Origin: Squalus acanthias
Taxonomy: Eukaryota
Assembly: GCA_030390025.1 (NCBI GenBank)
Contig: CM059432.1
Location: forward strand, 17,548,001 to 17,612,000
Length of the DNA: 64,000 bases
Reading direction: 5' to 3'
Shown: one piece after another, positions 1 through 64,000 of the stretch
Numbering within the stretch: the first letter of the stretch is position 1
Layout of the letters: each line of letters begins with the position of its first letter
The notes under the pieces: generated by a model
Seen by the model: the letters and a program-made list of their open reading frames with translations, nothing else
Databases searched by the model: none
Told to the model about the DNA's origin: nothing
Made by a program: the position numbers and the translations under genes

Positions 1-650
1 GAAGGGAGAGTGGATCGAAGGGGAGAGAGGATCAAAGGAGAGAGAGGATCGAAGGGGAGAGAGGATCGAAGGAGAGAGAGGATCAAAGGGGAGAGAGGAT
101 CGAAGGGAGAGTGGATCGAAGGGGAGAGAGGATCGAAGGGAGAGTGGATCGAAGGGGAGAGAGGATCGAAGGGGAGAGAGGATCGAAGGGGAGAGAGGAT
201 CGAAGGGAGAGAGGATCGAAGGGAGAGAGGATCGAAGGGGAGAGAGGATCGAAGGGAGAGAGGATCGAAGGGGAGAGAGGATCGAAGGGAGAGAGGATCG
301 AAGGGGAGAGAGGATCGAAAGGGGAGTAGGATCGAAGGGAGAGTGGATCGAAGGGGAGAGAGGATCGAAGGGAGAGTGGATCGAAGGGGAGAGAGGATCG
401 AAGGAGAGAGAGGATCGAAGGGGAGAGAGGATCGAAGGAGAGATAGGATCGAAGGGAGAGAGGATCGAATGGGAGAGAGGATCGAAGGGGAGAGAGGATC
501 GAAGGGGAGAGAGGATCGAAGGGAGAGAGGATCAAAAGGAGAGAGGATCGAAGGAGAGCGAGGATTGAAGGGAGAGAGGATCGAATGGGAGAGAGGATCG
601 AAGGAGAGAGAGGATTGAAGGGGGAGAGAGTGGATTGGAGGGGGAGAGGA
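1..650. repeat. Tandem minisatellite, ~16-17 bp unit GGATCGAAGGG(G)AGAGA
   Basis: Unit repeated dozens of times with small indels; the ORFs at 10-618 and 83-535 are translations of the repeat. Confidence 0.95.
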
Positions 651-659
651 GAGAAGCTT

Positions 660-1420
660 GGAGGAGGGAGAGGAAGTCAGAAACTCGGGCGGGCGGAGAA
701 GGTCAGGAACTCGGGGGGCAGTAAAAAACATGGAGAGCAGAGTGGGGATGGGGGAGGAACGTGATCCAGGACTAAAGTGGGGGTGAGAGCGAGAACGTGA
801 TCCAGATGGGAAGACGGATCACATTCTTCCAACCCCACCCCCACCCCCTTTACACCCGCACCATGTTCTGGCTCTCCTCCCCCAGACCTGGTTGATTTCT
901 CGGAAAGCTCGGTGCGTGTGTGGCAAGTGACATCATTGGACTGGAATAAATCCGGAAGTTATGACACTGTCATTATTCACTTCATACATAATAAACCTGT
1001 TAACAATCCGTGACCCACATATAATGCCCCATCTATCGGGGGGGGGAGAGAAAGTCAGGGACCCAGGGAGGGGGGCGGGGGGAGCGGGAGAAGGAACTTG
1101 GGGGTAGAAGGTCAGGAACCTGGTGATAGGGAGGTCAGGAACTTGGGCAAGGGGAGAAGGTCAGGACCCCGGGCAGGGGGGGAGGAACTTGTGGAGGGGG
1201 AGAAGATCAAGAACTTGGGGGAGGAGATGGTCAGGAACCCGGGGGGGGGGGGGGAGTCAGGAACTTGGGAGGGGAGGGGGGAAGGTCAGGAATGTGGGCA
1301 GGGCAGAAGGTCAGGCAATTGTTGGGGAGGGAAAAGGTCAGAAACTCGGGGGGTGGGGGGGAAGGTTAGGAACTAGTTCGGGGGGGCAGGAACTTGTTTG
1401 GGGGGGGATGAAGGTCCTAA
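660..1420. repeat. G-rich degenerate repeat (GTCAGGAAC + G-runs) with a short unrelated insert at ~820-1030
   Basis: Recurrent (A/G)GTCAGGAAC(T/C) motif separated by poly-G tracts. Confidence 0.7.
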
Positions 1421-1639
1421 CCCATGAGGGTATGCCCTGCCTGTGTCCTGTGAGCTCTGTCTGGAGCCTGGCAGTCAGAATGAATGGCTCGAATTACACA
1501 TTGCAAAGTACTTGATTACTTAGGCAGGCAGGATCTAATTATACATTCCAGATAAACTGCTGGGTGCATCTTGTCCTTCATGGGGACCAATCAGAAATCT
1601 GGTCTTGTCCTCCAAGGGGACCAATCAGAAATCTGGTGT

Positions 1640-1928
1640 TGCAAATAGACACAACCTTAAAGTAATTGTTAGAAGGATTAGAATGGAGTTGAGAAGAACT
1701 TTTTTCACTCAGAGGGTGGTGGGGGTCTGGAACTCACTGCCTGAAAGGATGGTAGAGGCAGAAAACCTCATTGCATTTAAAAAGTACTTGGATATGCACT
1801 TGAAGTGCCATAACCTACAAGGCTACGGACCAAGAGCTGGAAAGTGGGATTAGGCTGGATAGCTCTTTTTTGGCTACGATGGACCGAATGGCCTCCTTCT
1901 GTGCTGTAAATTTCTATGATTCTATGAT
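1640..1928 (+). mobile_element. CR1 LINE 3' fragment
   Basis: Encodes FFTQRVVGVWNSLP (CR1 ORF2 C-terminus); ends in a (TTCTATGA)n tail. Confidence 0.9.
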
Positions 1929-1959
1929 GCCCTCACCTCTTGCACCTTCTGTGGTGGCG

Positions 1960-2560
1960 GGGTGACCACCTCCTGGAATGTAGAAACCCTCAGACTCCTG
2001 GATGCACTCCACAGTTACTCCAGCCATACATCAAGCTCCGAAACTCAGAGCTTGAGCTCGAGCAACTAACTGGTGGCACTTCCTGCACACATGGTTATCC
2101 AGGACATATGAAGTGTCCTTGAGTTCCCACATAGAACATGTTGCGCATGCAGCGGATCCCTGCTGGCTTGCCATGGTAGTCAATTCACTGACCTCTAAAT
2201 CACTGAGACCATGGCCACTAAAATACTTAACACAGAACTCGAAAAATCTAAGACACTGACGTCAAGACACTGAGACACTGACCTTTAAAACTCAAACAAG
2301 CTGACCTCTGAAAGACTGAGATACGAAAATCATAAGAATTTAACTAAAAATACTGAAAATTATATCTATAAGTCAAACCACAATGGAAACTACCATCAAG
2401 TGAATTTCAACAGTGAAAAAAACAATTTAATGAAACAAACTAACAGACCAACACTTAACTGTTACCCACCAATCCGCTCCCTCCGCGGCAGAGACGTCAC
2501 TTTTGAATTTCTTTCTCAGTTTTCCGTGTTCAGCTCGCGCTCGGACTTTGGCCTGTCAAA
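1960..2560 (-). mobile_element. CR1 5' end remnant (ORF1 zinc-finger start and 5'UTR)
   Basis: Minus strand CCATGTGTGCAGGAAGTG gives HVCRKC, matching ORF1 HMCRKC at 22890; short CACTGA repeats at ~2185-2320. Confidence 0.6.
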
Positions 2561-2577
2561 TCTGTGAATTGAAATCG

Positions 2578-3071
2578 GCCCCAAAAGAACAGCTAAACTT
2601 AAAATAAATTTTTTTAAAACCATCACATTTATAAAATAACTATAGTTAAATAAATTAACCACTTTAAACAAAAATTAAAATTTTTGAAAAAATTAAAATA
2701 CTTTTTAAAAGTGATAAAAATAAACTTACCTTTCTTTAAAGTATCTAAAAAAGATAAACCTGTTGAAAAAAATTAAAAATTATACTTAATTAACCACTTA
2801 CCTTGTTGAAAACGGGTCTTACGCCTCCTTTTTAATAGCGTAGTTTCTTCAATACTTACCCTCGCGTAGAAACCTGAAAAAAAATCTAAGTTTGCTGCGT
2901 GCGCGCAGCCTCTACCACGCACGCGGTTCACCTAGGAACCGCCCCCTTCACCATACCGGAAGTTCCGGTTTCCCGCGCATGCACAGTGCATGCAGGAAAC
3001 CGGCACTTCGGGACGCATTACGGGTGAATACAGACTGTGTACTCACCCGGGAAGGGCCGAATTTTTGGCCC
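2578..3071. mobile_element. Truncated Harbinger-type MITE, same family as 20950-21692
   Basis: Extensive similarity to 21208-21692; keeps the right TIR AATTTTTGGCCC at 3060-3071. Confidence 0.8.
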
Positions 3072-3079
3072 ATAAAGAC

Positions 3080-4675
3080 ATTTAAGATAGAAAGGTAAAC
3101 TAATCAAACTTAGAGAGGATAAAACCCCTGGTCTGGATGGATTGCATCCGCGCATATTAAAAGAAGTTAGGGAGAGATAGCAGAGGCACTATTACATATG
3201 TATAACAATTCATTAGAAAAGGAAATAGTTCCAGAGGACTGGCGGACCGCTAATGTGATTCCTATATTTTAAAACGGAGATGGAACAATTCCAGGGAACA
3301 GTAGACCAGTTAGCTTAACATTGGTGGTAGGAAAGATAATAGAATCTTTACTCAAAGGTGTAATTGAAACAGAAAATATAATAAAGAGTAGTCAGCACCA
3401 TTTTCAAAAGGGAAGGTCATGCCTGACCAACATTATTTAATTCTTTGAAGAAGCAACAGAAAGAGTAGACAAGAGTAATGTAGTGGATGTAATATATTTG
3501 GCTTTTCAAAAGTCCTTCGATAAGGTACCGCATGGTAGACTTACGACTGAGGTCAGAGCATGTGGATTCAGGGGACAGGTAGTAGAATGGATATCAAGCT
3601 GGCTACAAAACATGAAGTAGAGAGTAGGGGTTAAAGGTCGCTACTCAGACTGGCAAAAGGTGGGAAGTGGCGTTTCTCAGGCATCGCTGCTGGGACCATC
3701 GTTGTTCACAATTTACATTAATGATTTGGACTCGGAAATTGGAAGTACAATTTCAAAATTTGCGGATGACACCAAATTGGGGGGTAGAGTTAACACAAAG
3801 GAAGAATGCGACAAAATGCAAGAGGACATTAATGAGCTTGCAGAATGGGCGTGTAATTGGCAAATTAATTTCAATATAGGTAAGTGTGAGGTGGTGCATT
3901 TTGGCAGGAAGAATAAAGAGGTCACCTAGTGCTTGGATAATGAGAGTCTAAATGGGGTAGAGGAGCAAAGGGATCTAGGGGTACACATTCACAAATCACT
4001 AAAAGTAGCAGCACAGATTAATAAGGCCATAAAAAAGCAAAACAAACACTGGGATTCATTTCTAGAGGGATAGAATTGAAAAGCAGAGAAGTTATGTTAA
4101 ACCTGTATTGCACCTTGGTTAGATCACACTTGGAGTACTGTGTACAGTTCTAGTCTTCATATTATAAAAAGGATATAGAGGTGTTGGATAGCTATCAAAA
4201 AAGATTCACAAGAATGATACCAGAACTGAGAGGATATACTTATCATGAAAGGCTGAACAGGCTGGGGCACTTTTCTCTAGATAAGAGAAGGCTGAGGGGC
4301 GACCTGATGGAGGTCTTTAAGATAATGAAAGGGTTTGATAGGGTAGACGTAGAGAAAATGTTTCCACTTGTGGGGGAGTCCAAAACTAGAGGTCATAAAT
4401 ATAAGATAGTCACTAATAAATCCAATAAGGAATTCAGGAGAAACCTCTTTACCCAGAGAATGTGGAATGCTCTACCACAAGTAGTTGAGGCAAATAGCAT
4501 AGTTGCCTTTAAGGAGAAGCTAGATAAGCACAAGGAAGTAAAGAATAGAAGGATATGCTGATAGGGTGAGATGAAGTAAGGGTGGGAGGAGGCTCGTATG
4601 GAGCATAAACACCGGCATGGACCAGTTGGGCTGAATGGCCTGTTTCTGTGCTGTACACCCGATGTAACTCAATGT
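3080..4675 (+). mobile_element. Degraded 5'-truncated CR1 LINE (RT region and 3'UTR)
   Basis: GVSQASLLGPSLF, ISKFADDTKLGG and LEYC/KRFTRMIP motifs, interrupted by stops and frameshifts. Confidence 0.9.
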
Positions 4676-4711
4676 AATGATCTGGCCTGATATTATTCCT
4701 TTACAGCTTAC

Positions 4712-4774
4712 CTGTTTGCCATTGGCCCTTTAACTGATGGGTGATAAAATAACTGCGGGCAAGAGGTTCCTATC
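4712..4774 (-). CDS. Candidate 63-nt internal coding exon (phase 2-2), xIGTSCPQLFYHPSVKGPMAN(R); host gene unidentified
   Basis: Minus strand ttttgttccAG acceptor and AG/GTAAGC donor; single open frame; lies in non-repeat sequence. Confidence 0.5.
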
Positions 4775-5380
4775 CTGGAACAAAATATCTTTTCATTCCA
4801 TTTTTTTAAAACTTGAGTTTTTTTCCCCACATAGGATACATAATCAGCTGATGAATGATACAGCTTTTGGAAAACTGGTTGCAATAATGGCTGACTATCT
4901 CCCACACAAAGTGCTTACAACAGGAACATTGTGTCCTCATCATTACCTCGGAAACAGAACACAGTGGAGTCAGCTCGGTGATTCAAACCTTGGTTAAACT
5001 GTGGGAATTAAATGAGAACAGCAACATCCAGCTGGTCATAAGCCCAAAACGTTCCCATGTTTCCAAGTAATTTATTGATAATCATTACACTTTGCTTTAG
5101 TTGCCTCTTCACTGACTTTCCGTTATCATTTCAGCTATTTTGTGTGGATGCAAAAGTTTCTAATAGGCTTTTTTTTGGCGGCAGTAGCATCTACATTATC
5201 TCATCTACGCCAAGCTTGTGCTGTTGGGCAGGTACAGAAGACATGATGAGGGCCAACTTACACTTTGTTAGATACATTGGTGGGCTGATATTGTGTAAAC
5301 CCAATTGCAATGTGTTTGCTGAAAATATGAGTGAGTACATGGAAACAACACTAGGCCATTTGTCCCCTGCACCCCTGGTA

Positions 5381-5835
5381 CAGGTTGAACGTCCCGAGGC
5401 CGAGCCGGTTTTCGTGTTTTTCCGGACTTCGGAACGTGTTTCTGATGTCCGAAGTCCGGAAATATTGCAACCTGGGCTCAGGCATTTCCGGACTTCGGAC
5501 ATCAGAAACACGTTCCGAGTCCGGAAATGCCTGGGCTCGGCTGGCGGCGGAAACAGGGGGCTGGATTTTGTCTTGGGGTCGGGTTGGGGTCGTGTCATCT
5601 GCATTTCGTGTTCCCCCCCCCGACTCCAGATTAATGTGGATGAATGATGCAATTTTCACTTAATTGGGCAATTGAGTTCCAGCATGTGGGAACCCATGAA
5701 CTAATTAGTGGTTTCAGTCTGAAAGTCGCCTCTGATGATGTCATCATTGCTGCTGCCTGGTCTCAGAGACTGACTGGATGTTGGTGAGAGAGGACCTGCC
5801 TGGCCTTTGCTGTGGGACCTGGATATATGAGAGAG

Positions 5836-5873
<38 letters not shown>

Positions 5874-6450
5874 TTTTTTTCCATCCAAGTCCTCTCACAG
5901 CAAAGGCCAGGCAGTCTCTGAAGCCATTCAATGCAGCAGCATCAGAGGTGACTTTCAGACCTAATACTACTACCTTCATCACATCTCCGTTGTAATAGTG
6001 GACCTGCAGCTGATAGTCAGCTATCCACTTGTGCTCCCGCCAGGTTTCACTGGCGTGTTTCACATCAGGCGTACTTCACGTCAGAAAAGGGTTAAACTAG
6101 CTAAAACGTTTCAAAATGGCATTACAGAGCCAATTTAGGGCTTGTTAAGGGCTTTAATGGCCTCTCCCACCTCTTGGAGGCGGGACGGAGTCGGGAACCC
6201 CGTGACTGATTTTGTCAAAATTGCGTGGAGGTGGGATGGAGTCGGGATGGGGTCGGGACCCCCGACCCCGCAAATTTAACCCCCCACACGCCTCCAAACC
6301 CGACTCCATGGGTCATTCAAAATCCAGCCCAGGGTGTCTGGATTCCGGAACATTTTACGGATTCTGGACGACCCTGCCACCAATCGTCCCGGAGTCCGGA
6401 TTCCGGAACATTCCGGATTCCGGAACTCCGGATTTTGGGCGCTCAACCTG
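5381..6450. mobile_element. Tc1/mariner (pogo/Tigger-like) MITE interrupted by a Harbinger MITE
   Basis: TIRs CAGGTTGAACGTCC / GGCGCTCAACCTG flanked by TA on both sides; internal inverted repeats. Confidence 0.8.
5558..6330 (-). mobile_element. Non-autonomous Harbinger MITE derived from the 43461-51105 family
   Basis: TIR GGGCTGGATTTTG / CAAAATCCAGCCC; 3-bp TSD AGG; subterminal sequence matches both ends of 43461-51105 in reverse orientation; central (GA)n. Confidence 0.9.
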
Positions 6451-6727
6451 TATGTGGATATATTTGTGAATATCTCCGTGTGTGTGTGTGGAGGGATGTC
6501 TTATCAAATGAAAGATCTGAAAATGGCAATGTGCACGACCTCAAAAATCCTATATTTGGTCATCCATATTAGGAATTAGATAGTAGTAATAAAAGGGATA
6601 ATATTATGCATGTGTGTGGAGGTGCGGGAATGGAGATTTGGAGACAATTGCTACAGCAAATTGGGAGAAGAACATTTCAAAAGAAATATCCATTCAGCGT
6701 CCGGATGGAACCGCAATACATACTTAC

Positions 6728-6766
6728 AGTGGGAAATTGCTCCCGAAGTAAGGTCTACTTGCTGAC
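6728..6766 (-). CDS. Weak candidate 39-nt exon (phase 2-2), xSASRPYFGSNFP(L)
   Basis: tttctcaattttcaaaaAG acceptor and GTAAGT donor; phase-compatible with 4712-4774. Confidence 0.25.
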
Positions 6767-7309
6767 CTTTTTGAAAATTGAGAAACCTCAATGAAGTGTT
6801 AATAGTGCAAGACATCACCGAGGTTGAGTGTTAGCAGAAAGACTGAGATAAATCAAGAAGTAATGGTTAGATGCTACAAAGTTTGGCTTTCAAAACCAGG
6901 AAGAAGCAAAGTCCGAGTGAGGCTGTTGAACCACATAGAAAACTGGGAGGCAATTGAAACTTTGTATTTGAAATTTTGCATTGTTTTATTTTGTAATGTG
7001 CTCTAAACGGTTCGTACGGTTGAATTTCTTTCATTCAAGACTCCATGTGTGTTGGAGAGATAACACTAAAACAAGAATAGAAAAGAAAGGGTTAATTTAA
7101 AGGCAGGACCTCCTGGTATGATTGTACTACCATTCAAGTAAGGAAAGGCATTTTTGATAACAAGCCCTGAATTTAGACATGGGGGCCAGTGCTTTCTGCT
7201 ATTGTACTCATGAACCTGGGATTCCCCCACCCCCCCATTCAGGTTAATGGGCAGGAAAATCACAGCTAAAGAATGCACAGGTGCAAAACCCTGAGTTGTA
7301 TGTAAGAGC

Positions 7310-7720
7310 TTACATTTATATAATGTTTACATTTATATAATGCCTTATCATGTCCTAAACCACTTTTCAATCAGTGAATTATTTCTGAAGTGTAGTCACT
7401 GTTGTCACGGAAGGAAACAAACTGCCAATTCACTCACAACAAGGTCCCACAAACAGCAAATGAGATAAATGACTAGATAATCTGGTTTTGATTGAAGGTT
7501 ACTAAGTAAGCTCCCTGTCCCTCTCCAGATAATGTCATAGGAGCCTTTCCATTCTTTTTGAGCAGGCAGACAGGACCTCAGCTTAATGTCTCATCTGACA
7601 GATAACACCACCAACAATGCAGCACTCCCTCAGTAATGTACCTCAAACTTATTGTGGAGCTTGGACCCACAACCTTTGGACTCAGAAGCAATACTCTTAC
7701 CAATTGAGCCAAGCTTACAC
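7310..7720 (-). mobile_element. Degenerate tRNA-derived Deu-type SINE
   Basis: Diverged copy of 19402-19852 (GCAGCACTCCCTCAGTA core, tRNA-like head, same tail). Confidence 0.7.
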
Positions 7721-7789
7721 TTTAGCAATGATCAGTACTGCCGCAGACACACTTGGTGAATAAGAAAAGATGCAAGAGTGTTTAATATC

Positions 7790-9117
7790 TTGCCACAGTA
7801 CCGAAATGGCTCTCATCAAAGTCACAAATTACATCCTTTGTGACTGTGACAAAGGAAAACTATCCTTCCTCGTCATTCTTGACTTGTCTGCAGCCTTTGA
7901 CACGGTTGACCACTCCATCCTTCTCCAACGCCTCTCCACCGTCGTCCAGCTGGGTGGGACTGCACTCGCCTGGTTACATTCTTATCTATCTAATCGTAGC
8001 CAGAGAATCACCTGCAACGGCTTCTCTTCCCGCTCCCACATCGTTACCTCTGGTGTCCCCCCAAGGATCTATCCTTGGCCCCCTCCTATTTCTCATCTAC
8101 ATGTTGCCCCTTGGCGACATCATCCGAAAACACAGTGTCAGTTTCCATGTGTATGCTGACGACACCCAGCTGTACCTCACCACCACTTCTCTCGACCCCT
8201 CCATGGTCTCTAAATTGTCAGACTGCTTGTCCGACATCCAGTTCTGGATGAGCAAAAATTTTCTCCAATTAAATATTGGGAAGATCGAAGCCATTGTTTT
8301 CGGTCCCCGCCACAAACTCCGTTCCCTAGCCACTGACTCCATCCCTCTCCCTAACATCTGTCTGAGGCTGAACCACACTGTTCACAACCTTGGTGTCATA
8401 TTTGACCCTGAAATGAGCTTCCGACCACATATCCGCAGCATAACAAAGACCGTCTACTTCCACCTCTGTAACATCGCCCGTCTCCGCCCTTGCCTCAGCT
8501 CATCCGCTGCTGAAACCCTCATCCGTGCCTTTGTTACCTCTAGACTTGACTATTCCAACGCACTCCTGGCTGGCCTCCCACATTCCACCCTACGTAAACT
8601 TGAGGTCATCCAAAACTCGGCTGCCCATGTCCTAACTCACACCAAGTCCCGTTCGCCAATCTCCCCTGTGCTTGCTGACCTACATTGGCTCCTGGTTAAG
8701 CAGCACCTCGATTTCAAAATTCTCATCCTTGTTTTCAAATCCCAAATGGCCTCACCCCTCCCTATCTCTGTAACCTCCTTCAGCCCCACAACCCCTCGAG
8801 ATATCTGCGCTCCTCTAATTCTGCCCTCTTGAGCATCCCTGATTATAATCACCCAACCATTGGTGGCCGTGCCTTCTGTTGCCTAGGCCCTAAGCTTTGG
8901 AATTCCCTGCCTAAACCTCTCTACCTCTCTTTCCTCCTTTAAGACGCTCCTTAAAACCTACCTCTTTGACCAAGCTTTTGGTCACCTGCCCTAATTTATC
9001 CTTATGTGGATCGGTGTCAAATTTTTTGTCTTATAATACTCCTGTGAAGCGCTTTGGGACGTTTTACTATGTTAAAGGCACTATATAAATACAAGTTGTT
9101 GTTGTTGTTGTTGTTGT
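7790..9117 (+). mobile_element. L2-clade LINE 3' portion (RT)
   Basis: LDLSAAFDTVDH, PQGSILGPLLF, YADDTQLY, SRLDYSNALL, LHWL motifs; (TTG)n tail; one frameshift near 8060. Confidence 0.9.
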
Positions 9118-9167
9118 TAAGATTACGTTCTCGATTCTTACTATAAAACCCACCCTCTGGCCTGATG

Positions 9168-9452
9168 GAACATAGAAACATAGAAACATAGAATCTAGGA
9201 GCAGGAGTAGGCCATTCGGCCCGTCGAGCCTGCTCCGCCATTCAATATGATCATGGCTGATCATCCAAATCCAGTACCCAGTCCCTGCTTTAATCCCCAC
9301 AGTACACATATCCCACCCTACCCCCGTAACCCCACGTATTTAATTCCCCCTAACATATCCCATCCTATCCCCATAACCCCACATATTTAATCCCCCCTAA
9401 CACTAAGGGTCAATTTATCATTGCCAAATCAACCTAACCCACACATTTTGGA
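9168..9452 (-). mobile_element. CR1 3' tail fragment followed by a SINE-like fragment
   Basis: (ACATAGAA)n tail and GAATGGCCTACTCCTGCTCCT on the minus strand; adjacent CCCCGTAACCC / CTAACACTAAGGG repeat fragment. Confidence 0.6.
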
Positions 9453-9547
9453 AGTCTGTTTCTCTCCCTGAAATGCATTATAATTTGCATTAATTTTATT
9501 AGAACAAGTATGGAAAGATTTATAATAGAAATTATTTAATATGTGTG

Positions 9548-10461
9548 GGCCTAAAATTGTGATGGGCCCAAGTCTGCCGGTGCAAGTGCAGCAGAACGGG
9601 ACCCCTGTCCGCCCGAATGGATGGCCGCAGACACCCGTCCTGAATTATGGCAAACGAATCATTGCGTGGTTCGGGTAGGCGACCTGAACGTGCAAGGCCA
9701 CCTTGAGGCCCGAATTTGCTGGGAGCAAAATTAGAGCGGTGCCATGTCTCTCCAAGGGCAGCAGTAAGGCCTCGGAAGGGCCTTGGGAAAAACTAGCATA
9801 AAAGCAATTCTTATCCGGAGGAAGCTAGCAGGCCTTTTCTTTAAACTATTCAGTACCCTCTGGGATTGACTACCTGTCCCTAAAACAGTTCTGCTAAGGC
9901 CCGAATTCCTGGGGTGGATCAGGATCTCCCCAGACATGACCCCTTGATGTTGGGGAGGGTTGGGGGAGGGGGGAGGTACAGGCAGAAGAATTTCCCTCTT
10001 TTCTCCCCCCCCTCCATTAGAATATCTCTCCACAGCTAAACAGGGTGGAATCCCAGGGGAACCAGGTTCTGCCTAATTTTCCAGCCCCCATTAGGCAGTT
10101 ACACCCCATTTTATAAAAAATACTTTCCTGAATGTGGAGCCAGGAGGGGCAGGAGTGCTCTTCCCGGCTCCACTATGGTGCTGAAGATCGTTGCTGGCTC
10201 CTCTGGGCCCCCTTCCCGATTGCTCCCCTCCCTCCCGATCATTCCCTCTCTCCTGAGGGATCGCCCCCCCCTCTCTCGCTGGACCTAGCTGAAGGCTGCT
10301 GCTGGCAAAGCAGAGGCCTGAAATGGAAATCCTCTTCAGCGGTGAGCTGCCTGGGGATGCCCAGCAGGTGTCTGCAGCTCACTGGCCTCCTGACAATGAG
10401 GCCCGAGGCCAACATTCGGGATGGTCTCCTCCGCCCAGTTTGCGCCAACAATTTCTAGGCC
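9548..10461. mobile_element. Harbinger-type MITE
   Basis: Imperfect TIRs GGCCTAAAATTG / CAATTTCTAGGCC; GC-rich non-coding interior; TSD not clean. Confidence 0.6.
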
Positions 10462-10980
10462 TCGGTTTGCTCAGAAAATACATAATTCCTACGATCTGTT
10501 TTATTAGATCGTTCTTGCGTTGTCGGCTTGATGAAATCACTTGGGTGCCAAATAAAAATTCTTAAGGCTGATTTTGCTGTGATTGACATCTGGGAACAAT
10601 TATTCCCTGGTTGTTAAGCACAGGGAAAAGAGGTGGAGTCCTGTGACTATGTGTCCGCGCACCATTGACATTGCTGGGGGGGGGGGAGGCGTCAGTCAGT
10701 CTGCCTGTTTCTTGATTGATTCCAGGATTTTCACCATCACTCTATCTGGAATTTCATTTCATGTATTGATGACACTTTGTGTGAAGAGGAACTTTCTGAC
10801 AGCAGTCCGAAATTTGCTTCTCACTGCTTTGAACCGGTATCCCCTTGTTTTACTCTCACGATTTAGTGTGAAGTAATTTTTCAGGTCTATCTTTTCCATA
10901 ATGTTGCTGGATTATACATACGAGTTTATAAAATCACCTTTCAGTCACCTCCTTTTCAGGCTGAGTTTCTCCAATCTTTC

Positions 10981-11433
10981 CTGATACCTGAGGAGAGATT
11001 GGGTCGACTAGGCCTGTATTCACTAGAGTTTAGAAGAATGAGAGGGGATCTCATTGAAATGTGTAAAATTCTGACAGGGCTAGACAGACTGGGTGCAGGG
11101 AGGATGTTTCCCCTGGCTGAGGGGTCTAGAACGAGGGGTCGCAGTCTCAGGATACGGGGTAGGACATTTAGGACTGAGATGAGGAGAAATGTCTTCACTC
11201 AGAGGGTGGTGAACCTGTGGAATTCTCTACCCCAGAAGGCTGTGGAGGCCAAGTCACTGAATATATTTAAGAAGGAGATAGATAAATTTCTAGACACAAA
11301 AGGCATCAAGGGGTATGGGGAGAGTGCGGGAATATGGTATTGAGATAGAGGATCAGCCATGATCATATTGAATGGCGGAGCAGGCTCGAAGGGCCGAATG
11401 GCCTACTCCTGCTCCTATGTTTCTATGTTTCTA
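10981..11433 (+). mobile_element. CR1 LINE 3' fragment (older minus-strand CR1 fragment at ~10700-10980 beside it)
   Basis: LGLYSLEFRRMRGDLIE...FTQRVVNLWNSLP; (TATGTTTC)n tail. Confidence 0.9.
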
Positions 11434-12051
11434 CCACAGAACACTGGCACTGTGAATCAAGCTTGTGGCTCTTCCTTCAACTGGCCCCGATACTTGAAGT
11501 GATCCCTTGTATCTCGGCGACTAAAGCGCGGCATTGGATTCAAAGTGTGGTCTGACAAGGGCACTGCACGGTTTCAGACCTCCTCTGACTTATTGCTTTT
11601 GTTTTTTGTTATGAAGTGCAGCATTCTATTGACTTTGTTGATTGTTGATTTTCAGTGATTGGATATGCTGAGTGTTGAATTTACTCTGAACCCTCCCCCT
11701 CTCCCTTAGATTTCTTTCAGCCCCGATTCTAACTGAACCTGGTCAGCGAGAACGTTGCGGGTCAGACACCCGATTGACATCCTGCCCTATTTTACGCTCC
11801 ATTGACTTCAGTGAACCCCCCCAACCTTCAGATTCAGAGGCAAGGATGCTGATTCAAATTTCAGACAGGCCTTTGAATGGGCGTCCAGCATTCCCGCCCA
11901 AACAGGCAGGAGGCTGTTTAAATGTGCACATCGGGGTTCTAGGCCAGTGCAGGACCCCGATTGCAATTTTGGTAGAGCAATGGGTTGAGCAAGTGAAGTG
12001 CGTGCTAGCTCCACCTTTTGCAAGTGCTGAGATGCTTAACTAGCGGTCCTT

Positions 12052-12542
12052 ACAAGGCTGATACCTGGAATGGCAGGAATGACGTATGAAGAGAGATTGG
12101 GTCGATTGGGCTTATACTCGCTGGAGTTTAGAAGAATGAGAGGGGATCTCATTGAAACTTATAAAATTCTGACAGGACAGGACAAACTAGATGCAGGAAG
12201 GATGTTTCCGATGGTCGGGGAGTCCAGAACCAGGGGTCACAGTCTAAGGATAAGGGGCAAGCCATTTAGGACAGAAATGAGGAGGAATTTCTTCACCCAG
12301 AGAGTGGTGAACCTGTGGAATTCTCTGCCACAGAAGGCAGTAGAGGCCAAGTCATTAAATAGATTCAAGAAGGAGTTGGATATATTTCTTAAGGCTAAAG
12401 GGATCAAGGGATATGGGGAGAAAGCAGGGACAGGGTACTGAATTTGGATGATCAGCCATGATCGCATTGAATGGCGGAGCAGGCTAGAGGGGCCGAATGG
12501 CCTACTCCTGCTCCTATCTTCTATGATTCTATGATTCTATGA
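12052..12542 (+). mobile_element. CR1 LINE 3' fragment inserted in a MITE-like repeat (~11750-12963)
   Basis: ORF 12070-12441 is the CR1 ORF2 C-terminus; (TTCTATGA)n tail; flanking GC-rich repeat ends AAAATCACCCC. Confidence 0.85.
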
Positions 12543-13999
12543 CCCCTGAGCACACCTCCGTAACGGTAAGATTTTCTTTTGTAAAAAAAAGAGAGATTTT
12601 TGTGAGGTTATGATGCTCTTCCTGGCCCCACAAGAACCCTTCGGCCTACTGCCAGAATTGTCTTGCCTCTCACTGCGCCACCCCCTCCCCCCAACCACCT
12701 CCCGGGGATCCGCTACTCCCACTCCCCAACATGCCCTACCTGCTAGCCGGCTCCGTGGAGAAGCTGGCTTATTTTTCCGTGGTACCAAACCGGCGAGCAG
12801 CAGTGAAGCGCCTGTGTGGCAGCTCGCAACGCGCTGATCAAAATTGAAATGAGGCCTGAAACTAAAAAAAATGGGTCGGGCCTCCTGACTGTGGCCTTGG
12901 GCGGGCGCCATGGGTGCAACGCTGATGTCGCAGCCGTTGTGGGCCTGAACCGAAAATCACCCCTCACATTTTACAAGAGGTTGCAGCTGAATTACGTGCA
13001 AACCAGCCACCAAAATGAAGCCGGAGGAGGGAAATGAAAGAAATTGTAAATTTTATAGAGGAAGAAATTGTCAGTATATAAAGTGACAATAAGCAGAGCA
13101 ACCGAGTAACTCTATGATCCAAACAATTAGGTGAGTAAAATGACTTTATTTGAAGGAGATGGAGTCTCACTGTCTGGACTACGGTTGTGTGATTGTAAAG
13201 CAAGCAATGTCGTTTAGGAGGCAATTTCCCTTTAATTCGTTGAAGAGGGCGGACGGTGAGAATGTGAAGTTATTGCTTTTGTGAGGGTTTTGGTACATCA
13301 TTATCATAAATTTGAAATGCTCAATCTTGTTCCCACCGACGTGGTGCAAATAAAGGGAATGGAACTAATCAGATCACAATGTATTGCTTTGGGTCGCAGG
13401 TTGAGGAGCATCGCATTACAGGGTCTTGATGACGTGCTGTGTTTCTGTCATAATACAGTTGTGTGCAGTGACAATTCTAAATCAGCATGATGGAGCACAA
13501 TGTTTACCAAATCCATCAGAAACAAAATGTTCTCTTCATTACCTCCCCCACTGTCTGTTGACTGAGATAATTCGAATTAGTTTGAACTTCACTACCATAT
13601 AAGTAAAATCATGTATTGCTTGAAGGTTTGAAGTTAAATGTACCTTTCCATAAGTAATTACCTATTTAATTTAAACAAGCTGAAATATTTTAAACTATTA
13701 TTAAGTTATATGCAGCTGTGTCACATTTATTATTTCATGAAATGTTATTTGATGACCTAATGTCTTATGGACTAGTCTTCCTATTTGATTTCATGCAGAT
13801 ATGGTTGTGAATCCTGTGCAAGTTTTTGATATGCTATAAATGGGATTGAAATGTATTCTAATGAGACATGCGGGGATAGAAAGGGACAAAGTCATCACTG
13901 GTGTCCTCAAAATATGACACAGAGTCAAACTGGAAGACCACAGTGGCAGAGCGCCAGTGGGAAGGCAAGCAACTGGAAGACATTTTTACTGAGTCAGGC

Positions 14000-14948
14000 T
14001 CCACATGTACACTGACGTCACCCAGCTCTACTTCACCACCACCTCTTTCGACCACTCAACTGCCTCGGATTTGTCATGCTGCTTGCCCGACATCTAATAC
14101 TGTATGAGCAGAAATTTCCACCAAATATCCCCTCATCACCAAAATCTATTGGGAAGGCCGAAGCCATTGACTTTGGACCCCGCCACAAACTCCGTTCCAT
14201 GGCCATTGACTCCAGCCCTCTCCCTGGCCACTGTCTGAGGCTGAACCAGATGGTTCATAAACTTAGCGTCCTATTTGACCCTGAGTTGAGCTTAAAACCA
14301 CATATCCGCTCCATCACCAAAACCAACTACTTCCACCTCCGTAACATCACCTGTCCCCAACCCCACCTCCGCTCATCTGCTGCTGAAACTCTCCTCCATG
14401 CCTTTGTTACCTCTCGATGACTATTCCAATGCTCTCCTTGCCAGCCTCCCATTTTCCACTCTCCATAAATTTGAGCTCATCCAAAACTCTGCTGCCCATA
14501 TCCTAACTCGCACCAAGTCCCGTTCACCCATCACCTCAGTGCTCGCTGACCTACATTGGCTCCCGGTCCGGTAATGCCTCGATTTTAAAATTCTCATTCT
14601 TGTTTTCAAATCCTTCCATGGCCTTGCCCCTTATATCTCTGTAACCTCCTCCAGCCCTACAACCTCCGAGACATCTGTGCTCCTCCAATTCTGGCCTCTT
14701 GCACAGCCACAATTGTTGGCCGTGCCTTCATCAGCCAAGGCCCTAAGCTCTGGAAGTGCCTCCCTAAACTTCTCCGCTTCTCCAGCTCTCTCTCCTCATT
14801 TAAAACGCTCCTTAAAACCCACCTCAACTGTTCTAATATCTCTTTATGTGGCTCGGTGTCAAATTTTGTTTGATAACGCTCCTGTGAAGCGCCTTGGGAC
14901 ATTTTACTACATTAAAGGCGCTATATACATGCAAGTTGTTGTTGTTGT
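14000..14948 (+). mobile_element. Second, more degraded L2-clade LINE 3' fragment
   Basis: Similar to 8150-9117, including the (TTG)n tail. Confidence 0.85.
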
Positions 14949-15008
14949 CATTGATTAAATGTTTTGAATTACGGAGCACCTGCAGCATAGAAACAGACCA
15001 TTTGGCTC

Positions 15009-16348
15009 TGTGAAGGAATAAGCCATATTCAGAAAAATACACCATTCTATGAAAGAATTCTTGCCTTATTAAAACTTGACAAACTGGGTTTGGAAATCTA
15101 AAAACCTAACAATGGAGAAGCTGTATTGTTAACAGCATTCAGCCTATTGAGATAAGATAAGTTGTTGACACTGAATCAACAACCTTATTGAAACAGAAGG
15201 TTAAAGGCTTCCGACGGTCTGAATCTTTGGGAGCAGACAATGGTACACCCTGTTAAGGTGTTCTAAGTTACATTTTGTAAACAGGCACATAAAATTAAGA
15301 AACATATGCCTTCATAAAAATGACATCAAGTAAAAGAAACACCTGCCGTCAAACCGTTTTTGTGTTGAACTTGGAATACCTAGAGGGGAGGAGAGACACG
15401 ATTCTGTGTTACAACCAGCTGAGGTGACTAAGAATTGCATAGATCACCCTGGTTGAGGTGTTTTAATTTACACTTCGTAAAAAGACACAAACAGAAGAGC
15501 TTGGTAAAAATGACATCAAATAGATGCACCTGCTGTGACACAGTTTTTTATGGTGGGCTTGGGACACCAGGGGTAGAGACATAATTCTGCATTGCTACCA
15601 GCTGAGGTGACTGTAAGAATTGCAGAAGTCAGCAGAAAAATGACTAGAGATAATTAGCTTACATCAGCAGAAAACTTCAAAGCAAATACCCCTGAAAAAG
15701 GATATAAATATTGAACTTTCAAATGGGATGATAGTCTCGCTGTAAAGGGGCAAAGCGATTCTCAGGCTTCAGAGGCGGCTCTGTAAGTTTACAACTCTTT
15801 GTACCTCGGGGATCAAGGTACTGTACTGTATTTGATTTTGGTGGATATCCTGGAATAAAACTAAGAACTGTAAAACTGTAGCGAAGTTAAGATTTGAGAA
15901 TAAGGATATCTGATAATAGAATTGTAAGCTTTCTGTTTTTGGAACTGTTAATGTTGCGATTGAATCACCAACTGTAAATTACATGTTGGTTCTTTAATAA
16001 ATGTATATATTTTTAGAATTGTCTCACGTAATACTTCTGTATCAAACTCGCAAACTCAATCTCTGTACACTCTTTGGTGAGGAGTTGCAGAATTCTGGGG
16101 GAGTTTTCCGGACCCTCATAATATCCGGAACGTTACAGTCTAGCTAAACTTATTAAAAGTGCTATCTGGAGGACGGTAACATCTTCAGGTTGTTCCTTTC
16201 CTTTAGGGAGAGATGGTCCAGACCTTTAGACCCAATTAAGCATCTTTAGGATTCGGCTACCTCAAACTTTAGTTGAAACTGAACGTCTGGGGAATACGCC
16301 TGATCCGGGGTAGCCCTAAAGGGGCTAGGACTAGTAATAATCCCTTCA
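15009..16348 (+). mobile_element. Solo LTR (~1.34 kb)
   Basis: Starts TGTGAAGG, ends CCCTTCA; near-TSD GCTC/GCCC inside a CR1 tail; ~125-bp internal duplication (~15316-15443 and ~15506-15627); TATAAA near 15703; AATAAA near 15854 and 15996. Confidence 0.7.
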
Positions 16349-17327
16349 GCCCAACTGGTCAAAGCCGGTGTTTGTACTCCACATGAGCCTTCCCCCACTC
16401 TAACTATCTCTTCCCACCCCCCATAGCCTCGATTCCCTTCTCCCTCATTTACACACTAAGCCTCTCCTTAAATGTGCCAATGCTCTCTGTGTCAACCACT
16501 CCATCTGGCAGCGTGTTCCACATTCTTACTACTCACTATGTAAAGAAATTCCTCCTAAATTCATTTTTTGATCTGTGGACACTTATATTTATGCCCTGGT
16601 GCGCTGGACTCACCCACAAGTGGAGATAGTTTCTCAACATCCACCCTATTAAAGCTCTTTGTAAATTTAAAGACCTCTATTAGGTCACCTTTTTGTCTTC
16701 TCTTTTCCAGAGAAAAGAGCCCCAGCCTGCTCAACCTTTCCTGATAATTCCATCCTCTGAATTCTGGTAATATTCCTGTAATTCTTTTATACACTTTCTC
16801 CAGTGCTTCAATATCCATTTTTTAGGATGAAGACCAGAACTGTGTACAGTACTCCCAAGTGTGGTCTAACCATGGTTCTATATAAATTGAACTCCTATTT
16901 TTGTGTTCTATTCCTCTAGAAATGAACCCAGTACTTGTTGGCATTTTTAGTGGTTTATGTATTTGGATCCCAGATCTCTTTGCCCCTCTACCGCATTTAG
17001 GGGGCTAAATTCGATAGCCCCCCAAAATAGGCGCAGGGATTGCGATGTGCGATTAACCTGCGCCCGTTGCTTCTGATGCAGGCAGCACGCAAACTTTGTG
17101 CTGCCTGCTAATTTAAATGAGTGCAGCATTAAGGCAGCGCTAAACATGCTGTTGAGTGGCTTAGCGCCTCAGTAGGGGGCCCAAGTTAGTGCAAGGCTAG
17201 CACCACTTAAAGCTAGCCTGCACTACTTAAAGCCAGCCTGCACCTCTTAAAGGGGAGGTGCATTCTTGCTGGAGCAGGTGCTGGAAGTGGCTGGGGAAGA
17301 GAGTCTGACCTGCAAGAACACTGACTA

Positions 17328-19120
17328 ATGGCGCAACAGGTAAGAGAGAGCATGCTCCAAATTTCTCAGATGCTGCACTGGAGGCCTTGGTGGAGGAGAT
17401 GGACAGGAGGAGGGAAGTCCTTTATCCACAGGGGGCCAGGAGGCCCACCAGACAAACTCTGCAAAGGCAGTGGAAACAGGTAGCTGTGGCTGTCAATGCC
17501 AAAAGCCAAGCCTCGAGGATCTTTATGCAGTGCAGCAAAAAGTTTAATGACCTCACACGAGTGGTCAAGGTCAGTGAATTAATCTTCAATTGCTGTTTCC
17601 CACCAACTGCACCACTAGCCTCGCACACTGCTCAATGTACCACACCCCTATCACTCACCTACCAATAATCTCTATCAAACAGGACTCATACCGTACATTC
17701 ATAGCTTCACCTCACCCTCACACAGTTAGCACTGCTGCAAGCTTCACACCCACATCTCACAGCTTGCACACACTATCAGCTATTTAACCTTGACAGGACA
17801 ACACCCATACACATTTCACCACACTCACTGACACACTTCCCTCTCTCTTGCAGGACAAGTTGGTGCACAACTGACGGTAGCAGGAGTTAACCAGCGGGGG
17901 ATAGGCATGGCTTCATGACCTTACCCCGATGGAGGAGATAGTGGTCACCATCATTGGAGCGGCCATTGCTGAGCCTGTGGCCAGCGGCGGGGCTGAAACA
18001 ATTGAAGATGACGGTATCCTCATACCTAATCCTCCTTCTCACATCCCACTTGCCACTCATCCCACAATCTCTTCTGATTTACAAGCTGCAGATAGTGTGA
18101 GCATGCAGCGCTTGCTTTCCCCCCTCCCCTCACCACAACCCTACACTTCTGTCTTTCTCCTTTCAGATACCCAAGAACTGCAACCTGGCCAGGCAGTGGT
18201 GGAACAGCAAGAACTGGAAGAGGAAGAAGGCAGTGATAATGAAGACACAGCACTGTCACTCGATTTCACACTCGCAACCACCAGTTCAGATACTGACACT
18301 CTGCATACTTTAGAGGATAGCTTAGACGCGGGATCTGCACATGGTGAGACACCGGGCATGAGTGGCCTGCAGCCAGGGCAGGGGGAAAGGGTAGTGCAAG
18401 TGCCAGCTCGCCAGAGGGCGAGGTCGCACACAAGTTCTGTGGCAGAGGACTCAGATGAGCACTTCGATGGAGCAGGCTACAGAGGAAGGGTAAGCATAAT
18501 GCAATGCTTGGTGCATTGGCAGGCCTGCCAGAAACCCTGCGTGCAATGTCAAGGAGCATGGAGGAGTTCAGCATCAACTTGAAACAGGGCTTTGTGCAGA
18601 GCTTGGAGCCCATCCTTTCCAACATGGAAGCGATGGCCAACTCCATTAGCACACTTGTTGGCCCAACCAGGATGCAGCGTCTGATTGTCGATGTGTCAAC
18701 TTCCATTGCAACACAAGCAGAAGCCACCCAATGTCTGGGTGCTGCAGTGGAAGCTCAGACTTCTGTCACGCAAGCTCAGATTGCTGCCATCATGGCTGCG
18801 GATACCAGTGTTCAAACGGGCTGGCAGGGTGTCACAGCAGTTCATCAATCTGTCCTCCAACAGATTACTAGGATTGCTGAGGCGTCGCCCTGGGGTATTG
18901 GCAGTGGCTCCGTGGAGCACGAACCTGCTGTCCTCTCTCAGGATGACAGCATTCGTCCTCTCACCCCTGCCACTCTGCCAGTGCCCTTGCTGTTGCCTGT
19001 CACCCAGCCCAGCCTGCTGCTGCCCTTACTGAGATGGTGCAGTCCGAAACTGGGCCTTCTAGGCCCAGAGCTACTCGAGGTCGGCCTCCAAGGCCACCTG
19101 CAGTCTCCCCCACTGAAAGT
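17328..19120 (+). pseudogene. Harbinger Myb/SANT DNA-binding protein pseudogene (exons ~17328-17569, 17854-18013, 18167-~19120)
   Basis: EVLYP...WKQVA...QCSKKFNDL motif; GT-AG introns; stops and frameshifts present. Confidence 0.8.
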
Positions 19121-19161
19121 CATGTTTAAAAACTGTGGGCTTCCCTATTCTAACTGGATGG

Positions 19162-19256
19162 ACAAAAATGAGAAGTCGCACAACACCAGGTTATAGTCCA
19201 ACAGTTTTATTTAAAATTACGAGCTTTCGGAGCTGCTGCTCCTTCGTTTGACACCA
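19162..19256 (-). mobile_element. ~95-bp Penelope-like fragment with partial hammerhead motif
   Basis: 12-bp TSD CTAACTGGATGG; minus strand ACGA-AGGAGC-AGCA-GCTCC-GAAAGCTC followed by AATAAA. Confidence 0.75.
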
Positions 19257-19401
19257 CTAACTGGATGGGTTCATGAAATAAAGGATTTTATAGAAGTTAT
19301 TATATATGCCATGCTGCAGCCACTGGGGTAGCGCTACATAGGAGCACTAGGACAGGCAAAGGAACACGGAAGACAGGCACTAATGGAATGCACAAAAAAG
19401 A

Positions 19402-19852
19402 AAGAATTGCATTTATATAGCACCTTTCACGGCAACCGGATGTCCCAAAGCGCTTTACAGCCAATGAAGTACTTTCTGAAGTGTTGTAATGTGGGAAATG
19501 CAGCAGGCAATTTGTGCACAGCTAGCTCCCACAAACGGCAATGTGATAATGACCAGATAATCTGTTTAGTGATAAATTTTGGCCAGGACACCAGGGATAA
19601 CTTCCCTGCTCTTCTTCATAATAGTGCCATAGGATCATTTACGTCCAACCTGAGAGGGCAGACGGGGTTTAACATCTCATCAGTTTAACGTCTCATCCGA
19701 AAGACGGTGCCTCCGACAGTGCAGCACTCCCTCAGTACTACACTGGAGCGTCAACCTAGATTTTTGTGCTCAAGTCTCTGGAGTGGGACTTGAACCCACA
19801 ACCTTCTGACTCAGAGGTGAGGGTGCTACCAACTGAGCCACAGCTGACACTG
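19402..19852 (-). mobile_element. tRNA-derived Deu-domain SINE (SacSINE1-like)
   Basis: A box TGGCTCAGTTGG, B box GGTTCAAGTCC, Deu-like core GTCTTTCGGATGAGACGTTAAAC...GATCCTATGGCAC, tail ATATAAATGCAATTCTTTC. Confidence 0.85.
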
Positions 19853-20015
19853 ACAAAGGTGATTAGTTTACGTTTGTATGCAATATGACATGATTTAATT
19901 TATAAATTTGGTTTGGAATGTTTATTTTGTGTTGGCTTTTATTTTTGCCTTGTGGTCAGTGACAGAGGGAAGTTAAGCTGTGGGACTGTTGGTGAATGGG
20001 GAATTGGGGTTGCAT

Positions 20016-21894
20016 TTACTGGTATCGCAGCCGAATGAGTCGGTCATGGACAGCCCAGCCAGAAAGGGGCTGTCTGGGTTTCCTCCTCCTTTCCTCTTTC
20101 TCTTCCTCCTTCTCCTGCTGCACCTCAGCTGGTCGCCGTATAGCTGGTGACAAGGGCTGTGCCCTCTTGATGGTGAGGTTGTGCAGCATGCAGCAGACCA
20201 CCACAAATCTCGACACTCGCTCTGCCAAGTACTGCAGGGCTCCTCCAGAGCGGTCCAGGCAGCGGAAGCGTTGCTTCAGTGCACCAATGGTCTGCTCAAT
20301 GATAGTTTGCGTGGCAGCATGGCTTTTGTTGTATGAATGCTGCCCACGTGTGCGTGGGTTGCGCACCGGAGTCATGAGCCGTGTTGTTAACGGATAGCCC
20401 TTGTCACCAAGTAGCCACCCTCTGGCTCAAATGCAGATGGGACAGTGGACTGCCGCAGAATGAAAGCAAGACTGCTGCTCAGAATACCAGGCATTGACCT
20501 GCATGATTCGCTGAGTATGGTCGCACACCAGTTGGACGTTGAGGGAGTGGAATCCCTTTCGGTTGCGGTACATCTCAGAGTTGACATACGCGCCCGCAAA
20601 GCAATGTGCGTGCAGTCAGTAGCACCCTACACCATGGGGAAGCCTGCAATCCTCATGAAGTCGTGTGCTCACTCCACCTGCTGCTCTCTGGCCAGAGAGA
20701 AGGAAATGTATTCAGCCCTCTTGGAATACAGAGCCTCAGTTACCTCCCTTATGCAACAGTACATGGCAAACTGGGAGATGTTGCAAATATCACCTACTCC
20801 AGCCTGGAAGGAGCCCGACGCATAAAAGTTCATGGCCACCGTGACCTTCACAGCCATTGGCAAACTCGCCCTGCTCTGAGGTTGCAGTTGTGGCTGCAGA
20901 AAGTGGCAGATTTCAGTCAGGACATCCTTGGTGAAGCATCTGACACAATGGCCCAAAAATTCGTGAGGGAGCCTTCGTGCGAGGGTAAGGCTTCCCCGCG
21001 ATCTCTCACTGCGCGCTGGCTTTTTCAGTCCCAGCTCGCACGAACTTGATGTTCTGGACAGCAGCTGGGCAGTGCTTCCGTATCCCACAGGCGCAGTTAA
21101 TTCGTGCGAGCTGTGGGATCACGTGACTCAGTTAGAGCCAATGGCAGCACACCATCTTTCATTCATAGCTTTCACATAAGTGCTGTGAAAGCTATGAATA
21201 CTATACCCCCCCAAAAGAACAGCTAAACCTCAATTAAATTAAAAAAAAAACCATCACATTAATAAAATAAGTATAGTTAAATAAATTAACCATTTTAAAC
21301 AAAAAATTAAATTTTAGAAAAAATTTAAAATCTTTTAAAAAGTTATAAAAATAAACTTACCTGTCTTTAAAGTCTCTAAAAAAGATATACCTGTTAAAAA
21401 AAATTCAAAATAATACTTAATTCACTACTTACCTTGTTAAAAGAGGGTCTTACACCTCCTTTCTTTATGTGTAAAATCTTCCATACTTACCTGCGCGTTC
21501 AAAGCACTAAGTGCACTGCGTGCGTGCAGCCTGTAGCGCGCACGCGGTTCACCTAGGAACCGCCCCCTTTTGCATTCACCAAGTGCCGGTTTTCAGCACA
21601 TGCGCAGTGCATGCAGAAAACCGGCAATTGGAGACAGAATAAGCGAGAGTACACAGTGCGTACTCTCGCGTAGCAACACAAATTTTTGGGCCATTGTTCC
21701 ACGCTGAGGTTCAGGTAGCAGTATCGCTCCCCGAAGAACCTGGGTGGATATGGCCTTCTGCTGAGAGCCCTTCTCCCCCTCCTCCTCCTCCTCCTCCTCC
21801 TCCCTATTCCCGCAGCTTATCCTGGTCTGTGTCGCCTCTGCTCATTCTCACTGTCATGCTGTAGGCTAAGTGGAATGCCTACTAGTACACCCAT
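20016..21894 (-). pseudogene. Harbinger DDE transposase pseudogene interrupted by a MITE
   Basis: [16 protein letters not shown] region, [22 protein letters not shown]; frameshifted; start coordinate approximate. Confidence 0.85.
20950..21692. mobile_element. Harbinger-type MITE
   Basis: Perfect 12-bp TIR GGCCCAAAAATT; TSD AAT/ATT; removing it restores the transposase reading LNLSVEQCVR. Confidence 0.9.
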
Positions 21895-22865
21895 GTCTTG
21901 GAGCAAGTGGTATGTGCAGAATCCTTGAAGTCAGGACAAAGTCCTTCAGCACCTGCTACACCACTCCCTGTCGACTCTAGCAACTTGAAATAACTGTACA
22001 AACCACCTTCTACAAACTCAGCAGCAGCCATTAGAAATCAATCAGCAACTAAACTGCAAGATGATCCCTTTAAATAGTGTTGGTGGGGCTCCCTTCCTGC
22101 TGCTGAATGCGTGTTCAGCAGTAGCTCCAGCGTTGAGCTCCAAAATGGCAGTGCTGGCGTCAAATCAGCATTGCACGCTGATTGACGCCGCGATCTGCCT
22201 ACTCTGCATACTTCTGGCGCACGCTTTGTGTGTCCGTGCTAATGCCCTCACCAAGATGGCGTCCAGCACAGACCACACCAGAAGTTTGCGCATGTGCCAC
22301 GGACACCATTTTGGAACCAAAATGGCACCCGTACCACCCAAACAACAGGCGCTACGGAGCCGTATTTTGCGGCCTTAGTTTCTTATCTTCCAAGGAATAA
22401 GTGACCTCCTTATTTCTCCGAACAAAATTAACTGCTGCAAACTTTGTTATATTGAATTTAATTTGCCATTTATCCATCCACTCTACAAGCCTGTTTATGT
22501 CTTCCTGTATTTTTATGCAATCTTCCACTTTATTAGCTATACCCCCCCATACTGTTGTCATCTGTAAATTTTGACACCATACCTCTAATTTCTGAGCCCA
22601 AATCATTTATGTATATGGTGAACAATTGCGGTTCCAAAATGGATCCCTGCGGACACCACTTTCCCTTAACTCGCACTCTGTTTTGTAGTCAACCTGACCC
22701 CAGACCCCACATACCCTCATCTTTGTCATGAGTCTCTTGTGCGGTACCTATGAAAAGCCTCCTGAAAGCCCATGTCGACCACATCCACTGCATTGACCTT
22801 GTCTACCTTTTCCATTATTTGTTCAAAGAATTCAATATGGTTGGTTAAACATGACCTTCCTTTTA

Positions 22866-25800
22866 AAGGGAGTAAATTAAGGGTAGGACGTGGCAGGGCA
22901 GCTCGGCAGCATGGAGTGCTCCTCCTGTGCTATGTTGGAAGTCAGGGACACTTTAGGTGTCCAGGGCGAACACATGTGCAGGAAGTGTCTCCAGCTGCAG
23001 CTACTCAAAATCCGTGTTTCGGAGCTGGAGCTGCGGCTGGAGTCACTGTGGAGCATCCGGGAAGCTGAGATCTTCGTGGATAGCATGTTTAACAAGGTGG
23101 TCACACCGCAGGTAAAGAGTGCACAGGCAGACAGGGAATGGGTGACCGCCAGACAGAGTAAAAGAACTAGGAAGGTAGTGCAGAAGTCCCCTGGGTCCAT
23201 CTCCCTCTCCAACAGATTTTCCGTTTTGGATACTGATGGGGAAGATGGTTTCTCAGGGGAATGCAGCAAGAGCCAAGTCTGTGGCACTACGAGTGGCTCA
23301 GCTGCACAGGAGGGGAGGAAAATAAGTGGGAGAGCAATAGTGATGGGGGATTCTATCGTAAGGGGAACAGATAGACATTTCTGTGGCCACAGACGTGACT
23401 CCAGGATGGTATGTTGCCTCCCTGGTGCCAGGGTCAAGGATGTCACTGAACGGCTGCAGGGCATTCTGAAGGGGGAGGGCGAACAGTCAGAGGTCGTGGT
23501 TCACATTGGTACCAACGACATGGGTAGAAAGAGGGATGAGGTCCTGCAACAAGAATTTAGGGAGCTAGGTAGCAGATTAAAAAGCGGGACCTCAAAGGTT
23601 GTAATCTCTGGATTACTCCCGGTGCCACGTGCTAGTGAGTATAGGAATAGGAGGATAGAGCAGATGAATGCGTGGCTAAAGAGTTGGTGCAAGAGGGAGG
23701 GCTTTAGTTTCCTGGATCACTGGATCTGCTTCTGGGGAAGGTGGGACCTGTACAAGTCGGACGGGTTGCACCTGAACCGGAACGGGACCAACATCCTTGC
23801 GGGGAGGTTTGCTAGTACTGTTGGGGGGTGGTGGTTTAAACTAACTTGGCAGGGGAATGGGATAGGGTGTGGAGCTATAGTAGGGGGTGATGCACAGCCA
23901 AATATAGAGGAAAAAACAAGTCAGCCTGGAAGGCAGAGCAAATATGTAATGGCACAACGGAGTATGGCAAGGCTGGATGGCATTTATTTTAATGCAAGGA
24001 GTCTTGCGAGTAAGGCAGATGAATTGAAGGTGTTCATGAACACATGGGAGTATGATATTGTTGCTATCACAGAGACATGGTTGAGGGAGGGGCAGGACTG
24101 GCAGCTCAATATTCCAGCGTATAGAATCTTCAGGCGAGACAGATGGGGGTGTAAAAGAGGAGGGGGTGTCGCAATATTACTCAAGGAGTCAATTACTGCT
24201 GTAAGGAGGGATGATATCTTAGCAGGTTCCTCTAATGAGGCCATATGGGTAGAACTTAAAAACAAAAAGGGGGCAAGCACTTTGCTGGGAGTGTATATAG
24301 GCTCCCAAACAGTCAGGGGGAGATAGAGGAACAGATATGTAGGCAAATTTCAGAGAAGTGTAGAAATAATAGGGTAATAATAGTAGGGCATTTCAACTTC
24401 CCCAATATTAACTGGGATAGTCAGAGTGTGAAAGGCTTAGAGGATACGAAATTCTTAAAGTGCATCCAGGAGAGCTTTTTGAGTCAGCATGTAGAAAGTC
24501 CTACAAGAGAGGGGGCGGTACTGGACCTAATTCTAGGGAATGTAGCCGGGCAAGTGGTAGAAGTGTTAATAGGAAAGCATTTTGGTGACAGTGACCATAA
24601 TTCGGTGAGATTTAAGGTAGTCATGGAAAAGAACAAAGATGGACCGGAAATAAAGGTTCTAAATTGGGGGAAGGCCGATTTTAATATGATAAGGCAGGAT
24701 CTGGCCAAAGTGGACTGGGATCAGCTACTTGTAGGAAAATCCACATCAGAGCAGTGGGAGTCTTTCAGAAAGGAAATAGAGAGAGTACAACTGCAACATG
24801 TTCCTGTAAAGGTCAAGGGTGGGACCAACAAGCCCAGGGAACCCTGGATGTCAAGGGATATACGAGAATGGATTAGGAAAAAAAGGGAGGCTTTTGGCAG
24901 ATACAAAGGACTAAAAACAGTGGAAGCCCTAGAGGAGTATAGAAAGTGCAGGGGGGTACTTAAAAAAGAAATTAGGAGAGCAAAGAGGGGGCATGAAATA
25001 ACACTGGCGGACAAAATAAAGGAAAATCCCAAGGTGTTTTATAAGTATATTAAGGGCAAGAGGATAACCAGGGAAAGAGTAGGTCCCATTAGGGACCAAA
25101 GTGGCAATCTGTGTGTAGAGCCAGAAGATGTAGGTGGGGTTTTAAATTAATATTTTGCATCTGTGTTCACTATGGAGAAGGACGATGTAGGCATAGAAAT
25201 CAGAAAGGGGGATTGTGATATACTTGAACAAATTAGTATTGAGAGGGAGGAGGTACTAGCAGTTTTAGCGGGCTTAAAAGTGGATAAATCCCCAGGCCCA
25301 GATGAGATGTATCCCAGGCTGCTGTGTGAGGCAAGGGAGGAGATTGCAGGGGCTCTGACACAAATTTTCAGAACCTCTCTGGCCACAGGGGAGGTCAAAA
25401 TTGAGAGGTCGCACAACACCAGGTTATAGTCCAACAGTTTTATTTGAAATCACAAGCTTTCGGAACTATCGCTCCTTCCTCAGGCATCATGACCACAGGG
25501 GAGGTGTCAGGGGACTGGAGAACAGCTAACGTAGTACCATTATTCAAGAAGGGTAGTAGGGATAAACCAGGGAATTACAGGCTAGTGAGCCTAACATCAG
25601 TGGTAGGGAAATTATTGGAAAAAATTCTGAGGGACAGAATTAGTCGCCACTTGGAGAGGCAAGGATTAATCAAGGATAGTCAGCATGGCTTTGTCAGGGG
25701 GAGATCATGTCTGACCAATTTGATTGAATTTTTCGAGGGGGTGACTAGGTGTGTGGATGAGGGTAGTGCAGTTGATGTGGTCTACATGGACTTCAGTAAG

Positions 25801-26956
25801 GCTTTTGACAAAGTCCCGCATGGGAGACTGGTCAAGAAGGTAAAAGCCCATGGGATCCAGGGCAACTTGGCACATTGGATCCAAAATTGGCTTAGTGGCA
25901 GGAGGCAGAGGATGATGGTCGAAGGTTGTTTTTGTGACTGGAAGCCTGTGTCCAGTGGTGTACCGCAGGGATCGGTGCTGGGCCCTTTGCTGTTTGTAGT
26001 GTACATTAATGATTTAGATATGAATGTAGGAGGTATGATCAGTAAGTTCGCAGATGACACGAAAATTGGTGGGGTGGTAAATAGTGAGGAGGGAAGCCTC
26101 AGGCTACAGGACGATATAGACGGGTTGGTCAGATGGGCAGAACAGTGGCAAATGGAATTTAACCCTGAAAAGTGTGAGGTGATGTATTTTGGGAGGACTA
26201 ACAAGGCAAGGGAATACACAATGAATGGTAGGACCCTAGGAAGGACAGAGGATCAGAGGGACCTTGGTGTGCATGTACATAGATCCCTGAAGGCAGCAGG
26301 ACAGGTAGATAAGGTGGTTAAAAAGGCATATGGGATACTTGCCTTCATTAGCCGAGGCATAGAATATAAGAGCAGGGAGGTTATGATGGAGCTGTACAAA
26401 ACGCTAGTTAGGCCACAGCTAGAATACTGTGTGCAGTTCTGGTTGCCACACTATAGGAAGGATGTGATTGCATTGGAGAGGGTGCAGAGGAGATTCACCA
26501 GGATGTTACCTGGGTTGGAATGCTTCAGCTATGAAGAGAGACTGGACAGGCTGGGGTTGTTTTCCTTTGACAGAGAAGGCTGAGGGGGGACCTGATTGAG
26601 GTGTACAAAATTATGAGGGGCATAGATAGGGTAGATAGAAAGTAACTTTTCCCCTTAGTAGAGGGGTCAATAACCAGGGGCATAGTTTCAAGGTAAGGGG
26701 AAGGAGGTTTAGAGGGGATTTGAGGAAAAACTTTTTCACCCAGAGGGTGGTTGGAATCTGGAACTCACTGCCTGAAAGGGTGGTAGAGGCAGGGACCCTC
26801 ACAACATTCAAGAAGCATTTAGATGAGCACTTGAAATGCCATAGCATACAAGGCTATGGACCAAGTGCTGGAAAATGGGATTAGAATAGACAGGGCTTGA
26901 TGGCCGGCACGGACACGATGGGCTGAAGGGCCTCTTTCTGTGCTGTATAACTCTGT
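22866..26956 (+). mobile_element. Near full-length CR1 LINE (ORF1 zinc finger + SGNH esterase; ORF2 APE endonuclease + RT); tail continues to ~28500 around two MITEs
   Basis: CSSC...CRKC, GDSIVRG, HIGTND, DGLHLN; YFNARSL, ITETWL, SDH; PQGSVLGP, FADDTK; probable TSD TTTTA; several frameshifts and stops. Confidence 0.95.
25396..25489 (-). mobile_element. ~94-bp Penelope-like fragment with minimal hammerhead motif
   Basis: TSD TG(G/A)CCACAGGGGAGGT; minus strand CTGAGGA-AGGAGC-GATA-GTTCC-GAAAGCTT followed by AATAAA; same family as 19162-19256. Confidence 0.8.
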
Positions 26957-27636
26957 GGGCTGGATTTTGATACTGGGGCGGGTTGGGGTCGTGTCATCCA
27001 CTTTTCGTGTTATCCACCCGACTGCAATTGGATGTGGGAGATTGATGCGATTTTCACCTAATTGGGCAATTGAGTTCCAGCATGTGGCAACCCATGAACC
27101 AATTAGTGTTTTCAGTCTAAAAGTCGCCTCTGATGATGTCATCATTGCTGCTGCCTTCAAGGTCTGGCAAGACTGCCTGGCATTTGCTGTGAGAGGACCT
27201 GGAGGCAAAATGAGCAGCAGCAGCCCTAAGTCTGCTCCCAGATATTTTTCCTCCACCACCTCCTCCGCCACCACCACCACCGCCACCGCCGCCACCGTAA
27301 TAGTGAACCTGCAGCTGATAGTCAGCTATCGAAATGTGCTCCCGCCAGGTTTCACATTCGTGGTTCAGAACAGGCGTGCTTCACGTAGAAAAAGGGTTAA
27401 AATCACAAAGGCCTTTCAAAAGTGGCAAAATAGAGGCAATTTAGTGCTTGTTAAGGTCCTTAACATCCTATCCCGCCTCTTAGAGGCGGGACGGAGTCAG
27501 GACGAGCGACACGATTTAATGAAAATTGCGTGGAGGTGGGATGGAGGCGGGCTTGTGCCCGCCCGCCAGTTTTCGCAACTTTAACCCCCCACACGCCTCC
27601 AAACCCAGCCTCCACGGGTCAATGAAAATTCTGCCC
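26957..27636 (-). mobile_element. Harbinger MITE, same family as 5558-6330
   Basis: TIR GGGCTGGATTTT / AAAATTCTGCCC; same subterminal sequence; central (CCA/CCG)n. Confidence 0.85.
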
Positions 27637-27646
27637 ATGACTCTAT

Positions 27647-28490
27647 GGGCTGGATTTTGAAACTGGGGTCGGGTTGGTGTCGTGAATCACACATTCTGGC
27701 TTGTGAACCCGCCTCCATCGAGATGTGGCCAACCCACTGTATTTTCCCTTGATTGACCTTGTTGAGCTCGCCCAGTGGGCTCAGCAGGCCAATTAAGGGC
27801 CACCCGGCAACAGGTGACGTCACAGATTGACATTTCATCTGTCAAGAGCTTTTGACAGATGAAATATCAGCGTTTGACAGCTCTGTGAAGCTGTCAAACA
27901 CTGACAATATGATTTCTAACTTCAGTCCTTCCTCTCAGGCTGAGTTAGAAATCATTCCACCACAGAAAACAGAAGGCTGCAGTTTTTGACAGGACCACGG
28001 CTTTTCTGCTTTCTGTGCCGGTGAGATTTCTGACTCCCGAGAACTGAAGGGCTGACACCTGCAGGAGGAAGTTAAGGTAAGTAAAACTTTTTCCCACACT
28101 TAGCACTTACCTTACACACTTACCTTTGCACACATGCACCCATCACTCACCTGGCCACCGGACATATCGACCCCTCCAACCCCTGCAGACCCACGGTCCG
28201 CCCCGATAACTTGGCGTGGTTGCCACCTGTCGGGAAGCCCACATTTCACCTTTTAAAATAGGGATTATCCAAAAAACTGCCTGTTAACTACCTGTTAACA
28301 GGCAGTTAATTGTCACTAATCCCTTCCCGCCTCGGGGAGTTGGGTCTCAGCACAGGTCGGGTATCCGCCGCCAGCGAAACTGGCATGGAGGCGGGTTGGA
28401 GTCGGGATGGGGTCGGGACCCCCGAATCTGCAACTTTAACCCCCCACACGCCTCCAAACCCGACTCCACGGGTCATTGAAAACCCAGCCC
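27647..28490. mobile_element. Harbinger MITE with the same TIR but a different interior
   Basis: GGGCTGGATTTT / AAAACCCAGCCC; TSD TAT; interior similar to 55358-56154. Confidence 0.85.
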
Positions 28491-29879
28491 TATGACTCTA
28501 TTTTAGAAATCTATGCTGACTGTTTTTTATTATATTTGCTGGCTCTAGATGTTTTGTTATCTGATCTTTTAGCAAAGGTTCTAGTATCTTTTTGAACCGC
28601 TGATGTTAAGCTAAATGGGCTACTACGGTTGCCTGGGTTAGTTCTAGCTCCCCTTTTGAAGATAGGAATTTAGCATTATTCCTTTTTCTATTGAAATTTT
28701 GGATATGGATACTTTTGAGTATCTACGGGTGCAATCCATCTGGACCAGGGGACTTGTCCTTCTTATGTTTGGTGAGTTTGTCTAGTATCTCCTTTCTTTC
28801 TATCGTAACTGTTGCAATATCCATCTTGACTACTTCTAGTGTTATCATCTCCTCTTTGCTAGCACCTTCAGTAAAAACTGATACAAAATATCTCCCTGCT
28901 ATTTCCGTATCTCCTGTGAATTTTGCTTTCTCATTCCTTAGTTGCCCTTAATTCTCCTTTTCATACTTATGTATGAAATAATTTACTATTTTTTAATATA
29001 TGAATTTCATATTTCTTTTTTAACCTCTTTTGTCAACCTCTCCTTTATTGTTTATTTACGTTTTCTTTAGATTCAATTTTATCCTCACCTCTTTATTTAT
29101 CCATGGCATCGCATTCTTGGCTAGTTTGTTCTTATTTTTTTAGTGGAATATATTTCACGTGAACTCTATTGAGGCAAGAATAAATAGTAAATCAAAGACC
29201 CAAAAGTAAGTGTGACATCCAAGATTTGGGCTGATGTTGCCCTAAGATGGTACGCATGTTCTGAATTATAAAGGAGAAAGAAAGCTCATTGAACAACTTG
29301 ATGTGCAAGGGTAAAGAGAAAAATGTCCCACAGCTGTTGGTGGTGGTTCTGGAGGAGGTGATGGTGGGATGGAGGAACCCATACAACTGTCCTCATAGGA
29401 GGAGCAGTCCTTATGCACTCTGGTGTTTCAGTGAGCATGTGACTTCTACAGGGTCAAGCACAGAAGCCCAACAAACATCTGCATACGTCACATCCAAATT
29501 CAACACAGATGTTCCATCCATGTCACCATTGACAAACAAGACTAATGAAGAAATAGGAAATACATTGACTTGCTAAAAACAAAACAAGAATGGGACAGGG
29601 AAATATACAACCAGATGTTTGGGGAATGATCATGTTGAAGGGCAGGAAGGTAATTAGGGAGGAAAGGCAGAATTAAATTAAGGAGTTAACGTGCATATCC
29701 TAATCACAGCGTGGCACACATTTGGGAGCCTGAACCTGCAGACAAGTGCTTGATATATGCCTGATCAAATTTAATTTACCAGATCTTGCTGCACCAGCAG
29801 TAAATTGCGAATCGAGATTCTCACTGCACACTCAATCATTAACAAAGATGTGGAAAATCATTCAGCAACAGATAAACAG

Positions 29880-30345
29880 TATGGGAATGAATGGAATGGT
29901 GTGAAGAGGTCCTGTGTGGGGAAAAGTGAGAGGAATTGAAAAGCAGCGGAGTGGAGTGATGTTGAGTGAAGTCGACAGGGATTCAGTGCGATGGAGTAGT
30001 TTAAGGGAAAGACGAATGGGGAGAAGGAATGAAGGAGAATGAAGGTTAGTAAAGAGCAGTGAAACTAAATTGAGTAGAATGGAAAACAAGGAACCCGTGG
30101 GGAGAAGAATTAAGTGGCGAGACTTGAGAAAGAGAATAATGGAATGGGAACTATTATAGCAGAGTGCAAAGGAGTGCAATGAAATGCAAAATAGATAAAT
30201 GATGAGGAGAGGAGAAAAGAGAAATGGTGAGGAGCGGTGTAGGTTAAAGTTGACTTTGGTAGTGTATTGGGTTCAAAGGGATGCAGTTATCAAGGAGAGG
30301 AATGAAGTGGAGAAGAGTTCATGGTGAGAGGAGCGGAGAAGAGTA
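29880..30345. repeat. Decayed purine-rich simple repeat (GGAGA/GGAAT-like)
   Basis: Strong A/G bias with short-period remnants. Confidence 0.6.
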
Positions 30346-30729
30346 ATAGCGTCCACAGATGTGATGTGAGCTAGTTTGGACCAACAATTAACATGCAGAT
30401 AACTAGGATTTTTCAGCAATGCAGCATACTAATGGGACAAATCTGACCCTATCAACCAGGACTGCCAGGCATAGTGCCACATTTCCAGAAATGATTGCCC
30501 AATGAAGAATAAATTAAAAAAAATTAAAATGTTCCAGTTTCTCAAATTTGAGAGTCATAAGCAGGAATGGACAACCACAATGACATGGCTGAAACATATT
30601 GCAGTTGCAGTCTCACTAATCTTGGTTTATGGGGTTTGACACACTTTCGCTATTCTATGTTGACATGCCACATTTCCTCTATTTCTCTTGACAGGAATTA
30701 TCTTTTGCTATATTTTTCTCATGTTACAG

Positions 30730-30758
30730 ATAAGGAAAAAGCAGAGTTGATTAAACTG
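30730..30758 (+). CDS. Candidate 29-nt micro-exon, (D)KEKAELIKL; gene unidentified
   Basis: Pyrimidine-rich acceptor tatttttctcatgttacAG and donor CTG/GTAAGT; non-repeat context. Confidence 0.4.
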
Positions 30759-30964
30759 GTAAGTAAACCAGTTCAGACTTCCATTATTGACATTACTCTC
30801 ATTTTTGCTCATAGTCCAAAATTGTAAGAAAAAAATTCCCCTAAAAAGCTTGTTAATGACATGAAGAGCTTGTTAAAGATCTAGTAAAGAAACATGAGCA
30901 GTTTTTATCTGTGGGATACATAAAAATGATTCCCATTCAGAATGTGATTAAACGGTTAGAAAGC

Positions 30965-32782
30965 ATCACAGAATGTTTACAGCACAGAAGGAGACCATTC
31001 GGCCTGTCGAGCCTGTGCCGGCTCTCTGCAAGAGTACTTCAGCTAGTTCCACTATCCCGCCCTTTCCACGTAGCCCTGCAAATTTTTTTCCTTCAGGTAC
31101 TTATCCAATTCCCTTTTGAAAGCCATGATTGAGTCTGCCTCCACCACCCTTTCAGGCAGGGCATTCCAGATCCTAACCACTCGCTGCGTAAAAAAAGTTT
31201 TTCCTCATCTCGCCTTTGGTTCTTTTGACAATCACCTTGAATCTGTGTCCTCTGGTTCTCAACCCTTCCACCAATGGGAACAGTTTCTCTCTAACTAATC
31301 TGTCCAGACCCCTCATGATTTTGACACCTCTATCAAATCTCCTCTCAACCTTCTGTGCTCTAAGGAGAACAACCCCAGCTTCTCCAGTCTATCCACGCAA
31401 CTGAAGTCCCTCATCCCTGGAATCATTCTCGTAAATCTTTTCTGCACCCTCTCTAAGGCCTTCACATCCTTCCTAAAGTGCGGTGCCCAGAATTGGACAC
31501 AATACTCCAATTGAGGCTGAACCAGTGTTTTATAAAGGTTCATCATAACTTCTTTGCTTTTGTACTCTATGCCTCTATTTATGAAGCCCAGGATCCCGTA
31601 TGCTTTTTTAACCACTTTCTCAACCTGCCCTGCCATCTTCAACGATTTCTGCACATAAACCCCCAGGTCTCTCTGTTCATGCACCCCCTTCAGGATTGTA
31701 CCCTTTAGTTTATATTGCCTCTCCTCGTTCTTCCGACCAAAATGTATCACTTCGCATTTTTCTGCTTTCAATTTCATCTGCCACGTTTCTGCCCATTCCA
31801 CCAGCCTGTCTATGTCTTCTTGAAGTTTATCACTATCCTCCTCACTGTTCACTATACTTCCAAGTTTTGTGTTATCTGCAAATTTTGCCCTCTACACCCA
31901 ATTCCAAGTCATTAATATATATCAAGAAAAGCAGTGGTCCTAATACCGACCCCTGGGGAACACCACTGTGTACCTTCCTCCAGTCCGAAAAACAACCGTT
32001 CACCACTACTCTCTGTTTCCTGTCACTTAGCCAATTTTGTATCCATGCTGCCACTGTCCCTTTTATTCCATGGGCTTCAACTTCGCTGGCAAGCCTATTA
32101 TGTGATACTTTATCAAACGCCTTTTGGAAATCCATATACACCACGGCAACCGCATTGCCCCCATCAACTCTCTCTGTTACCTCATCAAAAAACTCGAGCA
32201 AGTTAGTTAAACACTATTTGCCTTTAACAAATCCGTGCTGGCTTTCTTTAATTAATCCACACTTGTCCAAGTGACTGTTACCCTTGTCCCTGATTATCGT
32301 TTCTAAAAGTTTCCCCACTACCGAGGGTAAACTGACTGACCTGTAGTTGCTGGGTTTATCCTTACACCCTTTTTTGAACAAGGGTGTAACATTTGCAGTT
32401 CTCCAGTCCTCTGGCCTCACCCCCATATCTAAGGAGGATTGGAAGATTATGGCCAGTATCTCCACGATTTCCTCCTTAACCTCCCTCAGCATCTTAGGAT
32501 GCATCCCATCTGGTCCTGGTGACTTATCAACTTTAAGTACAGCCAGCCTTTCTAGTACCTCCTCTTTATCAATTTTTATCTGATCAAGTATCTCCACTAC
32601 CTCCTCCTATACTATGTCTATGGCAGCATCCTCTTCCTTGGTGAAGACAAATGCAAAGTACACATTTAGTACCTCAGCCATGCCCTCTGCCTCCATGCGT
32701 AGGTCTCCATTTTGGTCCCTAATCGGCTCCTCTTTCTACCCATTTATTATTTATCTGCCTATAGAAGGCTTTTGCATTCCCT
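30965..32782 (-). mobile_element. 5'-truncated CR1 LINE (RT)
   Basis: DKSPGPDGMHP, SQHGF, MDFQKAFDKV, PQGSVLGP and LEYCVQFW in successive frames. Confidence 0.92.
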
Positions 32783-33259
32783 GTTAGAAAGAAAGATTAG
32801 CAGAGCTAGTCAATCTTGTTGAAAAGTAATCAATAATAGATTCTGGGAGATGCAGCCTCATCCCCTTTGTATTTGACTCCTGCTAGAGGCTCAATTGCCA
32901 CTCATGCAAACCCAATCATTTCCTTTTTAAAAAAAAGTTATCTTTGTTAATAACTCCTCTAATAAAGTCAGCTAATATCTGATCTCAGCCTACAACAAGC
33001 TGGCCCCTGTGGGGTTCTATCCCCCAGCCCTAGCTCCTGCACACTTGTGGCCGGTGATTCACACATGAAATCTCTTCTCTAGCCTACCCTCTAAAGTGCA
33101 CATGGCGTCAGTCTCTGAGCCTGTGTTTGCAAGGGTCAGAACAATTGACGCTGCAACTTCAGGAAGGCTATCAAGGGATATGGAGACTAGGCAGGTAAAT
33201 TGAGTTGAGGTACAGAACAGGCTCAAAGGACTGAATGGTCTACTCCTGTTCCTTTTAAA

Positions 33260-33516
33260 AAATTTGTTTATGGGTCAGCTGGGTCACAGACTAGGTAAGG
33301 ACAGCAAATTTCCTTCCCTAAAGGACATTAGTGAACTAGATGGTTTTTTGTGACAATCCAATAGTTTCATGGTTACCATTACTGATACTAGCTTTTTTAT
33401 TCCAGATTTATTTAATTGAATTTAAATTCCCCAGCTGCCGTGGTGGGAACTCACGTCTCTGGATCATTAGTCTAGGCCTCTGGATTACTAGCCCAGTGAC
33501 ATTACCACTATGCTAC
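33260..33516 (-). mobile_element. tRNA-headed SINE-like repeat
   Basis: Minus strand begins GTAGCATAGTGGTAATGTCACTGGGCTAGTAATCCAGAGG (tRNA-like A box). Confidence 0.55.
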
Positions 33517-34359
33517 AGTTCCCTATGTTCCACCGGTTGGAATAAAGCAGTGTTGGAGTCCACTGGCAGAGGTTCTCCTGGCACGTACATTGGGTTCAAA
33601 GGTCCACAGATTTTTAGCCCTACGATTTTGCAGGACTGAACCAACTCCACAGGGGTATGCCGCACAAAAGTAATATGGGAATGTGAGTAGGGTTGCCAAC
33701 ACCGGTGTGACGTATTCCTGGAGATTTGATCACATGGCATTTACCTTAGTTGAGTGCCTAAGTATTTCCAAACCCCGAATTAAATATTTGACTTTTTGTT
33801 TTATGGTGAGATGAATAACATAATTTATAAATCAAAGAAAGAACCCAAAAGAATAGAAAAGATTTAAGGATAAGTAATGTTTAATTAAAAACGACTTCTG
33901 TGATGTTTCTACAGTATTGACAGCAATGAGAAACACCAAGTAAATAACACTGTTTCAACAAAAACATATAAGTAACTTTGAACTAAAGTTTTCGTACAAT
34001 TTTATGACTTCTTACAATATACAAGTTATAAAAATGAAAAAAAAAACTAATTCAATTCACTGACTCCCGCACCACACCACTGAAGCCCAGCTTCAGGGAG
34101 GTGAGGCTCAGTCCTCAGGGTGAAGCACCAAAGCTGCTTAACTCCCATAATAAAACATTATACAACAGTGCACATCACAGGCCGACATGAACTCTCCCTC
34201 CCTCTGCCACTTTGTGTTTCTCTCTCTCTCTCCCTCCCCCACTTTGTGTTTCTCTCTCCCTCCCTCTCCAATTTGTGTTTCTCACCCTCTCTCTCACCCT
34301 GTTTCTCTCCCTGCCTCCCCCAGTTGCTCTCTCAGGACCCACAAAGTTTCCAGGTAATT

Positions 34360-34600
34360 TTCGTCGGTCACGATGCCATCTTCCTCACAACCAGCAATGA
34401 AGTGGTGTGCTCCGAATAGCGGGGGAGACCAGTAGGTCTCAGCAACGCGGTTTGGTTGCAAGTCATGATAGCCAGAGTACTGCGCGTGCATGAACCATGC
34501 ATACAAGGACCTGTTTCTCCCGAAATGTTTGGAAGACCAATCGCCCATTCCGGTAGACTCCCACCGAAAGCAGGAGGATTGGGAAGCACGTGAGTAGAGG
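34360..34600. promoter_or_regulatory. CpG-rich promoter-like segment
   Basis: Non-repeat with raised CpG density; GCCATCTT (YY1-type) ~34375, TGCGCGTGCA (NRF1-like) ~34481, CCAAT ~34537, ATTGG ~34578, CACGTG ~34587. Confidence 0.45.
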
Positions 34601-36556
34601 GTTAATCTAGCAGACACATTCTATCGACTTCAGATATTCATCAGATATGCATCCTGGCTATTCCTGAAGTAAAATGTAGAACTATTTTATCTTACCAACT
34701 TATCAACTAAGGGATAAAATGCAATTAAAATCACTCACTATTACAGCAGTGATTACACTTCAAAAGTACTTAATTGGCTGTTAAGCACTTTGGGATGTTC
34801 TGAGGTCATGGAAGATGCTATATAAATATAAGTCTTTCTTTTTGGGCAGAAGCCAGTATGAAGCTCCCTTGATCATGTGTCATTGCGTCATCTTCTACCT
34901 TTCACACACTTACCCGTACCCAGTGAACTTGAATCTCTCCAGGATGCAACTATTTCAGAAAGATACGATCAGCAAGTTCTCTGAGCTTAATTGGGTAGTT
35001 TAGGCCCTTTAACAGATACAATTTGAGCAACATACAGCCGTGATCTTATTGAATGGCGGAGCAGGCTCGAGGGGCCGTATGGCCTACTCCTGCTCCTATT
35101 TCTTATGTTCTTTTAATGATAACAGAAAAGTACCTATCTAAATCCGAACAGCAAACATAATACAGCAACTGTAACTAAACACAAAGGAGAGACTTGCAGC
35201 CTTATATTTAATAGCCACTCACTGTGGGGGTGCTAAATTTAACAGTCAAGGCAGGCATCACAGAATGAGATAAATTACTCAGAGCAATCACCTTCCCCAC
35301 CACCCACTATGTTACAACAATGACTACACTGCAAAAGTACTTCATTGGCTGTAAAGCACTTTAGGGCATCCTGAGGTCATGAAAGGCACTATAGAAATGC
35401 AAGTCTTTCTTTCTTCTCGTGGATTGTGAAGAGGACACAGAGATACACAATTAATACCATTCTGTGGCAGCGACGTCCCACAAACATTTGGATGACCAGT
35501 TAATCTGGTTTTTTTTGGTGGCATTGGTTAAGGAAAGAATACTGGCCAGGACACCAGGAAAATTCCCTGCTCTTCCCTGGAGAGACGGTGCAGGAGGGAG
35601 GGCTTTAGATTCCTGGGGCATTGGGACCGGTTCTGGGGAGGTGGGACCTATACAGGCCGGGCGGGTTGCACCTCAACAGGGCCGGAACCAATATCCTCAT
35701 GGGGAAGTTTGCTAGTGCTATTGGGGAGGATTTAAACTAATTTGGCAGGGGGATGGGCACCAGGATGTAACATTAGAAAGGGGAAATAAAGTGCTTAAAG
35801 GATTGGGAGAGGCAGAGAGCACTAAAGTAAGAAATAGTAAAGTATTAGGTGGGGTCAAACTAAGAGAGAATACAGGATTGTCTAAGATGGGTTTACAGTG
35901 TATGTATGTGAACGCACAAAGTGTAGTAAACAAGGTAAGTGAGCTGCAGACACAAATAGCCACATGGGCATATGATGTTGTGGCAATAACTGAGACCTGG
36001 CTCAAAAAAGGGCAGGATTGGGTATATTCCTGGTTATAATGTGTTCAGGAAAGATAGGGAAGGAAAGATAGGAGGTGGTGTGGCAGTATTGGTCAAGGAG
36101 AATGTTACAGTGCTGGAGAGGGAGGATGTCCTGGAGGGGTCAAGGACAGAATCTATATGGCTAGAGTTAAGAAATAATAAAGGTGCCATTACACTACTAG
36201 GTGTATTAATAGTGGGAAAGATATGGAGGAGCAAAATTACAGAGAAATTACAGAGAGGTGCAAGAACTATAGAATAGTAATAATGGGGGACTTCAATTAT
36301 CCTAATATAGACTGGGATTGTAATAGTGTTAAGGGCAGAGAAGGGGAAGAATTTCTGAAGTGTGTTCAGGAGAACTTTCTCGATCAGTATGTTTCCGGCC
36401 CGACGAGGGAGGAGGCATTGCTGGATCTGGTTCTGGGGGAATGAGGTAGGTCAAGTGGAGCAAGTGTCAGCAGGTGAACATTTAGGAAACAGTAATCATC
36501 GTATCATAAGGTTTAGATTAGCTATGGAAAAGGACAGGGAGCAATCTAGAGTAAAA

Positions 36557-37452
36557 GGGGGAGAAATTCAGTATCGCCCCATTTGGGGCGCAATTATCAG
36601 CCGGGCGCAAAGATTAGCGCCTGCCGCTAATTATCGCCTCCGACTGCAAACTTGACTTTTATCGCCCCTGGAGGTGATTGGAGCGCTAATTCAGGCACTT
36701 CACACCTGTCTTAAGGCGCAAAGGCCGAGGAGCGAGGCGCTACCTCAGAGCGCTGGTGAAGCTCATGTGATGTCAGTCAGCAATGGAACACACACACAAT
36801 GGCGCGGGCCAGTTCTTAAAGGGGAGGGTTGAGCTTGCTTTCCATCCACATCCTGCTCATTGCAGCCTTGAATCTCGGCCTGGAGAGACCTGTACATCAA
36901 ATCTGCTGGAAGGAACAATGGAGAGTACCAGGGAAAGAGCTCAGAGTGCAGCCCCCAAAGTCTCTTCTAAATCGATATAAGGAAGGGCAAATCAAAATGA
37001 ACCTGCAAAGTGCTGCTCAGTACCCAAAACTCCTAAAACACAGCGTTGAATCTCTCCAGAAGTCTCTCTCTCTCTCTCTCTCAGAATGCGTGGTTCAAAA
37101 ATGTCACCAACAATAAAAGGCAGGAAGCAGTCGCCTTTAAATAGCGCTCCCCCAGTCTCTTCCTGACTGCAAAACGCTCCCCTCAACCTGTCGTTGCTAG
37201 CGGCAGGCGGTAAGGCAGGGGGCGCCACTCAATATCCACTCCGGGGCGATACCCGGGCGTTGCGCACTCGACTGACGTCACGATCTGCTGGCGCAGGAGA
37301 TCGTGACGGTAGTGTTTAGCGCCGCCACAAAATGTATAGTTAATTTCGCGAGCGGCGCAAACATCGCCGCGCCTGGGCGCTAGCTGCTTTGCGCCCCATT
37401 AGCGCCCTCTTAAGGCGCTAACGGGAGGCGCAACCAACTGAATTTTTCCCCC
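36557..37452. mobile_element. Harbinger-type MITE
   Basis: 16-bp TIR GGGGGA(G/A)AAATTCAGT; TSD AAA; CpG-rich subterminal regions. Confidence 0.88.
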
Positions 37453-39188
37453 AAAATGTTTAACTGGGCCAATTTCAGTGGGATGAGAACGGATCTCCCT
37501 GGGTAAACTGGAATCAAAGATTGGCAGGTAAAACTGTAATGGAACAATGGGCTGCCTTTAAAGAGGAAATAGTTCAGGTACAGTTGAGGTACATTCCCAT
37601 GAGGGGAAAAGGCAGGGCAGCTAAAGTCAGGGCTCCCTGGATGACGAAAGAGATAGAGAATATGATGAAGCAGAAAAAGAGCGTGTATGACAGATGTCAG
37701 GTCGAGAATACATCTGAGAATCAATCTAAATATAGAAAGGTCAGAGGAGAAGTGAAAAAGAAAATAAGAGGGGCAAAGAGAGGGTATGAGAATAGAATGA
37801 CAGCCAGCATAAAAGGTAGTACAAAAGTCTTCTATAGGCATATAAATAGTAATGGGTAGTAAGAGGAGGGGTGGGGCCGATTAGGGACTAAAAAGGAGAC
37901 CTATGCATGGAGGCAGAGGTACTAAACGAGTACTTTGCATCTGTCTTCACCAAGGAAGAGGATGCTGCCATAGACATTCTATAGGAGGAGGTAGTGGAGA
38001 TACTTGATAGGATAAAAATTGATAAAGAGGAGGTATTAGAAAGGCTGACTGTACTTAAAGTAGATAAATCACCAGGAGCGGATGGGATGCATCCTAGGAT
38101 GCTGAGGGAATTGAGGGAGGAAATCGTGAAGGTACTGGCCATAATCTTCCAATCCTCCTTAGATACGGGGGTGGTGCCAGAGGACTGGAGAATTGTAAAT
38201 GTTACACCATTGTTCAAAAAAGGGTGTAAAGATAAACCCAGCAACTACAGGCCAGTCAGTTTGACCTCGGTAGTGGGGAAGCTTTAAGAACAATAATCAG
38301 GGACAAAATTAACAGTCGCTTGGACGAGTGTGGATTAATTCAGGAAAGCCAGCACGGATTTGTAAAAGGGAAATCGTGTTTAACTAACTTGATTGAGTTC
38401 TTTGATAAGGTAACAGAGAGGGTTGATGAGGGTAATGCGGTTGCCGTAGTGTACATGGATTTCCAAAAGGCGTTCGACAAAGTGCCACATAATAGGCTTG
38501 CCAGCAAAGTTGAAGCCCATGGAATAAAAGGGACAGTGGCAACATGGATACAGAATTGGCTAAGTGATAGGAGACAGAGAGTAGTGGTGAACGGTTGTTT
38601 TTCGGACTGGAGGAAGGTATACAGTGGCATTCCCCAGGGGTCGGTACTAGGACCACTGCTTTTCTTGATTATATATTAATGACTTGGAAGTGGGTGTACA
38701 GGGCACAATTTCAAAATTTGCAGATGAGACAAAACTTGGAAGTATAGTGAACAGCGAGGAGGAGAGTGATAGACTTCAGGAAGACATAGACAGGCTGGTG
38801 AAATGGGCGGACACGTGGCAGATGAAATTTAACGCAGAAAAGTGCGAAGTGATACATTTTGGTCAGAAGAATGAGGAGAGGACATATAAACTAAAGGGTA
38901 CAATCCTGAAGGGGGTGCACGAACAGAGAGACCTGGGGGTATGTGTGCACAAATTGTTGAAGGTGGCAGGGCAGGTTGAGAAAGCAGTTAAGAAGGCTTA
39001 CGGGATCCTGGGCTCATAAATAAAGTTATAGAGTACAAAAGTGTGGAAATTATGATGAACTTGTATAAAACACTGGTTCGGCCCCCAACTGGAGTACTGT
39101 GTCCAATTCTGGGCACCACACTTTAGGAAGGATGTGAAGGCCTTAGAGAGGGTGCAGAAAAGATTTACGAGAATGATTCCAGGGATGA

Positions 39189-39591
39189 ATGAGAGGTGAT
39201 CTTATTGAAGCATATAAGATTCTGAGGGGGCTTGACAGGGTAGATGCAGGGAGGATGTTTCCCCTCGTGGGCGAATCTAGAACTAGGGGGCACAGTTTCA
39301 GGATAAGCGGTCGCCCATTTAAAACGGAGATGAGGAGGAATTTCTTCTCTCAGAGGGTCGTGAATCTTTGGAATTCTCTTCCCCAGAGAGCTGTGGAGGC
39401 AGAGTCATTGAATATATTCAAGGTGGAGGTTGACTGATATTTGAGCTACAGGGGAGCCAAGGGTTACGGGGAGCGGGCAGGAAAGTGGAGTTGAGGCCAA
39501 GATCAGATCAGCCATGATCTTATTGAATGGCGGGGCAGGCTCGAGGGGCCGAATGGCCTACTCCTGCTCCTATTTCTTTCTTATGTTCTTA
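39189..39591 (+). mobile_element. CR1 3' fragment nested inside another CR1
   Basis: Has its own tail TTCTTATGTTCTT; TSD ATGA; host frame MIPGM/RDFSY rejoins across it. Confidence 0.85.
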
Positions 39592-42050
39592 ATGAGGGAC
39601 TTCAGTTATGTTGATAGACTGGAGAAGCTGGGGTTGTTCTCCTTGGAGCAGAGAAGGTTGAGAGGAGATTTGATAGAGGTGTTTAAATTCCTGAGGGGTC
39701 TGGACAGAGTAGATAGAGGGAAACTGTTCCCATTGGCAGACGGGATGAGAACCAGAGGACACAGATTTAAGGTGATCGGCGAAATAACCAAAGGCGACGT
39801 AAGAAAAAACTTTGTTACGCAGCGAGTGGTTAAGATCTGGAATGCACGGCCTGAAAGGGTGGTGGAGGCAAATTCAATCCCTGGCTTTAAAAAGGGAGCT
39901 GGATAAGTACCTGAAGGAAAGAAATTTGCAGGACTACGGGGAAAGGGCAGGGGGAGTGGGACTAGCTGAAGTGCTCTTGCAGAGAGCCAGCACGGGCTCG
40001 ACAGGCCGAGTGGCCTTCTTCCGTGTTGTAACCATTCTATGATTCTTCCAAACAGGCAGTTGGAGCCTTCCTTAACAACTCATCCAAAGGCAGCATATCC
40101 AGTCATGCAGCACTGCCTGAGTACTGAAGTCCCAGCCTGGATTATGTTCACACGCCCCTGAAGCAGCATTCAAACCCAGAAACTTGAGATCCAGTGCTAC
40201 CAACTGAGCCAAGCAGGAAACCTCCAGCCTTCCGACCCACTCACAGTCGCTACCAAAAACAAAATATTAGGAGAGTGAGGGAAAGATAAGAATACTAAAG
40301 GGAATAAAAGTAATTTAAGTTGAGTCTTCACAAAAGTAAATTATTAAAAAAAAACCTGGCAGGGCAGCATAACCCTTCATGAAAAGAGAGAGCAGATTAA
40401 ATAAAATTGCAGAAGGAAAGTGTCCTGGGTCCAGGAGTAAATCTAAACATCAGTCATCATATACCTACTCCCAGCTCTTACCTCATCAACATGAGCAGTA
40501 AACATTTAATGAGCACGGTAACATTTAATTAAAGATTTTAAGGCCATTAACTATAAAGAGCATGACTCGAAGGCAAGCTTATGGCGGGTACAGTTCAGTA
40601 GCTAAAGCAGCATTGTCATTATCATTCTAGTCAGATATGCCGGTTACACTTGTGTCCAAACAGTTCTTTGTCATGGTTCAGATCTCCAAGGCCCACAACG
40701 GAAGGGATTCCTGTGGCCGCATTTGAAATCCAGGACCAATCCACGAGGTGGATTTGTGGCAAAAAGGGGAAGGAAGAGCTCTGACCTGTCATTGTGTGCC
40801 CTGAAGTGGGTGTCAGCCTCAGGGTTGGCACCCTTCTTAGGAACATACAAACATAGGAACAGGAGTAGGGCTGTTCAGCCCCTCGAGCCTGCTCCGCCAT
40901 TTAGTTAGATCATAGCTGAACTGTACCTCAACTCCATTTACCCACCTTAGCTCCATATCCTGTGATACCCTTACCTAACAAAAATACATTGATCTCAGTC
41001 TTGAAAGCTCTAATTATTTTTGTGTGACACAGTCACACCCATATGCAACCCTTTTATTTATATATTGTAGATCGCTCGTGTTGTTACATCAGGGGAGTGA
41101 TGTTGAAGCTCAGAATTGGGAGAGGAATGCAGATCTCCAGTGGAAGAATTTAGAAAGAAGTTTTTAAGGATTCTACCTAAAGATAGTTGAGTAAGATCTT
41201 TTTGATTTGTTCTTGGCGAATTAATAGATAATGTTTTCCTTATCCACCACTGCAAACATAAATATCACAGCTGCAAAGATAAATCTCACAATTGCTGTTG
41301 CTCCTTCAGGGTGCTGACACTTCAAGTAATCACAAATCACCTGCAATCATATTGATGCATTCTGGAAGTTTCCTTCACAATCCACACACTCAGAATCTGC
41401 TGGGAATTTCCTTTCTGGCATTTCATAGATAGAATCATAGATCATAGAATCATAGATACTTACAGCACAGAGGGGCCATTCGGCCCGTCGTGCCTGTGCT
41501 GGCTCTTTGAAAAAGCAGTCGTGTTTAGTCCCACACCCCCATAATTTTATAGATGTTCTGTCTTAATATAAGACATAGAATTCTGATACAGATGGACCAC
41601 ATTCTTGGGGACACGTTTATAGACAAAAATATGCTTTTGTATGGGTACGTTTAATCATTTTCTTGTAAATTTGTATAATTTTTTGTCTTTATTATGTTAC
41701 AATCTATATTTCCAGGACTCAGGTTTCTGGCTGATGAGAATTCAAGATTGCAGCCAAGAGTATTTTCAAGAAATATTTTGAGTGATTTGATTGGTTTGCC
41801 TTCTCCTTTTTCAGTCACTGTTGCTGACTGCCTATTTTTGATTTGTAATGTTTTGAACATCATGATTAACAGTTGTCATTCATGTTTGCTACTTGGCAAT
41901 TGCTACATTCCATATCTGTTCAATTGTGATTTATTGTTGAATAGAAAATGTATGCGAATTAGCTGGAAAAATTGTGTATAAGGTGTGATACCTGAAGTGT
42001 GAGGCCCAAAGTGTAACAAAGGAAGTATGATGTAAATAACTTTTGAATAT

Positions 42051-42369
42051 AACAACAACAATTTGTATATATATATAGCGCCTTTAACGTAGTAAAACGT
42101 CCAAGGCGCATCACAGGAGCGATATCAAACATAATTTGACACTGAGCCACATAAGGAGATATTGGGGCAAATTACCAAAAGCTTGGTCAAAGAGATAGGT
42201 TTTAAGGTCGGTCTTAAAGGAGGAAAGAGAGGTAGAGAGGCGGAGAGCTTTAGGCAGGGAATTCCAGAGCTTGGTGGAGCGATTAAAATCAGGCTGCCCA
42301 AGAGGCCAGAATTAGAGGGGTGCGGATATCTCGGAGGGTTGGGGGGCCGGAGGAGATTCCAGAGATAGG
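42051..42369 (-). mobile_element. L2-clade LINE 3' fragment
   Basis: Reverse complement of the 3' end seen at ~8800-9117, with (CAA)n. Confidence 0.8.
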
Positions 42370-43896
42370 GATATGTAGGGGGTGGTGTTTTTGTGTCAGC
42401 TTCACCTCTGACTTCTGAGCGGTTCGAATCGCTCCCACTCCCTTGGTTCTAGACCTTGGACTTATTTGGGGGTTGTGATAAAAGGTGCAGCAGACAACTG
42501 AGTTTGATGAAAGAACTTCAATCTTTATTAAAAGGTAAAACACAAATAATAACACTCTTATCACTCTAAAGGTGGGGAACACTTCGGTACAAGCGAGGGA
42601 AATGACAGTAGAACAATACTTCACCCCTCCCAACCCCACTTTACTAGCTAAGTTAGGTTTTGAAGGACCAGGGATAATGCTCACCAATCCTTTGACAGTT
42701 GGGCTAAATCGCGGTTTTGGGGTTCGCTGTTTATGGCGGTTAGTGTCTGCCGTACCCCGTACGTGGTAGAGGACTTCACCTGGGTCTCTGGTCAGTCTTC
42801 GCGAGTCCGCTGATGCAGTAGGATGTCGTTATGGATTTATCTGGTGAGTACCCAATTTCTTTAGTTCAGCAGTAGGGCTTAGAGTCTTTGGGGAAAATCT
42901 TACCCAGGGGTAAGTCAGGAGTAGTTTGTAGTGTGGAAACTTTGCGATTCTTCGGGTTTTCTTCCTCTTGGAGTTGGTCTTTGTTGGTCGCGGTGGCCTG
43001 CGATTACCCGGTCAGTTGGGGGTAATGCGCGGTTGTTGGTTTCGTGAGGCCTTTGGTTTCCGCGATGGCTTTAGGCCTTGGTTGGTGTGTCGGTCGACCT
43101 CGTGGAGCGTCGGTGACTGGTTGCTGCTTGTTGCTCCGTGTGGCTGTGTTGGGGCCGTTGTTGGAGGTCCGTCGAGGTGGTGTCTTCGCGAGCTGGACTC
43201 AGGTGTGTCTGAGTGGTGAGCGATGCCGACTCGCTTCCAGCTCGGGCCTTCTTCTTCTTGGTCTCTCCTCTTCTCGCTAGCTCTCCTTCCTTCTTCTTTC
43301 TGGTGTGTGCTTGGTGGGCCTCCAATTATACAGAATTGAAGTGGCCTTATCTACCCGCCAAATCTGTTCAGTTCATTGTCTAGTTTTGGTGGGCTCGTAA
43401 ATCGGTAACGATTTACGAGCACGTTAACTGGGTTTTAACAGGCCTTCAATCTGACCCATTGGGCTGGATTTTGAATGACCCGTGGAGTCAGGTTTGGAGG
43501 TGTGTGGGGGTTAAAGTAGCAGATTCGGGGGTCCCGACCCCATCCCGCCTCCAAGAGGCGGGAGAGGCCATTAACGCCCTTAAAGTGGCTCAGTAATGCC
43601 ATTTTGAAGCATTTTAGGTAGTTTAACCCTTTTCCCACGTGAAGCACGTCTGATGGGAAGCACTCCAGTGAAACCTGGCGGGAGCACAAGTGGATTGCTG
43701 ACTCTCAGCTGCAGCTCAACCTTTAAATAGGAGATTTGATCAGCCATCAATTGCAGGTGGCAGGACTTTGTTGTCACAGGTCTGGGGGAACTTTTAGAAG
43801 TTTGGAGCCTGACACCCATCTGCAGTGTGACCTCCTGGGAACCCCCTCTCGCCACCCTCATTGAGGGCTTCCTCAACTGAGACATATACCAGAGGC

Positions 43897-45103
43897 ATGG
43901 GAGCCATTTATTTCTTTCCCTACTGGGCATCCGATGAGGACGAACAACAGCCGCGGCAGCAGCAGAACCATGAACAACAGCAGCACCAACAGCAGCAGTA
44001 ACAACAGGAGCGCCAAGCTGCTGCTCACCCACCTGAAGCTGCACAGGACAGAAGGGGCCAGCGCATGGAAGGCCGTCGGTGCAGGAGATACCCCCCAAAC
44101 AGGGTCTACAGACAGAGGGTCAGCTACCTCAACATGTCTGAGCAGCAGTGCCAAAGGCGGCTCCGACTTTCACGAGAGGTAGTGGGTGACATCTGCGCAA
44201 TGCTGCAACAAGACCTGGAGCCCAGAGTACCAGGTGGACGCCCCTTACCAGTGGCCGTCAAAGTCACCACCGCACTCAACTTTTTTGCCTCAGGCTCATT
44301 CCAGGGATCAGCAGCAGACATCAGCGGCATCTCCCAGGCGGCCGCACACACCTGCATCACGCAGGTAACCGATGCCCTCTTTGCCATCGCGCACAATCAC
44401 ATCCATTTCACCAAGGATCGAGCAAGTGTCACGGCGCGTGCGGTTGGATTAGCTAATCTGGCAGGTTTTCCAAGGGTGCAGGGCGTCGTTGACTGCACAC
44501 ATGTGGCCCTTAAGGCCCTCCATCGCAATCCAGGTATTTTTGTTAACCGCAAGGGCTTCCACTCCCTCAACGTTCAGCTGGTGTGTGACCACAACAAGGA
44601 AGTTCTGCATGTTTGTGCCAAGTACCCTGGCAGTTGCCATGACTCCTTCATACTGCGCCAGTCTAGTGTGCCTCCGCTATTCAGTCCGCCAGACCAACTT
44701 TATGGATGGCTACTTGGAGACAAGGGCTATCCCCTGAAGACGTGGCTAATGACGCCGTTGAGGAGCCCATCCAATGCAGCTGAGGAGAGCTACAACACCA
44801 GAGCCATAATTGAGCAAAACATGCCTGGATAGATCAGGTGGAGCCCTGCAATACTCAGCAGCCGGGGTCTCCAGAATCATCGTGGTTTGCTGTGCACTTC
44901 ACAACATGGCACAGCGTCGTGGCTTACAGATGCCGGAGGACCAAGTGGCTCCTCACATAGCCTCCTCAGATGAGGAGGAGGAGGAGGAGGAGGAGAGAGA
45001 GAACGAACAACTTGCAGAGGCCCCTCAACCAGCGGCAGCATTACGCGAGACCATAGCTGCCCGGAATGCAAGGAACGCACTCATCTTGGCCAGATTTGCT
45101 TAG
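43897..45103 (+). pseudogene. Harbinger (HARBI1-like) DDE transposase, disrupted
   Basis: [41 protein letters not shown]; in-frame TAA at 43999-44001; deletion/frameshift near 44820. Confidence 0.92.
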
Positions 45104-45360
45104 CCTAGACAAGCAAGCACTTTTGCCTCGCAGCTTCTTACCAGAGCTACGACAATGGCCCAGACCCAGCGGATCCCTAACAATGTGACCACCATACTGA
45201 CAATTGCAAGTTATCCTAAGACCTCATTGTGGAAGTCCCATTAGCGAAATGACAGACGCCACAACTGCAGCTGTAGCCATCAGAGTTTTTATTTAAACTT
45301 TACACCTGATGGCTTTTTCACAATACACATCAAAATTCACCCAAGTGACTACCCTTGTGA

Positions 45361-48300
45361 CTATTTGTGCAGTTTCTTTCTCTTACGCGTGCTCCTACGT
45401 GGTGCTTCCCCTGTGGCTTCATCAGAAGTGGAGGCCCCCTGCTCACTTTGTTGCTGCTCCTGTCTCGACTCCTTTGGCGGGGGCCCTCTGGGGTTGTGAA
45501 CCTGAGAGGGTCCGGCAACAGTCTGCTGCTCCTGCGGCTGGCCAGCGGTTGAGACGCCGATCTCACTTGGGTGCGGACTCTGGTGGGGCTCTGACCGAGG
45601 ACCTGTCAGTGGCATGGAAGCGTGAGCGCTTGGAGAGGAGCCCCCACCTCCTTGTTGTGTGCCACCAACATCCCTCTCATGGGTCAGGTCCACCTCAGCG
45701 CTTGCAAGTGGCTTGAGAGCACCTTGCTGCACATCAGGGGGGCCATGGGGACCCGTATCTGCACTGGAAGTCCTACTCAGAAGGACTTCCATGAAGGTCT
45801 GGTTCCTCTGTTCAATAGATGACCATCGCTCCTCCAGAGATGTCATTCTATTCAGAACACTCACCATGTTTTCTGCCCTCTGGCGACTTATCACTTCCAT
45901 GGAGGTTGCCATCCTTTCCATGGTGATGCGTTCATGCGCCAATGACTCCACAAAGGCTCTGCTCATGTTTGCTATGGACTCCTCCATTCGCTCCACACTC
46001 GCAGCGACCCTGGAGACAAAACCTGTCAGAGACTCCTGCATCTGTTCCTGGAGTCCCAGCACCGCTGATCTTATGGATGGACCCAGAGGCAGAGGGTTGA
46101 CATGCAGCTGAGCCAAGCTAGGAGAGTCCTGCGCCCTCCGACTAGGACTCTCCACTGCTGTCCCTGTCTCCACCATCTGCTGATGCTCACTTGTGAGCTG
46201 TGATACACCAGGTGACAACACTACTCTATGTCCCGAGGGTCCCACCGAGGTGTGAGTGTCTGCGCTGGTGCTGGGTGCGCTGAGTTCTGCTGACGCTGCG
46301 CCCTCAGAGGTTGCAGCTTCCTCTGAGGAGTCTGTCTGCTCAGGCTGTTCCTCCTGGCTAGTGGGGACGGGTGCTTGCGATGGTCCTGTGGGGGAGTAAA
46401 GGAAAGAGTCAGAGATGTGATGCCAAGGTTACATGCACATTGCATATTGCAGATGATCATAAATCCATCTGTTAGAGCTTCAGATTCATTATCAGCGACT
46501 CATGCAATGACTGGCTCTGTTGCAAAGAAGGGAGGGAAAAAGAGTGGCAGGGCTATAGTAATAGGGGATTCGATTTTAAGGGGAATAGATAGGGGTTTCT
46601 GTGGTCGCGACCGAGACTCCAGGATGGTATGTTGCCTCCCTGGTGCAAGGGTCAAGGATGTCTCGGCGCGGGTGCAGAACATTCTGGAGGGGGAGGGGGA
46701 ACAGCCAGTTGTCGTGATACATGTTGGTACCAACGACGTAGCTAAAAAAAGGGAAGAGGTCCTACAAGTAGAATTTAGGGAGTTAGGAGCCAAGCTAAAA
46801 AGTAGGACCTCGAAGGTAGTAATCTCTGGATTACTACCAGTGCCACGTGCTAGTAAGAGTACAGAGAACAGGATAGTTAGGCTAAATACGTGGCTTGAGC
46901 AGTGGTGTAAGAGGGAGGGTTTTAAATTTTTGAGGCATTGGAACCAGTTTTGTGGTAGGTGTGACCTATACAAAAGGGACGGTCTACACCTGTGCAAAGA
47001 TGGAACTGATGTTCTCGGGGTAATTTTTGATAAAGCAGTTCGGGAGCATTTAAACTAGTATGGCAGGGGGCTAGAAACCTATGTAGTGAAATAGAGGAAA
47101 GTGAAAGGCAGACAGAAATAAATGGTAAAAGGGTGAGGAACAAAAAACAAAGGGCCAAACTAATTCATAAAAAATGTGAGCATAAAAAAAGCCTAAGGCT
47201 TTTATACCTTAATGCGAGAAGCATCAGGAACAAGGTAGATGAATTAGCTGTGGAAATAGAGGTTAATAATTATGATCTAATTGGGATTACGGAAACATGG
47301 TTGCAGGGTGAGCAGGGCTGGGAGCTTAACATACAGGGGTATTCAGTATTTAGGAAGGATCGACACAAAGAAAGGGAGGAGGGGTAGCATTGCTGGTAAA
47401 AGAGGGGATAAATGCAATTGAAAGGAAGGATATTAACTCAGTTAATACAGAATCTATATGGAGCTAAGAAATAGCGAGGGGCGAAAAAAATTAATAGGAG
47501 TGGTATATAGGCCTCCAAATAGTAAAATAGAGGTTGGGGAGGGCATCACGAGGGAAATTAGAGAAGCGTGCAATAAGAGCACAGCTGTCATCATAGGTGA
47601 CTTTAACTTACATATAGATTGGACTAGCCTAATCAGTAAAAATAATGAGGAGGAGGAATTCCTTGAGTGTTTAAGGGATGGTTATCTGGATCAATATGTC
47701 GAGGAACCAACTCGGGAACAGGCTATATTGGACTGGGTACTGTGCAATGAGAAGGGACTAATTAGTAATCTTGTTGTACGGGGACCCTTGGGTCAGAGCG
47801 ATCATAACATGATCGATTTCTCACTCGAAATGGAGAGCGAAGAAATTGACTCAGAGACTAAGGTCCTGAATTTAAACAAGGGGAATTATGATGCCATTAG
47901 ACGGGAACTGAGTAGGTCTGATTGGACAACGTTCCTGGGAGGACTGGAGGTAGATAAACAATGGCAAGCATTTAAAGATAGAATGACAAAATTGCAAAAA
48001 TTGTTTATACCAATCTGGCATAAAAGGAAATCTAAAAAGGTGACTCAACCGTGGATAACAGGGGAAATTAGAGACAGCATAAAATCCAAAGATAGGGCGT
48101 ATAAAATAGCCAAAAAAAGCGCCAGAGCGGAAGATTGGGAACAGTTTAAGATAGAGCAAAGGAGGACAAAGGGCTTAATCAAGAGGGGCAAAATAGCTTA
48201 CGAAAGCAAGCTGGCGGAAAATATAAAAACTAACTCCAAAAGCTTTTATAAGTATATCAAGAGGAAAAGACTGGTGAAAACCAAAGTTGGTCCATTGCAG

Positions 48301-50849
48301 TCAGATACGGGGGAATATATAACGGGAAATAAGGAAATGGCAGACCAACTAAATGCATACTTTGGGTCAGTCTTTACGAAGGAAGACACAAAAAACCTCC
48401 CTGGGATATCGGGAAAAATAGGGACATTGGCAAAGGAGGAACTGACGCAAATCAATATCTCTAAGGATATGGTGTTAAGGAAGCTAAAGGGATTGAAGGC
48501 GGACAAATCCCCAGGGCCTGATAACATGCATCCTAGGGTACTGAAGGAGGTGGCCCTAGAGATAGCGGATGCACTAAGTATGATTTTTCAGAATTCATTA
48601 GACTCGGGAACAGTGCCCATGGATTGGAGGGTAGCTAACGTTACCCCACTATTCAAAAAGGGGGGTAGGGAAAAAGCAGGTAATTACAGACTTGTAAGCC
48701 TTACATCAGTTGTGGGCAAAATTCTGGAGTCCATCATTAAGGATGGCACTTAGCAAATGGGGACAGGATAGGACAGAGTCAACATGGATTTACAAAGGGT
48801 AAATCGTGCTTGACTAATCTATTGGAATTTTTTGAGGGAGTAACTGGTAAAATAGATGGGGGAGAGCCAGTAGATGTGGTGTACCTGGACTTCCAAAAGG
48901 CCTTCGACAAGATCCCACATAAAAGATTAGCATGGAAAATTGAAGCTCATGGGATAAAGGGGAAAGTATTGACATGGATAGAGAACTGGCTGTCAGATAG
49001 AAAACAGAGAGTTGGAATAAATGGCTCATTTTCTGAATGGCAGGCAGTAACAAGTGGGGTACCACAGGGATCTGTCCTGGGTCCCCAGCTGTTCACAATT
49101 TACATTAATGACCTGGATCAGGGAGTCGGATGCAGCATTTCCAAATTTGCAGACGACACTAAACTAGGAGGGGGGGTGGGCTCAGAGGAGGAGACCAGGA
49201 AGCTCCAGAGCGATTTGGACAGACTGGGTGATTGGGCGGATAAATGGCAGATGCACTATAATGTGGACAAGTGCGAAGTTATCCACCTTGGGTGCAGGAA
49301 CGGGAGGGCAAATTATTATTTAAATGGCAATAAATTGGGAGAGGGGGAAGTACAGAGAGACCTGGGTGTTCTTGTACACCAGTCACTGAAGGCGAGCATG
49401 CAGGTGCAACAGGCGGTCAAGAAGGCAAACGGTATGCTGGCCTTCATAGCAAAAGGGTTGGAATACAGGAACAGGGATACCTTGCTGCAGCTGTACAGGG
49501 CACTGGTGAGACCACACCTCGAGTACTGTGTACAGTTTTGGTCGCCTCATCTGAGGAAAGATGTTCTTGCCATGGAGGGGGTACAGCGGCGATTCACCAG
49601 GCTGATACCAGGAATGGCGGGATTGACCTATGAGGAGAGACTATGTAGTTTAGGGATGTACACACTGGAGTTTAGAAGATTGAGAGGGGACCTCATAGAA
49701 GTGTATAAAATTCTGACAGGTCTAGACAGACTAGATGCAGAAGGAATGTTTCCCTTGGCGGGTGAGAACAGAACTAGAGGACATAATTTAAGGATAAGGG
49801 CTAAACCATTTAGGACAGAAATGAGGGGGAATTTCTTCACTCAGAGGGTGGTGAACCTGTGGAACTCATTGCCACAGAGGGCAGTGTACGCCAGCTCATT
49901 AAATATATTTAAGAGGGAATTAGATATATTTCTACAGGCAAAAGAGGTTAAGGGTTACGGAGAGAAGGCGGGGACGGGATACTGAATTGGAGGATCAGCC
50001 ATGATCTCATTAAATGGCGGAGCAGGCTCGAAGGGCCGGGTGGCCTACTCCTGCTCCTATCTTCTATGTATCTATGTATCTATGAGATGGAACACTATTC
50101 AGTCACCAGCTTGCTCTGATGCACCCGTCTGTCCGTCCCCCACTTGCATTTCCTCCTCTACGCCCACGATCTCCAGGACCGCATCCTCCCAGGGGGTGAG
50201 CTGGGCTAATGAGGGTGGCCCTCCTCCTGTCCTGGCTCTTTCCCTTTCATTGTGAGCTCTCTTTTCCTGCAATGAGGGAGACAAGTGGAGTTTGAGTGAG
50301 ATTGAGGGAGTGAGTGTAGAGAATCCATAGCATAGATGCTTAGAAGGAGACAAAGATGGATTGAGCTGGCGAGACTAAGGGCCCTCCCTGTGTGTTGTAA
50401 GTTGTTTCCAAAGCATGACAGTGATAGGGAGTGTGAGGGCTGCATAGTCAAATAGTAAGGTGAATGTGACCATTGAGGGAGAGGGAATGGGTAAGGGTGC
50501 ATGGATGTCAGTGTCAAGTGGAATATGGAGGAAGAGGTTGCTAAAGCTGAGTGCTGGTGAGGAGAGGCAATGGGGATCAGATTGAGGGTGAAGGGAAAGT
50601 CATACTCACTTTAGCAGTACGTAGAAGGTCATGAAACCTCTTCCTGCACTGGATCCAGGTTCTGCATGTGAATGATAAAGAGGTGACCTCCTGGGCGATC
50701 TGGACCCACACAGCCTTTGTCTGCTGGGGAGGCTTCTTCCTCCCTGAGGAGGGGAAGAGCACCTCCCTGTTGGCTTTTGCTCCATCCACCAAAGCCTGAA
50801 GGGCAACGTCATGGAACCTGGGAGTAGCCCTGAGCCGTTGGCTGGCCAT
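45361..50849 (-). CDS. Harbinger Myb/SANT-like DNA-binding protein, three exons (50849-50610, 50266-50107, 46385-45361), 474 aa, frame intact
   Basis: RFHDVAL...EVLF...WVQIAQEV...QCRKRFHDL; GT-AG introns in phases 0 and 1 join without stops; basic C-terminus RRSTRKRKK. Confidence 0.85.
46470..50084 (+). mobile_element. 5'-truncated CR1 LINE inside Myb intron 2
   Basis: GDSILRG/HVGTND/DGLHL esterase; YLNARSI, IGDFN, SDHN; PQGSVLGP, FADDTK; (TATGTATC)n tail; frameshifts near 47380 and 48745. Confidence 0.95.
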
Positions 50850-51974
50850 TCCTGCTGCAGGTTTTTAGATTAGAGGTCCAAAAGCTTGGCAGCCTGCAGA
50901 GGAAGCAAGGCTTGTCGCAGACCTTAAATGCAGCAGCAATGATGACGTCATCGGAGGCGACTTTCAGACTGGAATAACTCATTGGAACTCAATTGGCCAA
51001 TTAAGTTAAAATCGCATCATTCATCCACATTAATCTGGAGTTGGGGGGGCAACACGAAATGCGGGTAACACGACCCCAACCCGACCCCAAGACAAAATCC
51101 AGCCCATAGAATATGGCCTTATCTACCCGCCAAATCTGTTCAGTTCATTGTCTGAATTTGGCGGGCCTGCTACCAGTAACTGCTCTGTAAGTGTCAAATG
51201 GGTTTTTGGATGGTTTGCATCCTGTCGATCTTCTTGGCTGATTGCTGGTGATGGGTTTTGTGTTTTGGGTTCCTAGGCTGATCTATAGCCTAGTCCTGGC
51301 TGCTCTGTATTATGCATGTTTCTTGATGGGCTCTGCAATCGGTTTGATGGGACCTATTGTTTTGGGTGGGACTGTCTTCTCCTAGGGTCTATTGTCAAAA
51401 TGGTAATGCATGCTGGGGCTTTGAGTGAGATCATCCCGGTTCCCCAGACAAGCAATTAACTGCAATACCCAAAACTGCTTTTACAGAGCTCGAACCCTAC
51501 TTCCTTCACAGCCTTTTCTCCCTTTACAGGCCCAGACATGTTTTTAAAATGCCAAAACTTGGTTTTTGGTCTTAAATTCCTTATGTTAGGCCCAAATGCA
51601 TTTTTATCACTCTGAGGTAGTTCCAAAGTCCTTTTTCCTTAGGTTTTGGGGATCTGCAAATTTTGGAAACCTTACAGTCCCTCCTGCGATACTTTAACTC
51701 ACTACAGTATCGTTGTGGGTGGACAAAATTCCTGATCCCTGAAAAGCCAACCTTCCCCTGTATTACCTAAACTAAAACCCAAAAACATACATTCCCCTTT
51801 TTGGTGTAGTGTTCCAATACATACAGGTAAGAATCAATAATACATACACATCCAAGCACGGAGGGGGTCCAACACCCCTACACTACTTGGAAAAAACCCC
51901 AAAATACATACATAGAAAGAAAATAACACACGATCACAAAACTTCTTTATTTTTAGAATCGATTCAGGCTTGTT

Positions 51975-54220
51975 TTATACTTGGTAAGCTTTGTTGCAAT
52001 GTTTTTCCCAGGCTTTCTCATGCCGGGAATGGAGCATTCTGTCCTTCCCCTCGCATTTTGTACACAGTAAGTACAAGACTATCCAGAGCTGGCAAACCGC
52101 TAAGATGTGGGAGGCCATCCTAATCCAAGAAGGAACCTCTATGTTTTCAAAAATGTCCCACCAGGGTGGAACCGTGATGGCCGAAATCTCAGCCCCTATC
52201 TCGAGTGTCTTTTGCTCTAGGGTGTAGAAATGCTTCTGTGATACCTGTACAGCTTTTAGTAAGACGGTAAGGTGTTCGGGTAGAGGAGGAATCTTATAGC
52301 CGAAGAAGGTGACATAGTTTTGCAAGTTGGTAATGTTTTCCCTTACAGTGAGGTGAACAGTTGAGGGTTCAGGAATCGGGGACAATCCGTTCCTGGGCTA
52401 CTTGAACTTCTGCCTCGGGTTTAAAGCAGAAACTGCTGTCACTCACCGGACACCAGAAATGCTGTCCATGCTGGTAGTGGGGCGCACTTGTGGTGACACA
52501 ATATGTCCCACCCCCTATGAATGCTACCTGTGGGGGAACATGGTCTTGTGCCATTACCTCCATGGTACAGTTGATAGGTCGTGCGCCAGCAGCTTTAAAC
52601 CCGCACTGTGGTCTAGAGTAGGCGCTCAAGTGCTGGGGACACAGTATTATGTGTGAACCCCGGCTCCGGCACCCGGAGAGGTCAGTACCTGTCATAGCGT
52701 GCTCCCACTTTATGACATAAGGTGGGACCTCTGCGAAACGGACGTGTGCAGCCCCTTGAATGATCCCAATGTTCTCCACCCTGTATACCGGTGCGGGTCG
52801 GGCTGTCCCACCCATGACCGGCATCCTCACTACTATCGCCATGATAGAGTGATTGGAACGTCCACAATCTACTGGGACTGGGTAGGCTTCAGAGGCTAGG
52901 CGGAGCTGACACGGGCTCAGTGAATTGCTGAATGGGTGGAGGGCTGCGAGGTGTTTGTTGCTAATCCAGGAGGGGACCAAACCTTGTTTTAAATCCTCCA
53001 GGGTGTTCACTGTTTTAGCATGTCTCTCCAGCTTAGCAATTATCTCTTTTAGATGGACCATCATAGCTTGGTCCTCGTGTAGCTCTGAGCCTACCACTGT
53101 GTTCCCATCCGTTAGGATCTTTCTCAACTGGGTTTTTAAACCATTTATCTGTGTTTGTAGCTCTATGTCATCTAGGCTATTTATTACTGAGGATCCTGTA
53201 TTATATGTTGTGAAAATATCGTTCCAGGTCCCCCTTCTTTGTCTCCCTGCGCCCATAGTGTGCTCTGCGTGTAATCTGTACAGTTCTGCTTTGTCCACGT
53301 AGGCAAAGACAAATTCATAGAATTTTCTAAATATTTCCTTTAACAGGGCCTGGTATAGCTGTTCTGTCTCCTTAGGACACCATTTAGGTAAGTGTACCTC
53401 GGTAAGGTTTAATATTACTGAAGCTACTGCATAGTGTACCCCCTGATAAAGTACCTTTCGGTCAGTACTAGGACTAGCCCATTCTCTGGTCCCTTGGTGG
53501 TGGTAGGACACCTTTCCTCTACTGTTCGTGAGGTCGTGGTCGTGGGCAGGGGCTTTCGGGGGCGGGCTACTAGTTCGGTGGCGTTGACTGGGGTCGGGGA
53601 CTGTGGGAGCGCGCACACATGTAGGCTAGAATCCCACCCCATCCCCTCCCCGGCATCTTGCCATTGTCTGGAGAAGATGATGGATATGCCTGTGGAGCAG
53701 GCTTTCTCTGACCCCCACATACAAACATAGACTCCCTGTTCCGACTCACACCACTTATCCCAACACACACTCACTCCTCCTTTGGTCCCTGTGATTGTCC
53801 GGTAGGTGTCGTTCCCTAATCTTTCCCAGTCGGCTGTATGGTCCCCTGCATCCTGCTCAGTTTCCTGAGCCACCACCACCTATTCAGGGGAATTCGTCCC
53901 TTACAGGTAAGGCACACACGCTTCCCCTCGGTGACACTGACCCTTGTGGCAACGACCTGTACTCTGGGGCATGGGAGGGAGGCCTCCCCGTACGTGAACC
54001 CGGTCTGGCTGGAGTATTTAGTAGAGTTGGACCCCAGCCACCCTGGCCACCTTCCCTCGTGGAAGTAGATGGCGAGCTCCTCCACTCCCCATTCGCCACC
54101 CCCTGCGGTGACGACCGGTGCTCTCTCTCCCGAGCATCCATAGATGTGGGAGTCCTCCATGTCACCTCGGTCACTGATGCTCACCCCTACCAGGGCGAGC
54201 AGGAGCAGAACCCTTCTCAT
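51975..54220 (-). pseudogene. env: env: class I fusion glycoprotein with N-terminal Ig-like domain (~750 codons, three frameshifts near 53830, 53460, 52375)
   Basis: Splice acceptor tgtgtccctacAG at 54234 just before the ATG; signal peptide MRRVLLLLALVGVS; RQRR at 53244-53233; heptad-like region; Cys-rich region; TM ASHILAVCQLWIVLYLLC; short tail. Confidence 0.85.
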
Positions 54221-54901
54221 GCCGATTTCCTTTCTGTAGGGACACACAAAACAGACAGCCATGTCCCGAGAAGGTTCTCTGGCTGGACAGGTGATCGATT
54301 CTTGAGAAACTTTTAAACTTACTCACTAAAATCCTTAAGACTAGAATTCCTAAAATCCTAAAACTACCAAACTGTAAAACACTTAAAAAATACTAAAACT
54401 CTGTACATTCGCCGCCCGTCTCCGGACGGCCAGGTCAAATCCTGTATGGCCTCTGCCTTGGGCAGCTTCTGAGCAGCCGGTACGCCTGGGCGTGAGGTGG
54501 CCTGTACCGCAGGACCCTGAGAGTCCTTCTTAAAACAACTGAGGGTTTCCCTGAATCCCTGACGATCCTGGGAGTGTCTCCTCCTGTGCTACAGCACACT
54601 GCCCCCTATGGTGTGGCTGCTGAGTCCCTGTCCTGTCATGTGGGTTCCTTGCAGCCTGAGGCTGCAGGCTGGGGATCCCTCTTCTTAGAATGGCCCCTGA
54701 CTTTGGGTATTCTCTTTCGGGTCGCAGCCACTGCTGGGCTGAACCATTGATGTACCGGTGACCACGGCAGTTTAGGCTGTGGTGTGCGAGGAGACCTTCT
54801 CAGGACTCTGGCCACTGGGGGTGTGCCTGAGTCCCACAAAATCGGTGGAGTATACCCTCCTGTGATACAAGCCACTGTCCTGACCGCTGCAGTCTGTGAG
54901 T

Positions 54902-55020
54902 CTTGGTTTTTGGTCTTAAATTCCTTATGTTAGGCCCAAATGCATTTTTATCACTCTGAGGTAGTTCCAAAGTCCTTTTTCCTTAGGTTTTGGGGATCTG
55001 CAAATTTTGGAAACCTTACA
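54902..55020 (-). repeat. Remnant of 5' LTR (first 119 bp)
   Basis: Identical by eye to 51558-51676; begins TGTAAGG on the minus strand. Confidence 0.9.
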
Positions 55021-55357
55021 GATATAGTAACCTAAATGCTTTTTGTCTGGAAAATGACATCAAGAAAAGCTTAAGAGTATCTTGAAAAGGTTGACTGAGA
55101 AGGAAGAGTAAATTACCATATGCTTTAATCAACATAAATTGGATAATTATTATTTACATAATTTACTGACACCTTCCAGGCTTTTCACTATTCTACAAGG
55201 GCTGGGGTTTACAACCTGCAAGACTGGCATGTCTAACTGCCTCTGGAGCCAAATAGAGGAGGGGCGTGTCTTGATTGACATGGACAGTAGCCAATAAGGA
55301 GAAACCAAGGCATTTGTAGAATTGAAAAACTCAACCCAGTAATCCCAGCTCCAACCA

Positions 55358-56154
55358 GGGGGATGATTTTGCCAATGAGGACGTGATGGAGGCGGGACTA
55401 CTGCTTGTCGGGTTTTAGTCCCGCCTCCATCGACGTTCGGCCAACCCACGCTATTTCCCCTTGATTGACCTTGTTAAGCCCGCCCAGCGGGCTTAGCCGG
55501 TCAATTAAGGGAAAGCTGGTGACAGAGAACGTCAGTGTATGACGTTTCAACTGTCAAAAATTTTGACAGATGAATTGTCATCGTTTGACAGCTCTGTGAA
55601 GCTGTCAAACACTGACAATCTGTCTTCTAAGTTGAGTCCTTTACTGAAGACTCACTTAGAAAGCTTTCCTGAGCAGAAAGCAGAAGGCTGCTGCATTTAA
55701 GAATGCAGCGGCCATTCTGCTTTCTCTGCCGGTGAGATGAGGCAGCTCCGCAGCCTAAAGGGATGAAGCCTGGAGGAAGAAGCAAAGGTAAGTAATCTTA
55801 TTAAAACACTTTAGAGTCACCTCACAAACTTACCTCTCCACACTTGCACTCATCACTCACCTGCACAGCGCACTTTTCAGCCCCCGCAGACCCACGGCTT
55901 GCCTCGCTGACCCTGGCTAGGTTCGGAGCCGTTGGGATTAGCCAAAAAACTACCTGTTAACAGGCAGTTAATTGGCACTAATCCCCTTCCTGCCTCGAGG
56001 AGACGGAACCCGGCGCGAGTCGGGTACCCGCCTCCTGGGAAGATGTCACGGAGGCGGGTTGGGGGCGGGATGGGTACCCGCGCCCAGATTCTGCCATTTT
56101 CCCAGCAGTCCCGCGTCCATACTCGCCTCCCCAGGGCTGGCAAAATCGCTCCCC
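55358..56154. mobile_element. Harbinger-type MITE
   Basis: TIR GGGGGATGATTTTGCCA / TGGCAAAATCGCTCCCC; interior related to 27647-28490. Confidence 0.8.
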
Positions 56155-56427
56155 ATGTTTCCAAAATGGACACAGGAATGGGTCTTTCCAAGAAAACATC
56201 ACACAGATAAATCTATGAATAAGTATTGTTTTTTTAAGGATTGCTTATGTTCTAAATGTTACATTCCAGCTGTAAATTTCCAGCTGGGAGAAAATTCAAG
56301 ATGGAGACAAGCTAACCACAACATTTTTGGAACAATTTCATGACTTCATCTTCTTTCTTTTATTGCTTACGGCTGAATTTGGATTGGAAGTATTTTGAAA
56401 TAGCTGATTGGTGGTATTGTTGCATAG

Positions 56428-56842
56428 ACTAGGTTTGTATTCACTTGAGTATAGAAGGTTAAGGGGTGGTTTAATTGAGGTATGTAAGATGATTAAATGA
56501 GTTGACAGGGTAGATAGTGAGAAACTATTTCCTCTGGTGGTGGAGTCCAGAACAAGGGGGCATCACCTTAAAATTAGAGCTAGGCTGTTCCTGAGTGATG
56601 TCAGGAAGCACTTCTTCACACAAAGGGTAGTGGAAATCTGGGACTCTCTCCCCCAAAACAAGCTGTTGAGGTTAGGTCAGCTGAAAATTTCAAAATGGAG
56701 ATTGATAGAATTTTGTTAGCAAGGGTATTAAGGGGTATGAAACCAAGGCGGGGAGATGGAGCCAAGGTACAGATCAGCCATGATCTAATTGAATGGCGTA
56801 ACAGGCTTGAGTGGCTGAATGGCCTACCCCTGTTCCTATGTA
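56428..56842 (+). mobile_element. CR1 3' fragment
   Basis: ESRTRGH...FFTQRVVEIW and CR1-type 3'UTR. Confidence 0.85.
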
Positions 56843-58134
56843 TTCATTTTTGGTTGCTACATGTTGATTGGCACATTCCACACCTGCTCAGTCGCGATTT
56901 GTTTCTCTTTATGAAGGTGACGCTCTTTATGAATATGAAATTTGAGTCAATTGAGTGCAAGACATTTGCGTATATACATGTTTGACATCCAAATGTGACA
57001 TGACAGACAAAATGTGCACTAGATGTGCTGTTTGTGCAGACAGTTGCAGAAGATACATCTATTTTTGGTATGGAGTGCAAAATCCTACCTCCTCAGTGAG
57101 TTGAAGAAAAGAAGTGCCGGTTGGTCCATTGGGTTCTTCGGCACCGATGCCTGCTCGCAATTCAGACCCTGTTTATATTTTCCCATCATAACTGTTATTA
57201 AATCTTTGGAGGGCAATGATTGACGTAGAGCACTCCAAAAAAATGTTTTCAAAAGACTAAATGGAAATATTAGACTGATGCCAAGAATGATTTTATTTTA
57301 GCAACTGAATACGTTTGTTTTGAAACGGTTATCTACCATCTCAGCTCAACCCTCAGCCTCCACCAGGTCACACTAAACGTGGTAGCAGTCCTGTAATTTG
57401 AAGACCAAGGTAATAATCCCAGACCTCCGAGCCTTTTCGACATACAGATTCAGATGCTGTGAAATTCTTTAGGAAAATAAAACACCCGGTATACAGCATG
57501 TTGACATAATAAGGTGTGCAACAAAGATATCATTGTGCCTTTGGAAACCAAAATGTATGAGCTGTTCTTATGGCTTTCGATATCTATTTATATAAATTAA
57601 AAAATTGTTTGCATCCATCATCAACGGGTTCCAGACATCAGGCACTGATAAACATATGACTGTTGATGTATTCTTCAGCAGGGATTAATTAGACACTGAT
57701 ATAGTCTTTCCTGACTATAAGCCACTGCCATTTTAACAGCATTCAATCAGCGATTACTGCCTGGCTCTTGGACTCAGCGCTTGCCCATGTCCCATCCCAG
57801 CTTCTTCCCCAAGAGAACAACTAACATTATAAATAAACTTTTAAAATCTATCTATTTAACTATCTGTCTATCTTATATATCCAAACATTCTAATATATGA
57901 AAAGGAGGACAAGAAAATACAGTCAGGCCCATCAGTCGTACACCATCCAGACAACATTGCAATCTTGTACACTGGTCACTCACCCTCTTACCACATTATC
58001 TCCTGCAAGAGGCAAAAGACTGAGAAAAAAATCTATGCCAAATTCAGGAAAAGCTTTGAGAAAACTTTCCTCTCTGACTCCCTAAGGTAATTAAGCAAAG
58101 AACAGGGTTATGGTACTGGGCAACTCCAAGATCA

Positions 58135-59640
58135 CAGGATGATTCTGAATGCAGAAGGCCATTTGGCCCATCTTAGTTCATCCAGCCAGAGAGGCTCTGA
58201 AGTCTCCCATTGCAAAATCCAATTCGTTCTTAAATGATTCCAAGATTGCCCCGCCACTACTGTACCTGGGAGTCCATTCCATGAATTGCTCACATTATGT
58301 GTGAAAAGGAACTTCTTGATATCAATACTAAATTTAACTTTTACATGTTTGAACCTGTGGCCACTTGTCCTACCCTCACAATTTAACTTTACAGATTTCC
58401 CTTTCCACATTGTTTACTAACTTATATATCTTTACAAAATCTCTTCCTTTCAATGCTGAAAAGCATAGGTGTCTCCAGTCTTTCTTCATAACTCAAACCT
58501 CTGACACTAAGGCCAGTCTTGTGGCTCTTCTCTGCACTACCTCCAAAACTTGAATATCTTCCTTGTGTCTCAGTGACGAGAAGTAGACACAGTACTCAAG
58601 GTGTGTAAGGGGTTTTCTCCGATACCGGTCCCCCGTTACACACAGTTCTTGGACGTCAGGATTTATAAGAACAAAATACACCCAGCACAGGGTTTTGGCT
58701 CAACCTTTGATTCGTTCGTTTATTGAACACACACACACACAATTACCTCCCCAGTATAAATCCCTACGATTTATATCAGGCTAACAACCCCAAAATACAA
58801 ACCCCTATGCAAGGATCATTTGCATCGACACAATATGACACAGTTAAACCCGTCCGCGATTTGACTTACATATAAAGTTACCCAGACTCAATCATAAAAG
58901 CCCCCTCTGTGATTTGACTGAAACATACAATCACCACTCCAGATTGGCTGTCTCCTGGAGTTGATTGTAGGCCCGAATCTTTCTGCTCGCTGTTTTTGCG
59001 TTAGCTTCCCATACTGACCCTCTTCGAAGTGCCTCTTACTTTAAACCAAAACCAACTTGCAGAATCTTGAAACACATTTCCTGGACCCCTCCGGTGCATA
59101 CGATGGCCGTATCAAAATGTGTGAATGTCTCTAGCAGAGAACTCCTGATGGCTAATTGTCCCTTGTATTGACCATTGATTACTTGGGCACCGACTGTCTG
59201 TTATTGAGGTCCTTTCTGACAATGCAACCTTCCCAAGGTGACTGCATGTGCTAATTGTTGGTTTCTGTTTGCATTCGTATTCAAATGGTTCAAGGCCTGG
59301 CCCATTGTCTAGGCCTTCACTGATACTAGTTATTCTGGGGTAAATGAATATGCGAATGTTCTTGTTCAGAAGCATTCGTATTTTAGATTGTCTGCGATCA
59401 TTGAGATCCAGTCTCTTGATGGTTTGTAGCTTCGGCTGCAATGTTTGAATTAACCCTTTATTGCCCATCTCTTTTTGCGGCTGTGCAGTTCTGGGTTTTT
59501 ATATTTCATAGTACAATTTTTACCGTTGTGGGGGGAGGAACGGATCCTACAGGTGTGGTCTAAGCAGAGCACTATACAGTTTAATCATGACTTCCTCTGT
59601 TCTACCATTTTAGCTATTTAGTTCAACATTCTGTTAGCTT
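58135..59640 (-). mobile_element. Degraded CR1 3' fragment split by a solo LTR
   Basis: HLEYCVYF, VQRRATRL and GHRFK motifs; AGTACTCAAGGTG / TGGTCTAAG rejoin across the LTR. Confidence 0.75.
58604..59551 (-). mobile_element. Solo LTR (948 bp)
   Basis: TGTAAGG...CCTACA termini; perfect 4-bp TSD GGTG; minus-strand AATAAA near 58720. Confidence 0.88.
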
Positions 59641-59644
59641 TATA

Positions 59645-59826
59645 AACAAAACAGCAAAAACTGCAGATGCTGGAATTCTGAGACGAGAATAGAAAACGTT
59701 GGAAACACTCAGTAGGTCAGACAACATCTGTGGTGACGGAAGAAGTTTTGACAAAGGATCCAACCTGAAATGTTAATTCCTTTGATCTCGCCACAGAGTG
59801 TTTCCAGTATTTTCTGTTTTTGTTTC
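59645..59826. mobile_element. Palindromic Penelope-like repeat remnant
   Basis: Inverted arms AGAAAACGTTGGAAACACTC...TGTGG / CCACAGAGTGTTTCCAGTATTTTCT; decayed hammerhead-like TTGACAAAGG...CCTGAAATGTT. Confidence 0.5.
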
Positions 59827-59889
59827 ATTCTACTGACCTTGATAATTCCTGCTTTGCATTTGAAGGGACATATTGAATGTCGGGTCCAC

Positions 59890-61660
59890 TAAGCCCCGAT
59901 TTGAAGCCAACCCGACTGACGGGTATAGGGCAGTGAGGGGATAAAATGGTGAACACTGATTTGCCGTCCATTCCCGGTGATTGCCATTTTAACTCTGGAG
60001 CTGATTCGGGTGGCAAATGAGCCCATCAGAAACAGGCAGGAGTCTCATGGCTAAATTCAAATTGGGGTCCTGTAACGTCATTAGGACCCTGATGTGATTT
60101 TAACTGGGCAAAGACTGCTGAGCAAAACCTAGCGTTGTGCTCCACCAATCTCTCCAAGGTGGACGCCTGCTTCTCCTAGCGAGAGCACATGCTTGAGCCC
60201 AGAGCCTGCATGACAGCCGTTTGAGTTTCCACCAAAGCTGCAAAGGTTGTGAACGTTGGCTCCCCTTGTGAAGGCCTGGCTGCAGTGTCTCTAGAGGTGG
60301 CCACACTCTCTAAGGTAGACTGCAGAGTGCTCATGCCCTGGGAGATGACACCACGCAAGCATGTGTAACTAGCAGTTTTCTGTCCATAGCTGAGCCCCCT
60401 GAAGTCCTCATCCCCATCCTCAGCAGAACTGGGAGAGGGCCTTGCCCTCTGGTGAGCTGTCTCCTGGGCTGTCCCTGCCACCAGTACGTGCCTCTGATAA
60501 CTAGTGCTGGATACATCACCACATACGGACCCTTCCAACTCACTCACTAACCCAGCCCGGAGCCAATTTCTGCACTAGTGCTTGAAAGTGATGGAACGTG
60601 TGAAGTTACCTCCTCAGAGGGACTCACCTCTTCCTTTTCCTTTGATTGGCACATATTAGTGAACTGTATTTTGACACTCCCTAGTCCAATGAACTGCTGT
60701 CTCATTTGCTCCCATGACATAGCTGGGCTGCGGCTGCTGAGAAGGACCTAGAAGAAAGAGAAAAGGAACAAGAGTTACGATGGCACTGAGAAGCTGAACA
60801 GTAGCTGATGGCAACTTGATGTATTGAGAATGCATTTTTCAGAGGTTCATGAAGGAGTGCAAGTAGCAGTCTGAGACCCTGGCTCGAAATGTCCTATTCT
60901 GCCAACTCTGGAGAGGCCACTGATTTCAACCGCTTGCTTCTCCAGCTTGGAGAGATTCATGATGTTGGCTGGTTTCCCTTCCTCCCACCTCCCCCCTCAC
61001 CCCTGTCTTACTCCTCTCCCTTGTGTTGTGCGCTGTTTTGTCCTGCAGAGTGAGAGCATGATTGTCTTCAAGAAATGACAGTTCGCATGTGTGGGGCTTC
61101 TGCTTGTTATGCTGAGTGAGAAGAACCAAATGGAATCAGGATGGGGAAGTGTTGATGGAAAGCAGGTGCGTGGAGTGTAAGTGAAGAAGGAGCCATGAGG
61201 GAAGTTGGTGACTGTGCAAAAGCTAGCAAGTGTGAAGAGTGTGCTGCTAGTGGCTACTGTGAACGGAGCAAGGAAGAGGTGAGTGTGTGTTTGTAATAAG
61301 AAAGAGAAGTGGTATAGTGTGCCCTTGTGCCGATGCGCTATTGCCCATTTTGCGCTACCGCACAAGACAAGTTTCACCCCCATTGAGCTTTTGAAGGGCC
61401 AGCAAGATGAAGCTGAAGGAAACCTTTCTCCTGCAACAAAGTCATCACGTCAAAGTCACCTGGTCAACATCTTCTATGCTCAATAATGAGCTCCTCATGG
61501 CAAGTGAGGCGGTACAGCATAGCTGCTTTTCCACTGATGGTTCTTCTTCTTTGAAAAAAAGACCAAACAGATGCTTTCAGCATAAGAAGGTAACATGAGG
61601 GATGCCTCAGTGACCAGTGTGCATTCCAGCTGGTGTGAAAGGATGACACGAGGAGCCTGG
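59890..61660 (-). mobile_element. Highly degraded Harbinger remnant (Myb gene fragments)
   Basis: LQDKTAHNTRERSKTG and RARPSPSSAEDGDEDFRG resemble Myb exons 2 and 3 of the other Harbingers in this window. Confidence 0.6.
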
Positions 61661-61677
61661 TGACAAAACAAGCAACG

Positions 61678-62208
61678 GTGAAGGATATACTTGCATTGGA
61701 GGCAGTTCAGAGACGATTCACTCGGTTGATTCCTGAGATGAGGGGGTTGTCTTATGAAGAAAGGTTGAGCAGGCTGGGCCTATACTCATTGGAATTTAGA
61801 AGAATGAGAGGTGATCTTATTGAAACATATAAGATACTGAGGAGGCTCGACAAGGTAGATGCAGAGAGGATGTTTCCCCTCGTGGGGAAATCTAGAACTC
61901 GGGGGCATAGTTTTAGAATAAAGGGTCGCCCTTTTAGAACTGAGATGAGGAGGAATTTCTTCTCTCAGAGGGTCGTAATTCTGTGGAATTCTCTGCCCCA
62001 GAGAGCCGTGGAGGCTGGGTCATTAAATACATTTAAGGTGGAGATAGACAGATTTTTGCAAGATAAGGGAGTGAAGGGTTATGGGGAGCGGGCAGGGAAG
62101 TGGCTTTGCGCCCAAGATCAGCCGTGATCTTATTGAATGGCAGAGCAGGCTCGAGGGGCCAAGTGGCCTATTCCTGCTCCTATTTCTTATGTTCTTATGT
62201 TCTTATGT
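61678..62208 (+). mobile_element. CR1 3' fragment
   Basis: KDILALEAVQRRFTRLIP...FFSQRVV; (TTCTTATG)n tail. Confidence 0.92.
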
Positions 62209-62482
62209 GTGGCAAAGAAAGCCACAAAATTGCATCTACCGCTTTATAGACAACCTAGTTTGGGGTGGGATAAGATGTGAGGGGTGGGTCCAGTACTTTA
62301 CAAACTGCATTGCTGATGTGGCATCATCCTATTGGCTGAGTGCTTGGTGCATGCGTAGTACAGGTATTTCTTTCCTTTGAGTGGCACATTTAGTGAACTC
62401 TACCGTGACACTTTGCCCCAGTCCAAAGAACTTCTGTCTTATTTGCTCCCATGACACATGGACATGGGAGACTGAAATTACA

Positions 62483-64000
62483 GGGGGAATTTTCCAGGGG
62501 GTCACCGGGTGCGATCGGTGGCGGGTCAGGTGGGAAAATGTTTTTTTTGATAGCCAGTCAGGACCCCGCTGTCAACCCGCCACCACGTGCCTTTACCAAA
62601 TGTCGGGTCTGTCAGCGCTGAGCAGACCCGACACGCAGCGGTGGGGGAGGCAATTCAAGTCATTATGACCTTGATAACAGAGGATTAACAACAATTTTCA
62701 GCTCACCTTTAGAATTTACCAGCTCGCCAACGGGGTCCACGCTGCTCGGGGATCACGTCTGTTAAGCTGGGCGGGAGTTGAATGGCCATGGAATCATCTC
62801 ATTACTTGACAGCTTGAAATGTGCTATAAAAGCTCCCATCTCACAGCTGTTTACTTTCCAAGCTCAGAAGCTGTTGCTTACTGCATTTGTAACACAGGTT
62901 TATGCAGGTTGCAAGAGTTTGGAGCAAAGTCTCTATCCAGTGTCATCTCATTGGAACAATCTCTCACCATTGACAGATCGCTTCTGTCATCTCAAGTTCA
63001 CCTGCCATCTATTCCATCAGCATGGGTACGGTTTATACTCTCTCACCTTGGTCCTCAGAATCTGACCACGATCAGCTGCAACACCAGCATCACCAGGCAC
63101 ACCAGTAGCACCAACAACAACACCAACCTTCTCCGCAAAAACCTGATGCTGCACAGGACACGGCATCAGCATCCGACCACATTGCTGCCCGGGATGCCAG
63201 GGATGGCCTCACCATGGCCACATTTACTTCACTGACACTGTACACCCTGGCTGCCACATGATGCGCCAGGTTGGTACCAGTCCACACCAACACCATAAAG
63301 CATCCCTACAATGCCCAAGCCATTCCTTTCACACTCATCACCATTGTGGGGGTACCGTTATGTCTCACCATTCACTGCAACTCACTAAGCCACTTCCAAA
63401 GGTGCACACAAATCTGTCCAAGAACGCAAAGTGTTGAAAACAAAGATTTCAATGTTTGACAGCACATTAACAGAACCTTCACATGAACATTGGCTAAAAC
63501 ACACAAGTGCCTACCCTTGTGTGATGTTAGTTGGTATGATTGGACTAGGATGAGGGTGAGTGTGAGAGGTGGCTAGTGAGATGGGGAAGTGATAATGTAG
63601 ATAGAGAGAGATGGGTGGAGGTGCAAGGTAAGTTGGTGTGAGTAAGGATGTGCAGGAGTAGGGCAGGGAAGGCAGAGTGATGGGGATGTGATGAGTGGCA
63701 CAGCAGGATGAGGTGGAGTATGGCTTTGCAGTAACATTTCGTGATCTATTGAGATCATTGAAAGGTTTGCGCCACTGCAGCCTGGTCCTCCTGACGACAT
63801 CCCTACTTGTGTCCTCCTGTGCAATGTGCAACCAGGCTGCGTTGGTCTCCTGGGGAGGTCTCTTTCACCCATTGGAAGGGAAAAGGACCTCCCTGTGTGC
63901 TCTGACTCCCTCCATGTGCTTATGGGAGTCATGGGAGAGCCTGGGTGCAGCCATGCACCTCTGTGCAGTGCTCGTCAGTGCTTGCAGCACCTCAATGCTG
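62483..64000. mobile_element. Internally deleted Harbinger element running off the window end
   Basis: Starts GGGGGAATTTTCC; minus-strand Myb exon 1 remnant HIAQE...RTRLQWRKPFNDL at ~63690-63930. Confidence 0.6.

Follow-up and report, generated by a model that had tools for sequence, protein, structure and literature searches.

A fusion glycoprotein gene of probable F-protein type in a decayed endogenous retrovirus of Squalus acanthias

Which kind of fusion protein was carried by the retrovirus whose remains lie on contig CM059432.1 of Squalus acanthias, and to which retroviral lineage did that virus belong? The window analysed here (the whole stretch of 64,000 nt) contains a broken env-like gene, for which a preliminary description made from the sequence alone had proposed a fold like that of foamy virus transmembrane subunit (TM) and paramyxo- or pneumovirus F, in a possibly loki-like LTR element. 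Most probably, the window holds a defunct member, with an internal deletion, of a high-copy family of endogenous retroviruses (ERVs) of cartilaginous fishes, and the env of this copy codes for a class I fusion glycoprotein of F-protein type. That structural group comprises paramyxo- and pneumovirus F, foamy virus Env and coronavirus S2.

The broken env gene and its surroundings

All features of the element are on the minus strand. The env gene consists of four open pieces (53816-54322, 53424-53879, 52369-53625 and 51975-52397), the third of which is 418 aa long. An uninterrupted copy coding for 794 aa is 96.6% identical to the window copy over 2287 nt, and against it the window env shows 1-nt indels at three places only, near 53853, 53458 and 52377, which correspond to the three frameshifts recognised earlier. 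The window copy cannot make the Env protein. The same comparison reveals that 96 nt have been lost in frame near 53007, removing 32 codons from the end of the first long helix; a reader of the window sequence could not have noticed this deletion. The motifs quoted in the preliminary description are all present in the order given there, GLVLV in the second piece and KVLYQG, RQRR, VVRMPV, VENIGI, HVRF, PYVI, DLSGC, IILC, QCG and QVAFIGGGTYCV in the third.

As read from its sequence, the 794-aa Env would begin with a signal peptide (MRRVLLLLALVGVSIS) followed by a beta-rich head of approximately 230 aa, an 82-aa F2-like segment, the cleavage site RQRR and the fusion part. In the window the env start and signal peptide occupy 54173-54262, with an ATG at 54262, a second ATG at 54220 and the signal peptide itself at 54173-54220. 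The N-terminal accessory region (53481-54172) includes the first frameshift, and the F2-like segment (53245-53480), from GLVLV through KVLYQG up to the cleavage site, includes the second. The furin-type site RQRR (53233-53244) is the sole R-x-[KR]-R sequence across all window pieces and the uninterrupted relative, and this pattern is kept in the aligned homologues. The segment ahead of this single site is indeed short, but it does not stand in place of an SU as had been thought: because approximately 230 residues, beta-rich and possibly Ig-like, precede it, the SU-equivalent is about 310 aa.

The fusion part would start with a putative, weakly hydrophobic fusion peptide and a long first heptad-repeat helix (HRA), together at 52981-53232 and shortened here by the 96-nt deletion; helices at 340-458 in the predicted model of the intact relative correspond to the HRA region. 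The 20 residues after RQRR have a mean Kyte-Doolittle value of 0.00, and the stretch is conserved among homologues. Next comes a beta-rich and cysteine-rich core (52378-52980; VVRMPV...VENIGI...DLSGC...CP...CGF...NC...GGGTYCV...FC), the part matching F domains, at the end of which the third frameshift is located. The predicted second heptad-repeat helix (HRB) lies at 52176-52289 (helix 695-726 in the intact relative), and a Trp-rich membrane-proximal stretch (PPWWD), a transmembrane segment and a 25-aa cytoplasmic tail at 51978-52169, before the TAA stop at 51975-51977. The transmembrane segment, the one strong hydrophobic segment near the C-terminus, is the top Kyte-Doolittle window, and both this segment and the signal peptide reported earlier are seen in the window env. 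Neither a CX6CC motif nor a CC dipeptide was found in any window piece or in the intact copy; the gamma-type combination of CX6CC with a CKS-17-like immunosuppressive domain in TM is absent, and so is any Pfam match to a TM family. Because CX6CC is lacking, Env is not gamma-type, as already stated in the preliminary description.

The head is probably the receptor-binding part. Pfam matched Ig_3 in it only at E 0.04, strands are predicted in it but at pLDDT under 35, and ESM Atlas gave leads to Ig clusters, all at or below 0.81. One homologue carries the UniRef label 'Ig-like domain-containing protein'. Together these models and labels suggest a beta-rich, possibly Ig-like domain.

Between the env stop and the LTR there is a non-coding spacer of 297 nt (51678-51974) with a short purine-rich run (AGGAGGGA) adjoining the LTR. 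The list of open reading frames contains none of at least 50 aa in this spacer, hence no accessory ORF, and the reported absence of tas/bet-like genes before the LTR is confirmed. The 3' LTR (51096-51677) is truncated, since other copies run past the point equivalent to 51096. On the other flank, a 5' LTR stub (54902-55021) beginning with TGTAAGG represents the first 120 nt of the LTR and is 100% identical to 51558-51677. This pair is the sole direct repeat between the two flanks of the window element, and the 5' LTRs of other copies start at the same base as the stub. A remnant of the pol tail and pre-env leader (54323-54898) was delineated by alignment to another copy, in which the stretch upstream of env aligns at 92% with window positions 53614-54898; homology ends at 54898. 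In fuller copies the SH3-like end of integrase is located just upstream of the region equivalent to the remnant. Consequently, the window copy retains only the LTR stub, pol tail, env and truncated LTR, the entire gag and almost the whole of pol being missing between 54898 and the stub. When two copies were compared with eight tRNA primer-binding motifs, the best had 6 mismatches in 18, and the 3' end of the LTR is approximate.

Genome plan, copies and hosts of the family

In the copies examined, integrase lies upstream of env and an LTR downstream, in agreement with the proposal that the gene is the env of an LTR element. Fuller copies display the Retroviridae plan LTR-gag-PR-RT-tether+RNase H-IN-env-LTR. 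In one of them, gag matched zf-CCHC (E 0.017, below the Pfam cut-off), pol matched RVP weakly, RVT_1 (3.4e-35), RT_RNaseH (6e-16) and RNase_H (1.7e-15), and integrase matched Integrase_H2C2 (6e-19), rve (2e-14) and SH3_Tf2-1 (1e-6). At eight of the ten upstream loci gag closes at a stop and pol continues in the same frame. This genome plan (gag, in-frame stop, PR-RT-tether-RNase H-IN-env) marks the element as a retrovirus. Within gag, an MHR-like motif can be aligned over a short stretch with a Gag_p30 region (E 0.007). A caecilian gene model with Gag_p30 had also been considered as a tie of the shark gag to class I; it was rejected as chimeric, having two RT stretches, and only the short MHR-like alignment was therefore retained.

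With the 418-aa piece as query, there were 199 matches among those listed for the own genome and 11,769 first-look candidates, 100 of which were scored, and this abundance places the Env observation far above chance. An env ORF of at least 740 aa was recovered by direct ORF calling in only one of the 19 related loci examined. Ten of these loci were left out of the dN/dS analysis because they carry stops. Over a 210-codon core, the median pairwise dN/dS was 0.26 (IQR 0.24-0.35; 45 pairs from 10 stop-free copies), as expected if the core is under purifying selection among copies.

Among ten homologues looked up, eight were from sharks and one from coelacanth. The matches named by word-indexed homology searches were from sawshark, catshark and skate, and those searches returned nothing beyond close chondrichthyan relatives; the names of the homologues bear out the cartilaginous-fish host supposed earlier. 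Carriers of the env family include Chiloscyllium punctatum, C. plagiosum and Scyliorhinus torazame. Some public gene models join env pieces to host genes (Niban-like, cadherin-related and zinc finger). A search of viral contigs with the PR-RT protein gave no relative, and no ray-finned-fish Env was found by exhaustive phmmer among 1.84 billion representatives. The literature searched yielded no description of the env family, leaving aside the J Virol 2023 article on cartilaginous-fish endogenous foamy viruses and the supplements of bioRxiv preprints.

Similarity of the Env core to F-type fusion proteins

Sequence profiles and predicted structures both connect the core of Env significantly with solved F proteins. 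When a profile of 21 env sequences was searched against 177,635 PDB sequences, the top two matches were hPIV3 F0 (E 5e-4 and 5.6e-4), the next being an unrelated DARPin (E 0.023), and profile positions 289-514 were colinear with hPIV3 F0 residues 256-478 with the cysteines aligned. The preliminary description had suggested a Foldseek search with a predicted structure; against PDB this gave 186 matches at E<=1e-3 (best 1.6e-7, probability 1.00), the best 48 of which were all paramyxo- or pneumovirus F. The model has a mean pLDDT of 49.5 and a pTM of 0.38, with only the core at 60-89, and the Foldseek TM-scores are low (0.12-0.24 by query and up to 0.40 by target). From residue 261/262 on, the model aligns with mature F starting at the latter's first residues, and the modelled fusion core superposes on solved foamy virus Env. 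In BFVD, 38 matches were obtained at E<=1e-3: mononegaviral and jingchuviral glycoproteins were best (8.8e-11), and others were WEHV-1 Env (1e-9, rank 6), baculovirus F (3.5e-8 and 7e-7), paramyxovirus F0 (8.6e-8), WDSV Env (2e-6) and feline foamy virus Env (1.7e-5). The look-alikes offered as leads by a language model were Gypsy/Baculo_F, Fusion_gly and CoV_S2 clusters (0.91-0.94). The resemblance to F and foamy Env noted earlier is thus upheld by profile, PDB and BFVD matches of the core, and the colinear order F2-polybasic site-fusion peptide-HRA-beta domains-HRB-TM is found in Env.

None of the 21 family members matched PF00523, PF03408 or PF12259 at E<=1, and PF00523 was likewise unmatched by the 794-aa copy and by each of the four pieces in the window. 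A whole-genome scan with PF00523 gave no match under a strict first look, in which the control was equally without match. Pfam searches with the window pieces and the 21 members returned weak unrelated matches only, and phmmer with the 418-aa piece found nothing meaningful among PDB sequences.

The paramyxo- and pneumovirus F proteins (PF00523; hPIV3 F 1ZTM/6MJZ, NDV F 1G5G/3MAW and RSV F) have the same order of parts as the shark Env and are its best profile match as well as its best structural matches. The shark Env, however, has no PF00523 match, aligns structurally at 6-19% identity and carries the additional N-terminal head; its putative fusion peptide appears weakly hydrophobic, and it comes from an LTR retrovirus with no separate attachment protein gene rather than from a negative-strand RNA virus. 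Errantiviruses (Ty3/gypsy; PF12259, PF07253) likewise have an F-type fusogen in an LTR retroelement, in line with the baculovirus F matches and with Gypsy/Baculo_F clusters as the top look-alikes (0.93-0.94), whereas the shark pol is vertebrate-retrovirus-like, with a tether and added RNase H. An errantivirus Env survey reports no vertebrate element homologous to the invertebrate ones (bioRxiv 2023.10.26.564294 / eLife RP108449).

By analogy with such fusogens, an intact Env would form trimers and be cleaved by furin into an SU-like part (head and F2) and a TM-like part, held together by a disulfide or by contact. The head would bind a receptor; upon a trigger HRA would extend and the fusion peptide insert, and HRB would then fold back into a six-helix bundle so that the membranes merge.

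Retroviral affinities of the element

In a quick RT tree, which has no labelled epsilon or loki sequence, the shark clade lies in a basal trichotomy outside the large vertebrate ERV clade with the MLV-type integrase C-terminal domain. Its pol is about as far from gamma- as from spumaviruses, with a high score against Ty3 as well; one RT-RNase H (P0035) gave 230 bits with XMRV and 195 bits with PFV. Outside sharks, the nearest relatives of this pol come from amphibians and coelacanth, the closest being that of Pyxicephalus adspersus. Assignment of the pol lineage through BFVD was dropped: the best match to the PR-RT model (Q88285_1, 34% identity) is nameless in the tables, and gamma fragments (35% and 31%) are interleaved with foamy Pol (21-30%). 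WDSV Gag-Pol appears among the BFVD matches listed as one piece at rank 48 (20% identity over 303 columns), which probably splits RT.

It is possible, though we lean against it, that the element is an epsilon-like (class I) ERV, the Env of which is an ordinary, so far uncharacterised epsilonretrovirus type that is itself F-fold. The predicted Envs of WEHV-1 (Q9WHI8) and WDSV (A4GTG3), the best retroviral matches in BFVD, fit the model better than foamy Env, the gag-stop-pol in one frame is as in gamma- and epsilonretroviruses, and epsilon-like ERVs are reported from elephant shark (PMC4422223). Epsilon Env, also from a fish retrovirus, is called uncharacterised and neither gamma- nor beta-type in two studies (PMC3758190; bioRxiv 2021.11.23.469661). 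On the other hand, in the quick tree the shark clade falls outside the vertebrate ERV clade mentioned above, the one listed WDSV Gag-Pol piece ranks low, an accessory ORF after env is absent, and no sequence-level match to a named epsilon Env was obtained among the 1.84 billion representatives. The epsilon-type Env feature is seen in predicted structure only, at 12% identity, and at 1317 and 1159 aa the epsilon Envs are far larger. It is unlikely that the element is a foamy-like (spuma-related, class III) ERV with a much-diverged foamy Env. Foamy viruses are not known to have a CCHC knuckle, an MHR-like motif or an in-frame continuation from gag to pol, all of which are present in the shark element, whose gag and gag-pol are orthoretrovirus-like. 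Neither PF03408 (0 of 21 members at E<=1) nor Gag_spuma was matched, tas/bet-like or other accessory genes are absent, and RT-RNase H is closer to XMRV than to PFV. Whereas foamy Env gp130 (PDB 8RM0) has a long leader peptide and two furin sites, the shark Env starts with an ordinary signal peptide and contains a single furin site. The link of foamy Env with F, and an accessory domain inserted between the subunits, are described in PMC11468914; in the shark Env the additional domain lies ahead of the F2-like segment.

Lokiretroviruses, regarded as a sister lineage to all other retroviruses, have an F-like Env in which coiled coils and a TM accompany an RX[KR]R site, in lower-vertebrate ERVs with a gag-pol-env plan including tether and RNase H, according to the original report (Wang and Han, 2020, PMC7947760). 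Membership in this lineage would agree with the common F-type Env, the pol distances, the basal position in the quick tree, and pol relatives from amphibians and coelacanth, groups with lokiretroviruses; we nevertheless regard it as very improbable. Lokiretrovirus Env matches PF00523 at E 2.2e-7, as against none of the 21 members here at E<=1, and the lokiretrovirus survey had no positives among Callorhinchus, Rhincodon, C. plagiosum, C. punctatum, S. torazame and Leucoraja (PMC7947760), three of which carry the env family. For these two reasons the loki-like placement of the preliminary description is not supported. Furthermore, P. adspersus is not marked positive in that survey, no smc gene was seen in the shark element, and the exhaustive search found no Env from ray-finned fishes, of which at least 120 species reportedly carry lokiretroviruses. 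The idea that the ORF arose by chance, or is a host gene with no relation to viral envelopes, can practically be dismissed: there is no Pfam family match and some public gene models fuse env pieces to host genes, but env always lies 3' of integrase and 5' of an LTR in the copies examined, candidate copies number in the thousands, the dN/dS of the core is as given above, the class I architecture is complete, and the F-type matches agree across four methods. By the available evidence the element is neither a lokiretrovirus nor a typical foamy virus. As a whole, the earlier reading holds for an F- or foamy-like env of an LTR element and not for the loki-like lineage or the replaced SU.

The shark Env is of a known kind, since envelopes of F type have been documented for lokiretroviruses (2020) and foamy viruses (2024), yet it is apparently undescribed for the shark virus family. 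The family raises to three or four the number of retroviral groups that share the fusion core, and places this core in the oldest jawed vertebrates, in a genome with an orthoretrovirus-like gag-pol plan. Its receptor-binding module would have been added at the N-terminus, much as in coronavirus spikes, versus the insertion in foamy viruses. Judging from the match to the predicted Env structures of walleye epsilonretroviruses, the 'uncharacterised' epsilon Env may belong to the same group. We tentatively propose, as an idea that may well prove wrong, that these elements form a deep branch of retroviruses in cartilaginous fishes, not described as such and with a coelacanth relative; its Env would be an F-type fusogen headed by an Ig-like, receptor-binding domain at the N-terminus, and with foamy, epsilon and loki viruses sharing the core, the F-type rather than the gamma-type would be the ancestral retroviral envelope. 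If a Pol tree separates these lineages, the F-type core is the best candidate for the original envelope, which, if true, would bear on the question raised by PMC7947760, where four scenarios for F-like Env in retroviruses are put forward. The shark env family also accounts for the 'no Env domain detected' of shark ERV surveys.

The Predicted F-Type Fold of the Env Protein

The env gene of the window codes for an F-type retroviral Env, the family of which is missed by the current domain libraries and which carries an N-terminal head. No Pfam match was obtained for the window pieces, the uninterrupted 794-aa copy (L002, on another contig) or, at E ≤ 1, any of the 21 aligned family members. When a profile of this 21-sequence alignment was compared with 177,635 PDB sequences, the first two ranks were occupied by parainfluenza-3 F0 (E 5e-4 and 5.6e-4), the match being colinear from the beta core through the second heptad-repeat helix (HRB) with successive cysteines aligned; the third match was an unrelated designed repeat protein (E 0.023). 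Foldseek comparison of the AlphaFold model of the uninterrupted copy with PDB gave 186 matches at E ≤ 1e-3, and the best 48 of these were all paramyxo- or pneumovirus F proteins in the pre- or postfusion form (top E 1.6e-7); re-alignment of the Foldseek candidates with VIA left all of them level within one unit. The best BFVD match to the model was to glycoproteins of mononegaviruses and their relatives (8.8e-11), and the other matches included the Env proteins of WEHV-1 (1e-9), WDSV (2e-6) and feline foamy virus (1.7e-5) as well as baculovirus F (3.5e-8) and paramyxovirus F0 (8.6e-8). The language-model look-alikes, taken as a lead only, were Gypsy/Baculo_F, Fusion_gly and coronavirus S2 clusters (0.91–0.94). 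The F-type and foamy-type fusion core proposed in the preliminary description is thus supported by the profile search, Foldseek, VIA and BFVD. The model has a mean pLDDT of 49.5 and a pTM of 0.38 (residues 1–260 below 35, the core alone 60–89), its TM-scores against the PDB F proteins are low, and the stretch following RQRR lacks hydrophobic character (mean Kyte-Doolittle 0.00). The predicted F-type fold is supported by the agreement of independent methods and by no single score.

The structural alignments begin at model residue 261–262, i.e., at the GLVLV motif, and therefore the idea of a short F2-like segment of about 80 aa ahead of the furin site holds. The preceding head of approximately 230 aa is beta-rich and, on weak grounds, possibly Ig-like (Pfam Ig_3, E 0.04; ESM Atlas scores of at most 0.81; one env homologue with an Ig-like UniRef label). 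Its position ahead of the F2-like segment resembles the way in which coronavirus spikes add receptor-binding modules, whereas in foamy Env, according to PMC11468914, the module is inserted between the subunits. Judging from this architecture and from what is established for class I fusion proteins, the Env precursor would form a trimer and be cut by furin at RQRR, with the head and F2-like segment, i.e., the N-terminal part, remaining joined to the part anchored in the membrane. The first heptad-repeat helix (HRA) would then be freed by a trigger, which is probably the binding of a receptor to the head; the fusion peptide would enter the target membrane, and HRB would fold back onto the HRA coiled coil.

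A Gutted Provirus in the Window

On the minus strand of the window env is read from stop to stop as four open pieces overlapping one another (53816–54322, 53424–53879, 52369–53625 and 51975–52397), the third of which is 418 aa long. All the env motifs quoted earlier were recovered from the translated pieces in the same order, and both the signal peptide and the C-terminal transmembrane segment, a single one, are present. RQRR is the sole R-x-[KR]-R site, and CX6CC is absent from env as had been noticed, even the CC dipeptide being missing. Alignment to L002 (96.6% identity over 2287 nt) revealed 1-nt indels at three places, close to 53853, 53458 and 52377, and therefore the count of three frameshifts was correct. 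An additional defect is the 96-nt in-frame deletion near 53007, by which the first long helix loses 32 codons from its end relative to L002. The window copy cannot express the Env protein.

A 120-nt repeat beginning with TGTAAGG is found at 54902–55021 and, with zero differences, at 51558–51677, and no other sequence is common to both flanks. Since the first base of the 5′ LTR in other family copies is the exact start of this repeat and similarity to their pre-env region ends at 54898, the upstream repeat (minus strand) is a 120-nt 5′ LTR stub fused straight to the pol tail. The 3′ LTR (51677 to approximately 51096, minus strand) is likewise shortened, because other copies run on beyond that point. 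Gag and nearly all of pol are lost, and the locus is a gutted provirus. The 297 nt that separate the env stop from the LTR contain no ORF of at least 50 aa, in agreement with the suggested lack of a tas/bet-like gene before the LTR.

Several other elements are located in the window. A LINE on the plus strand (46327–49985) has an esterase-like first ORF (GDSL lipase/OSK match), an Exo_endo_phos_2 endonuclease and RVT_1, and a 68-nt LINE tail is repeated at 49993–50060, 56772–56839 and 62116–62183. Myb/SANT-like DNA-binding ORFs are typical companions of PIF/Harbinger-type transposons; one such ORF (50580–50864, minus strand; Myb_DNA-bind_5, E 1.6e-10) lies 6 kb from a PIF/Harbinger-type DDE transposase fragment (44002–44829, plus strand; DDE_Tnp_4, E 5e-20), and a similar-looking ORF is found at 63511–63864 (minus strand). 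A Ser/Pro/Glu-rich open frame of 355 aa (45364–46428, minus strand) has no Pfam match.

Copies and Hosts of the env Family

The 418-aa piece has at least 199 matches in its own 3.7-Gb genome among those listed, on the basis of 100 scored out of 11,769 first-look candidates. An env ORF of at least 740 aa from ATG is kept in one of 19 related loci, and nine of the 19 have a stop-free 210-codon core. For these nine loci and the window copy the median pairwise dN/dS of the core is 0.26 (IQR 0.24–0.35; 45 pairs; median dS 0.126), a figure which describes the better-preserved copies, as the 10 loci with stops were excluded. Purifying selection on env during the spread of the family is indicated by the sequence comparisons.

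Ten stretches upstream of env were surveyed for gag and pol. In eight of them the gag ORF ends at a stop followed in the same frame by the pol start LEPAQP..., and in five of these eight (L024–L028, on contigs C1, C8, C7, C9 and C20) just an ORF of 250–300 aa separates gag, open for 279–614 aa, from env. These five loci represent an amplified form which lost most of pol and kept gag and env. In the fullest locus, L029, gag contains a zinc knuckle and is followed, in this order, by a weak match to retroviral protease, RVT_1, RT_RNaseH (the tether) and RNase_H, Integrase_H2C2, rve, the SH3-like end of integrase and env; this is the retrovirus plan with the doubled RNase H included. The approximately 200 codons between the SH3-like domain and env (8313–8942, plus strand, in L029; 54323–54898, minus strand, in the window) are open in some copies and have no family match; they may belong to integrase as its tail or constitute a small additional gene. 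At another locus (L022, G000:C13:72822000-72830500) the uninterrupted env is followed by an LTR and then directly by sequence homologous to the leader and the beginning of gag in other copies, which suggests two tandem proviruses with one common LTR, or a recombinant.

When 1.84 billion representatives were searched exhaustively with phmmer, 26 proteins were recovered (E ≤ 1e-3); for ten of these the host was looked up, eight being from sharks and one from coelacanth. The shark genera with homologues are Mustelus, Chiloscyllium, Heterodontus, Heptranchias, Pristiophorus and Scyliorhinus, and the named matches of word-indexed searches were from Pristiophorus, Scyliorhinus and the skate Rhinoraja. 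The homologues are annotated as "uncharacterized" throughout, and the family appears so far to be confined to cartilaginous fishes and coelacanth. In three sawshark gene models (P0004, P0013 and P0027) env fragments are fused to Niban-like, cadherin-related and zinc-finger proteins; these fusions are artefacts of annotation or else reflect the exonisation of ERV pieces.

Affinities among Retroviruses

No description of the shark env family was found in the literature, leaving aside preprint supplements and the cartilaginous-fish endogenous foamy viruses (J Virol 2023), either of which may bear on novelty. A survey of shark ERVs reported SnRV-like and epsilon-like elements (PMC4422223). A catshark "ERV-Spuma" consensus, which may be related to the shark family, is without detectable Gag or Env domain (PMC10699275), the syncytin-like chondrichthyan Env of a 2026 preprint is of a different, disulfide-bonded type, and vertebrate and invertebrate elements are separate in an errantivirus survey. 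The family would gain in interest if it formed a separate deep lineage in a proper tree of Pol, or if the Env proteins of epsilon, foamy, loki and shark elements proved to be of one origin.

F-like Env is documented for lokiretroviruses (PMC7947760) and foamy viruses (PMC11468914). The "loki-like" label of the preliminary description did not hold, and a lokiretroviral identity is not supported: unlike lokiretrovirus Env, which according to PMC7947760 matches PF00523 at E 2.2e-7, the 21 shark family members have no match to it at E ≤ 1. In addition, the supplement of the same study lists zero positives among six chondrichthyan genomes screened, and the screened-negative Chiloscyllium punctatum, C. 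plagiosum and Scyliorhinus torazame carry the shark env, presumably linked to the same pol there; nor is the frog Pyxicephalus adspersus, the source of the nearest outside pol (44% identity), marked positive in it. A typical foamy virus is unlikely, even though the family integrase is nearest to that of PFV, as both a CCHC knuckle and an MHR-like motif are present in gag, with pol next in frame, Env is devoid of the leader peptide, PF03408 and Gag_spuma are not matched and the RT-RNase H of an intact family pol scores higher with XMRV (230 bits) than with PFV (195).

The family may be epsilon-like. Epsilon Env is presented as uncharacterised, neither gamma- nor beta-type, in PMC3758190 and bioRxiv 2021.11.23.469661. 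The gag-stop-pol plan speaks for such an affinity, as does the structural match between the Env model and the Env proteins of WEHV and WDSV. However, a quick RT tree of 53 sequences, with gypsy as the outgroup and no retroviral references labelled, has an unresolved basal trichotomy of the shark clade, an amphibian-coelacanth clade and a large ERV clade with MLV-type integrase ends. BFVD search with the confident PR-RT model (pLDDT 86.8) does not single out epsilonretroviruses, and among its matches gamma fragments (31–35% identity) and foamy Pol (21–30%) are interleaved with one unnamed entry (34%).
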